Made by a program: the position numbers and the translations under genes. 64,000 nt of DNA from Acidobacteriota bacterium (GTDB taxonomy: Bacteria; Acidobacteriota; Vicinamibacteria; Vicinamibacterales; UBA2999): the NCBI GenBank assembly GCA_016190945.1, contig JACPPO010000014.1:6303-70302 (forward strand), written 5' to 3'. How positions within the stretch are numbered: the stretch's first letter is position 1; each line of letters opens with the position of its first letter. The notes beneath the pieces were generated by a model that saw nothing but the letters and a program-made list of their open reading frames with translations, was not told the DNA's origin and ran no database searches. Of this stretch, positions 1 through 64,000 are shown piece by piece.

Positions 1-1
1 C

Positions 2-670
2 GAGATCGACGCGATCGTCGAAGGCCTGAAAGCGCGGGCGGCCGCACTCTCCGAGCAGGCGGCGGTGCGGATCAAGAGCGGCGAGCGGCTGCGCTCGGCA
101 GGCTTGAGCACGGGCGAGACGGGCCTCGTCCGGGCCGAGGCTCGTGCGGCATTGGATCAAATCGCCGATCGGATCAAGGGTGGCGCCACCGTTCAGGCGC
201 CCTCCGTTGCTCCGCATCCGCCCGCACCCATCGAGCCTGGCTCGCGCGTCACGTCCGACGCCCTCGGCCTCGAGGGTATCGTCATCGAGGTGCACGGCAA
301 GCACGCCGAGGTGGACGTGCGGGGCAAGCGTCTACGCGCCGCGCTGCGCGATCTTCGCGTCATCGAAGGCGCGCCGGCGGTACCGAAGGTCAGCGTCAAG
401 GTGGACCTCCAGCCGCGCGAGGGCCCGCTGTCGGAATTGAACGTCATCGGCGCGGACGTGGACGAGGCGCTGGCGCGGCTGGACAAGTTCCTCGATGCAT
501 CCATGTCTACCGACCTGCGCGAGCTGCGAATCGTCCACGGGCATGGCACCGGGAAGCTACGCCGCGCCGTGGCGGAGTTTCTGAAGAACCATCCGCTCGT
601 GAAGCGGTTCGAACTGGCGCCGCAGAATCAGGGCGGTGGCGGCGCGACGGTGGTGGTGTTAAAAGATTGA
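2..670 (+). CDS. mutS2: Endonuclease MutS2, C-terminal part (5' end lies outside the window)
   Basis: The frame is open from nt 2. It carries a C-terminal Smr domain (LRELRIVHGHGTGKLRRAVAEFLKNHPLV) and ends at TGA 668-670. Confidence 0.8.
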   Translation, partial: EIDAIVEGLKARAAALSEQAAVRIKSGERLRSAGLSTGETGLVRAEARAALDQIADRIKGGATVQAPSVAPHPPAPIEPGSRVTSDALGLEGIVIEVHGKHAEVDVRGKRLRAALRDLRVIEGAPAVPKVSVKVDLQPREGPLSELNVIGADVDEALARLDKFLDASMSTDLRELRIVHGHGTGKLRRAVAEFLKNHPLVKRFELAPQNQGGGGATVVVLKD

Positions 671-2439
671 TGTACATGACGTTGTTCCCGCAGCAGTTCA
701 TCGAGGACCTGAAGCACCACGCCGACATCGTGATCGTCATTCAGGACTACGTGTCGCTGAAGAAGACGGGCGCGACGTACAAGGGGCTCTGCCCGTTTCA
801 CGGCGAGAAGACGCCTTCATTCCATGTCAACCGCGACAAGGGGTTCTTTCACTGCTTTGGATGCGGTGTGGGGGGCGACGTCTTCAAATTTCTCGAGCTC
901 CACGAGAAGATCGGGTTTCAGGACGCGGTCAGGCAGCTCGCGCAGCGCTTCGGGATGACACTGCCGGAGCTCGAACAAAGCGACCAGCAGCGTGCCAGCG
1001 CCGCCGAGCGCGAAGGGCTGCTCAAGGTGCACGAAGCGGCGGACGCGTGGTTCCGCGCGCAGCTTGCGTCCTCGGCCGGCGCACGTATCCGCGACCAGAT
1101 TTCCGGCCGCGGCATCACGGACGCCACGAGCGAGGCGCTCGGGCTGGGGTTCGCGCCGCCCACGCGTGAAGGCCTGAAGCAGGCGCTCGTGAAGCAGGGA
1201 TTCTCCCAGGCGTGGCTGCTCCGTGGCGGGCTGCTCGTCCAGCGTGACGACGGGAGCGTCGTCGACCGCTTTCGGAACCGGCTGATGATTCCCATCAGCC
1301 GTGATACGGGCTCCGTCATCGGGTTTGGCGGTCGCGCCATAGACGCCGATCAGCAGCCAAAGTACCTGAACTCGCCCGAGACCCCGATCTACTCAAAGAG
1401 CCGGACGTTGTACGGGCTGAACCTGAGCAAAGCGGCGATCAGGCAGGGCGGGTTTGCTGTGCTGGTCGAAGGCTATTTTGACTTTGCGCAGGTTTACCAG
1501 GCCGGGTTTCAGGCGGTGATCGCCTCCTGCGGGACGGCCCTGACGGCCGCTCAAGCTCAACAGTTACGCCGTTTCACCGCCAAGGTCGTGCTCAGTTTCG
1601 ACCCCGACGCGGCCGGGCAGGGGGCCACTGCGAAGTCCTGCGAAATGCTGGTAGCTGAAGGGTTTGAGGTTAACGTAGCCATATTGCCGGCCGGGGAAGA
1701 TCCCGATACGTACGTACGAAAGCATGGCCGCCACGGGTACGGCGAGCGCCTGCGCCAATCCCGGCCCTATCTCGAATATCTGCTGGACCGGGCCGCGGCG
1801 GGCCATAACCTGAACACCGACGAAGGCCGGGTCAAGTTTCTGTCCGAAATGTTGCCGATCGCCGGCCGTATTCCAGACGTGACGGTTCGCGACCGCTTTG
1901 CCGACCGCCTCGCCCATAAGGCGCGGATCACGGACGAAGTGGTTCGAGCCGAGATCCGGCGAGCGGCCGCCCAGCGTCAAACCACCGTGACCACACGGGA
2001 ACTGCCGAACTTCGGGCAGGTCACCAAGGCCGAAAAAGGGCTGATTTGGTGGCTTTTCCACGAACCGGAAGCGGCGCTGGCCGCCCTCGATGCCCTGGAC
2101 GACGACGATCTCGAGGGACTGGCCGCCCGCTCGGTGCTGGATCTTGCGCGGAAACTGAACGATGATAGAGGATTCTCGCCAGCCGTCCTTCTCGAGGGTC
2201 TCAGCACTGCGGACTCCCAGCTCGTCACGGCCATTGCGAGCGAGCGGGAACCCCATGTCACGGATGCGGACGGATGCGCGCGAATCATCAAACGGTTGCG
2301 GTGCGAGCGCGAGCACACGGCCATCCAGCGCGAAATCGACCGCCTGCAGGAGCTCGGCGCCGCTGAGCACGGCGATCGCATCGACGCGCTGTGGGCGCGC
2401 AAGCTCGATCTTCTTCAACGGATTGAAGGACTGATTTAG
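670..2439 (+). CDS. dnaG: DNA primase DnaG
   Basis: CHC2 zinc finger (CPFHGEKTPSFHV..FHCFGCGVGGD) and a TOPRIM region (LVEGYFD, SFDPDAAG). ATG 670 overlaps the mutS2 stop (TGATG). TTG 667 and ATG 676 are alternative starts. Confidence 0.93.
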   Translation: MYMTLFPQQFIEDLKHHADIVIVIQDYVSLKKTGATYKGLCPFHGEKTPSFHVNRDKGFFHCFGCGVGGDVFKFLELHEKIGFQDAVRQLAQRFGMTLPELEQSDQQRASAAEREGLLKVHEAADAWFRAQLASSAGARIRDQISGRGITDATSEALGLGFAPPTREGLKQALVKQGFSQAWLLRGGLLVQRDDGSVVDRFRNRLMIPISRDTGSVIGFGGRAIDADQQPKYLNSPETPIYSKSRTLYGLNLSKAAIRQGGFAVLVEGYFDFAQVYQAGFQAVIASCGTALTAAQAQQLRRFTAKVVLSFDPDAAGQGATAKSCEMLVAEGFEVNVAILPAGEDPDTYVRKHGRHGYGERLRQSRPYLEYLLDRAAAGHNLNTDEGRVKFLSEMLPIAGRIPDVTVRDRFADRLAHKARITDEVVRAEIRRAAAQRQTTVTTRELPNFGQVTKAEKGLIWWLFHEPEAALAALDALDDDDLEGLAARSVLDLARKLNDDRGFSPAVLLEGLSTADSQLVTAIASEREPHVTDADGCARIIKRLRCEREHTAIQREIDRLQELGAAEHGDRIDALWARKLDLLQRIEGLI

Positions 2440-2469
2440 GCGGGAAAGCGTTCGGACTCGGGGAGGACT

Positions 2470-4176
<1,707 letters not shown>

Positions 4177-4177
4177 A

Positions 4178-4253
4178 GTAGAAAAGTAATAAAGTGGAAA
4201 AGTGGAAAAGTAAGTTCAAAGTGAGTCCCGGGCGCCTGGCGACTTACTTTTCC
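4178..4253. repeat. AT-rich octamer repeats plus an imperfect palindrome just after the rpoD stop (possible terminator or tRNA upstream element)
   Basis: Tandem GTAGAAAA GTAATAAA GTGGAAAA GTGGAAAA at 4178-4209. GGAAAAGTAAGT (4204-4215) is the exact reverse complement of ACTTACTTTTCC (4242-4253). TGGAAAAGT recurs in inverted orientation to 4270. This is a sharp AT-rich patch in a GC-rich genome. Confidence 0.5.
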
Positions 4254-4295
4254 AGTTTGAACTTTTCCAGTCGTCCACTTGCGCGGAACGCACCC

Positions 4296-4371
4296 GGGCC
4301 CGTAGCTCAGCGGTTAGAGCGGCCGGCTCATAATCGGTTGGTCCCAGGTTCGAATCCTGGCGGGCCCACCA
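4296..4371 (+). tRNA. tRNA with anticodon CAU (elongator tRNA-Met; tRNA-Ile2 not excluded), CCA encoded
   Basis: Folded by hand into a 76-nt cloverleaf: acceptor GGGCCCG/CGGGCCC, D arm GCTC/GAGC, anticodon loop CTCATAA, T arm CCAGG-TTCGAAT-CCTGG, 3' ACCA. The G1-C72 pair argues against an initiator tRNA. Confidence 0.88.
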
Positions 4372-4485
4372 ACCTTCGCCCGCCCTGGGTTGTGAGCGAG
4401 CTACGGTTGCCAAGCCTGCGAGATCACGTCCCGGCCGAGCGAAGGTTGTCCGCCGAAGCCGCAGGCGAAGGCGGACCGATTCCAA

Positions 4486-5232
4486 ATGTCCCCAGATCTC
4501 GACCGCCTCATCAGGCTCCAACAGCTCGATAGCACCATCGAGGATGCGCGGCGTCGGATCGCCGCGCACCCCCGGCGCCTCGCCGAGGCTGATGCGCGTT
4601 TCATTGACGCGCAGCAGCGCCTCGAAACCGCGAGGCAGCGCTTCAAGGACAACCAGGAGGCGCGCCGCGGACTTGAGAAAGACGCGGCCGTCTTTCAGGG
4701 ACGCGTCAGCAAGTTCAAGGACCAGCTCTCCGAAGTCAAGACCAACCGCGAATACCAAGCCCTCCAACACGAGATCGAAACAGCGCAGCGCGACCTCGGC
4801 GCGGTCGAGGAGACGGTCCTCGAGCAGATGATGGCGGCGGACGTGATCGCGGCGGAGATCAAACAAGCGGAATCGGCCGTGGCGACGCATCGGAAGGAGG
4901 CCGATGCCGAGAAAACAACCCTGGGCCATGAGCTGGTGTCGGTGGAGGCGGCGCTGATGGAAGCCTCCCGGGCGCGCGCGTCGCTGCTGGCAAGAACGGA
5001 GCCGCGTCTCATCGCGCTGTTCGAGCACGTGGCCCGGGCACGGAAGGGCGTCGCCATCTGCAGCGCCACGCGCGACGGGCTCTGCTCCGTGTGCCACGTG
5101 CGCCTGCGGCCCCAGGTTTTTCAACTGGTTCGCCAGAACGACAGCATCATTCAATGCGACAGCTGTCAGCGCATCCTCTACTACGTGCCTCCCCCAGCTC
5201 CGGCGGAATCCGCGGTTACCCACACCACGTGA
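4486..5232 (+). CDS. Coiled-coil protein with C-terminal C4 zinc ribbon (COG1579/DUF164-like)
   Basis: Long heptad-like N-terminal region followed by CSATRDGLCSVCHVRL...IIQCDSCQRILY. Its stop overlaps the start of the following RNase H gene, an arrangement known from other phyla. Confidence 0.75.
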   Translation: MSPDLDRLIRLQQLDSTIEDARRRIAAHPRRLAEADARFIDAQQRLETARQRFKDNQEARRGLEKDAAVFQGRVSKFKDQLSEVKTNREYQALQHEIETAQRDLGAVEETVLEQMMAADVIAAEIKQAESAVATHRKEADAEKTTLGHELVSVEAALMEASRARASLLARTEPRLIALFEHVARARKGVAICSATRDGLCSVCHVRLRPQVFQLVRQNDSIIQCDSCQRILYYVPPPAPAESAVTHTT

Positions 5233-5675
5233 ACCAGCCGTCGCTCTTCGGCGCACCGGGCGGCGGCTCCGCGGTCGCGCACATCGACGGCGGGTCGCGC
5301 GGCAACCCGGGCCCGGCCGGCTATGGCGTCCGGATCGAGCGCGCCGACGGGACCGTCGTCGATTTGAAGGAGCCGCTCGGGATCGCCACGAACAACGTGG
5401 CGGAATATCGCGGTCTGCTGGCGGCGCTCGCGTGGGCGGCGCGCCACGGCGTCGACACGCTCCACGTGCGCTCCGATTCCCTCCTGCTGGTGAAGCAGAT
5501 GCGCGGGGAGTATCGCGTAAAGCATGCCGGCCTGCAGCCGCTCTGGGAAGAGGCCCGCGGTCTCTCGCGGCAGATCCGCGAGGTGCGGTTCGAGCACGTG
5601 CGCCGCGAGCTCAATGAGGCCGCCGATCGACTCGCGAACGAGGCGATGGACGAGGCGGCGGCGGCGCCCACGTAG
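5229..5675 (+). CDS. rnhA: Ribonuclease HI family protein
   Basis: Motifs AHIDGGSRGNPGPAGYG, NNVAEYRGLLAAL, VRSDSLLLV and NEAADRLANEA. GTG 5229 overlaps the upstream stop (GTGA). The N-terminal extension in the ORF track (5091) overlaps the previous gene in another frame. Confidence 0.82.
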   Translation: MNQPSLFGAPGGGSAVAHIDGGSRGNPGPAGYGVRIERADGTVVDLKEPLGIATNNVAEYRGLLAALAWAARHGVDTLHVRSDSLLLVKQMRGEYRVKHAGLQPLWEEARGLSRQIREVRFEHVRRELNEAADRLANEAMDEAAAAPT

Positions 5676-5697
5676 GTTACAGATCGAGAGTCAGAGG

Positions 5698-6528
5698 TCA
5701 AATGGCAGGCGGGGTCTGGCGCGAATCGGCCCGCGCGCGAATGACCGCAGCCAAGCGCCCAGCCTTCTCCTTTTCCGCTCGGTAGGAGGTGAGTACGTCG
5801 AGATGCATCGCTGCGCACAGGCCGCAGGCGTAGATCTTTCCTTCCGGCACGCCCTCGAGCATCAGCTGATCGCGGTTGGCGCCGGCCACATCGAGACGTA
5901 GGGACGTCCGCGCCTGGGGTTGCAGACCGCGGCGTGCGGCATCACGTCGCGGCGGGCGTGAGGCGAACCAGCGCTGGATCACGTGACGCGCGTACCCCGC
6001 AGCGGCAAAGGCATCGACGAGGTCGCTCCCCACCTCATAGCAGCAGGGGCCGATGCTCGGGCCGATGGCAGCCACGAGGTGCTCCGGTTTCGCGCCGAAC
6101 GCTCGCCGCAGGGCCTGCACCCCCGCCGCTGCCGCGCCCGCCGCCGTTCCCCGCCATCCGGCATGCACGGCGGCGACCGCACCGGTACTTGAGTCCGCCA
6201 CGAGAAGCGGCACGCAATCCGCCGCGCGCACTGCAATCGCGACGTCCGGGTCGTCCGAGACCAGCACGTCCGCATCTTGCCGCACCAGCGCCCGTGGCAA
6301 CCCGCGCCGGGACGTGGCCACGTCGCGGCCGTGCACCTGGTTCGACGTGACGACCGCAGCGACACCAAGGAAGTCGCCGACACGACGCCATTCATCTGCA
6401 GATGACAACTGCAGTTCACGCGTCGTGAATACGTGGTCGGCGACCCATTCGAGCGGACGGCATTTCAACACCGGTCCGCAGGGCGACTGCATCCAATAGA
6501 ACGATTCGGGGACACCCGGCAGGGTCAT
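5698..6528 (-). CDS. pgeF: Peptidoglycan editing factor PgeF / YfiH (DUF152, laccase-domain) family
   Basis: Motifs SNQVHG, VHAGWRGTAAG, CCYEVG and YACGLCAAMH. I place the start at ATG 6528 (MTLPG..). The longer ORF from 6576 would translate a heptamer DNA repeat. Confidence 0.85.
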   Translation of the reverse strand: MTLPGVPESFYWMQSPCGPVLKCRPLEWVADHVFTTRELQLSSADEWRRVGDFLGVAAVVTSNQVHGRDVATSRRGLPRALVRQDADVLVSDDPDVAIAVRAADCVPLLVADSSTGAVAAVHAGWRGTAAGAAAAGVQALRRAFGAKPEHLVAAIGPSIGPCCYEVGSDLVDAFAAAGYARHVIQRWFASRPPRRDAARRGLQPQARTSLRLDVAGANRDQLMLEGVPEGKIYACGLCAAMHLDVLTSYRAEKEKAGRLAAVIRARADSRQTPPAI

Positions 6529-6539
6529 GGAGGACAGAT

Positions 6540-6567
6540 GGTAGGTGGTAGGTCGTAGGTGGTAGTT
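6540..6567 (+). repeat. Heptamer tandem array GGTAGGT GGTAGGT CGTAGGT GGTAGTT
   Basis: Read directly from the sequence, 12 nt outside the pgeF start. It belongs to the same GGTAGNT family as the arrays at 52118-52180 and 62943-62963. Confidence 0.85.
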
Positions 6568-6666
6568 TATAGCCAAGGGCTCTGCCGGGACATCAAGGGC
6601 GGAGTCCTTGTCTGGTTCAGGTTACATAACTACCGGATACGACTCGCGAACTATCAACTCTCGACT

Positions 6667-7059
6667 ATGGACGTTATCGGCTCCGGCCTCGACGCCACCG
6701 AGATTGCCCGTATCGCAGGCGCGATCGAGCGGTACGGCGACCGGTTCGTGCACCGCGTGTTTACCGAAGAAGAAATCGCGTACTGCCGGCGCAGACGCGA
6801 TGCTGCTTCGTCCTTTGCCGCGCGGTTTGCGGCCAAGGAAGCGGCCATGAAGGCGCTCGGGACCGGGCATTCGCGCGGGGTGTTCTGGCGCGGCATCGAG
6901 GTCTTCCGGCGCGGCGGCCCACCCCAGCTGCGGTTCCATGGCGGTGCGGCGCGGCGGTGTATGTCGATGGGCGCAGACGCTTCACTCCTGACGCTCACCC
7001 ACTCTCGAGATCTGGCGATTGCCCACGTGCTACTGGTACGACACAGCATCGAAGGCTGA
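6667..7059 (+). CDS. acpS: Holo-[acyl-carrier-protein] synthase
   Basis: MDVIGSGLDATEIARI... and FAARFAAKEAAMKALGTG, at typical AcpS length (~130 aa) from ATG 6667. Confidence 0.88.
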   Translation: MDVIGSGLDATEIARIAGAIERYGDRFVHRVFTEEEIAYCRRRRDAASSFAARFAAKEAAMKALGTGHSRGVFWRGIEVFRRGGPPQLRFHGGAARRCMSMGADASLLTLTHSRDLAIAHVLLVRHSIEG

Positions 7060-7224
7060 CAACCGCAGTTAACGTCCGCCCGAGGCCCACTCGGCGCCCC
7101 TCTTGCGGGCGGCCGCAAGCTCCTACCGCTCAGGGTCTTGCGCGTTCGCCTCCTTGCAGGATCCGGCGGTCGCAGCTTTGCCTCCTTTTCCGTCGCCAGC
7201 GTATTGCCACCGACGGAGGGCATC

Positions 7225-7527
7225 GTGATCGTCCATATCACCCCGAACGACAAGAACAACCCACCAGGCAAGCTCGCCGACGCGGAGCTGCATTTCACCG
7301 AAGGCGTGCTGGAAGGGCTGAAACTGATCGGCTTCAGCGTCTGGGAGCGCCGCACGGGCGGGGGCCGAAACGTCACATTTCCGGCGCGCCAGTATTCCGT
7401 CAACGGCGAACGGCGGAGCTTCTCGCTGCTGCGACCGATCGTTGACGCCACTGCGCAGGATCGGGTCCGCGAGGCGATTCTCGAGGCCTACGCGGAGTAC
7501 GAGGAGAAAGCCGCCGTCGCCACATAG
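7225..7527 (+). CDS. Small conserved-looking protein, possibly SpoVG-like
   Basis: GGAGGG Shine-Dalgarno sequence 4 nt before GTG 7225. The pattern GKLADAELHF..GLKLIGFSVWE...GRNVTFPARQ...R..ILEAY resembles the SpoVG layout. The family assignment is tentative. Confidence 0.5.
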   Translation: MIVHITPNDKNNPPGKLADAELHFTEGVLEGLKLIGFSVWERRTGGGRNVTFPARQYSVNGERRSFSLLRPIVDATAQDRVREAILEAYAEYEEKAAVAT

Positions 7528-7542
7528 GAGGAGGAAACGCCG

Positions 7543-9354
7543 CTAACGGAAGCGATCGGTCACGATGCGGTTGGAACGTCGCCCGCGATCTGCCGGATCG
7601 AACAGTCGGACCCGAGTTTCACTGCCCACGTCGGCGCGCGGCAGCCAGTCGAGACCGGCGATGCGGGACCCTGGAAACCTGGCGCGGAGGTCGCCGCTCT
7701 CCCAGTCCTCGACGACCAGGACCGGGGTTCGGCCGAGCGCCGTCAGCGTCGATACCGCCGAATCGAGGTCGACGTTCAGCAGGTCCCAGCGGACGACAGG
7801 CCTGTGCGTGTAGTAGCGAACGCTGGCGCTCTCCTGAACGGCAAGGACGACGGCCGCCGGCGGGAGCGAAGAGTCGAGATACCGGCCTGCGTGGCGATAG
7901 CGAGCTTCGTACCGCCGAAGATTGAACGCCTGCTCGCCGCTCGCAACCATGACGTTCGCCGAACAGACGGCAATGACCGCAACAAGGAGCACGAGCCCGC
8001 GCGCAGGCCGAGGAAGCACCGTCGTGGCGGCAGTCAGCAGCGCGCCTGTCACGACGAACGCCGCTGGAAACGCAGGTAGGAGGAACCGCAGATACGACCA
8101 GTCGGGGAATACGCCGTACGGGAGGTAGCAAGCGAGAAGTGCCAGGGCGACGACCGCCGCAACACGGGCGGAGCCGACAATGCTCGGGCTTGTCTTCCGC
8201 GCCGCGCGGCGGCCGACAGCCAGCAGCGCGGTGGTGGAAATGGCGACCAGGCACAGGGCCGGCGCTTCTCCTCGGACCAGCCGCGACGCGTACTCGTATG
8301 CGTTGGGCCAGACGTTCGATACGGCGAATGACTCCGAGACCTGCCCGTATCCGAAGGTCATCGGGTTCCCATAGAGGCGCCATTGGAGAAGCGAGAGAGT
8401 GGCGAGGGCAGGCGCCACGCCCGCAGCGAACGCCCGCGCTTTGCTCGCCGCCACGGGTGGCTGCGAGCGCGAACGATGCGGCCAGCCTGCCGAGACGGTC
8501 GCCACCACGAGCGCGAGCGGAAGGAGGTTAGGTCGGGTCAGGAGCGCCAGCCCTGCGACCGCGCCGGCGACGATCGCCGCGCCAGGCTGCGGCGAGAGCG
8601 CCAGAAGCAGGGCGAGCGCCCACCAGCCGGTGGCCGCCACATCGCTCATGGGCTGCACCAGTTGGAACAGAAAGATCGGGCTGGTAGCGAGCAGCGCGGC
8701 GGCCACCACACCGGCAGTGCGCGAATGAAGCCTGGCCCCGAGTGCGTACGTGCACCACACCGCGAGGGCGCCGATGAACGGCACGACCGTGAATGGACCC
8801 CAGTCGGCGGCGACGACGTGCGCCGCCGCCATCGTCAGCGGCAGCCCAGGAGGATAGGTCGGCACGATCTCTCCTGGAGAGGGTCCGGGATGGTAGCCGA
8901 GCGGCGAGAACGTCCGCGTGGCGTCGGGCCAGGTAACCTGCCGAGCCAGCGGTTCGTCCTCGGCAACCCGCGCGGATGCGAGCAGTTCCGCCTGGCTGAT
9001 GTACCCCGCAGCGTCGGCGCCGGCAGCGGAATAGGTGCCAAACCCGACGCCCACGCCGGCTGTCGCGCCGCCAAGCACGATTGCCGCAGCGACAGCGTGA
9101 CGCTCGAGCCGTACGCCGATTGACGCCGCGGCGTCAGCGAGGCCTCGGCGCCGGCACAGCAGGGCCGCCGACCCCCACGCGATCAGCGTGATGATCAGCG
9201 GCCCGCGCCAACGGCGCGCGGAGAAATGGAAGGGCCCGGTGTCGACGAGGAAGCCGCCGGTAATGAGGACGATGATGAGCACCAGCAGGGCGCAGGTGCC
9301 GATCGCGATGAATATGCAGCCGAGACTATTGGAGAACCGGGAGGAGGCGCGCAT
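7543..9354 (-). CDS. Polytopic membrane protein, GT-C superfamily-like (ArnT/PMT_2, GT39/83-type)
   Basis: 603 aa with many hydrophobic segments, an early loop GADAAGYISQAELL, YPPGLPL, and a ~130-aa soluble C-terminus. Its start overlaps the stop of the upstream radical-SAM gene by 29 nt. Confidence 0.6.
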   Translation of the reverse strand: MRASSRFSNSLGCIFIAIGTCALLVLIIVLITGGFLVDTGPFHFSARRWRGPLIITLIAWGSAALLCRRRGLADAAASIGVRLERHAVAAAIVLGGATAGVGVGFGTYSAAGADAAGYISQAELLASARVAEDEPLARQVTWPDATRTFSPLGYHPGPSPGEIVPTYPPGLPLTMAAAHVVAADWGPFTVVPFIGALAVWCTYALGARLHSRTAGVVAAALLATSPIFLFQLVQPMSDVAATGWWALALLLALSPQPGAAIVAGAVAGLALLTRPNLLPLALVVATVSAGWPHRSRSQPPVAASKARAFAAGVAPALATLSLLQWRLYGNPMTFGYGQVSESFAVSNVWPNAYEYASRLVRGEAPALCLVAISTTALLAVGRRAARKTSPSIVGSARVAAVVALALLACYLPYGVFPDWSYLRFLLPAFPAAFVVTGALLTAATTVLPRPARGLVLLVAVIAVCSANVMVASGEQAFNLRRYEARYRHAGRYLDSSLPPAAVVLAVQESASVRYYTHRPVVRWDLLNVDLDSAVSTLTALGRTPVLVVEDWESGDLRARFPGSRIAGLDWLPRADVGSETRVRLFDPADRGRRSNRIVTDRFR

Positions 9355-11071
9355 TCTCCTTCTGCCGTTTTGGCGGGAGCGTCCATTCCTCGCGCAACGC
9401 CTTGTCGAACTCCGACCGGAAGAAGCCGGCCTTCATCCCGCCGTCGATGATGTCCCACGGCAGGACGCCGTCGTGCGAGCGATCACGGAACACAAAGAAG
9501 TGCGCGTCGACGTGGCTCTCCGCCACCGCTGCGCGCCAGTTGCCGCCGTTGCGTTCGGCCGCTTCAATCGCGGGGGCGACACGGCGGTCACCGAGCGACA
9601 GAAGCGCCTGGTAGAAGGAATGACGTTCCGACTTGATGTTGACGTAGACGTTGTCGACGCCTGCCATCAGGCCGCGCATCCGCAGGATCTTCCGCTCGAT
9701 GGACGAGTCGTTCTCCATCGGAAGCCACTGGTAGGCCGTGCCGGGTTTCGGCACGAGGGGGTTCACGCTGCCGACAATTCGCCCGATCTGTCCACGCCCG
9801 CGCCCGCGTTTCAACATGATCTCGCGCAACTGCAATGTGAGGTCGCGGATCGCCACGAGGTCTTCATCGGCCTCGGTCGGCAACCCGATCATGTAGTACA
9901 GCTTCAGGTTCTCGATACCACTCGCAAAGATCGTGTCCGCGCGGGCGAGGATTTCGTCGTTGGTAATCGTCTTGTTGATCACCCGGCGCAGGCGGTCGGA
10001 ACCGGTTTCCGGGGCAATGGTAATCGTCCGCTCACCGCTCGCGCGCAGGAGCCCGACAAGCTTGGGCGTGATGTCGTCCAGCCGGAGCGATGCGGGGCTG
10101 ATCGAGTAGCCCATCCCCGCCAGGCGCGTGAGGATTTCCTCAATCTCGGGGTGATCGCACAGGGCAATCGAGACAAGACCGGCACGACTCGAGTGGGAGC
10201 GAGCGCGTTCCGCCAGATCGAGAATCCGGTCCTTGGGAAATGCGCGCACCGGCAGGTAGTTGTACCCGGCCCAGCAGAAGCGGCACAGGTTGGCGCACCC
10301 GCGAACCACTTCGACGAGGAATCGCGAGCCGAATTCCGTGTCGGGAGTGAAGATCGTCGTTGCAGGCGGATCCACGGCCTCGGTTGTCTTCAGCGCCGCC
10401 TTCTTCACGACGTAAGGCGCACCGGTGCCTGCCCGTGGCACGTACGCGGCGATGGTCCCGTCGTCCGCATACCGCACGTCGTAGAACGACGGAATGTAGA
10501 AGCCCCGTTCGGTGGCCAGCCTGCGCAGCAGGTCGGCGCGATCCGAGGCGCCCTGGTACGCGCGAACGAGCGACGGGACAAGCGCCTCGCCTTCTCCGGC
10601 CGCGATGGCATCGGCAAACAGCGCGAGCGGCTCCGGATTCACGAACGTCACCGCACCGCCGATGAGGACGAGAGGATGGCGATGGGTGCGTGCCTCGGCC
10701 CGAAGGGGCAGCCCCGCCAGGCGCAGCAGCGTCAGCACGTTCGTGTAGTCCCATTCGAAGGACACGGAGAACGCCACCACGTCGAAATCGCCGACGGGCG
10801 TCTGCGATTCCAGTGTGAGCAGCGGTGCTGCAGACGCGACCTGCGCGGCCAGTTCCGTCTTCGGCGGAAGAAACACCCGCTCACAGACGATATCGTCCTC
10901 GGCGTTGAACAGCTTGTAGACCGTCTGGAATCCCAGGTTGGACATCCCAACGAAGTACGTATTCGGAAAAGCCAGCGCCACGCGCAGCTTGCCGCCGTGT
11001 GGTTTGCGGACGTATCCGACCTCCTTCGACAGGAGTTCCCGAGCGCGCTCGCGCTGCTGCCAGTGCTTCAT
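9326..11071 (-). CDS. B12-binding-domain radical SAM protein (TIGR03960-like, function unknown)
   Basis: The N-terminus LRVALAFPNTYFVGMSNLGFQTVY matches the family, and the CxxxCxxC cluster is VVRGCANLCRFCWAGY. I place the start at ATG 11071 (MKHWQQ). Confidence 0.85.
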   Translation of the reverse strand: MKHWQQRERARELLSKEVGYVRKPHGGKLRVALAFPNTYFVGMSNLGFQTVYKLFNAEDDIVCERVFLPPKTELAAQVASAAPLLTLESQTPVGDFDVVAFSVSFEWDYTNVLTLLRLAGLPLRAEARTHRHPLVLIGGAVTFVNPEPLALFADAIAAGEGEALVPSLVRAYQGASDRADLLRRLATERGFYIPSFYDVRYADDGTIAAYVPRAGTGAPYVVKKAALKTTEAVDPPATTIFTPDTEFGSRFLVEVVRGCANLCRFCWAGYNYLPVRAFPKDRILDLAERARSHSSRAGLVSIALCDHPEIEEILTRLAGMGYSISPASLRLDDITPKLVGLLRASGERTITIAPETGSDRLRRVINKTITNDEILARADTIFASGIENLKLYYMIGLPTEADEDLVAIRDLTLQLREIMLKRGRGRGQIGRIVGSVNPLVPKPGTAYQWLPMENDSSIERKILRMRGLMAGVDNVYVNIKSERHSFYQALLSLGDRRVAPAIEAAERNGGNWRAAVAESHVDAHFFVFRDRSHDGVLPWDIIDGGMKAGFFRSEFDKALREEWTLPPKRQKENARLLPVLQ

Positions 11072-11318
11072 GAAAATGCCTGCTGAGCCGAACGCCGAAC
11101 TGTCCGCCCTCGCGCTTCGCGCCACGGCGCGGCCCGCCGGGGCGGTTTGCCACAGCGAACCGCCCGGCCAGCACTGCTTAGTCGAGCCGCGTTACGACCC
11201 GACCTTGGGCGGAGGCAAGTTGGTCCGCGAGCTCCCGCTGCGGCGCAGGCGCGCGCGCCTGCCGTGGGTCTATCTACTGTACTCCCGGCACGCGCCTGCC
11301 ACGGGCTGGAGCAATAGC

Positions 11319-12623
11319 TCAGCGCTGACGCCGCAGAAACGCCGGCACGTCGAGCGGCGAGGCAAGGTCGGCGTCCAGTTCCATCAATCCGTCGGCTTGA
11401 GCTCCGCCGCTCGGTGAGGGCGCCAGAGGCAGGGTCAGGTCGAGGCTTGGACGCCGGCTGACGGTCAATGGCGGCGCCGCCACTGCCATCAATTGAGGCG
11501 CATCTAGCTCCATCACTGGCTGCTCCACGGCGGCATGCTCCACCGGACGAGCCAGGTGCGCGGTGTAGCTGTGCAGGTCCACCGGCGTCTGGAGCGCCGC
11601 GGCCGGGACTCCCCGGTTGCTGCCCTTTCGCTCGAAGCCGGTCGCGATCACTGTAATCTTCACCTTTCCCTTCAGGTTCGGGTCGACCACCGCGCCGAAA
11701 ATGATGTTCGCGTCCTCGTGGGCCGCCTCCTGGATGACGCACGACGCCTCGTTGACTTCCATCAGCGACAGGTCCGGGCCACCGGTGACGTTGATGATGA
11801 CGCCGCGCGCGCCGTCGACCGATCCGTCTTCGAGCAGCGGGCTGGCAACCGCCTTCTGCGCCGCCTGCATCGCCCGGTTATCGCCCTCCGAGATACCCGT
11901 GCCCATCATCGCGACGCCCATGCCGGACATGATGGCCTTGACGTCGGCGAAATCCAGGTTGATCAGCCCCGGCACCAGGATGAGGTCCGAGATGCCCTGA
12001 ATCGCCTGCCGCAGCACGTCGTCGGCCATCGAGAACGAGTCGGTGAGCGACGTGCGTCGATCGATGATCGAGAGGAGGCGCTCGTTGGGGATGGTGATGA
12101 CTGTGTCCACGCACTCCCTCAGCGCCTCGAGGCCCGCCTCTGCATGCATGGCGCGCCGCTTCCCCTCGAACCTGAAAGGCTTTGTGACCACGGCGACCGT
12201 CAACGCTCCGAGCTCGCTCGCCAGACTCGCAATCACGGGCGCGGCGCCCGTCCCGGTGCCGCCGCCGAGGCCGGTCGTGACGAAGATCATGTCGGCGCCG
12301 GAAAGCGCCTGAATGATCGTCTCCGTATCCTCCAGCGCCGCCTGGCGCCCGATGTTTGGATCCGCCCCGGCACCGAGACCTTTCGTCAGCTTCTGGCCAA
12401 GCTGGATCTTGACCGAGGCCTGGTTCTGGTTGAGCGCCTGGACGTCGGTATTGGCGACGATGAACTCGACGCCGCCAAGCCCCACCGTCACCATGCGGTT
12501 GACAGCATTGCTGCCGCCGCCGCCGACCCCAATCACCTTGATCTTCGCGCCACACCGCGCGTCCGGATCGAGCGTCAGTCGCAGCACCTCCGCGTCTTTG
12601 TCGCGGGGATTGCCTTGTTTCAT
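11319..12623 (-). CDS. ftsZ: Cell division protein FtsZ
   Basis: [13 protein letters not shown], tubulin signature [15 protein letters not shown], a long linker and the conserved C-terminal peptide DVPAFLRRQ. Confidence 0.97.
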
Positions 12624-12632
12624 GTCAGCCTC

Positions 12633-13865
12633 CTAGAAAAACTCCTTGAAGATCCCGCGCAGCCGTCCAGCCATGCGGCCGAACGCCCCGACCCCGGCGC
12701 GTCTTGGGTCGGGCACGCGATTGCGATGCGCATACAGCACCAGCCCCACGGGGGTCGCAAACGTCGGGCTGTTCACGTGATCGGCGAGCCCGCCCACATC
12801 GGCCGGGCAGCCCCGCCTGATCGGCAGGTCGAAGATCTGTTCGGCGATCTCGGGCATCCCTTCGAGAATCGACCCGCCGCCGGTCAGGACGATGCCCGAG
12901 TTGAGCGATTTCTCGTATCCAGCCCGCCGGATCTCGTCCCAGACCAGATGGAAAACCTCCTCGGCGCGCGGCTGAAGAATCTCGGACAGGATTCGGCGGG
13001 CCATCAGCCGCGGCTTGCGTCCGCCGACGCTGGCCACCTCGATCGTCTCGTCCTCGTCCACCATCGACGAAAGCGCGCATCCGTTTTTCCGCTTGACCTT
13101 CTCCGCATCTGGGATCGGCGTCCGCAGGCCGACCGCGATGTCGCTGGTGAAATGATCGCCGCCGACGGCCACGACGGCGGTGTGCCAGAGGCTCCCTCGC
13201 TCAAAGATCGCCAGGTCCGCGGTGCCTCCGCCGATGTCGATGAGCGCAACGCCGAGCTCCTTCTCATCAGACGTGAGCACCGCCTCCGCCGCCGCAAGCT
13301 GCTCAACGACGGTATCGACAACAGACACCCCCGTCCGGTTGACGCACGCGATGATGTTCTGCGTGGACGAGGTCGCTCCCGTGACGACGTGGACGTTGAC
13401 CTCGAGACGGGCCCCCGTCATGCCGACCGGCGCGCCAATGCCGTCCTGCTCGTCGACGACGAAGTCCTGCGGGAGCACGTGGAGGATCTCCCGCCCCGTG
13501 GGCAGTGCAACGGCCTTGGCCGCATCGATGGCCCGCCGCACGTCGTCACGCGCGATCTCGCGGTTCTTGCCCGCAACCGCGACGACGCCGCGGCTGTTGA
13601 ACCCCTTGATGTGCGGACCCGACAGGGAGAGATGGACCGAGTCGATTTCAATCCCAGCCATCAGCTCCGCCTCCTCGATGGCCTTCTTGATCGAGGCCAC
13701 GGCCGCCTCGAGGTTGACGACGACGCCACGCTTGATGCCGCGCGACTCCGCGACTCCGAGGCCCACGATGTCGAGGCTGCCGTCGTCGAGGCCTTCGCCG
13801 ACGACCGAGCAGACATGCGTCGTACCGACGTCGAGCCCAACGAGATATCGTTCTCTGCGACTCAC
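12633..13865 (-). CDS. ftsA: Cell division protein FtsA
   Basis: Actin-like ATPase motifs VGLDVGTTHVC and IDIGGGTADLAIF. It lies between ftsQ and ftsZ. Confidence 0.95.
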   Translation of the reverse strand: MSRRERYLVGLDVGTTHVCSVVGEGLDDGSLDIVGLGVAESRGIKRGVVVNLEAAVASIKKAIEEAELMAGIEIDSVHLSLSGPHIKGFNSRGVVAVAGKNREIARDDVRRAIDAAKAVALPTGREILHVLPQDFVVDEQDGIGAPVGMTGARLEVNVHVVTGATSSTQNIIACVNRTGVSVVDTVVEQLAAAEAVLTSDEKELGVALIDIGGGTADLAIFERGSLWHTAVVAVGGDHFTSDIAVGLRTPIPDAEKVKRKNGCALSSMVDEDETIEVASVGGRKPRLMARRILSEILQPRAEEVFHLVWDEIRRAGYEKSLNSGIVLTGGGSILEGMPEIAEQIFDLPIRRGCPADVGGLADHVNSPTFATPVGLVLYAHRNRVPDPRRAGVGAFGRMAGRLRGIFKEFF

Positions 13866-14715
13866 TCACCGCCTCCTTGGGCTCTTTGGGCCCTGAGCCC
13901 CTGGGCCTGGGGCTTCACGTATACGCGCTCACCAAACCGCAAGTCGACGTAGTCAATCTGCGGGACCTTTTCTCGAAGCGCAGACGCCAGATCGAGGTAC
14001 GACTGCAGGCGCTCCGCGAACTGGTCGTCGCCGATACGAATCAGCGCGGTGTCGCCCTTGAGGATGACGACCGCGTCGCGCACATCGGTGACGTCAACCT
14101 GCGAGACGCGTCCGGCGAGATCCGGCCGCCCCTGAAGCGACGTTAGCAGCCGCATGGCGAGCGCCGCGCGGCCTTCATCGACAACCGGTTCGCCTGTTGC
14201 GGCTCGCTGCGCCACGAGACCGTCGATGAGTGGGAGGTCGAACTCGGCGTGATTGGGGCCGAATTCGTCGATGATCCTGGCGTGCTGGTCGAGAAGATAG
14301 AGCGCGTCGCCAATCCGTCCAACCCCCATCGGCTGGCGCTCGGCGATCACGACGTCGACAGTGTCGGGCAGAACACGCCGGATGGCCGCGTCTTCAACCC
14401 ACGGCGAGGCGAGCACTTTCTGTCGCCATTCCTCGAGGCTGACCAGGAGCATGTTGCGCCCGCTCAGCCCGTCGAGCAGCGATACAATTTCGCCGCGCGA
14501 GAGCCTGGTGTTGCCGCTGATGGTGATGCGCGTCACGGTCAGCTCCTCCGTCGTCAGGACGAAGGCAGCGACGCGATAGGCTCCGTACAGCAGAACCGCG
14601 CCGAGCGCCGTCACGTACGCGACACGCTTGAGCGACACGCGCATGCGGGCGCGTTTCGCCACGGGAGTCACATGCGCGCGACGGAACCGTTTGTCGGTTG
14701 GCGCTAAAACGGCCA

Positions 14716-14716
<1 letters not shown>
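13862..14716 (-). CDS. ftsQ: Cell division protein FtsQ
   Basis: One N-terminal transmembrane helix followed by a POTRA-like segment (ITISGNTRLSRGEIVSLL). Its start overlaps the murC stop. Confidence 0.85.
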
Positions 14717-16144
<1,428 letters not shown>

Positions 16145-16155
<11 letters not shown>

Positions 16156-17305
16156 GTGCCAGGACCTTGTCGACGATGACCCTGGCGGCGTCGGGCCGCG
16201 CCATCTGTCTCGCCGCCTCTTCCATCCGGCGACGCTGCGCCTGGTCGCCGGCGAGCGCCAGGAGCTCGGCAGCGATCCGGTCGCCGGACAGCTCGCGCTG
16301 CTCTACCATCCGCGCCGCGCCGTGCGTCACCAGGGCGAGCGCATTGCGGCGCTGGTGGTCGTCGGGAGCTGTCGGCAGCGGCACGAGAATCGACGCCTTG
16401 CCCGATGCGGCCAGCTCCGCCAGCGTCGTCGCACCTGCGCGGCAGACAACCAGGTCCGCCGCCTTCATCTCCCGGTCCATCGCGAACAGGAACGGCTCGA
16501 CCCGGGCTTCGAGCCCGGCCCGCCGGTAGCCGCCGCGGACCATTTCCAGATCGCGCTCCCCAGTCTGGTGCGTGATGGCCACTCGTGGTGTGGCGGCTGC
16601 CAGCCGCGCCGCCGCCTCCACCATGGCCACGTTGATCGCGTGCGCGCCCTGAGAGCCGCCAAAGACTAGAACCCTGGCCGCCCCTGGCGGCCGAACGGCG
16701 GGGCCCCCATCGCGCGTGAGGCGCGATGGAGTGCCAGCGTCATGCCCATGTGCCTCCTCGTCCTGGTAGCCGGAGGCCGTCGGGCCTCCGGGGTCGAAGA
16801 ACTCCGATCTCACCGGATTACCCGACACGAGCGCCTTGCTGCCGAAAAATCGCACGCTCTCCTGATAGGTCACGGCGGCGGCATCGACGACCGGCGCCAG
16901 CAGCCGATTGGTGATGCCCGGCATCGCGTTCTGCTCCATGAGCAGCGTCGGGATGCCGCGTAGCGCCGCGAGCAGCACTACGGGTCCCGAGCTGTACCCA
17001 CCGACGCCCACGACGACCGCCGGCCTCCGGCGTGTAATCACGCGCCACGCATCGCCGGCGCTCACGGGCAGCAGGGCCACGCCCCGCGCGAGCGATTGGG
17101 CCGACTTTCCCTTCAACCCCGCGCTCCGGATAACATCCAGCTCAAACCCTTCGCCGGGAACGACGCGCGCCTCGACGCCGGCGGCCGTGCCGACAAACGT
17201 CACGTGCGCGTCCGGTACGCGCGCCAGCAACTCGCGGGCGACCGCGATGCCCGGATACAGGTGCCCACCCGTCCCACCGCCCGCGATCAGCACAGACAAA
17301 GGCAT
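16145..17305 (-). CDS. murG: Undecaprenyldiphospho-muramoylpentapeptide beta-N-acetylglucosaminyltransferase
   Basis: GGTGGHLYPGIAVA and VFGGSQGA. It carries a ~25-aa acidic/His-rich insertion (GYQDEEAHGHDAGTPSRLTRDG) in the interdomain linker, relative to my recollection of E. coli MurG. Confidence 0.92.
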
Positions 17306-17341
17306 CTAGTAGAACCCTCTCGCGCCTTCGCACCTTCTTGT

Positions 17342-18442
17342 TCAAACGTCCGCCGCCTCGTGCTGTGAAATGTTCAGCAGCACGCCTATGCCGAGCAAGC
17401 TGATGAGGAGCGAGGACCCGCCCGCGCTGACGAGCGGCAGCGGAATGCCCTTGGTCGGCATCAGGCCGAGCACCACGCTTATGTTGACGAGAGCCTGCAC
17501 CACGATCATCGAGGTCACGCCGAGCGCGACGAACGAGCCGAAACTGTCCTGTGCGCGCACGGTGATCCGCATGCCGCGCCACGCGATCAGACAAAAGCAG
17601 GCGAGGGTGCCGGTCGCGCCGATGAGGCCGAGCTCCTCGCCAATGACGGCGAAGATGAAGTCGGTATGCGGCTCGGGCAGGTAGAAGAGCTTCTGGACAC
17701 CTTCCATCAGCCCGCGTCCGAAGACGCCGCCGGTCCCGACCGCAATCAGCGACTGGATAATCTGGAAGCCGTCACCGAGCGGATCCGCCCATGGGTCCCA
17801 GAAGGCGAGCAACCGACGCCGGCGGTACGGCGCGCTGACCAGCACGAGGTAGGCCGCGGGCAGCATCACAAGCAAGGTGCCGATGAAATAACGGTAATGC
17901 AGCCCTGCCGAAAAGATCATGATCGCGACGATCATCACCAGCGAAATGGCAGTACCGAAGTCCGGCTGCAGCAAGATGAGGGCCGCTATCGCGCCGACGA
18001 CGATGGCGATCGGCAGCAACGAGTACGACAGCTCGTCGATCCGGTGCATGCGCCGCTCGAGAACGAGCGCCGTGAACAGCACGCACACGATCTTGGCGAG
18101 CTCGGACGGCTGAATGCCGAGCCCGCCGAAGCCAAACCAGCGGCGGGTCCCGTTGACTGGCCTACTGAACAGCACGCCCACGAGCGTCACCGCGACCAGC
18201 CCGACCAGGGTCCATACGAACGCATCGTTGCGGTAAGTGCGGTAGTCGACGCGCATCACCACGGCCAGCACGGCAAGACCGAGCACGGTCCACATCACCT
18301 GCTTGGTGAGAAAGAGATACGGCTGCTGGTACCGCTCGAGGGCGACGAGCGCCGAGGCGCTGTACACCATAACGATGCTGGCGCAGACCAGCAGCAGCGT
18401 CGCGGTGAACAGCACCCTGTCGTATTTCAGCTTGCGCGCCAC
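17342..18442 (-). CDS. ftsW: SEDS-family peptidoglycan glycosyltransferase FtsW
   Basis: About 10 transmembrane segments, PEPHTDFIF and GLMPTKGIPLPLVSAGGSSL. GTG start with a GGGGAGG Shine-Dalgarno sequence. Confidence 0.92.
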   Translation of the reverse strand: MARKLKYDRVLFTATLLLVCASIVMVYSASALVALERYQQPYLFLTKQVMWTVLGLAVLAVVMRVDYRTYRNDAFVWTLVGLVAVTLVGVLFSRPVNGTRRWFGFGGLGIQPSELAKIVCVLFTALVLERRMHRIDELSYSLLPIAIVVGAIAALILLQPDFGTAISLVMIVAIMIFSAGLHYRYFIGTLLVMLPAAYLVLVSAPYRRRRLLAFWDPWADPLGDGFQIIQSLIAVGTGGVFGRGLMEGVQKLFYLPEPHTDFIFAVIGEELGLIGATGTLACFCLIAWRGMRITVRAQDSFGSFVALGVTSMIVVQALVNISVVLGLMPTKGIPLPLVSAGGSSLLISLLGIGVLLNISQHEAADV

Positions 18443-18558
18443 GTCCTCCCCACCTTCGATCTACAGAAAACCGCCCGCCCGTCCGAAACCACAGGTGCAG
18501 GCGGATCGGCTAAGATCCCGATCCCGTGCGCGTGCACGAGGTAGCCCCTGGATCGCAA

Positions 18559-18693
18559 GGCCGTGAGCGGTCAGCAGTCATCAGCCGGCCCGTGAGACGG
18601 GACACCGACCTCGCAGACCGGGGTAGTCTGCGTTCCCAGCGGTTGGCTCCCCCCCGCGCCGAGCCGACTGACGACTGCTCGCCGCTCACGCCG
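18559..18693 (-). repeat. Multi-stem inverted-repeat element in the murD-ftsW spacer (candidate structured RNA or inserted repeat)
   Basis: 26-nt arms at 18563-18588 and 18664-18689. On the minus-strand RNA they form 22 Watson-Crick pairs, 2 G-U pairs and one 2x2 internal loop. They enclose two small hairpins (18589-18601 and 18614-18630). Confidence 0.6.
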
Positions 18694-18750
18694 TCGCCGC
18701 TTCGCGGCTTCGGCCGTGCGCGCGCGCACCCTCACACCCTCATACCGCCG

Positions 18751-20121
18751 TCACCCCCGCACCTTGTTCTTGAGCCGCAACACTTCCTCCTTGAACGCGC
18801 GGCCGCGTTCCGCGTAGTCGCGGAACCAGTCGAAGCTGGCGCACGCCGGCGCCAGCAGGACCACGCCACCGGGCGCCGCCGCCTCGTATCCACGCTCAAC
18901 CGCGTCACGCATCGAGGCCGCCTCGACAACGGGGACGACCCCGCTCAAGGCATCGCGGACAAGCGGCGTGGCTTCGCCAATCGCCACCACCGCCCGGCCG
19001 CACGCTGACAGCGGTTCGCGGAGTTTCCGCAGATCGCCGCCCTTGAATCGGCCGCCGATGATCGCCACGACGCCGCCTGGAAAGCTCTCGATAGACCGCC
19101 GAGCCGCCTCGACATTCGTCGCCTTGGAGTCATTGACGAACCTGACGCCACGAACCTCGCCGGCCGGCTCCATGACGTGCTCGAGTCCGCGAAAGCCCCG
19201 TAGCGCATCGGTCATCGCCTGTGGCGTGGCACCCGCGATCGAGGCGGCTGCCGTCGCCGCGAGCACGTTGTTGAGCATGTGACGGCCCGTCAGCTCCACG
19301 GCGGCGAGCGGGACGAGCCGCGCCGCTCCGGACGCGGTTCGCTTGACGATCCACTCGCCGTCGACGACGAAGCCGCCGGTGATCCGGCCCGACAGCGCGA
19401 ATCGCACGTGGCGCGCGCGGGCGCCGGTGCTTCGCGCCGTCACGACCGCATCGTCGGCATTGATCAACGCCCAGTCGTCAGCGGTCTGATTGGCGAAGAT
19501 GCGCGCCTTCGCGGACACGTAGGACTCGATGCTCGGATGGCGGTCCAGGTGGTCATCCGCGAAGTTCAGCCACACGGCAATCCACGGCCGGAACGTCGTG
19601 GTCGTCTCGAGCTGGAAGCTGCTCGTTTCCACGACGTGGAGCGTCTCTGCGGTCGAGACCTCGACCTGCGCGCTGAGCGGCACGCCGATGTTCCCGCTCA
19701 CGAGCACCCTCCGCCCGGCCGCGTCCAGCATCCGGCCGAGCAGCGTCGTCGTTGTCGATTTTCCTTTCGTGCCGGTAATGGCAAGCATCCGGCCGCGAAT
19801 CCACCGCGACGCGAGCTCGAGCTCCCCGATGATCTCGACGCCGCGTTCCCGTGCCGCATCGAATACCGGCTGATCCACGGGGACCCCAGGACTTACGACG
19901 ACGAGATCGGTGGCCGCGAGCGTTTCCCGCCGGTGCCCACCAAGCTCCAAGTGGATACCTGCGGCTTGCAGCCGGTCCGCGCCCTCGAAGCTGTCGCGTG
20001 ACTCGGTAAGCGTCACGAGCGCACCTCGCTTCGCGAGCAGCTCCGCCGCCGCAACACCGCTGCGCGCCGCGCCGACCACCACCACGTGACGCTCCCGGAC
20101 CGAGAAGGCACTCTCACCCAC
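18751..20121 (-). CDS. murD: UDP-N-acetylmuramoylalanine--D-glutamate ligase
   Basis: VVVVGAARSGVAAAELL and GTKGKSTTTTLL. Confidence 0.93.
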   Translation of the reverse strand: MGESAFSVRERHVVVVGAARSGVAAAELLAKRGALVTLTESRDSFEGADRLQAAGIHLELGGHRRETLAATDLVVVSPGVPVDQPVFDAARERGVEIIGELELASRWIRGRMLAITGTKGKSTTTTLLGRMLDAAGRRVLVSGNIGVPLSAQVEVSTAETLHVVETSSFQLETTTTFRPWIAVWLNFADDHLDRHPSIESYVSAKARIFANQTADDWALINADDAVVTARSTGARARHVRFALSGRITGGFVVDGEWIVKRTASGAARLVPLAAVELTGRHMLNNVLAATAAASIAGATPQAMTDALRGFRGLEHVMEPAGEVRGVRFVNDSKATNVEAARRSIESFPGGVVAIIGGRFKGGDLRKLREPLSACGRAVVAIGEATPLVRDALSGVVPVVEAASMRDAVERGYEAAAPGGVVLLAPACASFDWFRDYAERGRAFKEEVLRLKNKVRG

Positions 20122-20124
20122 ACA

Positions 20125-21210
20125 TCACCGCAGCTTCAACGTGGTCAGGCTGAAGAGCGCAAAGATCACGGCCAGAATCAAAAAGCGGGTGATCACCTTG
20201 GGCTCGCTCCATCCAATCAGTTCGAAGTGGTGATGGATGGGCGCCATCTTGAAGACGCGCCGCCCCCTGAGCTTGAACGAGCCAACCTGGACGATCACCG
20301 AGAGCGCTTCGATAACGAAGACGCCGCCGACAATCGGTAGCAGCAGTTCCTGCTTGATGAGAATGGCGACAGTGCCGAGCGCACCGCCGAGCGCCAGCGA
20401 TCCGACGTCGCCCATGAAAATGTCGGCGGGATAGGAGTTGTACCAGAGGAATCCCAGACTGGCCCCGACGAGCGCCCCACAAAACACCGTCAACTCGCCG
20501 GCCGGTGGAAAGCGAACCAGCAGCAGGTAATCGGCCAGCACCGCGTGTCCGGTGACGTAGGCGAGCGCGGTAAAGGCCGCGGCCGCGACGCCGAACGTGC
20601 TGATGGCCAGGCCGTCGAGCCCGTCGGTGAGGTTGACGGCGTTGGTGGCGCTGACGAGCACGAGCACCGCGAACGCGATGTAGAACCAACCCAGATCCGG
20701 GATCAGGTTCTTGAAGAATGGAAAGATGAGGCGCGTGTTGTAGAGATTGTTGGCGGCCAGCGCCATCAACGTGAGACCCACGGCCGCGGCGATGAGGACC
20801 TGAAACCCCATCTTGTAGCGTGGCCGCAGCCCGTGGTGCGATCGGCGCACGATCTTCAGGTAGTCATCCGCAAAGCCGACCGCGCCGAAGGCGCAGGTTG
20901 CCAGCACGGCAATCCAGACGTACGGATTGGAGAGATCCGCCCAGAGCAGCGTCGGCCCGATGGCCGCCGTCAGAATCAGCAGGCCGCCCATCGTGGGCGT
21001 GCCGGCCTTCGCCCGGTGAGACTGCGGCCCTTCTTGACGAATCACCTGCCCGATTTGAAAGTCGCGCAGTTTCACGATCATCCATGGACCGAGCAACAGG
21101 CTGATCGCCAGAGCCGTGAGGCTGGCCGCCGCGGTGCGGAACGTGATGTAGCGCGTCACGTTCAACACACCGATGAAAGGCGCGAAGTTCGGCAGGAGGT
21201 GATAGAGCAT
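20125..21210 (-). CDS. mraY: Phospho-N-acetylmuramoyl-pentapeptide transferase
   Basis: FADDYLKI, NAVNLTDGLDGLA and APIHHHFE, with 10 transmembrane segments. Confidence 0.96.
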   Translation of the reverse strand: MLYHLLPNFAPFIGVLNVTRYITFRTAAASLTALAISLLLGPWMIVKLRDFQIGQVIRQEGPQSHRAKAGTPTMGGLLILTAAIGPTLLWADLSNPYVWIAVLATCAFGAVGFADDYLKIVRRSHHGLRPRYKMGFQVLIAAAVGLTLMALAANNLYNTRLIFPFFKNLIPDLGWFYIAFAVLVLVSATNAVNLTDGLDGLAISTFGVAAAAFTALAYVTGHAVLADYLLLVRFPPAGELTVFCGALVGASLGFLWYNSYPADIFMGDVGSLALGGALGTVAILIKQELLLPIVGGVFVIEALSVIVQVGSFKLRGRRVFKMAPIHHHFELIGWSEPKVITRFLILAVIFALFSLTTLKLR

Positions 21211-22661
21211 CAGGCGAACTCCGCCGCGACGGCGTCCGCGACGACATCCGTGCGCGTGCCGCGCGATCCCTTGACGAGCACGAGGTCGCCAGCGTGGATG
21301 GCGGCAGTGACCTCGCGCGTGGCCAGCTCGCTCTTTTCGGCATACCAGACCGCGGACACCGGCATCCCGGCCTCGATGGCGGCATCGGCAAGGGCCCGCG
21401 CGGGTTCTCCACCAATCGCGAACAGCAATCGCAGTCCGGCCGCGGCGGCGGCCCTCCCGGATTCGCGATGGAGCGCCAGCGAGTGGTCGCCGAGCTCGAT
21501 CATCTCGCCGAGCACACCGACCTTCCGCGACGCGCGGGTCTCCCTGGCCACGACGTCGAGCGCCGCCGCCAGCGCGGCGGGACTCGAGTTGTAGGAGTCG
21601 TCTATGAGGACGATCCCGCCGCGCAGCCGGCGCACCGCACCGCGCCGGTGGGCGGCCTTCAGTCGCGCCGCGGCGCCCACGATGTCATCGAGCGGCGTGC
21701 CGAGATCCACTGCGACGGCGGTCGCCGCGAGCACGTTGGAGAGATTGCCGCGGCCGAGAAGTGGCGTGTGGATCTGTCGCTCTCCGGCGGGCGTGACCAC
21801 CCTGGCGCGCATCCCATCGATGCCGAGACTCTCGACGTCGCGCGCGCGTACCGTCGCCCGATCCGAGGTGCCGAACGTCAGCGTTCGGCCGACGAATGTA
21901 CCGACCCGCGCCGTCACCCGCGGATCATCCGCGTTGCAGACGAGGACGTGCTGCCGGTCCGCGCGTTCGAGGATCTCCGCTTTCGCATCGGCAATCGCAT
22001 CCGGCGACGCGAAAAATCCGATATGGGCATCGCCCACATTGGTCCAGACGCGCGTCTCCGGCTCCGCGATGGCGACGAGCGTGCTGATCTCTCCCGCGTG
22101 GCTCATTCCCAGTTCCATGACCGCGACGTCTGGGCGCTCGCGCAGTTGCAGCAGCGAGAGCGGCAGCCCGATGTGGTTGTTCAGGTTCCCCTTGTTCCTC
22201 ACCACCCGGAAGCGCCCGGAAAGAAACTCCGCGATCGCCTCCTTCGTAGTTGTCTTCCCCGCGCTGCCGGTAATCGCGATGACCCTCGTCCCGCTCGCCT
22301 TCCGCACCGCGCGCGCAAGGCCCTGCAGCGCTCTCGTGGTGTCATCAACCTCGATGATCGCCGCGCGACCCGCGCCCCGCCCCCGCTCGACGATCGCGCC
22401 GATCGCGCCCTTCTGAAACGCCTCTGCGACAAAGGCATGCGCGTCAAGGCGGGCGCCTCGGAGCGCGACGAAAAAATCCCCCGGTTGCAGCGTCCGGGTG
22501 TCGATCACGACGTTCCCGATCTCCCCGGCTCTGTCGCCCGATCGGATATGACCGCCGACCACTTCGGCTACCCATCCCAGGGTGAGGCGAAGCCTCTCAC
22601 CCAACCCGCAACCTGAGACGCCGCGCGTCCAACGCCTCGCGCGCCACCGCGACGTCGTCAA
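21210..22661 (-). CDS. murF: UDP-N-acetylmuramoyl-tripeptide--D-alanyl-D-alanine ligase
   Basis: IDTRTLQPGDFFVALRG and GSAGKTTTKE. The true start is probably the in-frame TTG at 22604, which overlaps the murE stop by 8 nt, rather than 22661. Confidence 0.9.
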   Translation of the reverse strand: MTTSRWRARRWTRGVSGCGLGERLRLTLGWVAEVVGGHIRSGDRAGEIGNVVIDTRTLQPGDFFVALRGARLDAHAFVAEAFQKGAIGAIVERGRGAGRAAIIEVDDTTRALQGLARAVRKASGTRVIAITGSAGKTTTKEAIAEFLSGRFRVVRNKGNLNNHIGLPLSLLQLRERPDVAVMELGMSHAGEISTLVAIAEPETRVWTNVGDAHIGFFASPDAIADAKAEILERADRQHVLVCNADDPRVTARVGTFVGRTLTFGTSDRATVRARDVESLGIDGMRARVVTPAGERQIHTPLLGRGNLSNVLAATAVAVDLGTPLDDIVGAAARLKAAHRRGAVRRLRGGIVLIDDSYNSSPAALAAALDVVARETRASRKVGVLGEMIELGDHSLALHRESGRAAAAAGLRLLFAIGGEPARALADAAIEAGMPVSAVWYAEKSELATREVTAAIHAGDLVLVKGSRGTRTDVVADAVAAEFA

Positions 22662-24114
22662 ATGGCAGCAACTCGCCCTGGATCTCTTGGTGCTTTTCGT
22701 GGCCCTTGCCCGCGATAAGCACCACGTCGCCGGATGCCGCCTGGCCGACCGCGTGAAGGATCGCGTTCCGCCGGTCGACGATCGTCAGCACTTCCGCGCC
22801 CCGCTGCCGCGTTTCCGGCTGCGCGCCGAGGTTGACTTCATCGATGATGCGGTTCGGGTCCTCCGTTCTGGGGTTGTCCGAGGTGATGACGACGACGTCG
22901 CTGAGCCGCGCCGCGACCATGCCCATAAGCGGCCGCTTCGTGCGATCGCGGTCACCGCCGGCGCCAAACACGGTTATCAGCCGGCGCGCGGCGAGGGGGC
23001 GCGCCGTCTCCAGCAGGTTTCGCAGTGCGTCGTCGGTATGCGCATAGTCGACGACGACCGTGATGTCGTCGTCTGGCGATGACGCTCGCTCGAAGCGGCC
23101 CGGCACGCCGTGAAGCTGTGAGATGCCGCGCTCGATCGCGTCGAGCGGCAGGTCGAGCGCCGCGGTGACGCTCACCGCCGCAAGAATGTTGTAGACGTTG
23201 GGCCTGCCAACGAGCGGAGACCGCACGTGAACGGTCCCTTGCGGCGTTCGAGCTTCGAATTCCAGGCCCTCGAACGAGAATGACAGCGGTCCTGGCGTCA
23301 CGTCTGCAGTCCGGTTGAGCGCGTAGGTAACGGGCCGTCGTGTCAGCTCCATGATGGCGGGGCCACGGGGATCATCCGCGTTGATCGCTGCGGGGGCGTC
23401 CGCGGGCAGCATCTCGAACAGGCGGCGCTTGGCGGCGAAGTACTCTTCCATGTCCGCGTGGAAATCGAGATGGTCGCGTGTGAGATTCGTGAAGACCGCG
23501 GCGGCAAACTGAATGCCGTCAGCGCGGTGCAGCGCAAGCGCATGCGACGACACTTCCATCACGCACGCGCCGCAGCCGGCCTGCACCATCTGCCGCATCA
23601 TTCCGTGCAGCTCGGGGGCCTCCGGCGTCGTTCTCGTGGCTCCGAACTCCCGCGCGCCGATCCGGTAGGTCACCGTTCCCATCAACCCGCATCGCGTGCC
23701 CGCGGCCTCGAAGATTGCCCCCACGAGATAGCCGGTCGTCGTCTTGCCGTTGGTCCCCGTGATGCCCACGACGCGCAGCTCGCGGCTCGGGTGTCCGAAA
23801 AACTCCGCGGCGAGCCGCGCAAGCGCCAGCCGCGGATCCTTCACCACGATCCACGGCACGCTCGTGGGGACACCAGGCTCGCGCTCGGCAACAACGACCG
23901 CCGCGCCGGCGGCGATGGCCTGATGTGCGAAGTCCGCCCCATCGGCTTTCAGCCCACGAAGCGCCACGAACACCCACCCGGCTTCCACGCGGCGCGAGTC
24001 ATGCGTCACACCGCGGCACGGCACGTCGAGGGCTCGGGCGTCGCCGGGCATTAGCGGTCGCTCATCCGGCGACACGACCCGCGCGAAGCCCTGCAACAGC
24101 TCGCCGACGGTCAT
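22597..24114 (-). CDS. murE: UDP-N-acetylmuramoyl-L-alanyl-D-glutamate--2,6-diaminopimelate ligase
   Basis: GTNGKTTT, and DNPRTEDP with a downstream R consistent with a DAP-adding enzyme (tentative). Confidence 0.93.
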   Translation of the reverse strand: MTVGELLQGFARVVSPDERPLMPGDARALDVPCRGVTHDSRRVEAGWVFVALRGLKADGADFAHQAIAAGAAVVVAEREPGVPTSVPWIVVKDPRLALARLAAEFFGHPSRELRVVGITGTNGKTTTGYLVGAIFEAAGTRCGLMGTVTYRIGAREFGATRTTPEAPELHGMMRQMVQAGCGACVMEVSSHALALHRADGIQFAAAVFTNLTRDHLDFHADMEEYFAAKRRLFEMLPADAPAAINADDPRGPAIMELTRRPVTYALNRTADVTPGPLSFSFEGLEFEARTPQGTVHVRSPLVGRPNVYNILAAVSVTAALDLPLDAIERGISQLHGVPGRFERASSPDDDITVVVDYAHTDDALRNLLETARPLAARRLITVFGAGGDRDRTKRPLMGMVAARLSDVVVITSDNPRTEDPNRIIDEVNLGAQPETRQRGAEVLTIVDRRNAILHAVGQAASGDVVLIAGKGHEKHQEIQGELLPFDDVAVAREALDARRLRLRVG

Positions 24115-26156
24115 GGTGCCGCGTCGGCCTCCGAGATAGCCGCCGCATCGGCACTGACGTACCGATCGAGCCTGAGCGTGGCCACCGCGCCACGCTCGAC
24201 CGGACCGCCGACCGCAGGGTCCTGCTCGACCACGATGCCGGCGCCCCGAAGGCGCGCGGTCATGCCGAGTCGCGCCAGCATCCGCAACGCGTCGCGGGCA
24301 CCCAAGCCGCGGAGGTCCGGAAAAACCGCGGCGGACCCGGTCGTTCCGCCCGCCAGCGTCACGATTGCCGGGAGTTCGGCTGGGCCGGACGTGGGCCGCG
24401 CGCGCGGGTCTTCACGCGCCACCAGCACGGGGGGCGCGGCATTAATGGAGGGAGGCACGCCGTCGTGGCGCAGTGCCGCGTCCGCGATCCGACGAAAGAT
24501 CGGCGCCGCCACGGAGCCTCCGTAATAGAGGTTCTGTCCGTGAGGCGAATCGATCACGACCACGATCGCGAAGGCTGGCTCGCGCGAGGGAATGAAACCC
24601 ACAAACGATGCGTTGTACTCGGAGGTCGAGTAGCGGCCGTTGACCACCTTCTGCGCGGTGCCCGTCTTGCCGGCGGCCGTAAACCCAGGAACTTTCGCGT
24701 GGGTTCCCGTTCCCCGCTCCACGACCTGCTCCATGATCTCGGTCAGCAGCGCCGCCGTACCTGCCGAGACCGTCCGGCGGACCACCTTGTGCGGCACTGG
24801 CGTGCGCTTGCCGTCGGCAATCGCCGTGCGCACGATGCGCGGCTCGAACAGGTCGCCCCCGTTGGCAATCGAGCTGACGGCCGCGGCCATCTGCAACGGC
24901 GTGACGCCGACCTGATAGCCCATCGAGATGGACGCGAGGGCGCTGTCGGTCAACTTCGCGGGATCCCAGACGATGCCCGCGCTTTCGCCGGGAAAATCGG
25001 GCGACGACCGGCGGCCGAAGCCGAAGCGCTTCATGTACAGGCCGAGCCGCTCCGGTCCGAGGCGCAGGCCCACCTTGACTGCGCCGACATTGCTCGATTT
25101 GACGATGACGTCGGTGAACGACAGCACGCCGTACCGGTGATCGTCGTCAATGACGCGGGCTCCGAATCGAATGTGCCCGGCGCTGACGTCGATCGGGTCG
25201 TCAGGCTCGACGACGTGTTCCTCGAAGGCCGCCGACGCGGTGACGATCTTGAATGTCGAGCCTGGCTCGTACAGATCCTGGATTGCGCGATTGCGCTGCG
25301 CTTCCCGGCGCGCCTCGCGGTAGGCGTTGGGATTGAAGGTGGGCCAGTTGGCAAGCGCCAGGATTTCTCCCGTTCGCGGATCCATGACCACGGCCGTGCC
25401 GCCGGCGGCGCGATTCTCTTCGACACCGGCGCGAAGCTCCCGCTCGGCGACGTGCTGCAGATACCGATCGATCGTCAACTCGAGCGTCGCACCGGTCGTC
25501 GGAGGACGCTCGATTCGGCTGAACGCACGCCGGCGCGCATCGGTCTGAATCAGCACGGTGCCGGGGCGGCCCTTGATGAGCGTGTCGTAGGCCGATTCGA
25601 GCCCGTTCAGCCCCGTGTTGTCGATGCCGACGTATCCCAGGACGTGGGCCGCGAGGTCCTTGTTGGGGTAGAAGCGCCTGTTCTCCTTCATGAAGCCGAT
25701 GCCCTCGAGCTCGAGGGCCGCCACGCGGCGCGCCTCGTCCGGCGACACTTGGCGGCGCACGTAGACGAACGCCCGGCCGCGGCGGATGCGGTCCGCCAGC
25801 ACCTGGCGCTCCGCTGCGCCGCAGTCGTCGAGCGCGCCGCAGAGCGCGGCGGCGGCGGCGGCCGGATCGGCGACGTCGGTCGGGACCGCGTAGATGGAGT
25901 CGGCCTCGACGCTGTAGGCCAGCACGCGGCCGTCGCGGTCGAGAATGTCGCCCCGCTTGGCGGTGGTCTCCACGGTGCGGAGCTGCTGACGTTCCGCTCG
26001 GGCCGTGAGATCCGCGTAACGGCCCACCTGCAGGTACACGAGACGGGCCTCGATGGCCGCCAGCCATGCCACGAGCACGATGACGGCGACGACGAGCCGC
26101 CGCTTCAGCGTGATGCGCCAGGCGAACGAGGGCTTTTCGGCCACGGACTGGACCAC
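24111..26156 (-). CDS. ftsI: Class B penicillin-binding protein FtsI with a C-terminal PASTA domain
   Basis: N-terminal transmembrane helix, SxxK (GSTFK), SxN (KSSN) and KTG (AGKTGTA). The C-terminal FPDLRGLGARDALRMLARLGMTARLRGAGIVVEQDPAVGGPVERGAVATLRL matches the PASTA pattern. Confidence 0.9.
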   Translation of the reverse strand: MVQSVAEKPSFAWRITLKRRLVVAVIVLVAWLAAIEARLVYLQVGRYADLTARAERQQLRTVETTAKRGDILDRDGRVLAYSVEADSIYAVPTDVADPAAAAAALCGALDDCGAAERQVLADRIRRGRAFVYVRRQVSPDEARRVAALELEGIGFMKENRRFYPNKDLAAHVLGYVGIDNTGLNGLESAYDTLIKGRPGTVLIQTDARRRAFSRIERPPTTGATLELTIDRYLQHVAERELRAGVEENRAAGGTAVVMDPRTGEILALANWPTFNPNAYREARREAQRNRAIQDLYEPGSTFKIVTASAAFEEHVVEPDDPIDVSAGHIRFGARVIDDDHRYGVLSFTDVIVKSSNVGAVKVGLRLGPERLGLYMKRFGFGRRSSPDFPGESAGIVWDPAKLTDSALASISMGYQVGVTPLQMAAAVSSIANGGDLFEPRIVRTAIADGKRTPVPHKVVRRTVSAGTAALLTEIMEQVVERGTGTHAKVPGFTAAGKTGTAQKVVNGRYSTSEYNASFVGFIPSREPAFAIVVVIDSPHGQNLYYGGSVAAPIFRRIADAALRHDGVPPSINAAPPVLVAREDPRARPTSGPAELPAIVTLAGGTTGSAAVFPDLRGLGARDALRMLARLGMTARLRGAGIVVEQDPAVGGPVERGAVATLRLDRYVSADAAAISEADAAP

Positions 26157-26175
26157 TCCTCAAACACCACGTGTC

Positions 26176-26568
26176 TTACCGGCGCGCAACCACCGAGCGC
26201 GGTGGGGGCGACGCGGGCAACACCCGCTCGATCACGGACGCGTCGTTCGGCCCGGGCGCGACCATGTGGAGCCGGTCGGTCGCCAGACGCTCGATGCGGA
26301 TCGGGGAGCGCAGCGTATCGAGCTCGAGCCGCAGGTGGCGGTTGACTTCTGTTTCCGCCGCCCGATCGCGCTGCATCTGCTCGAGGCGGTACCCGTGGCG
26401 GAGAAGCTCGAAGTGCTGCCACGCCCAGAACAACAGCACGGACACGAGAAACACGCCCACGGTCGCCGCCCGCCACATCTCGCGGTGCCGCGCGCGATCG
26501 ACCTCGCGCACGATCGGATTGTTGCGAACGTCTTTCTTGATGGCGTATTCGAACGTCTCGCCTCTCAT
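26176..26568 (-). CDS. ftsL: Cell division protein FtsL
   Basis: 130 aa from ATG 26568, with one transmembrane helix (AATVGVFLVSVLLFWAW) followed by a coiled coil. It lies between rsmH and ftsI. The upstream part of the 304-aa ORF-track entry looks non-coding (Arg/Gly/Ala-rich). Confidence 0.75.
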   Translation of the reverse strand: MRGETFEYAIKKDVRNNPIVREVDRARHREMWRAATVGVFLVSVLLFWAWQHFELLRHGYRLEQMQRDRAAETEVNRHLRLELDTLRSPIRIERLATDRLHMVAPGPNDASVIERVLPASPPPRSVVARR

Positions 26569-26696
26569 GCTGTCCGCCTCACCATCTCGTGACGCCCTCC
26601 CGCCTCCGCCGATAGCGGGTCGCTGTGCGACCCAATAAGCCCAGCGCTGGCCAGGGGGTCTGCTTTGCGGACCACCCCGGCGGACCCGCCGTAGCG

Positions 26697-27596
26697 CTAC
26701 GCGCGCGAAGGCGGGCACGCAGCCCGTTCCGCGGCGCGCAGCTTGGCGCTCCGCGCGCGCGGATTGCGTTCCACCTCCGCCTCGCTCGGCACGACCGGCC
26801 GCTTCGTGCGGACGGTCAGCCCGACCTCGCCGGCCGCTTGCAGCGAGCGCAGCGTGTGCTTCACAACGCGATCCTCCAACGACTGGAAACTGATGACCGC
26901 CATCCGTCCGCGGGGCCGCAGCCGCCGGGCCGCTTGCGTCAGGAACGCGTCGAGGCCTTCGAGTTCCCGGTTGAGCCAGATGCGGATCGCCTGGAACGTC
27001 CGCGTCGCCGGATCGATGCGCGAGTAGCCATTTCGCGGAACGGCGCGTCGCACGATGTCGGCAAGCTGCCCCGTGGTGGTGACCGGCCACCGCATTCGCG
27101 CCTCGGCGATCGCCCGCGCGATCCGGCGCGCGTGCCGCTCCTCGCCGAATTCGTGGATCACGTCCGCGAGGGTGCGCTCGTCGGCATCGCGTATCGCGTC
27201 CGCCGCCGTGGGACCGGCCGTCGGATCCATCCGCATATCCAGCGGCTCGTCGCGCCGGAAGCTGAACCCGCGTCCGGGCGAGTCGAGCTGCATCGACGAG
27301 ACACCCAGGTCCGCGAGCAACCCGTCGACTCCGGCGATGCCCTGCGCATCCAGCACCTCGTCGAGGCGGCGGTAATCGGTATGCACCAGCGTCACGCGGT
27401 TCCCGTACGGTACCAGCGCGGCCGTGGCCTCCACCAGCGCCGCCGGATCACGATCGAACCCGATCATGCTGGAGGCCCCCGCCTCGAGAATCGCGCGCGC
27501 GTGCCCGCCATATCCGACCGTGCAGTCGACGAACAGACCGCCTCGCGCGGGCGCGAGCTGTTCGAGCACCTCGGTCACCATTACCGGCTCGTGCAT
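26697..27596 (-). CDS. rsmH: 16S rRNA (cytosine1402-N4)-methyltransferase
   Basis: MHEPVMVTEVLEQL, DCTVGYGGHA and ISFQSLEDR. Confidence 0.95.
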   Translation of the reverse strand: MHEPVMVTEVLEQLAPARGGLFVDCTVGYGGHARAILEAGASSMIGFDRDPAALVEATAALVPYGNRVTLVHTDYRRLDEVLDAQGIAGVDGLLADLGVSSMQLDSPGRGFSFRRDEPLDMRMDPTAGPTAADAIRDADERTLADVIHEFGEERHARRIARAIAEARMRWPVTTTGQLADIVRRAVPRNGYSRIDPATRTFQAIRIWLNRELEGLDAFLTQAARRLRPRGRMAVISFQSLEDRVVKHTLRSLQAAGEVGLTVRTKRPVVPSEAEVERNPRARSAKLRAAERAACPPSRA

Positions 27597-27687
27597 CGCT
27601 CACACTTACCGGAGCGTCTCGTCCCGAGACCTACGGAGCCGCGCTCAGCATCCGGAAGATCAGGCGCGTCAGCTGTTGATACATCCA

Positions 27688-28140
27688 TTAGATTCCGTGC
27701 TCGGACAGGCCGAGGCCGTCCTGGTCGGTCCATGGCTCGCGTTGTAGTTTCTGGAGGAACCGCTCTTCGTTCCAGACCTCGAGATAGTTGATGCGCCCGA
27801 AGACGCGCACGTCGCCGACGATCGCCGCGCTCTCGCGCAGATTCGCGGGAATCAGCACGCGGCCTTGGCCGTCGAGCTCGCCCGCCTGTCCGTAGTAATT
27901 CACGCGGTCGAGGAACTTGAGGCGCGACGGATGATTGCCGGGAATCTGCAACAGCTTCCCTTCGATCTCGAGCCAAGTGGGCATCGGGTAGATGCGGACA
28001 CAGCCCCCCGTCAGGCTCGTCACGAAGACGTCCGGTCCGTGCTGGTCCTGAATGACCCCCCGAAAAATCGTGGGCACTTTCAGGCGGCCTTTGTCGTCGA
28101 TCCGGGCCGAGGAGCTGCCCCGAAGTCCCTGATGCTCCAC
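27688..28140 (-). CDS. mraZ: Transcriptional regulator MraZ
   Basis: Two DxxGR repeats (RIDDKGRLKVP and ELDGQGRVLIP). Start is GTG 28140 (GGAG 4 nt upstream) or TTG 28152. Confidence 0.9.
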   Translation of the reverse strand: MEHQGLRGSSSARIDDKGRLKVPTIFRGVIQDQHGPDVFVTSLTGGCVRIYPMPTWLEIEGKLLQIPGNHPSRLKFLDRVNYYGQAGELDGQGRVLIPANLRESAAIVGDVRVFGRINYLEVWNEERFLQKLQREPWTDQDGLGLSEHGI

Positions 28141-28160
28141 TTTACTCCACAAAAATCCAC
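28136..28160 (-). promoter_or_regulatory. Three direct GTGGA boxes at exact 10-bp spacing (candidate MraZ operator)
   Basis: The minus strand reads GTGGAtttttGTGGAgtaaaGTGGA. The boxes lie at 28160-28156, 28150-28146 and 28140-28136, and the last one contains the GTG start codon. Confidence 0.55.
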
Positions 28161-28164
28161 ACGG

Positions 28165-28194
28165 ATATTACGGCCGCCTCAGGTGGGATGTCAA
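28165..28194 (-). promoter_or_regulatory. Candidate sigma-70 promoter of the dcw cluster (Pmra)
   Basis: The minus strand reads TTGACA (28194-28189), an 18-nt spacer, then TAATAT (28170-28165). The predicted transcription start is near 28158, at the first GTGGA box. Confidence 0.55.
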
Positions 28195-28292
28195 CGGATA
28201 AACCACTCACCTACTGACAGTTACGACTAAGCGATAACTTTCGCTTGTTCTTCGTCTCTCCTGGGGAAATGACGTGCTAGGCTGCCCAATTC

Positions 28293-29381
28293 ATGCTGCG
28301 CGCGGCTCTTATTGGCTTCTCCTCAAGCGGCAAGACCACCCTCTTTCGGCTGATGACGAGTGCGCGCGACGCTCCCCACGGCAGGAGCGACGTGAACGTC
28401 GGCATCTCGAAAGTGCCCGACGCACGCCTCGACACGCTGACGGCGATGTACAACCCGCGTAAACGCGTGCCCGCCACCGTGGAATTCACGGACGTGGCGG
28501 CAGTCGCCCGCGCCGGCGCGCAGGCGCTTGTCGACGTGGCGGGGTACAAGAACGCCGACGCCCTCGTTCACGTGCTCCGCGCGTTTCGCGATCCCGCCGT
28601 CCCGCATCCGTCCGGCTCCGTGGATCCGGCGCGCGACGGGCGGGCGATGGAAGACGAGCTGATTCTCGCGGACCTGGGAGTGGCGGAACGGCGGCTGGGG
28701 CGCATCGAGAAAGACCTGAAGAAGGCGCGCACCGCGGAGCTCGACAGAGAGCGTGACCTGGTGCAGCGCTGCAGGCAGGCCCTGGAGGACGGTAGGCCGC
28801 TGCGCGCGCTGGAGCTGACGGGCGACGATATCAAGCGCCTTCGCGGGTTTCAGTTCCTGTCGGCCAAGCCGCTCCTGCTCGTCATCAACCTGGACGAGGC
28901 GGACGTGGCCGGCGTGGGTGCGAGCGTCGAGCGTGCCGCCGGGCACACCGGGGTCACCGGCTTCCTGGCGCACGCCGCGACCGGCGCCGTGGCGCTTTGC
29001 GCGACGATCGAGCTCGAGATCGCACGGCTCGAGGGGGCCGACGCCGCAGCGTTCCTCGCGGATCTCGGCTTGGCCGAATCCGGCCTCGATCGCGTCATCC
29101 GGGCCAGTTACGACCTTCTTGGCTACCTGTCGTTCTTCACGGTCGGCGAGGACGAATGCCGCGCGTGGTCGGTCGCCCGCGGCACGCCGGCGCACGCGGC
29201 GGCTGCCGAGATTCACAGCGACATCCAGCGTGGCTTCATACGCGCCGAGGTGGTTGCCTACGAGGCGCTCGCCAGCCGCGGGTCGATGGCTGCCTGCCGC
29301 GAACATGGCGAGGTTCGCCTGGAAGGCAAGGAGTACATCGTCGGGGACGGCGATATCATCAACTTCCGATTTGCCACCTAG
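28293..29381 (+). CDS. ychF: Redox-regulated ribosome-binding ATPase YchF
   Basis: P-loop GFSSSGKTTLF, and a C-terminal TGS-like FIRAEVVAYE...GKEYIVGDGDIINFRF. Confidence 0.9.
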   Translation: MLRAALIGFSSSGKTTLFRLMTSARDAPHGRSDVNVGISKVPDARLDTLTAMYNPRKRVPATVEFTDVAAVARAGAQALVDVAGYKNADALVHVLRAFRDPAVPHPSGSVDPARDGRAMEDELILADLGVAERRLGRIEKDLKKARTAELDRERDLVQRCRQALEDGRPLRALELTGDDIKRLRGFQFLSAKPLLLVINLDEADVAGVGASVERAAGHTGVTGFLAHAATGAVALCATIELEIARLEGADAAAFLADLGLAESGLDRVIRASYDLLGYLSFFTVGEDECRAWSVARGTPAHAAAAEIHSDIQRGFIRAEVVAYEALASRGSMAACREHGEVRLEGKEYIVGDGDIINFRFAT

Positions 29382-29449
29382 TGGAAATGGCATGACGAAT
29401 CGAAAGCGGACCGTGCTGAGCAGCATGGTGCCGCCGCCAGCACACGCAG

Positions 29450-30502
29450 TTGGAATATCCCAGTAACATCCAGCGCATCGTCGTCGCCGACGCGCAGGTA
29501 CCCTTCATTGAAGGCGGCGCCGAGCTGCATGTGAAATCGCTGATCGCCCAGTTGCGGCGGCGGGGCTACGACGTGGAAAAAGTCGCGATACCCTTCCGGC
29601 CGCAGGCGAAGTCCGAGATCCTCGCGCAGGCCGCGGCGTGGCGTCTGCTCGATCTGTCGGCGAGCAACGAACAGCCGATTGACCTCCTGATTGCGACCCG
29701 GTTCCCCAGCTACTTCGCCCGCCACCCACGCAAGGTTGCGTGGGTGATCCACCAGCACCGCACCGCGTACGAACTGTGCGGCACGCCGTACAGCGATTTC
29801 GAGCACACGGAAACCGACGTGGGCCTCCGTCACCGACTGCTCGATCTCGATCGGCGGATGCTCCGCGAATGCCGCCACGTGTTCACCAACGCGCGGAACA
29901 CCGCCGGTCGCCTCGAGAAGTTCAACGGCGTGACAGCGCGCGCGCTGTACCACCCGCCCCCGCTCGCCGATCGACTGCGACCCGGCGATTACGGTACCTA
30001 CGTGCTCGTAATCGGACGTTTGGAAGCGGTGAAGCGCCCTGATCTGGCCATCCGCGCCCTGGCGCACGTCCCGCCGCCCATGCGGCTGGTTATCGTCGGC
30101 GAGGGGTCGCAGCGCAGCATTGCGGAGAGAGCGGCGGCCGAATCCGGCATTGGCGATCGGATTGTGTTTGCCGGCGCAGCCAGCAGCGATGAGCTGGTCA
30201 CGCTCTATTCCGGCGCTCGAGCGGTTGTGTACGTCCCCTTCGATGAAGACTACGGGTACGTCACGCTCGAGGCGTTCCTGAGCGTCAAACCGGTGGTGAC
30301 CGCCACCGATTCGGGCGGCACGCTCGAATTCGTCCGCGACGGCGAGAACGGGTTTATCTGCGCACCGGAGCCGGCTGCGATCGGCCAGGCGATCGCGCGG
30401 CTCGCCGCCGATCCCGATCTCGCGCGTCGGCTCGGACAGCACGGGCTGGCGCGGGCCGCGCAGATTACCTGGGATGGGGTCGTGGAGCAGCTCGTTGGCT
30501 GA
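29450..30502 (+). CDS. Glycosyltransferase family 4 (GT-B fold)
   Basis: Motif EDYGYVTLEAF in the C-terminal half. TTG start at 29450. Confidence 0.85.
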   Translation: MEYPSNIQRIVVADAQVPFIEGGAELHVKSLIAQLRRRGYDVEKVAIPFRPQAKSEILAQAAAWRLLDLSASNEQPIDLLIATRFPSYFARHPRKVAWVIHQHRTAYELCGTPYSDFEHTETDVGLRHRLLDLDRRMLRECRHVFTNARNTAGRLEKFNGVTARALYHPPPLADRLRPGDYGTYVLVIGRLEAVKRPDLAIRALAHVPPPMRLVIVGEGSQRSIAERAAAESGIGDRIVFAGAASSDELVTLYSGARAVVYVPFDEDYGYVTLEAFLSVKPVVTATDSGGTLEFVRDGENGFICAPEPAAIGQAIARLAADPDLARRLGQHGLARAAQITWDGVVEQLVG

Positions 30503-31361
30503 CCCATCATCGGTTACGGTCGTCATTCCGGCAATGGACGAGGCGGCCGCGATCGGCGCGGTCGTGTCGAGCCTGCATGCGGTGGCGCACTGGCATGAAG
30601 TGCTCGTCATCGACGATGGGTCGAGCGATGCGACGGCGGAGGTGGCGCGGGCCGCGGGCGCGCGCGTCATCCGCCACCCGTACAACAAGGGCAATGGCGC
30701 CGCGGTGAAGACCGGCATCCGCAACGCCACGGGGGAATTCATCCTGATCGTCGACGCCGACGGCCAGCATCCCCCGGAGGAGGCGCAACGCATCGTAGGC
30801 CGGCTCGGTGAGTACGACCTTGTCATCGGCGCCCGCGCGGCGTCCACCCACGCAACATTCGGCCGTCGCGGCGGCAATGCGGTCCTGAACGGCCTCGCCA
30901 GCTATCTGACAGAGATGCCGATCCCGGATCTGACGTCGGGGTTTCGCGGAGCACGGCGCGATTGCCTGCGCGAGTTCCTGCACCTGCTCCCCAATGGTTT
31001 TTCGACGCCGACGACCACGACGCTGGCATTCGTACGGGCCGGCTACAACGTCGTCTTCGAGCCCGTGGAGGCGCGACAGCGTATCGGCCACTCGAAGATT
31101 CGGTTCACGCGCGACGGCGCAAGGTTCCTGTTGATTCTGCTAAAGATTGTAACGCTCTTCAGCCCGCTCCGGATATTCGGCCCGGTCAGTCTTCTGTCGT
31201 TTCTCGCTGGCACGGCGTACGGGCTGTGGAACGTCGCGGTCAATGGCAGGATCCCCAACGGCGCCGTGCTGTTGATTCTGTTCGCCGTCGTCGTGTTCCT
31301 GGTGGGACTCGTGTCGGAGCAGGTCTCGTCGCTGCGCTTCGGGGGACCGTCAAGACAGTAG
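30474..31361 (+). CDS. Glycosyltransferase family 2, membrane-anchored (GtrB/ArnC-like polyprenyl-phosphate glycosyltransferase)
   Basis: VVIPAMDEAAAI, VIDDGSSDAT and VDADGQH, with two C-terminal transmembrane helices. TTG 30495 is an alternative start. Confidence 0.85.
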   Translation: MGSWSSSLADPSSVTVVIPAMDEAAAIGAVVSSLHAVAHWHEVLVIDDGSSDATAEVARAAGARVIRHPYNKGNGAAVKTGIRNATGEFILIVDADGQHPPEEAQRIVGRLGEYDLVIGARAASTHATFGRRGGNAVLNGLASYLTEMPIPDLTSGFRGARRDCLREFLHLLPNGFSTPTTTTLAFVRAGYNVVFEPVEARQRIGHSKIRFTRDGARFLLILLKIVTLFSPLRIFGPVSLLSFLAGTAYGLWNVAVNGRIPNGAVLLILFAVVVFLVGLVSEQVSSLRFGGPSRQ

Positions 31362-31368
31362 GCGAGCG

Positions 31369-32076
31369 ATGCGTCCGCTGGTGATCGTTCCCACCTACAA
31401 CGAGCGCGACAATCTGCCCGTGGTGGTTGCCAAACTCCTGCGCATTCCGGATGTCCAGGTGCTCGTCGTGGACGACGGGTCGCCTGACGGCACGGGCGAC
31501 GTCGCCGATGTGCTTGTGCGCGAAAGCGACGGTCGCGTCTCCGTACTGCATCGAACGGGACCACGGGGGCTTGGCCTGTCTTATATCGACGGGCTGCGGC
31601 GCGCGCTGCGCACCGACGCGACGCCGGTCTGTCAGATGGATGCGGATTTGTCGCACGATCCGGCCGACCTTCCGCGCCTGCTCGCGGCCAGCGCGAACGC
31701 TGACCTCGTCATCGGGTCGCGCTACGTGCCTGGTGGACGTATCGAGAACTGGCCAAGGCGACGGGTGTTGCTGAGCGCATTCGCCAACCGATACATCCGC
31801 GCCATCACGGGGCTGCGGATCAACGACAGCACGAGCGGCTTTCGGTGCTGGCGCCGCGAAGCGCTTCAGCGCCTGCCGCTCCTTCAGATCGCGTCGAACG
31901 GCTATGCGTTCCTGGTGGAGCTCGCCTGGGAAGCGGCGGCGGCGGGATGCCGCATCACCGAGGTCCCCATCACCTTCGTCGAGCGGCGGCACGGCGCCTC
32001 GAAGCTCTCGGCACGCGTGCTCGTCGAGTCGGCGCTGATTCCATGGCGCCTCGCGTGGCGCCGACGGACCGGCTAG
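31369..32076 (+). CDS. Polyprenol-monophosphomannose synthase-like GT2 (Dpm1/Ppm1 type)
   Basis: VIVPTYNERDNL, VVDDGSPDGTG and MDADLSHDP. The ~235-aa soluble form is typical of this type. Confidence 0.85.
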   Translation: MRPLVIVPTYNERDNLPVVVAKLLRIPDVQVLVVDDGSPDGTGDVADVLVRESDGRVSVLHRTGPRGLGLSYIDGLRRALRTDATPVCQMDADLSHDPADLPRLLAASANADLVIGSRYVPGGRIENWPRRRVLLSAFANRYIRAITGLRINDSTSGFRCWRREALQRLPLLQIASNGYAFLVELAWEAAAAGCRITEVPITFVERRHGASKLSARVLVESALIPWRLAWRRRTG

Positions 32077-32122
32077 CGTTCTTGTCCGGAAAGCCTTTCC
32101 GGGCTATGATTTAGGGTCCTTC

Positions 32123-32923
32123 ATGAACGCTCCCGACAGTAAGCGTCCGCCAGGCGTGAGCGTGTTTTTTCCTGCCTATAACGATGGCGGGACGATTGCG
32201 AGCCTCGTCATTCGCGCTCTGCAGGCTGCGTCCCGGTTGACGCCCGATTTCGAGGTCATCATCGTCAACGACGGCAGCACCGACTCGACGCGCGACATCG
32301 CGGACGAGCTCGCACGCACCTATCCCCGGGTGCGCGCGATCCATCATCCGCGGAACCGCGGCTACGGGGGCGCGCTTCGCACCGGCTTCGCCGCGGCGAC
32401 CAAGGATCTCGTTGCGTACACGGACGGCGACGCGCAGTACGATCCCGGCGAGCTCGAGGTCCTGTGGAATCGGCTTACGCCGGACACGGACGTCGTGACC
32501 GGGTACAAGATCAGCCGCGCCGACCCTTGGCACCGCATTGTCATCGGCCGCATCTACCACTACACCGTGAAGGGTCTGTTTCGGCTGCGCGTCCGCGACG
32601 TCGACTGTGATTTCCGGCTGATGCGCCGAGAGATCTTCGATCGCGTCAAGCTGGAGCGCGACACGGGCGTCATCTGCCTCGAGATGATGCGCAAGATCCA
32701 GGACGCTGGCTTTCGGGTCGTCGAGGTCCCCGTACACCACTATCACCGAACGCACGGCCGCTCGCAGTTCTTCAACGTCCGCCGCGTCTTCTGGACCGGC
32801 ATCGACGTGCTGAAGCTATGGGTGACGCTCGTGATCCTCGGCCGCGGACGGCACAGCACGCCGGTCCTGTTTCGCAACCCGACAATCAGCACCGCGGTGC
32901 CTCCGGAATCGATGAAGCGATGA
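32123..32923 (+). CDS. Glycosyltransferase family 2
   Basis: SVFFPAYNDGGTI, VNDGSTDST and TDGDAQYDP. Confidence 0.85.
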   Translation: MNAPDSKRPPGVSVFFPAYNDGGTIASLVIRALQAASRLTPDFEVIIVNDGSTDSTRDIADELARTYPRVRAIHHPRNRGYGGALRTGFAAATKDLVAYTDGDAQYDPGELEVLWNRLTPDTDVVTGYKISRADPWHRIVIGRIYHYTVKGLFRLRVRDVDCDFRLMRREIFDRVKLERDTGVICLEMMRKIQDAGFRVVEVPVHHYHRTHGRSQFFNVRRVFWTGIDVLKLWVTLVILGRGRHSTPVLFRNPTISTAVPPESMKR

Positions 32924-33969
32924 GCGCGAAGCCAATGTCGAGCGGCGTCGATTACCGGGCGTTTTACCGCGACCGCCGCGTCATGATTACCGGCGGGCTT
33001 GGATTCATCGGCAGCACGGTCGCGCATCAGCTCGTCGAACTTGGCGCCCGGGTGCTGATCGTCGACTCCCTGATTCCGGAGTACGGCGGCAACCTGTTCA
33101 ACATCGCCGGCATCGAAGACCGCGTGCGCGTCAACATCGCCGACGTGCGCCAATCCAGTTCGATGAACTACCTGGTCCGCAACCAGGAGGTGATCTTCAA
33201 TCTCGCCGGCCAGGTCAGCCACATCGACAGCATGCAGGACCCCTACACGGATCTCGAGATCAACTGCCGCAGCCAGTTGTCGATCCTCGAGGCCTGCCGC
33301 CGCTATAACCCGACGGTGAAGGTCGTGTTCGCGGGGACCCGCCAGGTCTACGGGCGCCCCGAAAGCCTGCCCGTCACCGAGCAGCACCTCGTCAAGCCGA
33401 CCGACGTGAACGGGATCAACAAGGCGGCCGGCGAGTACTATCACCTCGTGTACAACGAGGTCTTCGGCGTGCGCGCCTGCTCGCTCCGCCTGACCAACGT
33501 CTATGGCCCTCGGCAATTGATCAAGCACAACCGGCAGGGGTTCATCGCGTGGTTCATCCGCCTGGCCCTGGAAGATCACGAGATCCAGATCTATGGCGAC
33601 GGCACGCAGCTTCGCGACTTTGTCTTCGTCGATGATGCGGCGGATGCGTTCCTGCGCGCCGGCGCGGACGACTCGTCGAACGGGAAGGTGTTCAACGTGG
33701 GCGGCCTCGAGCCGATCTCGCATCGTGATCTGGTGGAGCTGCTCGTGTCCGTGGCCGGAACCGGCCGCTACCGATGTGTCGACTGGCCTCCGGAGAAAAA
33801 AGCCATCGACATCGGCGACTTCTACACCGATTCCTCCCTTATTCACCGCACCCTCGGCTGGCGCCCGGTGACGCTGCTCGGCTCCGGCCTCGCGCGAACG
33901 CTGGACTACTACCGCGCGCACCTGGACCACTACGTGCCTACGACCGCATCCCAGGTCGCCGCGCTGTGA
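32920..33969 (+). CDS. NAD-dependent NDP-sugar epimerase/dehydratase (SDR family)
   Basis: Rossmann motif ITGGLGFIGS. ATG 32920 overlaps the upstream stop (ATGA). Confidence 0.88.
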   Translation: MSAKPMSSGVDYRAFYRDRRVMITGGLGFIGSTVAHQLVELGARVLIVDSLIPEYGGNLFNIAGIEDRVRVNIADVRQSSSMNYLVRNQEVIFNLAGQVSHIDSMQDPYTDLEINCRSQLSILEACRRYNPTVKVVFAGTRQVYGRPESLPVTEQHLVKPTDVNGINKAAGEYYHLVYNEVFGVRACSLRLTNVYGPRQLIKHNRQGFIAWFIRLALEDHEIQIYGDGTQLRDFVFVDDAADAFLRAGADDSSNGKVFNVGGLEPISHRDLVELLVSVAGTGRYRCVDWPPEKKAIDIGDFYTDSSLIHRTLGWRPVTLLGSGLARTLDYYRAHLDHYVPTTASQVAAL

Positions 33970-33988
33970 GCGCGCCGTTAATGCCCGC

Positions 33989-34990
33989 GTGAAGGCCCTC
34001 ATCACTGGCGGTGCCGGCTTCATCGGGTCGCATCTCGCAGAGCGGCTTCTGGAGCTCGGCCACGAGGTGGCGGTCCTTGACGACCTGTCGACCGGCTCGA
34101 TTGACAACATCGCGCACCTCAAGGCGGCCAGGCATTTTTCGTACGTCGTCGACTCAGTCACCAGCGAGCCACTTCTCGCCGAGATGATCGACCGCAGCGA
34201 GGTGGTGTTCCACCTGGCCGCTGCGGTTGGCGTCAAGCTGATCGTCGAGCGGCCGGTGCACACGATCGAGACCAACGTGCACGGCACCGAAGTCGTCCTG
34301 AAACACGCAAATAAGAAGAAGAAACTCGTCTTCATCGCATCGACCTCGGAGGTATACGGGAAGAGCGCCGACGTGCCGTTTCGCGAAGCGGCGGATTGCG
34401 TGCTGGGCCCTTCAGCAAAGCATCGCTGGGCGTACGCGTGCAGCAAGCTCATCGACGAGTTCCTGGCCCTCGCGTATTGGAAGGAGAAAAAGCTGCCAGT
34501 GATCATCGTCCGCCTGTTCAATACCGTCGGTCCGCGCCAGACGGGGCAGTACGGGATGGTGCTTCCCACCTTCGTCCGCCAGGCGCTGGCGGGCGATTCG
34601 ATCACTGTCTTCGGCGATGGCACCCAGTCGCGCAGCTTCACCTACGTCGGCGACGTGGTGGACGCTCTCGTGGCGCTGGCTGCTGAACCGCGGGCCATCG
34701 GCGAGGTGTTCAACATCGGCAACAGGGGCGAAATCTCGATCCGCGATCTCGCCGAGCGCGTGAAAACCTTGGCCGGCAGCGACTCTCCAATTCAGCTCAT
34801 CCCCTACGACGAGGCGTACGAGGAGGGGTTCGAGGACATGCCCCGGCGCGTCCCCGACATTTCGAAGCTCAGGGCGCTCATCGGGTACGAGCCGAAAGTG
34901 GGCCTCGACGAAATCATCCGGCGCGTCATCGACCGCATGCGCGAGCACGAGGTTCCGCAGAATCGCACGAGCCGGGCTGCCGTTCCCTAG
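33989..34990 (+). CDS. NAD-dependent NDP-sugar epimerase/dehydratase, UDP-glucuronate decarboxylase-like
   Basis: ITGGAGFIGSHL and catalytic YACSK (YxxxK). GTG start. Confidence 0.85.
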   Translation: MKALITGGAGFIGSHLAERLLELGHEVAVLDDLSTGSIDNIAHLKAARHFSYVVDSVTSEPLLAEMIDRSEVVFHLAAAVGVKLIVERPVHTIETNVHGTEVVLKHANKKKKLVFIASTSEVYGKSADVPFREAADCVLGPSAKHRWAYACSKLIDEFLALAYWKEKKLPVIIVRLFNTVGPRQTGQYGMVLPTFVRQALAGDSITVFGDGTQSRSFTYVGDVVDALVALAAEPRAIGEVFNIGNRGEISIRDLAERVKTLAGSDSPIQLIPYDEAYEEGFEDMPRRVPDISKLRALIGYEPKVGLDEIIRRVIDRMREHEVPQNRTSRAAVP

Positions 34991-35040
34991 ACATCGTCGT
35001 TCCTCACACCTAACCGTCGCGGCACGCCGGGCTGCGCCGC

Positions 35041-35142
35041 CGGCTCCGCATGCCGGGAAATCGCGCTCCGACTCGCCTCTTTTTCACTCGCGCATCGACT
35101 AGTTGCTCATTCGAAACGGAGTCCGTCAGGCGCAATCGGACC
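35041..35142 (-). repeat. ~103-bp repeat unit, left copy (inverted relative to 36376-36478)
   Basis: Its reverse complement aligns by hand to 36376-36478. The first 32 nt are identical, a later 25-nt block is identical, and about 22 of 34 middle positions match. Confidence 0.88.
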
Positions 35143-35501
35143 GCCGGTGGTGGTTCCTGCATCCGGGAGCACATGGACGGAAGTCGACGCGGAAGACTCG
35201 CTCCGCGCGATTTCCGGATCTTGGAATCGGCATGCTCCGACGGCGGCGCAGCACCGGCACGCCTGCGACGCGATGATCGGCGTGGCCGCCAGCCCGAATC
35301 AGCGGGGATACCGCGGCGCGCTTGGCGTTCGCAGTCCGTTAAACTTAGACCCACTGCGAGTGGATACCCGCGAGCCTCGCGCGTATCCACCGGAGCACCT
35401 CGTGTGGGAGCCTGCTGTAAGCATCGGATAATGAATCGCTTCCTGGCATCACGCCGTCATACGTGACGGCGGTTACGCGCAGCCCAGCGGGTGAATAGTG
35501 G

Positions 35502-35822
35502 TTAGGAACCTACACGAACGAAAGTCTTGGGTTGAAGGGACCGGAGCGATTCAAGAATCTTCGGGACCAACGGAGCAAGCGATTCAATACGATTCGAGTC
35601 GGCTACGAGCACAACAACGGCAACAGATAGTGTCTTGAGGTTCTGCTGAAACTCGATGCTCTGGTCGGCTGTGAGCACGACATCGAACGCGGCGGCGGCT
35701 TGGTGCAGAAGGGCGCCATTCTTGAGGCCTCTCCAACCGACCTGAGCGACGGTTCTGGCTTCGTGGCCTACGAGCAGTTCTGCCAGCGGTCTTGGGAGCG
35801 ACTCATCGAGCAGGGCGCGCAC
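35502..35822 (-). CDS. DUF5615-family PIN-like (Mut7-C-type) putative toxin
   Basis: MRALLDESLPRPLAELLVGHE...VVLTADQSIEF. It overlaps the upstream DUF433 gene by 20 nt, the known pairing for these two families. Confidence 0.75.
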   Translation of the reverse strand: MRALLDESLPRPLAELLVGHEARTVAQVGWRGLKNGALLHQAAAAFDVVLTADQSIEFQQNLKTLSVAVVVLVADSNRIESLAPLVPKILESLRSLQPKTFVRVGS

Positions 35823-36030
35823 GAGACGTCAGAAGGTCCTTGGCAATTTCCAAGGCGGCGACGGCCTGTTCTCGGGTGACGGTCGGAAAGTGGTCGAGGA
35901 ACTTCTCGAGGCTGTCACCGGCAGCCAGGTAGTCCAGTAGGTTCTTAATGGGGACGCGAGTGCCCGCAAACACAGGCGTTCCACCGAGAATCTCGGGGTC
36001 GCTTTGTACGACTGATTCAAGCGTGGGCAT
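35803..36030 (-). CDS. DUF433 domain protein (putative antitoxin)
   Basis: DPEILGGTPVFAGTRVPIKNLLDYL...FPTVTREQAVAALE. Confidence 0.8.
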   Translation of the reverse strand: MPTLESVVQSDPEILGGTPVFAGTRVPIKNLLDYLAAGDSLEKFLDHFPTVTREQAVAALEIAKDLLTSRARPAR

Positions 36031-36192
36031 CTGGGTCTCGGGACTCTACAATGCCATGGTACATCGTCACCCGTAGGGTGCCTAACACGGACTGGACCCG
36101 GCGGCGCGGCGAAGCCAAAGCGCCGCGGCTACATGGACACGTTGACTAAAGGCTCGTATCGGCGCCCACGGCGTACCCATCGTCGGCGCGGA

Positions 36193-36375
36193 TCAGCGGA
36201 CGGTGACGCCCCCATGGGTCCAATCGAACGCTCCGGCGGCGCCGGGAGGCAGGGCGTCGCACTCGCTGGCGGGACCGCCGATGAAGAAGCTGGTCGAGTC
36301 GCTGGCGGCGTTGCCGGCGCCGTTGTCCTGCACCTCGAAGCGCAGATCGAGGCCTTCGGGGAATGCCGGGTGGCT
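36193..36375 (-). pseudogene. Start-less coding-like 3' fragment (unknown family)
   Basis: This minus frame reads ..AFPEGLDLRFEVQDNGAGNAASDSTSFFIGGPASECDALPPGAAGAFDWTHGGVTVR*. It has strong G/C at third codon positions. The frame has no ATG or TTG, and its only GTG is internal (VQDNG, 46 codons before the stop), back to the upstream stop. Its 5' side runs into the repeat copy. Confidence 0.35.
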
Positions 36376-36478
36376 GGTCCGATTGCGCCTGACGGACTCC
36401 GTTTCGAGTCGGCAAATAGTCGACGCGCCAGCGTAAGGGAAGCGAGTCGGAGCGCGATTTCCCGGCTATGCGAAGCCG
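36376..36478 (+). repeat. ~103-bp repeat unit, right copy
   Basis: GGTCCGATTGCGCCTGACGGACTCCGTTTCGA...GCGAGTCGGAGCGCGATTTCCCGGC. It ends 57 nt upstream of the ATG at 36535. Confidence 0.88.
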
Positions 36479-36534
36479 GCGGCCGTAGGACGGCCGTCCC
36501 CGCGGCCAGTGAGAAGCGTATACTGGGAGATCAC

Positions 36535-37320
36535 ATGGGGTTCCGGGCGCTGACCGTGGCTGCCGTTCTTCTGGGCTGGGCCCTGCCGCTCGGCGCCCAG
36601 CAGTCGGTCATGCTGCAGTTCAACGACGGCCAGGTTACCCTCAGCGCACAGAATGCGCCGGTCCGGGCGATCCTCGCGGAATGGGCGCGCCTGGGCGGGT
36701 CGACCATCGTCAACGGCGATCGCGTGGCAGGACCTCCGGTGACTCTCGAGCTCGCCGGGGTGCCGGAACGGCAGGCGCTCGACATCGTGCTCCGCAGCGT
36801 CGCCGGTTACATGCTTGCGCCCCGCCGCGCGGGTTCGCGCGGCGTCTCGACGTACGACCGTATCCTGATCCTGCCCACGAGTGTCGCCCCCAGAAATCCG
36901 TCTCCGCCGGCAGTCGCGTCGGGCGTCCCGCGACCGGTCCTGCCGCGCCCGCCGGTCATCGCGCGACAGCCCGACGCGGGTGTAGAGGTGCCGATCGACG
37001 CCGGACAGGATGACATTGATGCCGTCGGCGCGCAGGATCCGGCGACCTCCAATCAGCCGCGTGCCGGCGATCCGCGCCGGGTCCAGCCGCCGTTCGTGAT
37101 GCGGCCGCCGCCGGCACAACCTGGCGCCGAGCCTCTCGACCCCGACGGCACGCCGAATGATGCGGAGGAGCCGGGCCCGGCCGCTCCGGCCGGCGTCGCG
37201 CCGACGCCGACGAACCCGTTCGGCATCCCGTTCGGATCCTCGGCGACACCCGGTGTGGTAACGCCCGCCCCCCGGCCGCAGGAGCAACAGCAGCGGCCAG
37301 GGCCAAACCGCGTACAATAA
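36535..37320 (+). CDS. Secreted protein with an STN-like N-terminal domain and a proline-rich C-terminus
   Basis: Signal peptide MGFRALTVAAVLLGWALPLGAQQ, then NAPVRAILAEWARLGG..VTLELAGVPERQALDIVL, then a Pro-rich tail. GGGAGA precedes the ATG. The upstream part of the 395-aa ORF covers the repeat and looks non-coding. Confidence 0.6.
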   Translation: MGFRALTVAAVLLGWALPLGAQQSVMLQFNDGQVTLSAQNAPVRAILAEWARLGGSTIVNGDRVAGPPVTLELAGVPERQALDIVLRSVAGYMLAPRRAGSRGVSTYDRILILPTSVAPRNPSPPAVASGVPRPVLPRPPVIARQPDAGVEVPIDAGQDDIDAVGAQDPATSNQPRAGDPRRVQPPFVMRPPPAQPGAEPLDPDGTPNDAEEPGPAAPAGVAPTPTNPFGIPFGSSATPGVVTPAPRPQEQQQRPGPNRVQ

Positions 37321-37440
37321 GCGCAGCGGCCTCGCGTTCGCATCCCACCGTGCAGGGCCGGGGTCCCCATCGTGGACGCCTGCGCGATGGGGTGGAGATG
37401 TGCGCGGCGGGGACCCCGCGTTGACGCGCCCGGCGCTTCC

Positions 37441-38484
37441 ATGTCAGAGATCGAACGCTTCAAGCCCGACGACCGCCGTGGGGTCGATACACTGTACCGC
37501 CGTACGCACGGGCCGGACGCTGCGGAAGCCAATCGGCTGCGGTGGGACTGGCAGTACCGGCGGAATCCCTACAACCCGAGCGGCGAGCCCGGCATCTGGG
37601 TGGCCCGGGAAGGGCCGACGGTCGTCGGCCAGTACCCGACGCTGCCCGTACGCCTCTCGTTGAAAGGGCTTGAGGTCGAAGGGGCGTGGGGTACTGGCGC
37701 GCTGATAGCGCCCGAGCGTGACAGCCAGGGCCTCGATGAAGCTCTTTTTAGGGCCTGGGATCGCAATAGCGGCGCAGTCCTGACACTGGGCGCAACGGGC
37801 GCGTCCCAAGGGATACTCGACAAGCTTCACTGGCCGGCGGCCCACCTGCTGCCCTGTCTCGTCAAGCCGCTCACGCGCCGCGCGGTGCGTCTTCCCCACT
37901 GGCCGACGGCGCTGAACCGCCTTGTGTCGGCGATTACGCTGCCGGTGGTGGCCGTCGTCTCGCGGTCGCGCCCGCTTCGGGCCGAGTGCGAACCGATCCG
38001 GCGCTTCGACTCGTCGTTCAGCGCGCTGTGGGAGCGACTCGCACCGAAATTCGATCTGGCCGTCCGCCGCGACGCGCCGTACCTGAACTGGCGCTACATC
38101 GAGCCTCCTCACGTCCGGTACTCCGTCGTGGCGCTGCGACGCCAGGGGGAGCTGCACGGCTACGCCGTCTACCGGCATCGTCACGAGCCGCTCGGCCGCG
38201 TCACGATGCTGGTCGACTTTCTTGTCGATCCCGATGACGTGTCGGGCCTGAAGACGCTTCTGCGCTGGGTGGACAGGGCGGCGCGCGTCGAGGACGCCGA
38301 CAAGGCGCGTTGTTACGCAATGCACGGTGCGTTCCGGCGCGTGCTGCGGCGCAACGGCTATTTCAACGTGAAGTCGACGCTCGAGGTCAGCGTCAAGGTC
38401 AACGCGGTCCAGGTGCCGAAGGGCTTCTACGACGATACCGACGGCTGGCACATCACCTACGGCGATTCCGATCAGGATCATTGA
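37441..38484 (+). CDS. Putative GNAT-family acetyltransferase (two-domain, ~347 aa)
   Basis: General GNAT-like layout with a weak motif-A-like RDSQGLDEALF. The family call is tentative. Start at ATG 37441. Confidence 0.55.
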   Translation: MSEIERFKPDDRRGVDTLYRRTHGPDAAEANRLRWDWQYRRNPYNPSGEPGIWVAREGPTVVGQYPTLPVRLSLKGLEVEGAWGTGALIAPERDSQGLDEALFRAWDRNSGAVLTLGATGASQGILDKLHWPAAHLLPCLVKPLTRRAVRLPHWPTALNRLVSAITLPVVAVVSRSRPLRAECEPIRRFDSSFSALWERLAPKFDLAVRRDAPYLNWRYIEPPHVRYSVVALRRQGELHGYAVYRHRHEPLGRVTMLVDFLVDPDDVSGLKTLLRWVDRAARVEDADKARCYAMHGAFRRVLRRNGYFNVKSTLEVSVKVNAVQVPKGFYDDTDGWHITYGDSDQDH

Positions 38485-38525
38485 CGGCCGGGCCGAACAC
38501 CCGCGCCGGCACATGCCAGGTTTGT

Positions 38526-38975
38526 ATGCGACTCACCGACCAGGTCAATGCCGACATCACGGCGGCGATGAAGGCCAAGGACGCTCCCCGTCTGTCCGCG
38601 CTGCGCATGATGAAGGCCGCGATGGTGAACAAGGGCGTGGAGAAGGGCCGGGACCTCGAGGACGCCGAGGTGCTGCAAGTCGTCTCGTCGCTCGTGAAGC
38701 AGCGCCGCGACTCGGTCGAGCAGTTCTCCAAGGCAGGACGAACCGATCTGGTCGAGAAGGAGACCGCTGAGATCGCCGTCCTGGAGGAATACCTTCCACC
38801 CGCCGCCACGGCCGCGGAAATTGAGGCGGCTGTTGCCGCCGCCATCACCGAGACAGGCGCCGCCTCGCCGAAGGACATCGGCAAGGTGATGAAAGCCGTC
38901 ATGCCGAAGCTCGCCGGCAAGAACGCCGACGGCCGGACCATCAACGAGTCAGTCCGCCGCAAGCTTGGCGCCTAG
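38526..38975 (+). CDS. GatB/YqeY domain protein
   Basis: MRLTDQVNADITAAMKAKD..RLSALRMMKAA...EKETAEIAVLEEYLP...KDIGKVMKAVM. Confidence 0.88.
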   Translation: MRLTDQVNADITAAMKAKDAPRLSALRMMKAAMVNKGVEKGRDLEDAEVLQVVSSLVKQRRDSVEQFSKAGRTDLVEKETAEIAVLEEYLPPAATAAEIEAAVAAAITETGAASPKDIGKVMKAVMPKLAGKNADGRTINESVRRKLGA

Positions 38976-40578
38976 CTCTTCTCCCTCTTCCTCTCATCCC
39001 TCCACGCTCGCCCGCTCCGCCGCCTCGGCTGGCGCGGCGACGATGACGAGCCGCATCCTCGGCGTGGTGCGCGAGCAGGTTCTCGCGGCGCTGTTCGGTG
39101 CCGGCAATGCGATGGACGCCTACAACGTCGCCTACCGCATTCCCAACCTGGTGCGCGACCTGTTTGCCGAGGGCGCCATGAGCAGCGCCTTCGTACCGAC
39201 GTTCACGCGCCATCTGACGGCCGAGGGCAGGGAGTCCGCGTGGCGGCTCGGCAACCATGTCGTCAACGCGTTGGTCGTGATCACGACCGCCCTCGTGCTC
39301 GTCGGGATCGTGTTCGCGGAACCCCTGGTCACCCTCTTCGCCGCCGCGTACGGCAGCGTCCCGGGCAAGCTCGAGCTTACGGTGTTCCTGACGCGCCTCA
39401 TGCTCCCGTTTCTCACGTTCGTGGCGATTGCCGCCGCGTTCATGGGCATGCTCAACTCGCTCCATCGGTTCTTCATCCCGGCGCTGTCGCCCGCGATGTA
39501 CAACGTGGCGACGATTACCTGCGCGCTCGTGCTCGTGCCGCTCATGCCGGGCATGGGGCTCCCGGCGATTGCCGCGGTCGCGGTTGGATCGCTCGTCGGC
39601 GGCGTCGCGCAGCTGGCCCTGCAGTGGCCCGCACTGCGGCGCGACGGTTTCAGGTACCGTCCGATCCTCGACTGGCACGACGAGAGCCTCAGGCGCGTGC
39701 TGGTGCTGATGGGGCCGGGGACGATCGGCCTCGCGGCGACTCAGGTCAACGTGTTCGTGAACACGGTGCTCGCGACGGGCCAGGGCACCGGCGCCGTTTC
39801 CTGGCTGAACTATGCGTTCCGGCTGATGTACCTGCCGATTGGGCTGTTCGGCGTGTCGATTGCCACCGCGACGTTGCCGGCCGTGTCGCGCCACGCCGCG
39901 CGGCACGACGAGACCGCCGCGCGCAGCACGATCGCCGACGGGTTTTCGCTCATGCTGATGCTCAACGTGCCGGCCACGGTGGGCCTGGTGGTACTCGCGA
40001 CACCGATTGTACGCGTCATTTTCGAGCGGAGCGCGTTTACCGCGGCGGACACGGCGGCCACCGCCGCCGCGTTGCAGCTCTACGCCATTGGCCTCGTCGG
40101 CTACTCCATCGTACGCATCGCCTCCCCCGTGTTCTACGCCCTCGGGCAGAACCGGACGCCGGTGATGATCAGCGTGGCCACGGTGCTGGCAAACGCGCTC
40201 CTGAACGTGCTGCTCGCGAGGTTCATGGGGTATCGCGGACTCGCGCTTGGCACGTCAATCGCCGCGCTCCTCAATGCGGCGCTGCTCATGTTCTTCCTTC
40301 GCCGGAGACTCGATGGAATCGAGGGCGGCCGCGTGGCCCGATCGCTCGGGCGCATCACACTGGCGTCGGCGCTCATGGGCATCGCGGCGGTGGCGGCTGA
40401 CGTGGCTGCCGGCGCCTGGCTGCCCGGGCGCGGACTGATGCTCCAGGTCATGCGCCTTACCGCGACGATCGGCGTCGCGCTCGGCGTCCTCTCCGGGGCC
40501 GCCTACGTACTGCGCATCCGGGAGTTTCGTGACGGCGTGGCCCTCGTCACGCGCAGGTTCCGCTCCACGCCTCAATGA
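38965..40578 (+). CDS. murJ: Lipid II flippase MurJ
   Basis: TMTSRILGVVREQVLAALFGAGNAMDAYNVAYRIPNLVRDLFAEGAMSSAFVP, with about 14 transmembrane segments. TTG 38965 keeps the conserved N-terminus. ATG 39043 is an alternative start. Confidence 0.92.
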   Translation: MAPSSSPSSSHPSTLARSAASAGAATMTSRILGVVREQVLAALFGAGNAMDAYNVAYRIPNLVRDLFAEGAMSSAFVPTFTRHLTAEGRESAWRLGNHVVNALVVITTALVLVGIVFAEPLVTLFAAAYGSVPGKLELTVFLTRLMLPFLTFVAIAAAFMGMLNSLHRFFIPALSPAMYNVATITCALVLVPLMPGMGLPAIAAVAVGSLVGGVAQLALQWPALRRDGFRYRPILDWHDESLRRVLVLMGPGTIGLAATQVNVFVNTVLATGQGTGAVSWLNYAFRLMYLPIGLFGVSIATATLPAVSRHAARHDETAARSTIADGFSLMLMLNVPATVGLVVLATPIVRVIFERSAFTAADTAATAAALQLYAIGLVGYSIVRIASPVFYALGQNRTPVMISVATVLANALLNVLLARFMGYRGLALGTSIAALLNAALLMFFLRRRLDGIEGGRVARSLGRITLASALMGIAAVAADVAAGAWLPGRGLMLQVMRLTATIGVALGVLSGAAYVLRIREFRDGVALVTRRFRSTPQ

Positions 40579-41792
40579 AATCGCGGCCTCTTGGGCTCCA
40601 TCCAACGGTTCTGCTGCTAGCGGGTACGCATTTTTTCGTTGACGGCTACAGCAACATCTACGCGCCGCTCCTGCCGCTGCTCATCCCGCACCTGAACCTG
40701 TCGCTGGCCGCCGCCGGCACGCTCCAGATGTGTTTTCAGATGGCGAATTCCGTCGCGCAGCTCGGATTCGGCCACATTGCCGACCGGTGGCGTCCCCGGG
40801 TCCTCGTCATCGTCGGTCCATTCGTCACCGTGTCGATTCTCTCGCTCACCGGGCTTGCGTCCAGCCCATGGATGCTCGGCGTCATTCTGATTGCCGGCGG
40901 TCTTGGCGCCGCAGCATTTCATCCTCCCGCTGCAGCCTTGGTGCATCGCCGTGGCGGGGAACACAAAGCCTTCGCGATGTCCCTTCATATCACCGGCGGG
41001 TCGCTTGGTTTCTCGCTCGGCCCGCTCATCTTTGCACCATTTGCCGAGCGCTATGGGCTGCACTGGACTCCGTTTCTCATGATCCCGGCGCTCGCGGTGC
41101 TCGCGCTCTTGCTGCCGCGGGTTCCTCTGATCGAACACCCGCGAAAGCGTGGCGAGCTGGTGGGATTCCGCGCCCTGCGGCCCTACAGGAAACCACTGAC
41201 GTTGCTCTACCTGATCGTTGTGATTCGCACCCTCGCGGCCCTGAGCTTCGCCACCTTCATGCCGGTTATGCTCACGCGGCGCGGCATGTCGTTGGCGGAA
41301 GCGGGCACGGCCATCGCGGCGTACCTGCTTGCCAGCAGCGTGGGCGGGTTTCTGGGCGGCCCGCTCGCGGATCGATGGGGTCCACGCAGCGTCATCATCT
41401 GGTCACTCGTCCTTTCGGTGCCTTTCCTCGCGCTGGCACCCATGCAGGCGGGGTGGACGTTTGTGGCGGTGGTCTCGCTCGGCGGTTTCCTGCTGCAGTC
41501 CACGCTGCCGGTCAACGTCACTTTTGGCCAAATGATCGCGCCGATCAGCGCCGCTACCGTGTCGTCGCTGATGATGGGCTTCGCCTGGGGAATGGGCGGC
41601 CTCAGCGTGCCGTTTGTCGGTATGCTTGCAGACCGCATCGGGATTGAACGCGCCCTCGTCGCCATGGCGTTCACGCCACTCGTGGCTGCGATGTTTGCGG
41701 CGCCGCTCCCGGCGGGGAAACTCGGGCATACGCCGGCCCGGGCGTCTGACGTGGGCCACGCGGAAACCACGGGCGCGGATGTTGCCGAGTAA
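40575..41792 (+). CDS. MFS transporter
   Basis: About 12 transmembrane segments and an MFS loop motif GHIADRWRPR. Its start overlaps the murJ stop. Confidence 0.85.
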   Translation: MKSRPLGLHPTVLLLAGTHFFVDGYSNIYAPLLPLLIPHLNLSLAAAGTLQMCFQMANSVAQLGFGHIADRWRPRVLVIVGPFVTVSILSLTGLASSPWMLGVILIAGGLGAAAFHPPAAALVHRRGGEHKAFAMSLHITGGSLGFSLGPLIFAPFAERYGLHWTPFLMIPALAVLALLLPRVPLIEHPRKRGELVGFRALRPYRKPLTLLYLIVVIRTLAALSFATFMPVMLTRRGMSLAEAGTAIAAYLLASSVGGFLGGPLADRWGPRSVIIWSLVLSVPFLALAPMQAGWTFVAVVSLGGFLLQSTLPVNVTFGQMIAPISAATVSSLMMGFAWGMGGLSVPFVGMLADRIGIERALVAMAFTPLVAAMFAAPLPAGKLGHTPARASDVGHAETTGADVAE

Positions 41793-41818
41793 GCCTGAAT
41801 TGGAACAGACTGGATCCA

Positions 41819-42571
41819 ATGCGTTCCCGCTATCCTGCCTCCTCGATCTTTGCATCCTCGTTCGGCCCTGGACCGCTGACGCCGGCGATCAAGGCACTCA
41901 TCGCGGCCAACGTCGCCGCTTTCCTCGTCGCCCTGGTCGTGCCCGCGATCACGCTGCGCCTCGGGCTGCGTCCGGCCGATGTCGTCGGAAGGTTGCAGCT
42001 CTGGCAACCCCTCACGTACATGTTCCTTCACGGCGGGATCTTTCACCTCCTGTTCAACATGCTTGCGCTCTGGATGTTCGGCGTGGAGCTGGAGCGGATG
42101 TGGGGCAGCCGGTTCTTCACGAAGTTCTACTTCGTTGCCGGCGGCGGCGCCGCGTTGACGACGCTGCTGCTGTCGTTCACGCCGCTGCCGTTTGCCGATC
42201 AGTTGTACTACTCGCTGACCATCGGCGCGTCTGGCGCGGTGTACGGCGTACTGCTCGCCTACGCGAGGTACTTTCCGCACCGCCCGATCTACCTGTACTT
42301 CGTCTTTCCGGTTCCAGCGAAGTATTTCGTGATCATCATCGGCGCGATTTCACTGCTGTCGTCGACGAACGGACCGGGCGGTGGCGTCGCCCATACGACG
42401 CACCTCGGAGGCCTGATCGCCGCCTACCTGTACCTGAGGAGCGGCGCACGATCGGGTCTGACGGCGGAAATCAGGTATCGGTACCTGAAATGGCGCATCA
42501 ACCGCACGCGCCGCCGGTTCGATGTGTACCCAGGCGGCCGCGCCGACAATGTCGACCGGCGCGTACATTAG
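41819..42571 (+). CDS. Rhomboid family intramembrane serine protease
   Basis: FHLLFNMLAL, catalytic GASGAVYGVL and the distal HLGG. Confidence 0.88.
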   Translation: MRSRYPASSIFASSFGPGPLTPAIKALIAANVAAFLVALVVPAITLRLGLRPADVVGRLQLWQPLTYMFLHGGIFHLLFNMLALWMFGVELERMWGSRFFTKFYFVAGGGAALTTLLLSFTPLPFADQLYYSLTIGASGAVYGVLLAYARYFPHRPIYLYFVFPVPAKYFVIIIGAISLLSSTNGPGGGVAHTTHLGGLIAAYLYLRSGARSGLTAEIRYRYLKWRINRTRRRFDVYPGGRADNVDRRVH

Positions 42572-42616
42572 CAGCCAGTAGGCGGTGGCAGCAGGAGCGG
42601 TTGCCCCCTTCATTCC

Positions 42617-43072
42617 TTACTGCTTACTGATACTGAACGGCAGTCTCGATGCGCCGAGCGCCAGCGCCATCAGTCCACCGAGGACGGGAAGGCCTACCCC
42701 GTCCGTCAGGAACTCCCACTCGTAGAAGAAACCGCGCGCGAAGTGAAAGTTCGCCACCATAAGGAACGCGAGCGCCGCAACCAGGCGAGTCCAGAATCCC
42801 AGAATCAGCGCGACGCCCGTTGAAAGCTCCGCAAGCGGAACCAGCCGCGCGAACAGCGGAACGCCCGGCACGGCCACGGTCTCGATGTACCAGCGGGTGC
42901 TGGGCGCGGCATCCTGCAGCCATTCCTTGAGATACTCCGCGAGGATGCTGCTGTCTCCGAACCACGCCAGCTTGCCGAGGCCGACGAAGATAAAGAACAC
43001 GCCGAGCATGAGCGCGAGCGCACGCAGGCCGTACGCGCCGGCCCTTCCCCCGCCCGTTGACTGACCCTGCAT
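42617..43072 (-). CDS. DoxX-family membrane protein
   Basis: Four transmembrane segments (LMLGVFFIFVGLGKL.., LAELSTGVALILG). Start at ATG 43072, 20 nt after the cupin stop. Confidence 0.72.
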   Translation of the reverse strand: MQGQSTGGGRAGAYGLRALALMLGVFFIFVGLGKLAWFGDSSILAEYLKEWLQDAAPSTRWYIETVAVPGVPLFARLVPLAELSTGVALILGFWTRLVAALAFLMVANFHFARGFFYEWEFLTDGVGLPVLGGLMALALGASRLPFSISKQ

Positions 43073-43092
43073 CGTTGTCGCCACGGCCGTTG

Positions 43093-43434
43093 TTAATCCT
43101 CGTCCCGGAGCCAGTCCCGCCGCACGGGGCTGAAGACATCCAGCTCGAAGGTATCCTCGAGCGCCTCCGCCTGGTGCGGAATCCACGACGGAATGTGCAG
43201 TACCTCGCCTTCGCGCACCATCGTCTCCTCGCCGCCGACGACGACTTTCAGCGCCCCCTGCAGGATGTAGGTCATCTGCTCGCTTTCGTGCGAATGCAGT
43301 GGGACAAGCGCGCCGCGCTTGAGATAGATCTGCGCCAGCATCTCGCGTTCACCTGCGACAATCTTCTGGGAGATCATCTCGGTGATCTTCTCGAGCGCGA
43401 TCTCATCCCAGCGATGGACCCGCAGGGTGGTCAT
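43093..43434 (-). CDS. Cupin domain protein
   Basis: Cupin motifs PLHSHESEQMTYILQG and GEVLHIPSWIPH. Confidence 0.8.
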   Translation of the reverse strand: MTTLRVHRWDEIALEKITEMISQKIVAGEREMLAQIYLKRGALVPLHSHESEQMTYILQGALKVVVGGEETMVREGEVLHIPSWIPHQAEALEDTFELDVFSPVRRDWLRDED

Positions 43435-43466
43435 AAGCTTCCCGATAGTGCCATAATTTGCCGCGT

Positions 43467-45617
43467 ATGAAGGGGTCGACCCTGGCCCAGGGCGCCGACG
43501 CGCGAGCCGACGCCCGGCGGGCGCGCGGAGAACACGAAGGATTGACCCGCGACGAGCTGCTCGCTGCCTACCGGACCATGCTTCTGTCGCGGAAGATTGA
43601 CGACAAGGAGATTCAGCTCAAGCACCACAGCCAGGCGTTCTTCCAGATCAGCGGCGCCGGGCACGAAGCGGTCCTCGTGGCGGCCGGCGGCCACTTGCGC
43701 AGCGGCTACGACTGGTTCTTCCCGTACTATCGCGACCGTGCCCTCTGTCTCACGATCGGTGTGACGCCGCTGGACATGCTGCTCGCGTCGGTCGGCGCGA
43801 AGGACGATCCCGCGTCCGGCGGACGCCAGATGCCCTCGCATTGGGGTCACAAGCGGCTGAACATCCCTTCACAGAGCAGCGCCACTACGACGCAGTGTCT
43901 GCACGCGGTCGGTTGCGCCGAGGCCGCCCTCATCTACCAGCGCGGCACGCAGATTCCCGATCGCGAGTCGCACTTCCATGATGACGAGGTCACGTACGTT
44001 TCGATTGGCGACGGCGCGACCAGCGCAGGCGAGTTCTGGGAATCGCTCAACACCGCCTGCACGAACAACCTGCCCCTCCTCTATCTCGTCGAGGACAACG
44101 GCTATGCCATATCGGTCCCGGTGGAAGTACAGACGCCCGGGGGCGACATCTCGCGGCTTGTCGAGCGTTTTCCCGGCCTTCGAACATTTCGCTGCGACGG
44201 CACCGATTACCTGGCGAGCTACCGAACCCTCGGCGATGCGGTCTCGCACGTGCGCGCCCGGAAAGGTCCGGCGTTTGTTCACGCGGCCGTCATCCGCCCA
44301 TACTCGCACTCCCTCTCCGACGATGAGAAGCTGTACAAGACGGCGTCGGAGCGCGAGGCTGAGGCCCGACGGGATCCGCTGGTGCGGATGCGGCACTTCC
44401 TCAAGGCACAGGACCTGGCGACTGACGCCGACCTCGAGGACCTCCTCGCGTCGGTCGAGCGCGAGGTCAATGCCGCTGCCGAGCGGGCGCTCGCCGCGCC
44501 GAAGCCAGAACCGGCAACGGCCGCGCTGTACGTCTTCTCTCCGGACGTCGATCCGTCATCGTCAGCCTTTGCGACCGAGCCGCAGCCGCTGGGCGCTCCC
44601 GAGACCATGGTCGGCACGATCAACGCAACCCTGCGCGACGAGATGGCGCGCGATCCCCGCATCATCGTGTTCGGCGAGGACGTGGCGGACGCGAGCCGTG
44701 AAGACGTGCTGACCAGCGTCGCCGGCAAAGGCGGCGTCTTCAAGGTGACGCATGGCCTGCAGCGGCTCTACGGCAGCGATCGCGTCTTCAACTCTCCGCT
44801 GGCCGAGGCGAACATCATCGGCCGGGGCGTGGGGATGGCGCTCCGCCGCTTGAAGCCGGTCGTCGAGATTCAGTTCTTCGACTACATCTGGCCCGCGTTC
44901 ATGCAGCTCCGCGACGAGATGGCGATGATGCGGTACCGGTCGAGCAACAACTGGTCGTGCCCGATGGTGATTCGTGTTCCAATCGGGGGCTACCTGCGCG
45001 GCGGTGCGCCGTACCACAGCCAGTCCGGGGTTGCGATCTTTGCGCACACCCCGGGCATCCGGATCGCGTTCCCGTCGAACGCCCAGGACGCTGCCGGGCT
45101 CCTCCGGACCGCGATCCGCTGCGACGACCCGGTGCTCTTCCTCGAGCACAAGCATCTGTATCGCCAGACTTACAACAAGAGCCCCTACCCCGGAAGCGAC
45201 TACATGATTCCGTTTGGCAAGGCGTCGGTCGCCCGCGAGGGTTCCGACGTGGTGGTCTTCACGTGGGGCGCGCTCGTCCAGCGCTCGCTGCTAGCGGCGC
45301 AGCAGGCGGAGCACGACGGAATCGGCGCGGCGGTCATCGACCTTCGAACGATCATTCCGTACGACTGGAACACGATTGCCGCCTACACACGGAAAACCAG
45401 CCGCGTCGTGGTCGTCCACGAGGATCAGCTGACGTGCGGATTCGGCGCCGAGATCGCGGCACGGATTTCCCAGGAACTGTTCGAGCACCTCGACGCCCCC
45501 GTGATGCGTGTGGCGTCACTCGATTGCCCGGTCGCGTACGCGCCGGTGCTCGAGGAGACGATCCTGCCCGGCTCTGCCGACGTCCTGAAGGCGATTCGCA
45601 CGATCGCCGCCTACTGA
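43467..45617 (+). CDS. 2-oxoacid dehydrogenase E1 component, fused alpha/beta subunits
   Basis: The N-terminal half resembles the TPP-binding alpha subunit ([17 protein letters not shown]). The C-terminal half resembles the beta subunit ([12 protein letters not shown], transketolase-like C-terminus). No E2 or E3 gene lies nearby. TTG 43458 is an alternative start. Confidence 0.9.
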
Positions 45618-46031
45618 TGGGTCGCGCCCTCGCCGTTGTACTCCTGGCGTCGGCGCTGCTCGGCACGCGAACCGACGCGGCGCTGGCCGTCGACGTGCTC
45701 CCCTCGATCGGCGGCCTTCCTCCCCACATCGTCGGACTCTTCGAAGAGCCCGTCGGATTTCAGCAGACCCCCGGTGGTCCGTACTACGTGTTCGACCGGC
45801 GGGGCCACACGTCTACGCCGTCGCTGCCGACACGCGCGCCGCACTGAAGCTCATCGAGAGCGGGTAGGAGCCGGGACGCATCATCCAGCCGCGCGGGTTT
45901 GATACGTCGGCGACCGGATCCTTCAGTTCAGCGCCGCCGGCATCATCGGCCCGACGAGCCTGTTCTTCACTCGGGACGGCCGGCTGCTGGTGACGCCGGG
46001 GTGTTACGAGTTCAATCCGACCGTACGTTAG
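45617..46031 (+). pseudogene. Decayed NHL/beta-propeller-like secreted protein gene
   Basis: A signal peptide followed by ..PYYVFDRRGHT, then three lesions. A missing base near 45812 shifts the frame (VYAVAADTRAALKLIESG). An in-frame TAG sits near 45866 before EPGRIIQPRGFD. Another shift leads to GIIGPTSLFFTRDGRLLVTPG. Total length is far shorter than a propeller protein. Confidence 0.45.
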
Positions 46032-46150
46032 CCACGAAGACGGCTTCGGCCGCAAAGCGCGCGAAGAACTCAAAGTTTTTCTGTTCTATGCTTTGAGTCC
46101 TTTGTGACCTTCGTGACTGATACGTCTTGGTGCTCCTGGGGGCGCGTTGT

Positions 46151-47097
<947 letters not shown>

Positions 47098-47101
<4 letters not shown>

Positions 47102-47901
47102 GTCGCGTGCTTGCGCTACTCGGCAAGGAACTCGCGGACCTTCGACAGAATCCCGCCGTCTTCCTGCCGGCGGTGCTCACCGGGTTCCTTTCCATTCTGC
47201 TGCCGTTCTTTATCGCGATTATCGTTCCGCAATTCGCCGGCGAGCGGTTGTCGGACTCAAGTGACTTCGAGATCGCAGTCGAGATGTATCGCCGTCAGCC
47301 GTCGATGCGCGCGCTGGATCCGGAAGGCGCGATCCAGGCGTGGATCTTCCAACAATTCCTTGTCCTGCTTGTCCTCGCCCCGGTCGCCGGGTCGATGTCG
47401 GTGGCGGCCTACAGCGTCATCGGCGAGAAGCAGGCGCGAAGCCTCGAGCCGTTGCTGGCCACGCCGCTCACTACCTTCGAGCTGCTGGCGGCCAAGGTGC
47501 TCGGGTCGCTTCTGCCCGCGCTGATGCTAACACTTGCCTGCTTCGGCGTGTACCTCGGCGGCGTGGCACTGCTCGCGCAACCGGGAGTCTTCCTGGCGCT
47601 CCTCACGCCCTCCTCCCTCGCCATCGTCTTCGTGCTGGGGCCGCTGGCCGCGCTTGCCGCACTGCAGCTCGCCGTGTGCGCGTCCTCGCGCGTCAACGAC
47701 GCAAGAAGCGCACAGCAGATTGGCGCGCTGATCATCCTCCCGATCGCGGCTCTACTGGTCCTGCAGCTCACGGGCAGCTTCCTTCTGACAATTCCCGCGA
47801 TCGTCTTCATCGCCCTGGCCCTGGCCGGTGTGAACGCGGGGCTGATGCTGGTTGGGATCGCGCTGTTCGACAGGGAATCAATTCTCACGCGCTGGCGGTA
47901 G
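47098..47901 (+). CDS. ABC-2 type transporter permease
   Basis: Six transmembrane segments. Its start overlaps the ATPase gene stop (ATGA). Confidence 0.75.
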
Positions 47902-48166
47902 AGGGGGACGTTCGGGCCACTCCTGGTCTGGCCTGCGCCGGCAATACTTGCACGATCATAAGCTCCGCAGGGTCGCGGAAATCGCGTGCGGTGCTCGCAA
48001 GGGATGGAATCGACCGCAGGATATACGTGACGCACCACTCGCCATCCCGTTCGAGTACGGCCGTGAATTCGTTGTGCGTAGGTGGTTCCCGCGATCTACG
48101 ATACCGCCGGCTGAGGCGCGCCGATCAACCGGGCGGTCACTCGATGGCCGGGTGCGATCTCGCACT

Positions 48167-48823
48167 ATGAAGATGGCGACCGACGGCACTGGTGAGCCGG
48201 TTACGAGGGTTATGGGAGCGCAGAACGTGCTCCTTATCGCCACCCTTGTCTGCGGTCCGGTCTTGGCTGCGCCAAGCTCGGCGGAGGACCGCGTGATCGA
48301 CACGCAGCGATCCACGCTCACTGTTCGTGTTTTCAAGTCCGGCCTGTTTCGCGCCTTCGCCGATGACCACGTCATTCAGGCGCCTCTCGCGGACGGATCG
48401 CTCGACGACTCGGCGAGCCCTCACATCCAGATCCTGATCGATGCCCGCCGCATGCGTGTGTTGGACCCTGGCCTTTCAGCAAGAGACCGCGAGGAAGCGC
48501 AGGCGCGAATGCTCGGCCCGGAAGTGCTCGACGTGAACCGATTCCAGTGGATCAGTTTTCACTCGGTGGCGATTCAGCGACTCGATGCCGGTGGCTGGCT
48601 GGTTCGGGGCGAGCTGGAACCGCATGGGCAGATCCATGCGATGGCGGTGAACGTATTTCCCAAGAACAGCCACTACACAGGCTCTGCGACGTTGCGACAG
48701 AGCGATTTCGGGATTGCACCAATTAGCATTGCGGGTGGCACGGTCAAGGTGAAGGATGACATCAGACCAAAGAGCGGAAAGGGGAGCAAGCAATGGATAC
48801 GACCTTGGACATCCTCAAGGTGA
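48167..48823 (+). CDS. YceI-like periplasmic protein
   Basis: Signal peptide, then VIDTQRSTLTVRVFKSGLF.., LDVNRFQWISF and LRQSDFGIAP. The C-terminal tail is atypical and overlaps the next gene by 31 nt. Confidence 0.78.
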   Translation: MKMATDGTGEPVTRVMGAQNVLLIATLVCGPVLAAPSSAEDRVIDTQRSTLTVRVFKSGLFRAFADDHVIQAPLADGSLDDSASPHIQILIDARRMRVLDPGLSARDREEAQARMLGPEVLDVNRFQWISFHSVAIQRLDAGGWLVRGELEPHGQIHAMAVNVFPKNSHYTGSATLRQSDFGIAPISIAGGTVKVKDDIRPKSGKGSKQWIRPWTSSR

Positions 48824-49374
48824 TACATGTCGTCAATGCCATCCTCATGGCATGGCCGTTCTACGCACTTGTTACAGTCAATCAGCGAGGTAGCTTAGGA
48901 CCGCCTTTGGGCGACCGAGCGGATACCTACATGGAGAACATCATCAAGAACCGCGCGCTTCCCTGTTTTGTGTTGCAGGGCACAGCGCTTGCGAGTGGAT
49001 TGCTCTTGGTATTTCTCCGTGGAATGGGGCTGAACGCGTTGGTTGCCAACCCGATATTGGGGCTCAAGTCGCTGCTTCTCTTGATCATCGCAGCTTTGCT
49101 GACTTACGTTCATACCACGCTGCAACCACAAATCGATGCTCTCTTTGCTCGAGCTGGTGGCCAGCTTGTGCCACAAGAACTTGGACAGCAGATCACCAAG
49201 CTTCGCCTGCGCCGCAAACGGATGGCCTCGGTTTGCCTGTTTGTCGTACTCACCGCGGCAATGCTAGGTGTACAGACTTGGGCCCCGTTTCCGTACTGGC
49301 TCACAATTGTGCTGGTTATTGGAATCGCCGCTCTTGCACGGCGGGCTTACAGCGGCGTAAGACGCTGGATGTAG
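48793..49374 (+). CDS. Hypothetical membrane protein (4-5 transmembrane segments), atypically low G+C
   Basis: Hydrophobic segments are present but I recognise no family. Codon third positions are visibly richer in A/T than in neighbouring genes. Confidence 0.6.
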   Translation: MDTTLDILKVIHVVNAILMAWPFYALVTVNQRGSLGPPLGDRADTYMENIIKNRALPCFVLQGTALASGLLLVFLRGMGLNALVANPILGLKSLLLLIIAALLTYVHTTLQPQIDALFARAGGQLVPQELGQQITKLRLRRKRMASVCLFVVLTAAMLGVQTWAPFPYWLTIVLVIGIAALARRAYSGVRRWM

Positions 49375-49805
49375 AACGTGATTTTCGCGGGAAAACGGGG
49401 CTAACCACCCAGTGCGCGCCCGATGGCCTATAAGTAACACCGAAGCGAAACGGTGGCTGCTCCCCGGTACGCGGCTAAGCGCTCCCCGCACCAATCCTGC
49501 GTGCCTTGCGGTGTCGCTTCGGCCTTCTTGCCGCAACAGCCAAGGATCACCACGGCGTCTGGGCTCCAGGTAGCTGCTCGCCACGGCCGCCGATCTATGT
49601 CACTTATGAGACCGGCGACCCTCGAACGCCGCCGCCGTCATGGCCTGATTGAGAGAATCCGCATCCCAGGGCGCCCGCGACCGTGCACATAATGCGTACA
49701 TGCGACGTTTGAGCGCGCGGCTTGGCTGCCTCGAGCGGAGTTCAGTGAAATGACGCACGCCCACGGGATGGCGCCTGGCAGGTGGCATGCCAACGGTGCG
49801 CTCCC

Positions 49806-52115
49806 GTGATCATCCGCTCCGTCGCGGTGCTCGGCGCGGGAACAATGGGAGCGCAGATTGCCGCGCACTTTGCGAACGCTGGCGTCCCCGCGCTGCTGCT
49901 CGACCTCACCGCCGAGGTCGCGATACAGGGCCTCGACCGCGCGCGGCAACTGAGACCGGATCCGTTCTTCACGCCGGACACAGGGAAGCTGATAACGACC
50001 GGGAGCTTCGACGCCGACCTGGCGCGCATTCGTGAGAGCGACTGGATTATCGAGGCGATCGTCGAGCGGCTCGATATAAAGCGTGGCCTGCTGGAGAAGG
50101 TTGACGCCGCACGGCGCGCTGGCGCGATCGTCAGTTCCAACACTTCTGGAATTCCGATCGCGGCGCTGGCCGAGGGGCGAAGCGACGACTTCCGGCAACA
50201 CTGGCTCGGCACCCATTTCTTCAACCCGCCGCGCTATCTCCACCTACTGGAAGTCATTCCCACCCCTGAGACGAAACAGGATGTCGTCGACACGGTCGGC
50301 CACTTCGCCGACCACCGTCTCGGCAAAGGAGTGGTGATTGCGAAGGATTCACCGGCCTTCATCGGCAATCACATCGGCCTCTACGGCATGATGCGCATCC
50401 TGACCAAGGTCGCCGGCGGCGACTATACGATCGACGAAGTCGACGCCGTCACCGGCCCTCCCCTGGGACGGCCGAAGAGCGCGACGTTCCGTACGCTCGA
50501 CCTGGCCGGCCTCGACATCCTCGGCCACGTCGCCAACAACCTGCGCGAGCGGCTCGGAAGCGCGTCCGGCGCCGGGGTCTGGACGCTGCCACCGTTCTTT
50601 GTCCGGATGCTCGAGCGCGGGTTGACTGGCGAGAAGGCGGGCCAGGGGTTTTACAAGCGCGTCAAGCAGCCGGACGGCGAGTCGCAGATTCTAACGCTCG
50701 ATCCGGCCACGCTGGAGTACCGCGCCAAACAGCCGGCGCGAATTGGATCGCTGGACGCAACGGCATCAATGCCGGATGCCCGCGAGCGCGTGCGAACGCT
50801 CTTCCACGCGCCAGACAAGGCGGGCCGCCTTCTTCGCGAAACACTCGCGCCGACGCTCGTCTACACGGCGGGCGTCACGCCGGCCATCGCGAATTCACCC
50901 GACGATGTCGATCGGGTGATGCGATGGGGTTTCGGCTGGGAGCTTGGCCCGTTCGAGCTGATTGACGCCATCGGGGTGCAACAGGTCGTCGATGCGGCAC
51001 GCGAGACCAGTCCGGAACTCCTGGAGGGCGGGATCCCGCCACTGCTGGAGGAGGCGCTGCGCGACGGCCGCAATGCCGTTCGCGGCGGCGACGTGCCGCC
51101 CGCCGCACCCGATCTGCAGATTCTGCGCACGGCAAGGGAAAGGGCCGCCGTCGCGAAGAAGAACGCCGGTGCCAGCCTTGTCGACCTCGGAGATGGCGTG
51201 CTGTGCGTTGAGTTCCACTCCAAGATGAACATCGTGGGCGTGGATACGATTCAGATGCTGCAGACCGGCGTCCGCGAGGCCTCCCGCAGCTTCGCGGCGC
51301 TCGTGGTCGGCAACGACGCTCCCAACTTCTCCGCCGGCGCCAACCTAATGCTCGTGCTGCTGGAGGCCCGGGAGGAGAACTGGGAAGAAATCGACCTGAT
51401 GATCCGGGCGTTTCAGCAGACGACCATGGCGCTGCGCTACGCCGACGCGCCGGTCGTCGTCGCCCCCGCAGGCCTCACGCTCGGGGGCGGGTGCGAGATT
51501 GCGCTGCATGGCGACCGGGTGCAGGCTGCGGCGGACACTTTCATGGGGCTGGTCGAAGTCGGAGTGGGCCTGATTCCGGCGGCAGGCGGCACCAAGGAGA
51601 TGGTGGCGCGGGCGGCGGAGGGTATGCCGCCCGGAACGTCCGATTACCTGCCGCCGATTCAGCGTGCGTTCGAGACTGTCGCCTTTGCCAAGGTGTCGTC
51701 CAGCGCTCCGGACGCCCAACGGCTGGGCTACCTGCGACCCGTCGATGCTTTCACGATGAATCGTGAGCGATTGCTCGCCGACGCGAAGGCACGGGCCCTG
51801 CAACGGGTCAGCGAGGGGTATCACCCGCCACCGGCGCGGACGGCGATTCCCGTCGGCGGCGACGCGGTGCTGGCGCCGCTGAAACTCGGTATCCACCTCG
51901 CGTGGCGGGCGGGCCGAATCAGCGATTACGACGCGCTCGTCGGCCGCAAGCTGGCGACGGTCATGGCTGGAGGGGCGTTGCCACATCCAACGACGGTCAC
52001 GGAACAGGAGTTGCTGGATCTGGAACGCGAGGCGTTTCTGAGCCTTGTTGGTGAGCGAAAGACTCTGGAGCGGATTCAGCACACGCTCAAGACCGGAAAA
52101 CCGCTGCGAAACTAG
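49806..52115 (+). CDS. Bifunctional 3-hydroxyacyl-CoA dehydrogenase / enoyl-CoA hydratase family protein (FadN-type order)
   Basis: N-terminal NAD Rossmann motif VAVLGAGTMGAQIA and a C-terminal crotonase-like half (VGNDAPNFSAGANL). Probable start is GTG 49806. Confidence 0.9.
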   Translation: MIIRSVAVLGAGTMGAQIAAHFANAGVPALLLDLTAEVAIQGLDRARQLRPDPFFTPDTGKLITTGSFDADLARIRESDWIIEAIVERLDIKRGLLEKVDAARRAGAIVSSNTSGIPIAALAEGRSDDFRQHWLGTHFFNPPRYLHLLEVIPTPETKQDVVDTVGHFADHRLGKGVVIAKDSPAFIGNHIGLYGMMRILTKVAGGDYTIDEVDAVTGPPLGRPKSATFRTLDLAGLDILGHVANNLRERLGSASGAGVWTLPPFFVRMLERGLTGEKAGQGFYKRVKQPDGESQILTLDPATLEYRAKQPARIGSLDATASMPDARERVRTLFHAPDKAGRLLRETLAPTLVYTAGVTPAIANSPDDVDRVMRWGFGWELGPFELIDAIGVQQVVDAARETSPELLEGGIPPLLEEALRDGRNAVRGGDVPPAAPDLQILRTARERAAVAKKNAGASLVDLGDGVLCVEFHSKMNIVGVDTIQMLQTGVREASRSFAALVVGNDAPNFSAGANLMLVLLEAREENWEEIDLMIRAFQQTTMALRYADAPVVVAPAGLTLGGGCEIALHGDRVQAAADTFMGLVEVGVGLIPAAGGTKEMVARAAEGMPPGTSDYLPPIQRAFETVAFAKVSSSAPDAQRLGYLRPVDAFTMNRERLLADAKARALQRVSEGYHPPPARTAIPVGGDAVLAPLKLGIHLAWRAGRISDYDALVGRKLATVMAGGALPHPTTVTEQELLDLEREAFLSLVGERKTLERIQHTLKTGKPLRN

Positions 52116-52117
52116 GC

Positions 52118-52180
52118 GGTAGTTCGTAGCTGGTAGTTGGCAGCTGGTAGTTGGTAGCTGGTAGTTGGTAGCTGGTGGTC
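52118..52180 (+). repeat. Nine tandem heptamers: GGTAGTT CGTAGCT GGTAGTT GGCAGCT GGTAGTT GGTAGCT GGTAGTT GGTAGCT GGTGGTC
   Basis: Read directly from the sequence. The array fills almost the whole 65-nt gap between the stop at 52115 and the ATG at 52181. Confidence 0.92.
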
Positions 52181-52990
52181 ATGAAGATCATCGACCGTGG
52201 CGGCGGAACGCCGGTTGTCGTCATCCCCGGCATCCAGGGGCGATGGGAGTGGATGAAGCCGGCGATCGATGCGCTCGCGCGACGCTGCCGCGTGATCACT
52301 TTCTCGCTCGCCGACGAGCCCACCTCCGGCGCCCGGTTCGACGAAGACCTCGGTTTCTGGTGCTACGTGGAGCAGGTGCGCGAGGCACTGGATGCAGCGG
52401 GAGTAAAGCAGGCGGCGATCTGCGGCGTGTCCTGGGGCGGGCTGGTTGCGGCGGCGTTCGCCGCGCGGCACCCCGATCGCACAGCATCGCTGGTGCTCGT
52501 GTCCGCGCTGCCGCCCTCGTGGAGGCCCAATGCGCGCGTCACCTTCTACCTGCGCGCGCCACGGTTGCTGACACCGTTGTTTCTGCTCGCGTCACTTCGG
52601 ATGTATCGGGAGATTGCCACCGCCAACGCGGGAGTCATCCGAGGCTTCCCGGCAGCGACCCGCCACGGCTGGCGCGTCGTCACGCACATGTTCTCGCCTG
52701 GACGCATGGCGCGGCGAATTCGCCTGATGGAATCGGTTGACCTGCGACCGGAGCTCTCGCGCATCACGCAGCCGACGCTGGTTGTCACGGGCGAGTCGTC
52801 TCTGGACCGCGTTGTCCCGGTACACGCGACCCGCGAGTACGCGCAAGTATTGCCGCACGCCAGCACGGCGACGATCGCGCGCACCGGGCACCTCGGGTCG
52901 ATCACGCGCCCGGCGGCGTTTGCCCGCCTGGTCGTCCCGTTTGCCGAGCGCGCGGCTCACGATGTTGATACCAGGAGGCGTGTTGGCTGA
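52181..52990 (+). CDS. Alpha/beta hydrolase
   Basis: VVVIPGIQG.. and nucleophile elbow GVSWGG, with a C-terminal ARTGHL. Confidence 0.85.
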   Translation: MKIIDRGGGTPVVVIPGIQGRWEWMKPAIDALARRCRVITFSLADEPTSGARFDEDLGFWCYVEQVREALDAAGVKQAAICGVSWGGLVAAAFAARHPDRTASLVLVSALPPSWRPNARVTFYLRAPRLLTPLFLLASLRMYREIATANAGVIRGFPAATRHGWRVVTHMFSPGRMARRIRLMESVDLRPELSRITQPTLVVTGESSLDRVVPVHATREYAQVLPHASTATIARTGHLGSITRPAAFARLVVPFAERAAHDVDTRRRVG

Positions 52991-53621
52991 GCCGGTGCGC
53001 CGAATTGCGGGACCGGCGGGACCTCTCGAGGCGCTGCTCGACGAACCTGCCGGCCCGCCACGGGCGGCCGTCGTCTTCGCGCATCCGCTGCCGACCGAAG
53101 GGGGCACCATGCATACGAAGGTGGTGTTCCAATCGGCAAAGGCGCTGGCTCAGATCGGCTGCGTGGTGCTCCGCTTCAACTTTCGCGGCGTCGGCCTGAG
53201 CAGCGGAGAATGGGACAACGGCCGCGGCGAGCTCGATGATTTCAGGGCGGCGGTCGCGTTCGTGGCAGCCGAGTATCCTGATCTCGAGATGTGGGCGGCG
53301 GGCTTTTCCTTCGGCTCGTACGTCGCAACGACCGTCGGCGCGAACGAGGACCGCGTGTGTGCGCTCATCGCCATCGCGCCGCCCGTGCACAAGTACGAGT
53401 TCGCGTCGGTGAAGATGTCGCCGAAGCCGAAGTTCATCATTCACGGCGAACGCGACGAGCTCATCTCGCTCAAGCGGGTGCGCCATTTCTATGCACAACT
53501 TCAGGAGCCCAAGGAACTCGTCGAGATCGACCGCGCCAACCATTTGTTCGACGGCCAGGCGAGCGAAGTCGGCGACGCGCTGGTGGATCTCCTCGAGGAT
53601 TTCTCATGCAGGACGCAGTAA
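52962..53621 (+). CDS. Alpha/beta hydrolase (COG2945-like)
   Basis: AVVFAHPLPTEGGTMH, GFSFGS and IIHGERDELI. Start at ATG 52962. Confidence 0.8.
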   Translation: MLIPGGVLAEPVRRIAGPAGPLEALLDEPAGPPRAAVVFAHPLPTEGGTMHTKVVFQSAKALAQIGCVVLRFNFRGVGLSSGEWDNGRGELDDFRAAVAFVAAEYPDLEMWAAGFSFGSYVATTVGANEDRVCALIAIAPPVHKYEFASVKMSPKPKFIIHGERDELISLKRVRHFYAQLQEPKELVEIDRANHLFDGQASEVGDALVDLLEDFSCRTQ

Positions 53622-54787
53622 TCGTCTCCGCCACGCGGACCGCCGTGGGCAAGGCGCCCAACGGCACACTGAGGACCGTGCGCCCCGATGAAATGGCCGC
53701 TGCGGTCATTGCGGAGGTGCTGCGGCGCGCGTCCGGCATCGAGCCGGCGGACATTGACGATGTGATTCTCGGCTGCGCGATGCCGGAGGCCGAGCAGGGG
53801 CTGAACGTGGCCCGCATCGCGAGCCTGCGCGCGGGCGTGCCCGTCGCGGCGTCCGCGGTCACCATCAACCGCTTCTGCTCGTCGGGCCTTCAGTCGATTG
53901 CCTTCGCCGCCGAGCGCGTCATGTGCGGCTTTGCGCAGAGCGTGGTCGCGGGCGGCACCGAGTCGATGAGCATGGTGCCGATGGGAGGCAACAAGATCGC
54001 GCCGAACCCGGCGCTCGTGGACAGTTATCCGGACGTCTACCTGAGCACCGGACTGGTGGCGGAGAACCACGCGCGCGAAAGCGGAATCAGCCGCGAAGCG
54101 CAGGACGGGTTTGCGCTGCGCAGCCATCAGCGCGCGCTTGCCGCCATCGACGCGGGCCGATTTGCCGAAGAGATCACGCCGCTGATGTTCCGCGTCACAG
54201 CGCCCGCCAATGGATCCGGCACGCGGGAAACGCGTGAGCTTACCTTCACCCAGGACGAAGGGCCGCGGCGCGACACGTCACCGGAGGCGCTTGCCAAGCT
54301 TCGGCCTGCCTTCCATGCGGCTGGCACCGTGACGGCCGGCAACTCATCCCAGACGAGCGACGGGGCGGCGGCGGTCCTCGTCACATCGGGGCAGCTGGCC
54401 AAGGCGCGCGGACTGCAGCCGCTGGGGCGCTTCGTGGCCTTCGCCACGGCGGGCGTGGAACCCGAGCGGTTCGGGATCGGCCCGGTCCCGGCGATACGCA
54501 AGGTCCTGAAGCTGGCGGGCCTGTCGCTCGACGACATCGGCCTGGTGGAACTGAACGAGGCGTTTGCCGCGCAGGTCCTCGCCTGCCTCCGCGAACTGCC
54601 GATCGATCCGGAACGGCTCAACGTCAACGGCGGTGCGATCGCGCTGGGACATCCGCTTGGCTGCACGGGCGCCAAGCTCACCGCGACTGTCCTCCACGAG
54701 ATGCGGCGGCGCAACGTCCGCTACGGCATGGTGACGATGTGCGTGGGGGGTGGCATGGGAGCGGCGGGAATCTTCGAGCGGATGTAG
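53606..54787 (+). CDS. Acetyl-CoA C-acyltransferase (thiolase)
   Basis: MQDAVIVSATRTAVGKA, active-site NRFCSSGLQS, ELNEAFAAQ and CVGGGMG. Confidence 0.95.
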   Translation: MQDAVIVSATRTAVGKAPNGTLRTVRPDEMAAAVIAEVLRRASGIEPADIDDVILGCAMPEAEQGLNVARIASLRAGVPVAASAVTINRFCSSGLQSIAFAAERVMCGFAQSVVAGGTESMSMVPMGGNKIAPNPALVDSYPDVYLSTGLVAENHARESGISREAQDGFALRSHQRALAAIDAGRFAEEITPLMFRVTAPANGSGTRETRELTFTQDEGPRRDTSPEALAKLRPAFHAAGTVTAGNSSQTSDGAAAVLVTSGQLAKARGLQPLGRFVAFATAGVEPERFGIGPVPAIRKVLKLAGLSLDDIGLVELNEAFAAQVLACLRELPIDPERLNVNGGAIALGHPLGCTGAKLTATVLHEMRRRNVRYGMVTMCVGGGMGAAGIFERM

Positions 54788-54796
54788 GAGAAGAAC

Positions 54797-56572
54797 ATGG
54801 ATACGGTAAGCGACGTCCGGAAAGGCGGCGCGTGGCTGCTGGAGGATGTGGAACCGTCGGAGGTGTTTACGCCGGAGAAGTTGTCCGACGAGCATCGCCT
54901 GATGGCACAGACCACGGACGAGTTCATCGAGACCGAGGTGCTCCCGAATCTCGACAAGCTCGAGACGAGGAATTGGGAGCTTGCGCGCAAGCTGATCCGC
55001 CGCTGCGGCGAGCTGGGCCTGCTCGGCACGAACGTGCCGGAGCAGTACGGCGGCCTCGATCTCGACAAGGTCTCCTCGCTCATCATCGCGGAGCACATCG
55101 CACGCTCCGCGTCGTTCGCGACGACCTACGGCGGTCAGGTCAACCTGTGCATCCTGCCCATCGTCCTTTTTGGCACCGAGGCACAGAAACAACAGTATCT
55201 GCCGAGGCTCGTCGCCGGCGAGCTCGTTGGGGCCTACGCGCTCAGCGAATCGGGTTCAGGCTCCGACGCGTTTGCCGCCAAGACGCGGGCCGTTCGCGCG
55301 CCCGATGGGGCGTGGACCCTTAATGGCGAGAAGATGTGGATCACCAACGGCGGCTTTGCGGACGTCATCATCGTGTTCGCGAAGGTTGACGGCGAGCACT
55401 TCACGGCGTTCATCGTCGAGAAAGCCTTCCCCGGCGTGAGCGCCGGCAAGGAAGAGCACAAGATGGGGCTCCACGGCTCGTCGACCACTCCCGTTCTCCT
55501 GCAGGATGCCAGGATTCCCGCGGAAAACGTCCTGGGTGCGGTCGGCAAGGGCCACAAGGTGGCGCTCAACACGCTGAACTTCGGGCGGTTCAAGCTGGGG
55601 GGCATGAGCGTCGGCGGCTGCCGCTCCGCGATTGGAGACGCCGCGCGGTACGCGGCGCAGCGCAAGCAGTTCGGCCATGCGATCGCGAGCTTCGGCGCCA
55701 TCAAGCACAAGCTCGGCGAGATGACGGCTCGGACCTACGCGATGGAGAGTCTCATCTACAGGACCGCGGGGTTGATCGATGCGGCGCTGGCGGGCACGGC
55801 GCACGACGGCGCCGCGGTGGCCCACGCGTTCGAGGAGTATGCCGTGGAAGCCTCGATTGCCAAGGTCGGCGGCACCGAGACACTTGATTACGTGCTCGAC
55901 GAGAACGTGCAGATTCACGGCGGCAACGGCTTCGTGAAGGACTACAGCGCCGAGCGGTACTACCGAGACGCGCGTGTCAACCGGATCTTTGAGGGAACGA
56001 ACGAGATCAACCGCATGCTGATCCCCGGCATGCTGATCCGCCGCGCGCTCAAGAGCGAACTTCCGCTCGTTCCCGCCGCCAAGCAACTGCAGAACGACCT
56101 CCTGTCGCCCTCGATGCCGGCCACCCCCTTCACCGATGACGGCGTCCTGGACGAGGAACTCCGCGTTGCGGCGGCGTTCAAGAAGGTGGCCTTGATGGTA
56201 CTCGGCACGGCGATGCAGACCTACGGGGAGAAGCTCACTGACGAGCAGGAGGTCCTGAGCTACGCGGCCGACATCATGATCGACACCTACGCCGCAGAAA
56301 GCGCCGTGCTGCGGGCGCGCGCCGCGGCCACCGCAGCACATCCGCATGCGGATCTCCACGAGGCCGCCGCGCGGACCTTCGTCAACGACGCCGCCCAGCG
56401 TCTTGATGCCGCCGCCCGCAGCGCCCTGGCGGCGATGGCCGAGGGCGATACGCTCCGCACGCTCCTGGCCGCGCTCCGCCGCTTCCTCAAGGTCACGCCG
56501 GTCAATACCGTCGCGCTGCGGCGGCGCCTCGCCGACGCGTCGGTGGATCGAGGGCGGTATATTCTTGAATAG
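54797..56572 (+). CDS. Acyl-CoA dehydrogenase (long, ~590 aa type)
   Basis: YALSESGSGSDA, GNGFVKDYSAERYYRDARVNRIFEGTNEINR and a C-terminal extension. Confidence 0.93.
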   Translation: MDTVSDVRKGGAWLLEDVEPSEVFTPEKLSDEHRLMAQTTDEFIETEVLPNLDKLETRNWELARKLIRRCGELGLLGTNVPEQYGGLDLDKVSSLIIAEHIARSASFATTYGGQVNLCILPIVLFGTEAQKQQYLPRLVAGELVGAYALSESGSGSDAFAAKTRAVRAPDGAWTLNGEKMWITNGGFADVIIVFAKVDGEHFTAFIVEKAFPGVSAGKEEHKMGLHGSSTTPVLLQDARIPAENVLGAVGKGHKVALNTLNFGRFKLGGMSVGGCRSAIGDAARYAAQRKQFGHAIASFGAIKHKLGEMTARTYAMESLIYRTAGLIDAALAGTAHDGAAVAHAFEEYAVEASIAKVGGTETLDYVLDENVQIHGGNGFVKDYSAERYYRDARVNRIFEGTNEINRMLIPGMLIRRALKSELPLVPAAKQLQNDLLSPSMPATPFTDDGVLDEELRVAAAFKKVALMVLGTAMQTYGEKLTDEQEVLSYAADIMIDTYAAESAVLRARAAATAAHPHADLHEAAARTFVNDAAQRLDAAARSALAAMAEGDTLRTLLAALRRFLKVTPVNTVALRRRLADASVDRGRYILE

Positions 56573-57189
56573 TGATCTTCGGGGTTAGGTTCGCTCTAAT
56601 CGCGCTCGCGATCGCGTCGCTGACTGCGTGCTCGTCAGGGCCTTCCGCGCCAGACGACTCGGAGTACGTGGAACAAGTCGCGGCCGCGCGCGCGTACAAG
56701 GACCAGCACTTTCGGGAATCGCCGGAGTCGCCGATTCCTTCGGACAAGCGCGACGCCCTGCTGCCGCTGCGCTACTTCCCGATCGACCCGAACTACTCCG
56801 TGCCTGCCGTGCTGCGACTTGCGGACGAGCGCCCGGTCTTCGAGATGCCGACTTCGACCGGCGCGCTTCGGAAGATGCAGCTCGTTGGCGTTCTCGAATT
56901 CACGCTGCAGGGCGAGACGCGAAGCCTTGGCGCGTTCGTGCCGGACGGCACCGATCGGATCACGAACCTGTTCGTGCCCTTCGCCGACGAAACCACGGGA
57001 ACCGAGACTTACAGCGCCGGTCGCTACCTCGACATCGACCCGACGACGACCGGGTATTACACGATCGATTTCAATCGGGCCTACAATCCGTATTGCGCTT
57101 ACAACGCCGCCTACGAGTGCCCGTTTCCGCCGCCGACGAACCGCATGAAAGCCGCGATCCGCGCCGGTGAAAAGGGGTCCGGCGCATGA
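56572..57189 (+). CDS. DUF1684 domain lipoprotein
   Basis: Lipobox LTAC in the signal peptide, RYFPIDPNY, and GTETYSAGRYLDI...FNRAYNPYCAYN..ECPFPP. Confidence 0.8.
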   Translation: MIFGVRFALIALAIASLTACSSGPSAPDDSEYVEQVAAARAYKDQHFRESPESPIPSDKRDALLPLRYFPIDPNYSVPAVLRLADERPVFEMPTSTGALRKMQLVGVLEFTLQGETRSLGAFVPDGTDRITNLFVPFADETTGTETYSAGRYLDIDPTTTGYYTIDFNRAYNPYCAYNAAYECPFPPPTNRMKAAIRAGEKGSGA

Positions 57190-57887
57190 CCGTGGCGCTC
57201 CAGGCGATCGTCTTCGATTTCGATGGGGTCATCGCCGACAGCGAGCCGCTTCACCTCCGCGCGTTCCAGCAGGCGCTCGGGGAGGAAGGCATCGAACTGA
57301 GTTCAGCCGACTACTACTCGCGCTATCTCGGCTACGACGATGTCGGCCTGATGCAGGTACTGGCAGCGGATCGCGGAATCGCGATGAACGATCGGCGGAT
57401 CACGGCGCTCGTGGCGCGCAAGGGCAACAGGCTTCAGGAGATGCGACGCGACGGCCATGTGCTGTTTCCAGGTGCCGCCGAGTTCATCCGCAGCGCTGCC
57501 GCCGAGGTGCCGCTCGCCATTGCGTCCGGAGCCTTGAAGCACGAGATTGTGGAAATCATCGGGGCCGGCGGCATTGGGGAACTGTTCACGGCCATCGTCG
57601 CCGCCGGCGACACGCCGCAGTGCAAGCCCTCCCCCGCCCCATATCTCCTGGCGTTCGAACGGTTGCGCCGGGGCACGGGACGCGATCTCGACCCGCGGCG
57701 ATGCGTGGCGATCGAGGATTCACGGTGGGGACTCGAGTCCGCCCAGGCTGCCGGGTTACGCTGTGTCGGGGTGACGCACAGCTATTCGGCGGTGGAACTG
57801 CCGGGCGCCGAGCTGGTGGTTGGCAGCCTCGGCGAGCTTACGCTACCGGCGCTCGACCGCCTGTGTGCCAGCGAACATCATGCGTAA
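57186..57887 (+). CDS. HAD-superfamily hydrolase (beta-phosphoglucomutase-like subfamily IA)
   Basis: VFDFDGVIADSE, ..ASGA.. and VAIEDSRWGLESA. Confidence 0.88.
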   Translation: MTVALQAIVFDFDGVIADSEPLHLRAFQQALGEEGIELSSADYYSRYLGYDDVGLMQVLAADRGIAMNDRRITALVARKGNRLQEMRRDGHVLFPGAAEFIRSAAAEVPLAIASGALKHEIVEIIGAGGIGELFTAIVAAGDTPQCKPSPAPYLLAFERLRRGTGRDLDPRRCVAIEDSRWGLESAQAAGLRCVGVTHSYSAVELPGAELVVGSLGELTLPALDRLCASEHHA

Positions 57888-58758
57888 GGGCCTTGTCGAC
57901 GCGCTGATCGCCGCGTCCAACGCCTCCGGCACGGGGCTGGCGCAAGCGGCGCTCGTCATTTCCCGGATCGAGTATCCGCGCCTCGATGCGTCCGCGTATC
58001 TGGCTCGCCTGGACGGCATGGGCGACGCCGCACGCCGGCGCATCGAGCAGCACGTGGATGAGACCGGCGACGGTTCCACGCTGTCCTGCATCAAGGGCTT
58101 CAACGCCTATCTGTTCGACGAGCAGCGGTTTGTCGGCAACCGCGACCGCTACGAGGACCCGCGCAACAACTGCCTGAACGAAGTGCTCGACCGGCGAACT
58201 GGCATTCCAATCACGCTGTCGGTGGTGTACATGGAGGTCGGACGCCGCGCCGGCCTTCAGGTCGACGGGGTGAACTTTCCCGGCCACTTCCTGGTGCGCT
58301 TCCCGGAACCGGCCGGCCGCGGGCCCCGCGGCCTGATCGTCGACCCGTTCCATGCCGGCGCGCTGCTGTCAGAGCGCGACTGCCGGATGCTGCTCCAGGG
58401 GCACGTCGGCTCCGAGGTCGCCTTCAGCAAGTCGCTGCTGGCGCCGGCGACGCGTCCGCAGATCATCGTCCGGATGCTGCTGAACCTGAAGCGCATCTAC
58501 GTCCACATGCGCTCGTTTCCGCAGGCGCGCGACATCACGGAGTTGCTGCTAGCGGTAACCCCCTCGGCGCTCAGCGAATTGCGCGACCGCGGCCTGCTGG
58601 CCTACCACCTGAACGACATCACCGGCGCGCTGCGCGACCTACAGACCTACCTCAAGCTGGCGGGCATGGGCGAGATGGACCGGGAGACGCGGGAAGAGCA
58701 CCAGCAGATCTGGGAGCACGTGAAGACGCTCCGCCGCCGCGTCGCGGCGCTCAATTAA
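57880..58758 (+). CDS. SirB1-like protein (transglutaminase-like N-terminal domain plus TPR)
   Basis: ISRIEYPRLD..YLARLD.., NFPGHFLVR, and a C-terminal TPR-like LRDLQTYLKL. The family call is moderately confident. Confidence 0.68.
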   Translation: MRKGLVDALIAASNASGTGLAQAALVISRIEYPRLDASAYLARLDGMGDAARRRIEQHVDETGDGSTLSCIKGFNAYLFDEQRFVGNRDRYEDPRNNCLNEVLDRRTGIPITLSVVYMEVGRRAGLQVDGVNFPGHFLVRFPEPAGRGPRGLIVDPFHAGALLSERDCRMLLQGHVGSEVAFSKSLLAPATRPQIIVRMLLNLKRIYVHMRSFPQARDITELLLAVTPSALSELRDRGLLAYHLNDITGALRDLQTYLKLAGMGEMDRETREEHQQIWEHVKTLRRRVAALN

Positions 58759-58878
58759 CGCCTGGTCTTGTCCGCCCAACGAGTAGTCGGCCGAACTCAA
58801 CAAGCGAGTACGCTGGCCACGGCCGCGCTGTAACGCGGCAGGTGGTTCGGCTCCGTGCCCGCGGAGAGGAGAGGCGCC

Positions 58879-60249
58879 TCAATCGAGATTCGCAATCTCT
58901 TGATACAGATACGCCGAGGCGATGATTCCGTTGTGAAAGTTACCGAGATCGAGCTTCTCGTTCGGCGCGTGCGCGTTCTCGTCGGGGAGCCCAATCCCGA
59001 AGAGCACGCTCGGCAGCCCAAGCTCCTCCCGGAACGTTGAGACGACGGGGATCGAGCCTCCCTCGCGGCTGAACACCGGCGCCTGACCGAATCCCTGCTG
59101 GACCGCGCGGCCTGCCGCACGCACGTACTTGTTGTCGAACTCGGTCATCCACGGCTTGCCGCCGTGCATGCGGGTGAGCTTGAGCTGCACCGTCGCCGGA
59201 CAGACCTTCCTCACGTAGGCCTCGAACAGCTCCTCGATCCTGTTCGGATCCTGATCCGGCACGAGCCGCATACTGACCTTCGCCATCGAGACGGCTGGAA
59301 GAACCGTCTTGGCGCCCTCACCGGTGAAGCCGGAGAGCAACCCGTTCACCTCGAAGGTGGGGCGTGCCCACACCCGCTCGAGCGTCGAGTAGCCCTTCTC
59401 GCCGAACAGGCGCGGCGCGCCAAGCTCCTTGCGATACTTCGTCTCGTTGAACGGCAGCTTCTTCCATTCCGCGCGCTCGGCGTCGCCGAGCGGCCTGACA
59501 TCGTCATAAAACCCGGGAATCCTGACGCGGCCACCACGGTCCTTCATCTGCGCCAGCACCTGCGCCAGCACGAGCGCCGGGTTGGCCACCGCGCCGCCGA
59601 ACGCGCCGGAGTGCAGATCGCTCCTGGTGCCGCGCAGGTCAAGCTGGAAGTAGACCAGACCGCGAAGGCCGTAGCAGATCGAGGGAATCCCTCGATCGAA
59701 CATCGGAGAGTCGGAAATCACGACCACGTCGGCGGCGAGATCCTTCTTGTGGCTACGGATGAAATCATCAAGGTGGACGCTTCCGACTTCCTCCTCGCCC
59801 TCGATGAAACACTTGATATTGACCGGCAGTCCGCCCGTCTTCTTGATGTACGCCTCGATGGCCTTGATGTGCATGAACACCTGGCCCTTGTCGTCGGCCG
59901 CGCCACGGGCGTACAGCTCCCCGTCGCGCACGGTGGCCTCGAAAGGCGGCGTGGTCCACAGGTCGAGCGGGTCGACCGGCTGCACATCGTAGTGACCGTA
60001 ATACAGGATGGTCGGCTTGCCAGGTGCGCCGAGCCACTCGCCGTAGACGACCGGGTGGCCTGGAGTGTCGATCAGGCGGACCTGCTGCATGCCCGCCGAG
60101 CGAAGCGCCTCGGCCGTCCACTCGGCGGCGCGGCGCACGTCGCCCGCATGCTGCGGCAGCGCGCTGATGCTCGGGATCGCGAGGTACTGCTTCAGTTCAT
60201 CGACGTACCGGTCGCGGCTGACGTTGATGAAATCGAGAACGTCGTTCAT
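58879..60249 (-). CDS. M20-family dipeptidase
   Basis: YGHYDVQP, ARGAADDKG, EGEEEVGS, and a C-terminal NAHAPNE. Confidence 0.9.
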   Translation of the reverse strand: MNDVLDFINVSRDRYVDELKQYLAIPSISALPQHAGDVRRAAEWTAEALRSAGMQQVRLIDTPGHPVVYGEWLGAPGKPTILYYGHYDVQPVDPLDLWTTPPFEATVRDGELYARGAADDKGQVFMHIKAIEAYIKKTGGLPVNIKCFIEGEEEVGSVHLDDFIRSHKKDLAADVVVISDSPMFDRGIPSICYGLRGLVYFQLDLRGTRSDLHSGAFGGAVANPALVLAQVLAQMKDRGGRVRIPGFYDDVRPLGDAERAEWKKLPFNETKYRKELGAPRLFGEKGYSTLERVWARPTFEVNGLLSGFTGEGAKTVLPAVSMAKVSMRLVPDQDPNRIEELFEAYVRKVCPATVQLKLTRMHGGKPWMTEFDNKYVRAAGRAVQQGFGQAPVFSREGGSIPVVSTFREELGLPSVLFGIGLPDENAHAPNEKLDLGNFHNGIIASAYLYQEIANLD

Positions 60250-60277
60250 GACTGGAGAGTCTTCTCGAAAAGCGCAG

Positions 60278-60303
60278 GACGCCGCTCCGTTGGAGCGGCG
60301 TCT
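60278..60303 (-). terminator. GC-rich hairpin followed by a TTTT run, between the Pcs-like gene and the M20 gene
   Basis: The minus strand reads GACGCCGCTCC-AACG-GGAGCGGCGTC (11-bp perfect stem), followed by CTGCGCTTTTCGAG. The stem ends 28 nt before the M20 ATG. The U-tract is short and offset. Confidence 0.45.
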
Positions 60304-60447
60304 GGAACCGCGCTCACCAGGGGTGTCCTTCGACTAGTCACCATCAGTTCGGATCTCCAGTAATGATATGCCACGCGTCGCCGGCGCGACGCACGCGGTC
60401 GTCGTGCTCGAGCGATGCCGGCGTGAAGGGCGAGCGGCGTCAAGGCG

Positions 60448-61134
60448 TCAGCGCGACCCCAGACGCCTCACCTCGAGCGCGAGTGAGAGCAGGAGGTAAT
60501 AGACGGGAAACACCAACGAGGTCCAGAAGATCGGCTGCGATACCGCCGGCATCTGCCAGAGCATCGCGACCATGAGCACGCCCCAGAGGACGCCAAACGC
60601 AATCGTCGGCGTGCGCAAAACGGGAGTGCGCGACGGGTAGACGTAGCGAACCGGCACAAAGACCAATCCAGCCAGTACCAGCACGAGCCCCGCATTCACC
60701 GCCGGCGTCCATCCTGCCAGATAGAGATAGAAGACCACGATGTTCCAGTACGACGGAAACCCTGTAAGAAACTGATCCGCCGTCTTCGCGTCAGCGCGGT
60801 TGAACCCGTACGCACTCGAGAGCAGCATCGCCGCGACGACGGCTACCGACCACCGATCCGGCACAAGGCGCGCATGCCAGACGAAAAACGCCGGAACGAA
60901 GACGTAGGTCAGGTAATCGACGATGTCGTCCAGCTTGGCGCCGTCGAACCGGGGAAGGCGCGAGGCGACGTCTGCGCGGCGGGCGAGAACGCCATCGGTG
61001 GTGTCGACGATGACCGAGAGAAAGAGCCAGAAGAAGGCGTCGCGGTAGCGGTCGCCGAAGATGCGATTCAGCGCGAGGAACGCAAACAGGGCGCCGCTTG
61101 CCGTGTAGAGGTGGACAAGCCAGGCGGTCGCCAC
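60448..61134 (-). CDS. pcs: CDP-alcohol phosphatidyltransferase, phosphatidylcholine-synthase-like
   Basis: DGVLARR-x11-GAKLDDIVD fits the D-G-x2-A-R...G-x3-D-x3-D motif. The N-terminal WLVHLYTASGA resembles bacterial Pcs as I recall it. Confidence 0.68.
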   Translation of the reverse strand: MATAWLVHLYTASGALFAFLALNRIFGDRYRDAFFWLFLSVIVDTTDGVLARRADVASRLPRFDGAKLDDIVDYLTYVFVPAFFVWHARLVPDRWSVAVVAAMLLSSAYGFNRADAKTADQFLTGFPSYWNIVVFYLYLAGWTPAVNAGLVLVLAGLVFVPVRYVYPSRTPVLRTPTIAFGVLWGVLMVAMLWQMPAVSQPIFWTSLVFPVYYLLLSLALEVRRLGSR

Positions 61135-61144
61135 GGCAAGGTCG

Positions 61145-62680
61145 CTACAGCCGGCGCACGGCCGCGGGAAAGTCGCGCCAGACCGGCACGCCGCAGAAGT
61201 GCGAGCCTTCCGTGCACCGAGGGGAGGTCAGACCGTTGCGAATGACGCAGGGCGGCCCGATGTAGCGGCCGATGCGCGGGTGCACGGCGCGCACCTGCTC
61301 GATTTCGTCCATCGACGCCAGGTAGATCTCCTCCTGCGCGTTGAAGCAGGTTCGCAGCGTCCACTTGTGGAGCAGCGCGAGCAGGGACCCCGATTCCACG
61401 AAGCGGAGCGTCTTGGCGTTCGGCAGCACGTACAGCGCGAACTCCAGGGGGACGCCGAGCTCGAGCAGGCGGTTCTTCGCGGCCCACGCCTCGCGCATGG
61501 CACGGTCGTATGTCGCGCGCGCGCAGGCATTCGCGGCGATGAGCCGCGGCGTGATGTAGTCGGGCCGCGACGTGTCGGCAAACGTCAGCAGGGGACGGGA
61601 CGCCGGCACCATGCGATGCCGCTGGTCCTGCGAGTCCGCCGTGTGGCTCAGCCGCTTCTCGAAGACGTAGTTGACGTGGTGCAGCGACCGCATCAGCGGC
61701 GAGTGGTACGACACGTTGAGGACGTCCAGCCGATACCGGTTCGCCGCCGGGTTCATCACCCGGTTGAGCGCCTCGTCGTCGGTCATCTCGTCCCGCTCCA
61801 GGCCGAAGACCGACCGGACCGAGTCGGCCACGATCGTCTCGGCATCGACCGAAGTGTCGCGGAGCCTCGACCATCTTCCGTCGAGCCGCGCGTCGAACGC
61901 GGCCGCGTACCGGTCGCCGCCGCCCCGCGGCGACGGAAACCCAGCCTCCGGCAGCGCGTCGGCCGCAATCGGGCTGAGCCCAACCTTCTCGAAGAACAGC
62001 GGATCCCATTCCTTCACCAGCCGCACCATCTCGCCAATCACGGCGCGCGCTTCGTGCGGCGCGTCGCTGGTGTTGGCCATGCGCTGCAGGCGATGGAGCA
62101 CGATGCCCGACAGCGTGTGCACCATCGAGGTGAACGCGCCGATGGGAATGACGTAGCGGGCGGTCTCGATCGCGCGCTTCTCCGCGTCGCGCTCGATCCG
62201 CTTCAACCGATCCGGGCTGGTGGTCGGCCGGACGTACCGCAGCGCTTTCAGAATCGCCAGCGCGTCGTCTTTGAGCAGGTCTGACAGCTCCGCGTAGCGG
62301 TCCCACGCGCGCACGATCGCCCGCTCGTAGACGTCGCGCGCCTCGCCGGCGACCGGCGGCACGAAGGCGCGCGGCTCCTTCAGCTTGACGTAGCGCTGGC
62401 TGGACTGCTCCGAGTTGTAGAAGGGATAGGAGTGCAAGAAGGTCCAGACGAACTGGCGCGACACGTTCTCGAGGCCGAACTCGAAGTGCGCGTGCTGGTA
62501 GACGGTGTGGTGCCCGGCGTCGAAGGTGAGCGCGCCGATCGTGTCGCGCTGGCTCTCGGTAATCTCGGTCGTGTCGATGACGCGCGGCGAGTAGCACGTC
62601 CGCGCCGCAGCGATGGCACCATCAAACGGCGTCGTGGGCGCGGTTCGCAGTGTGACCTTGGGTGGTGCGGTGGACAGCAC
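61145..62680 (-). CDS. Double-length ThyX-like (Thy1 fold x2) protein
   Basis: The N-terminal half reads GHHTVYQHAHFEFGLENVSRQF..HSYPFYNSEQSSQRY. The C-terminal half reads HHVNYVFEKRLSHTADSQDQRHRM and LPNAKTLRF...FNAQEEI. GTG start at 62680. Confidence 0.72.
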   Translation of the reverse strand: MLSTAPPKVTLRTAPTTPFDGAIAAARTCYSPRVIDTTEITESQRDTIGALTFDAGHHTVYQHAHFEFGLENVSRQFVWTFLHSYPFYNSEQSSQRYVKLKEPRAFVPPVAGEARDVYERAIVRAWDRYAELSDLLKDDALAILKALRYVRPTTSPDRLKRIERDAEKRAIETARYVIPIGAFTSMVHTLSGIVLHRLQRMANTSDAPHEARAVIGEMVRLVKEWDPLFFEKVGLSPIAADALPEAGFPSPRGGGDRYAAAFDARLDGRWSRLRDTSVDAETIVADSVRSVFGLERDEMTDDEALNRVMNPAANRYRLDVLNVSYHSPLMRSLHHVNYVFEKRLSHTADSQDQRHRMVPASRPLLTFADTSRPDYITPRLIAANACARATYDRAMREAWAAKNRLLELGVPLEFALYVLPNAKTLRFVESGSLLALLHKWTLRTCFNAQEEIYLASMDEIEQVRAVHPRIGRYIGPPCVIRNGLTSPRCTEGSHFCGVPVWRDFPAAVRRL

Positions 62681-62745
62681 GGAGCACGCATTATAAATCT
62701 TCGGTCGATTACCGACCTATCCTCACAATCGCCGCGCATACTCTC

Positions 62746-62841
62746 GCGCCAGACCGCCCCGCATCGCCCGCCCTCAGCGATCGCCCCCGCGATCGATGCC
62801 TTGTGGACATCCAACCCAACGAACGTGCTCCGGGTTGCCAT
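62746..62841 (-). mobile_element. IS110-family transposase gene, 5' remnant only
   Basis: MATRSTFVGLDVHKASIAGAIAEGGR matches the conserved IS110 N-terminus (vGlDvHK...). Similarity is lost after about 30 codons, and only ~160 nt remain before thyX. Confidence 0.5.
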
Positions 62842-62942
62842 GACCGGCCTCCTCGTTGGTGGCTCTGTGCGAAGTGGTCGCCCTCCGCATAATCCACGAG
62901 GTAACGAGACGTAGGTCACGGAATCTGCGTGCGGTCGGGCTC

Positions 62943-62963
62943 AGCTACCCTCGACCAACTACC
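62943..62963 (-). repeat. Short copy of the GGTAGYT heptamer motif (the minus strand reads GGTAGTT GGTCGAG GGTAGCT)
   Basis: The plus strand reads AGCTACC CTCGACC AACTACC. Only three units are present. Confidence 0.5.
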
Positions 62964-63043
62964 CGCCGCCGAGCAGGCCCCCCACCCAAGAGCGGGGCTT
63001 GCGCAGGCGGCCGGCGAAGGAGCGAGCCCGACACCCATTCTGT

Positions 63044-63343
63044 CTAGGCAACTCTCGATCTGCCACCGACGACGACCTGGACTCGGACACCGGCATGACC
63101 AAGCATGGCGACCAGGGTATCGATACTGAAGCGGTCGATTTTTCCTCTCACAAGGTCGCTGACCCTTGGCTGGGTCACGCCAAAGAGGCTTGCAGCTTGA
63201 GCTTGGGTGAGCCGCCGAGTCTCAATCAGCTTGCTGAGGCGGATCATCAGATTTGTCCGAATCTTGAGATTCTCCGCCTCTTCCTTGGAGAATCAGAGGT
63301 CGCGGAATACGTTACCGGTGGAGCGCCGAACTTTGACCGTCAC
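63044..63343 (-). pseudogene. XRE-family HTH antitoxin (HigA-like) interrupted by an in-frame TGA
   Basis: From GTG 63343 it reads VTVKVRRSTGNVFRDL-TGA(63295-63293)-FSKEEAENLKIRTNLMIRLSKLIETRRLTQAQAASLFGVTQPRVSDLVRGK... The family normally has NVFxDLGF at this point. Only the 67-aa distal part (from ATG 63247) remains as an ORF. Confidence 0.7.
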
Positions 63344-63689
63344 CGAGCCTCCTTCTTCTTCTGCCCTCGGAGACGGAGGAAATCGGCGAGGCGCCTGCGC
63401 GCCAACGCGATGTCCGCCTCTCGGGTCTGTGGCGTGCGCTCTCGAACGTATGGATGACGTAGACGGCGTCTTCGTGCTTCGCGACATAGAACACGCGGTG
63501 TTCGAGCTCGGTGTGTATCCGGATCTCGTACACGCCGGCGCCCACAGTTGTCATCGGTTTCCAATCATCGGGCATGCGGCCTTGCTGGACCCGCCCCAGT
63601 TGGTATCCGGCAGCTCGTCTGGCTTCGGCCGGAAACGTACGAACGTCCTCGAGCGACGACCCGAGCCAGGCGAGTGGCTTCTCGATCAT
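63340..63689 (-). pseudogene. Gp49/HigB-like RelE-superfamily toxin with a -1 frameshift
   Basis: The N-terminal frame reads MIEKPLAWLGSSLEDVRTFP...AVYVIHTFE. The expected continuation (K)RTPQTREADIALARRRLADF...* lies in the adjacent frame and ends at TGA 63342-63340, overlapping the antitoxin GTG. This is consistent with loss of one base in GAGAGCGC near 63440. Confidence 0.7.
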
Positions 63690-63728
63690 GGAAGAGTATA
63701 CACTTATTTGTATGTCGCGGCACGTTGC

Positions 63729-64000
63729 CTAACACGCGTATCTGGACCCCTCCGTCAAGAAAAAACGTCGAGTAAGTCGTTCCGCGAAGTTCTCTGGTTT
63801 CCGACTATTGTGGGCAAAGGCCAGCAACCGAATCACGCCGTCCCATTCCAGATACACGATGTGGTAGGGAAAGCGTGTAACCGGGAACCTTCGGGCGGGC
63901 ACGTCGTTCGGAACACCTGGAACGCGTCGGTGGGCCGATCTGTGGCCATCGAGCGATGCGCTCCAGCGCAGCGTCTACAGCCAGCACGAATTCACGACCA
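63729..64000 (-). pseudogene. RelE/ParE-family toxin gene, partial at the window edge and apparently frameshifted
   Basis: One frame reads ..AVDAALERIARWPQIGPP. The expected continuation ..RRFPVTRFPYHIVYLEWDGVIRLLAFAHNSRKP.. lies in another frame, ending at TAG 63731-63729. The shift falls near 63925-63935. The 5' end is outside the window. Confidence 0.5.

Follow-up and report, generated by a model that had tools for sequence, protein, structure and literature searches.

A hairpin-forming intergenic repeat family of soil Acidobacteria, two copies of which edge a patchwork insertion with a putative toxin-antitoxin module

Several described systems come close to the DNA reported here. ERIC, Correia and REP/BIME-like elements are long palindromic intergenic repeats, with ERIC being 127 bp in length. 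Integron attC sites, of 57-141 bp, carry RYYYAAC and GTTRRRY boxes and form direct arrays beside an integrase, with toxin-antitoxin cassettes as common cargo. MITEs are defined by a size of 50-500 bp, the lack of coding capacity, terminal inverted repeats and a target-site duplication. The TIMEs, of 244-262 bp, have 38-bp Tn3-type terminal repeats and 5-6-bp AT-rich target duplications, and in a TIME-COMP two copies, direct or inverted, may bracket unrelated cargo. The Vicinamibacterales-type Acidobacteria are abundant in soil and poorly studied, with next to nothing known of the repeats and small mobile elements in their genomes.

In the window, that is, the whole 64-kb stretch of DNA that was analyzed, a complete copy and an inverted, 5'-truncated copy of one palindromic element edge an insertion of 1.5 kb, on either side of which are genes that lie next to each other in relatives. 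The native left flank is an NAD-dependent epimerase/dehydratase gene (33989..34990, + strand; Pfam PF01370, E 8e-57), the final gene of a sugar operon. The native right flank (36500..37320, +) consists of a conserved upstream block, GGCCAG..CGTATACT..TCAC, followed by a secreted-protein gene with its ATG at 36535, the product of which is 100% identical to P0001; homology to the spacer of the relatives picks up again at about 36500-36503. The spacer between the two genes measures 21 nt in L011, 61 nt in L012 and L013 and 105 nt in L023, as compared to 1544 nt here. Given that the genes lie 21-105 nt apart in related genomes, the 1.5-kb block is an insertion, and the empty or nearly empty orthologous sites by which the original prediction would recognize one were found.

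The original prediction described ~103-bp inverted copies of a unit at the ends of the segment. These are real: alignment and blastn place the arms at 35036..35142 (-) and 36376-36483, over 108 nt with 88% identity, and a repeat search pairs 35052-35142 with 36376-36466 (91 nt, 88% complementary) and 35036-35060 with 36459-36483. The identical blocks of 32 nt and 25 nt within the arms each occur exactly twice in the window, with none expected from shuffles, and the 34-nt core that separates them is diverged, as had been noted, with 12 mismatches between the arms. What was misread is the boundary of the unit, which is not a whole element and instead corresponds to the 3' half of one of ~260 nt.

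Family homology extends past the repeat arm, such that the left copy takes in the inner flank at 35143-35268. This complete copy, palindromic and non-coding, occupies 35015..35277 (nhmmer match 35015-35268, E 3e-70) and is assigned to the - strand, as the slightly better-pairing of the two. The right copy (36376..36509, +; nhmmer 36374-36509, E 2e-36) comprises the conserved hairpin, the 3' arm with the right repeat arm, and the 3' tip. It spans model positions 4-137 of about 261, with the inner side cut off at the 5' edge of that hairpin, where it is joined to a truncated gene. By family homology it runs to about 36509, which leaves ~25 nt to the ATG at 36535 and not the 57 nt noted before, and its final ~26 nt match the family tip consensus and not the left copy. 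A stretch at 35205..35217 (+), which had been taken for a possible third partial copy, matches over 11 nt, no better than chance (E 1.2); MFE structures and the pair table identify it as that arm of the closing stem which pairs with 35053-35066 of the left element. Neither the rest of the window nor ~90 kb of the relatives' loci gave a further copy in searches with blastn-short and nhmmer --max.

Homologous elements are present at eight other Acidobacteria loci, L001 (from an Acidobacteria MAG) and L003-L009, whose alignments with the left copy reach ~255 nt in length, with identities of 72-83% and nhmmer E-values from 3e-78 to 3e-50. The neighboring genes differ at all nine loci, and at four of the six interpretable loci a stop codon is 0-40 nt away from one element tip. 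A repeat unit confined to this locus and lacking empty sites is thereby contradicted, and the suggestion of a dispersed, structured intergenic repeat that happens to flank the toxin-antitoxin pair was essentially right, given eight other loci in unrelated contexts. There are two copies in the 64 kb of the window, the L001 genome has a single core match, and 185,579 representative genomes gave only one exact core match. The external copies were all fetched by exact 22-mer or 20-mer core words; the copy numbers are therefore minima, and this mode of retrieval accounts in part for the apparently invariant core. Six of the seven element-carrying metagenome contigs end inside the element, which suggests repeats, and the element appears to break metagenome assemblies. 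The tip sequence varies among copies, most of which begin with GGGG, and in this variation the tips are unlike a conserved transposase binding site. A longer element was considered and rejected, as the sequence upstream of the 5' stem has no homology between loci. The element is non-coding: indels of +1 and -14 nt fall within the conserved core and break the reading frame that a small protein gene would conserve, and its ORFs carry no Pfam domain. No match to the element was found among viral contigs and plasmids, and the literature yielded no description of it or of the DUF433/DUF5615 pairing. In short, the copies constitute a previously undescribed, ~260-nt hairpin-forming family of soil, Vicinamibacterales-like Acidobacteria.

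In the predicted fold, the two termini of every full copy are paired along ~45 bp, divided into four stem segments. Inside this long closing stem are a 9-bp helix, GCGTCGACT/AGTCGACGC, and the hairpin GTCCG-ATTGCGCCTGA-CGGAC, which is conserved and has an 11-nt loop. Folding z-scores for the full element copies range from -2.8 to -4.4, with the left copy at -3.7 on the + strand and -4.4 on the - strand. The 103-116-nt unit, which it had been suggested may fold by itself, does so no better than shuffles (z from -0.8 to -1.6 for the better of the two strands and about 0 for the other). A structure of 57 pairs was built on the three full copies and scored across the entire set, many members of which are truncated by contig ends. 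In 18 of its pairs both partners have changed, and pairing is seen in 92-94% of cells, a result that none of 500 shuffles reached, with slid controls at 26-48% paired. The covarying pairs sit 55-130 nt from the element tips, although covariation from arm to arm may in part reflect co-evolving terminal repeats rather than folding.

The element has the size expected of a MITE, at ~260 nt, as well as the lack of coding capacity and the terminal inverted repeats, in that its ends pair over ~45 bp, but the tip sequence differs between copies. No significant target-site duplication, and no significant extended flank repeat, was found at the window or L001 junctions on comparison with empty sites, a comparison of two sites with the diverged empty sites of relatives. 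This agrees with what had been seen from the window alone. With the element present, the L001 spacer measures 471 nt, as compared to 28 nt in the orthologous L020-L022; the presence and absence of the element is therefore seen at two sites, where it could in principle reflect deletions instead of insertions. At the same site as in the window, L023 retains a 16-nt exact piece of the element, GGCATGCGGAGCCGGC, in the orientation of the right copy and without cargo.

The interior of the insertion is a patchwork of tip-like debris, an independent 628-bp toxin-antitoxin module and the 3' third of a broken gene. The predicted toxin-antitoxin pair is intact, with both Pfam domains above cut-off: a DUF433 putative antitoxin of 75 aa (35803..36030, -; PF04255, E 1.3e-19) and a DUF5615, PIN-like putative toxin of 106 aa (35502..35822, -; PF18480, E 7.6e-7), for which there are 435 homologues at E <= 1e-10. 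As in type II systems that combine DUF433 with DUF5615, the antitoxin gene comes first, then the toxin gene, with an overlap of 20 nt, and by these features the pair is an ordinary putative member of that class with nothing unusual about it. The conserved DNA block (35501..36128, -) includes both genes and about 98 nt upstream, and is 87% identical over 628 bp to L016, L017 and L018 and 86% identical over 596 bp to L019. These four contigs represent two other gene contexts, with unrelated flanks and no element nearby, and by this distribution the module circulates independently of the element. Its G+C content, at 54-61%, is below that of the flanks.

Next to the right copy lies the start-less gene fragment of the original prediction, at 36193..36375 (-), which holds the last ~57 codons and the stop of a gene (phmmer match to P0244, 51% identity). 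Residues 4-60 of the query (36196-36375, -) align to the C-terminal residues 119-176 of the 176-aa P0244, such that the parent was a gene for a secreted protein of ~176 aa, the loss of whose 5' part coincides exactly with the start of the right element copy. A 239-aa gene beside the toxin-antitoxin pair in L016 was considered as a relative of the fragment and is unrelated. On the other side of the module, the decamer GGGGATACCG (35304..35313, +) is identical to the family tip consensus and is possibly debris of another element copy; the pattern GKGGATACCS has three matches in the window, as compared to 0.21 expected, two of which are at 35304 and 35360. The second of these is in the near-perfect 31-nt palindrome, GTGGATACCCGCGAG-C-CTCGCGCGTATCCAC (35360..35390, no strand assigned), which both sequence and fold bear out. 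Its arms resemble element tips, and it is either a tip-to-tip remnant or a terminator hairpin for the toxin-antitoxin operon. The Pfam check of the ORFs upholds the reported lack of a transposase: none is present, nor any Pfam domain beyond the toxin-antitoxin pair, and no partner transposase was seen in the segment or at any element locus.

The explanation that is favored, and that is on balance probable, is a MITE-like, insertion-polymorphic palindromic repeat, two copies of which mark a site prone to rearrangement, at which unrelated DNA was trapped. The element would behave as an intergenic repeat that inserts into very short spacers, as a rule 0-40 nt past a stop codon, and may be mobilized in trans by some enzyme. 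Its hairpin may be kept by selection, with folding either at the level of the neighbor's transcript, in its 3' UTR, or in single-stranded DNA. Paired inverted copies would have made the spot prone to rearrangement and led to the capture of foreign DNA, and both the inner half of the right copy and the 5' part of the neighboring gene could have been lost in one deletion at the margin of the conserved hairpin. Points against this reading are the variable element tips, the small copy counts, and the negative results for a target-site duplication and for a partner transposase.

An unlikely alternative is that the element is primarily a structured RNA, whether a small RNA gene or a 3'-UTR stabilizer or terminator, that is kept for a function at the RNA level and was scattered by recombination and loss and not by transposition. 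The strong fold, the compensatory changes deep in the stem and the consistent placement just past stop codons would suit such an RNA, as would the conserved hairpin loop and repeated CGGAG motifs of the family and a bias in G.U pairs, of which there are eight on one strand and one on the other (binomial about 0.04). Nevertheless, Rfam 15 has no match for the element in the window or for seven other copies, either at gathering thresholds or at permissive E-values up to 1-10, and no conserved promoter or U-tract terminator was found. Relative to the adjacent gene, the strand that pairs better is the antisense one, such that co-transcription would yield the worse-pairing strand. Nine contexts for nine loci, with empty orthologues at two sites, would be unusual for an RNA gene, and the breaking of contigs inside the element also argues against one. 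ERIC, Correia and REP/BIME-like elements have several properties in common with the element: they too are imperfect intergenic palindromes near gene ends, probably transcribed, with presence or absence at orthologous sites and predicted long hairpins able to act on transcript ends. There is no sequence similarity to them, however, and the present element is about twice the length of ERIC, is found in Acidobacteria at apparently low copy number and has a branched interior with the conserved 11-nt loop.

Rather unlikely is a composite, TIME-COMP-like non-autonomous transposon, in which the two element copies would have provided outward-facing ends, a trans-acting transposase inserted the whole 1.5-kb block with the toxin-antitoxin pair as a single unit, and the right copy was truncated later by an internal deletion. 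The block is absent from orthologous sites, its outer edges are element ends of the same type in inverted orientation, and the cargo is lower in G+C than the flanks. The element resembles the TIMEs in size class, in being non-coding, in its terminal inverted repeats and in the GGGG with which most copies start, like the ends of the Tn3 family; MITE pairs of similar size (244-262 bp) are known to mobilize cargo in either orientation. On the other hand, the variable tips lack a Tn3-like inner motif, and Tn3-type ends were rejected as not general across the copies. No 5-6-bp duplication and no Tn3-family transposase were seen, and the element pairs over ~45 bp with covariation far inside. The outer ~30 nt differ considerably between the two ends at the locus, the right tip fitting the consensus and the left not, and one of the two bounding copies is a half-element. 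These points, together with the fusion of the right copy to a truncated gene, the lack of a target-site duplication, the patchwork interior with its broken gene and the occurrence of the module elsewhere without the element, also leave unsupported the original suggestion of a mobile cassette that moves the addiction module. So does the remnant without cargo in L023, although it could be a deletion derivative.

Still less probable is a mobile element of a new type that is strand-specific and active in the form of a folded single strand, with the GTCCG-ATTGCGCCTGA-CGGAC hairpin as a candidate recognition or cleavage site for a recombinase or HUH-type nuclease. Such an element would explain why stem structure is kept over sequence, why one strand pairs better and why there is no target duplication, and the cut of the right copy exactly at the 5' edge of the hairpin, with its fusion to foreign DNA, would be as in one-ended capture of neighboring genes. 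Integron attC sites share the conservation of structure over sequence, the better-pairing strand, the position just downstream of genes and the toxin-antitoxin cargo. The present element differs in its length of ~260 nt, in copies that are inverted and not direct, and in the lack of an integrase or cassette array; GTTRRRY-like flanks, examined as possible attC boxes, were confined to two of the eight copies, that at L001 and the left one in the window.

A purely local, one-off inverted duplication with no wider family, for which it can be said that the arms share derived substitutions absent from other members and are therefore each other's closest relatives, is refuted by the eight homologous copies in other genomes and contexts and by the right tip, which follows the family consensus instead of the left copy.

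Under the favored reading, that of a MITE-like repeat at a rearrangement-prone spot, the element marks sites of gene gain and rearrangement, and the locus provides a concrete, testable case of an addiction module placed between two housekeeping genes. If the element is simply a MITE, then its practical value is as an annotation model for these genomes. If the hairpin is a recombination substrate or a functional RNA, then it would represent a new family in either class. One member of the family, the L007 copy, has two additional self-contained hairpins.

The inverted repeat described in the original prediction as ~103 bp long is present, with corrected boundaries: direct alignment and blastn place it at 35036-35142 and 36376-36483, 108 nt at 88% identity. 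A repeat search of the window returned arms at 35052-35142 and 36376-36466 (91 nt, 88% complementary) and an additional pair at 35036-35060 and 36459-36483. As had been claimed, a 32-nt and a 25-nt block are the same in both arms (two occurrences of each in the 64-kb window, none in shuffles), and the 34-nt core separating them has diverged, with 12 mismatches. The isolated unit of 103-116 nt, once suspected of folding alone, does so no better than shuffled sequence, and the supposed third partial copy at 35205-35217 is actually one arm of a stem, with 35053-35066 as its partner.

This repeated unit makes up half of a larger element. When 185,579 representative genomes were scanned for an exact 22-mer taken from the 32-nt block, a single contig matched, L001, from an Acidobacteria MAG; its homology continues past the left arm into the adjoining 125 nt on the inner side (window 35143-35268). 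Metagenome contigs scanned with a 20-mer yielded eight further loci, seven of which carry the element (L003-L009). A profile built from ten copies, run on the window and ~90 kb of related loci, matched a full left copy at 35015-35268 (E 3e-70) and a partial right copy at 36374-36509 (E 2e-36, model positions 4-137), and no other copy in either set. Other family members are 72-83% identical to the window copy. The core contains 24 consecutive invariant columns, although all outside copies were retrieved by an exact core word, which biases both core invariance and copy counts, the latter being lower bounds. The last ~26 nt of the right copy (…GGCCGTCCCCGCGGC) agree with the family tip (…GGTATCCCCGCGGC), where the left copy differs, so the right copy is a family member itself and no mere duplicate of the left arm. 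Substitutions common to both window copies are absent from every other member, making the two each other's closest relatives. The element was not found in viral contigs or plasmids, and no copy matches an Rfam family; the only Rfam/ARAGORN match in the 64-kb window is a tRNA-Met (CAT) at 4296-4371. The eighth locus of the 20-mer scan, L002, is a metagenome contig that carries genes of chemotaxis type (CheY-like, CheR-like); it contains ~24 consecutive bases of the conserved hairpin (TCGATTGCGCCTGACGGACTCCGC; L002:534-577, nhmmer E 6e-6) and nothing more, which may be a captured fragment or, given so large a database, a chance match.

Full copies are ~255-265 nt long, and indels in the conserved core break frame (+1 in L008, -14 in L009), which excludes a conserved protein. 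Every full copy is predicted to form one long hairpin on either strand (z -2.8 to -4.4). In the predicted fold, the element ends pair over ~45 bp in four segments to give a closing stem, followed by a conserved internal loop with GGAG on each side, then a 9-bp inner helix (GCGTCGACT/AGTCGACGC) and a branched interior with the hairpin GTCCG-ATTGCGCCTGA-CGGAC. Over all ten copies, 92-94% of cells are paired in a 57-pair structure, and both sides change in 18 of the 57 pairs, a result reached by none of 500 shuffles; when one partner was slid by 1-3 columns as a control, just 26-48% remained paired. Several of the pairs that covary are 55-130 nt in from the tips, deeper than a transposase-bound terminal repeat normally reaches. 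On the strand reading GGTCCGATTGCGCC…, eight G.U pairs stand opposite A.C mismatches on the other strand, and the converse occurs once, which hints weakly at strand specificity (~0.04 by binomial arithmetic, with cells that are not independent). The closing stem of one copy (L007:1-227) holds two extra self-contained hairpins (GGCTGGCAGGCACAGCC, CGCCGCATCTGTGCGGCG) that look like expansion hairpins.

Neighboring genes differ at all nine element loci, which bears out a dispersed structured repeat, one of two candidates in the original prediction; a purely local duplication is refuted. In four of six interpretable cases (the window left copy, L001, L005 and L006), one tip lies 0-40 nt past the stop codon of a gene pointing at the element. 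The contig ends inside the element in six of the seven element-carrying metagenome contigs, one of them 43 kb, a rate that, by our arithmetic, greatly exceeds the chance expectation of 1-30% per contig; several near-identical copies per genome, or coverage loss at the hairpin, are the likely cause. At the L001 site, the spacer between the hydrolase and DUF72 genes measures 471 nt where the element is present, versus 28 nt in three relatives (DUF72 84% identical). A further ~170 nt of hairpin-prone, non-coding DNA adjoins the element there (L001:1222-1395), is missing from the 28-nt spacer, is without homologues at the other loci and gives weak miRNA-precursor-like Rfam noise at 1228-1342. A primarily RNA-level role would be compatible with the fold; it seems unlikely, and nine different contexts and empty sites are hard to reconcile with it. 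It does not exclude the reading as a MITE-like repeat, since repeats of the ERIC and Correia types combine the two.

Empty sites also occur at the epimerase/secreted-protein junction of the window, whose source is an Acidobacteria MAG at NCBI (locus tags HYX77_; the secreted protein is 100% identical to database entry P0001). From epimerase stop to ATG, the spacer is 1544 nt in the window, with the full block, versus 21 nt in L011 (secreted protein 80% identical to that of the window) and 61 nt in L012 and L013 (71%), all empty, and 105 nt in L023 (81%), which has a short element remnant. Two relatives without the element give no spacer value: L010 (79%) has a different upstream gene, and L024 (78%) lacks the second epimerase gene altogether, its secreted-protein gene lying 103 nt after the first (L024:2469-3622), so this junction varies in more ways than one. 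Homology with the relatives' spacers restarts at ~36500 (GGCCAG…CGTATACT…TCAC ATG), and on these alignments the 1.5-kb block reads as an insertion. Compared with the empty sites, neither the window nor the L001 site has a significant target-site duplication; none had been apparent from the window alone.

The L023 spacer and the window have the left junction AACCGTCGCGG in common. It is followed in L023 by GGCATGCGGAGCCGGC, 16 nt that match the element's 3'-arm hairpin exactly, in right-copy orientation, and then by alignment with window 36460-36534 (0 of 1000 shuffles). The site therefore probably contained an element oriented like the right copy before the two lineages split; L023 has probably since lost most of it, from an ancestor that carried either one element or the entire block. 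Non-coding spacer in L023 is homologous to the final ~13 codons of the window epimerase (EVPQNRTSRAAVP; 34940-35020 versus L023:2832-2880), and in the window a 17-nt insertion flanked by CGTTCC repeats lies just past the stop; the epimerase C-terminus appears remodelled beside the element. Directly 5' of the secreted-protein ATG, the block CCAGCGG.CGTCGTATA(A/C)T…(G)AGG.GTCAC is kept across relatives, including where the upstream gene is a different one (window 36500-36534; L010:3600-3632; L011:2320-2340; L012:5969-6000; L023:2905-2936). Its -10-like TATAAT/TATACT is just ~10 nt away from the start codon, suggesting that the leader is very short.

The interior of the block is a patchwork. As predicted, it includes a strong palindrome at 35360-35390, with arms that resemble element tips, and a start-less gene fragment at 36196-36375 (minus strand), which encodes the last ~57 residues of a secreted protein of ~176 aa (51% identical to database protein P0244, residues 119-176 of 176). 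The break in this gene coincides exactly with the start of the right copy, at the conserved hairpin's 5' edge, which suggests that one deletion or joining event was responsible. For the stretch 35278-35500, none of the fetched loci contains a homologue; its decamer GGGGATACCG at 35304-35313 is identical to the family tip, and the tip pattern has 3 matches in the window versus 0.21 expected. The expected lack of a transposase holds, with neither a transposase nor another Pfam domain in any ORF of the segment.

The DUF433/DUF5615 toxin-antitoxin pair is also there, with DUF433 (35803-36030) overlapping the DUF5615/PIN-like gene (35502-35822) by 20 nt, both on the minus strand. With 98 nt upstream, the pair forms a module (35501-36128; G+C 54-61%, lower than the flanks) that is 87% identical to loci L016-L018 and 86% to L019, where homology ends at the module edges, neighbor genes differ and the element is absent; more distant homologues (L014 and L015, 72%) likewise lack it. 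We lean towards a new family of MITE-like palindromic repeats, present or absent by site, with a hairpin kept by selection; one complete copy and one inverted, truncated copy would frame DNA that built up between them, with the toxin-antitoxin module an independent passenger. That a composite transposon of the TIME-COMP type carried the block is improbable, as there is no target-site duplication, the tips of the two copies are dissimilar, one copy is incomplete and recurrence of the block was not found; the mobile addiction cassette of the original prediction is not borne out. It is quite improbable that the element is strand-specific and recombines in folded, single-stranded form at the conserved hairpin. 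Many close toxin homologues of the passenger module sit on contigs of merely ~1 kb, and the homologous pair in L019 (L019:714-4654) has a DDE transposase (PF01609) nearby, together with a gene encoding an anti-Pycsar Apyc1-like domain (PF23023).
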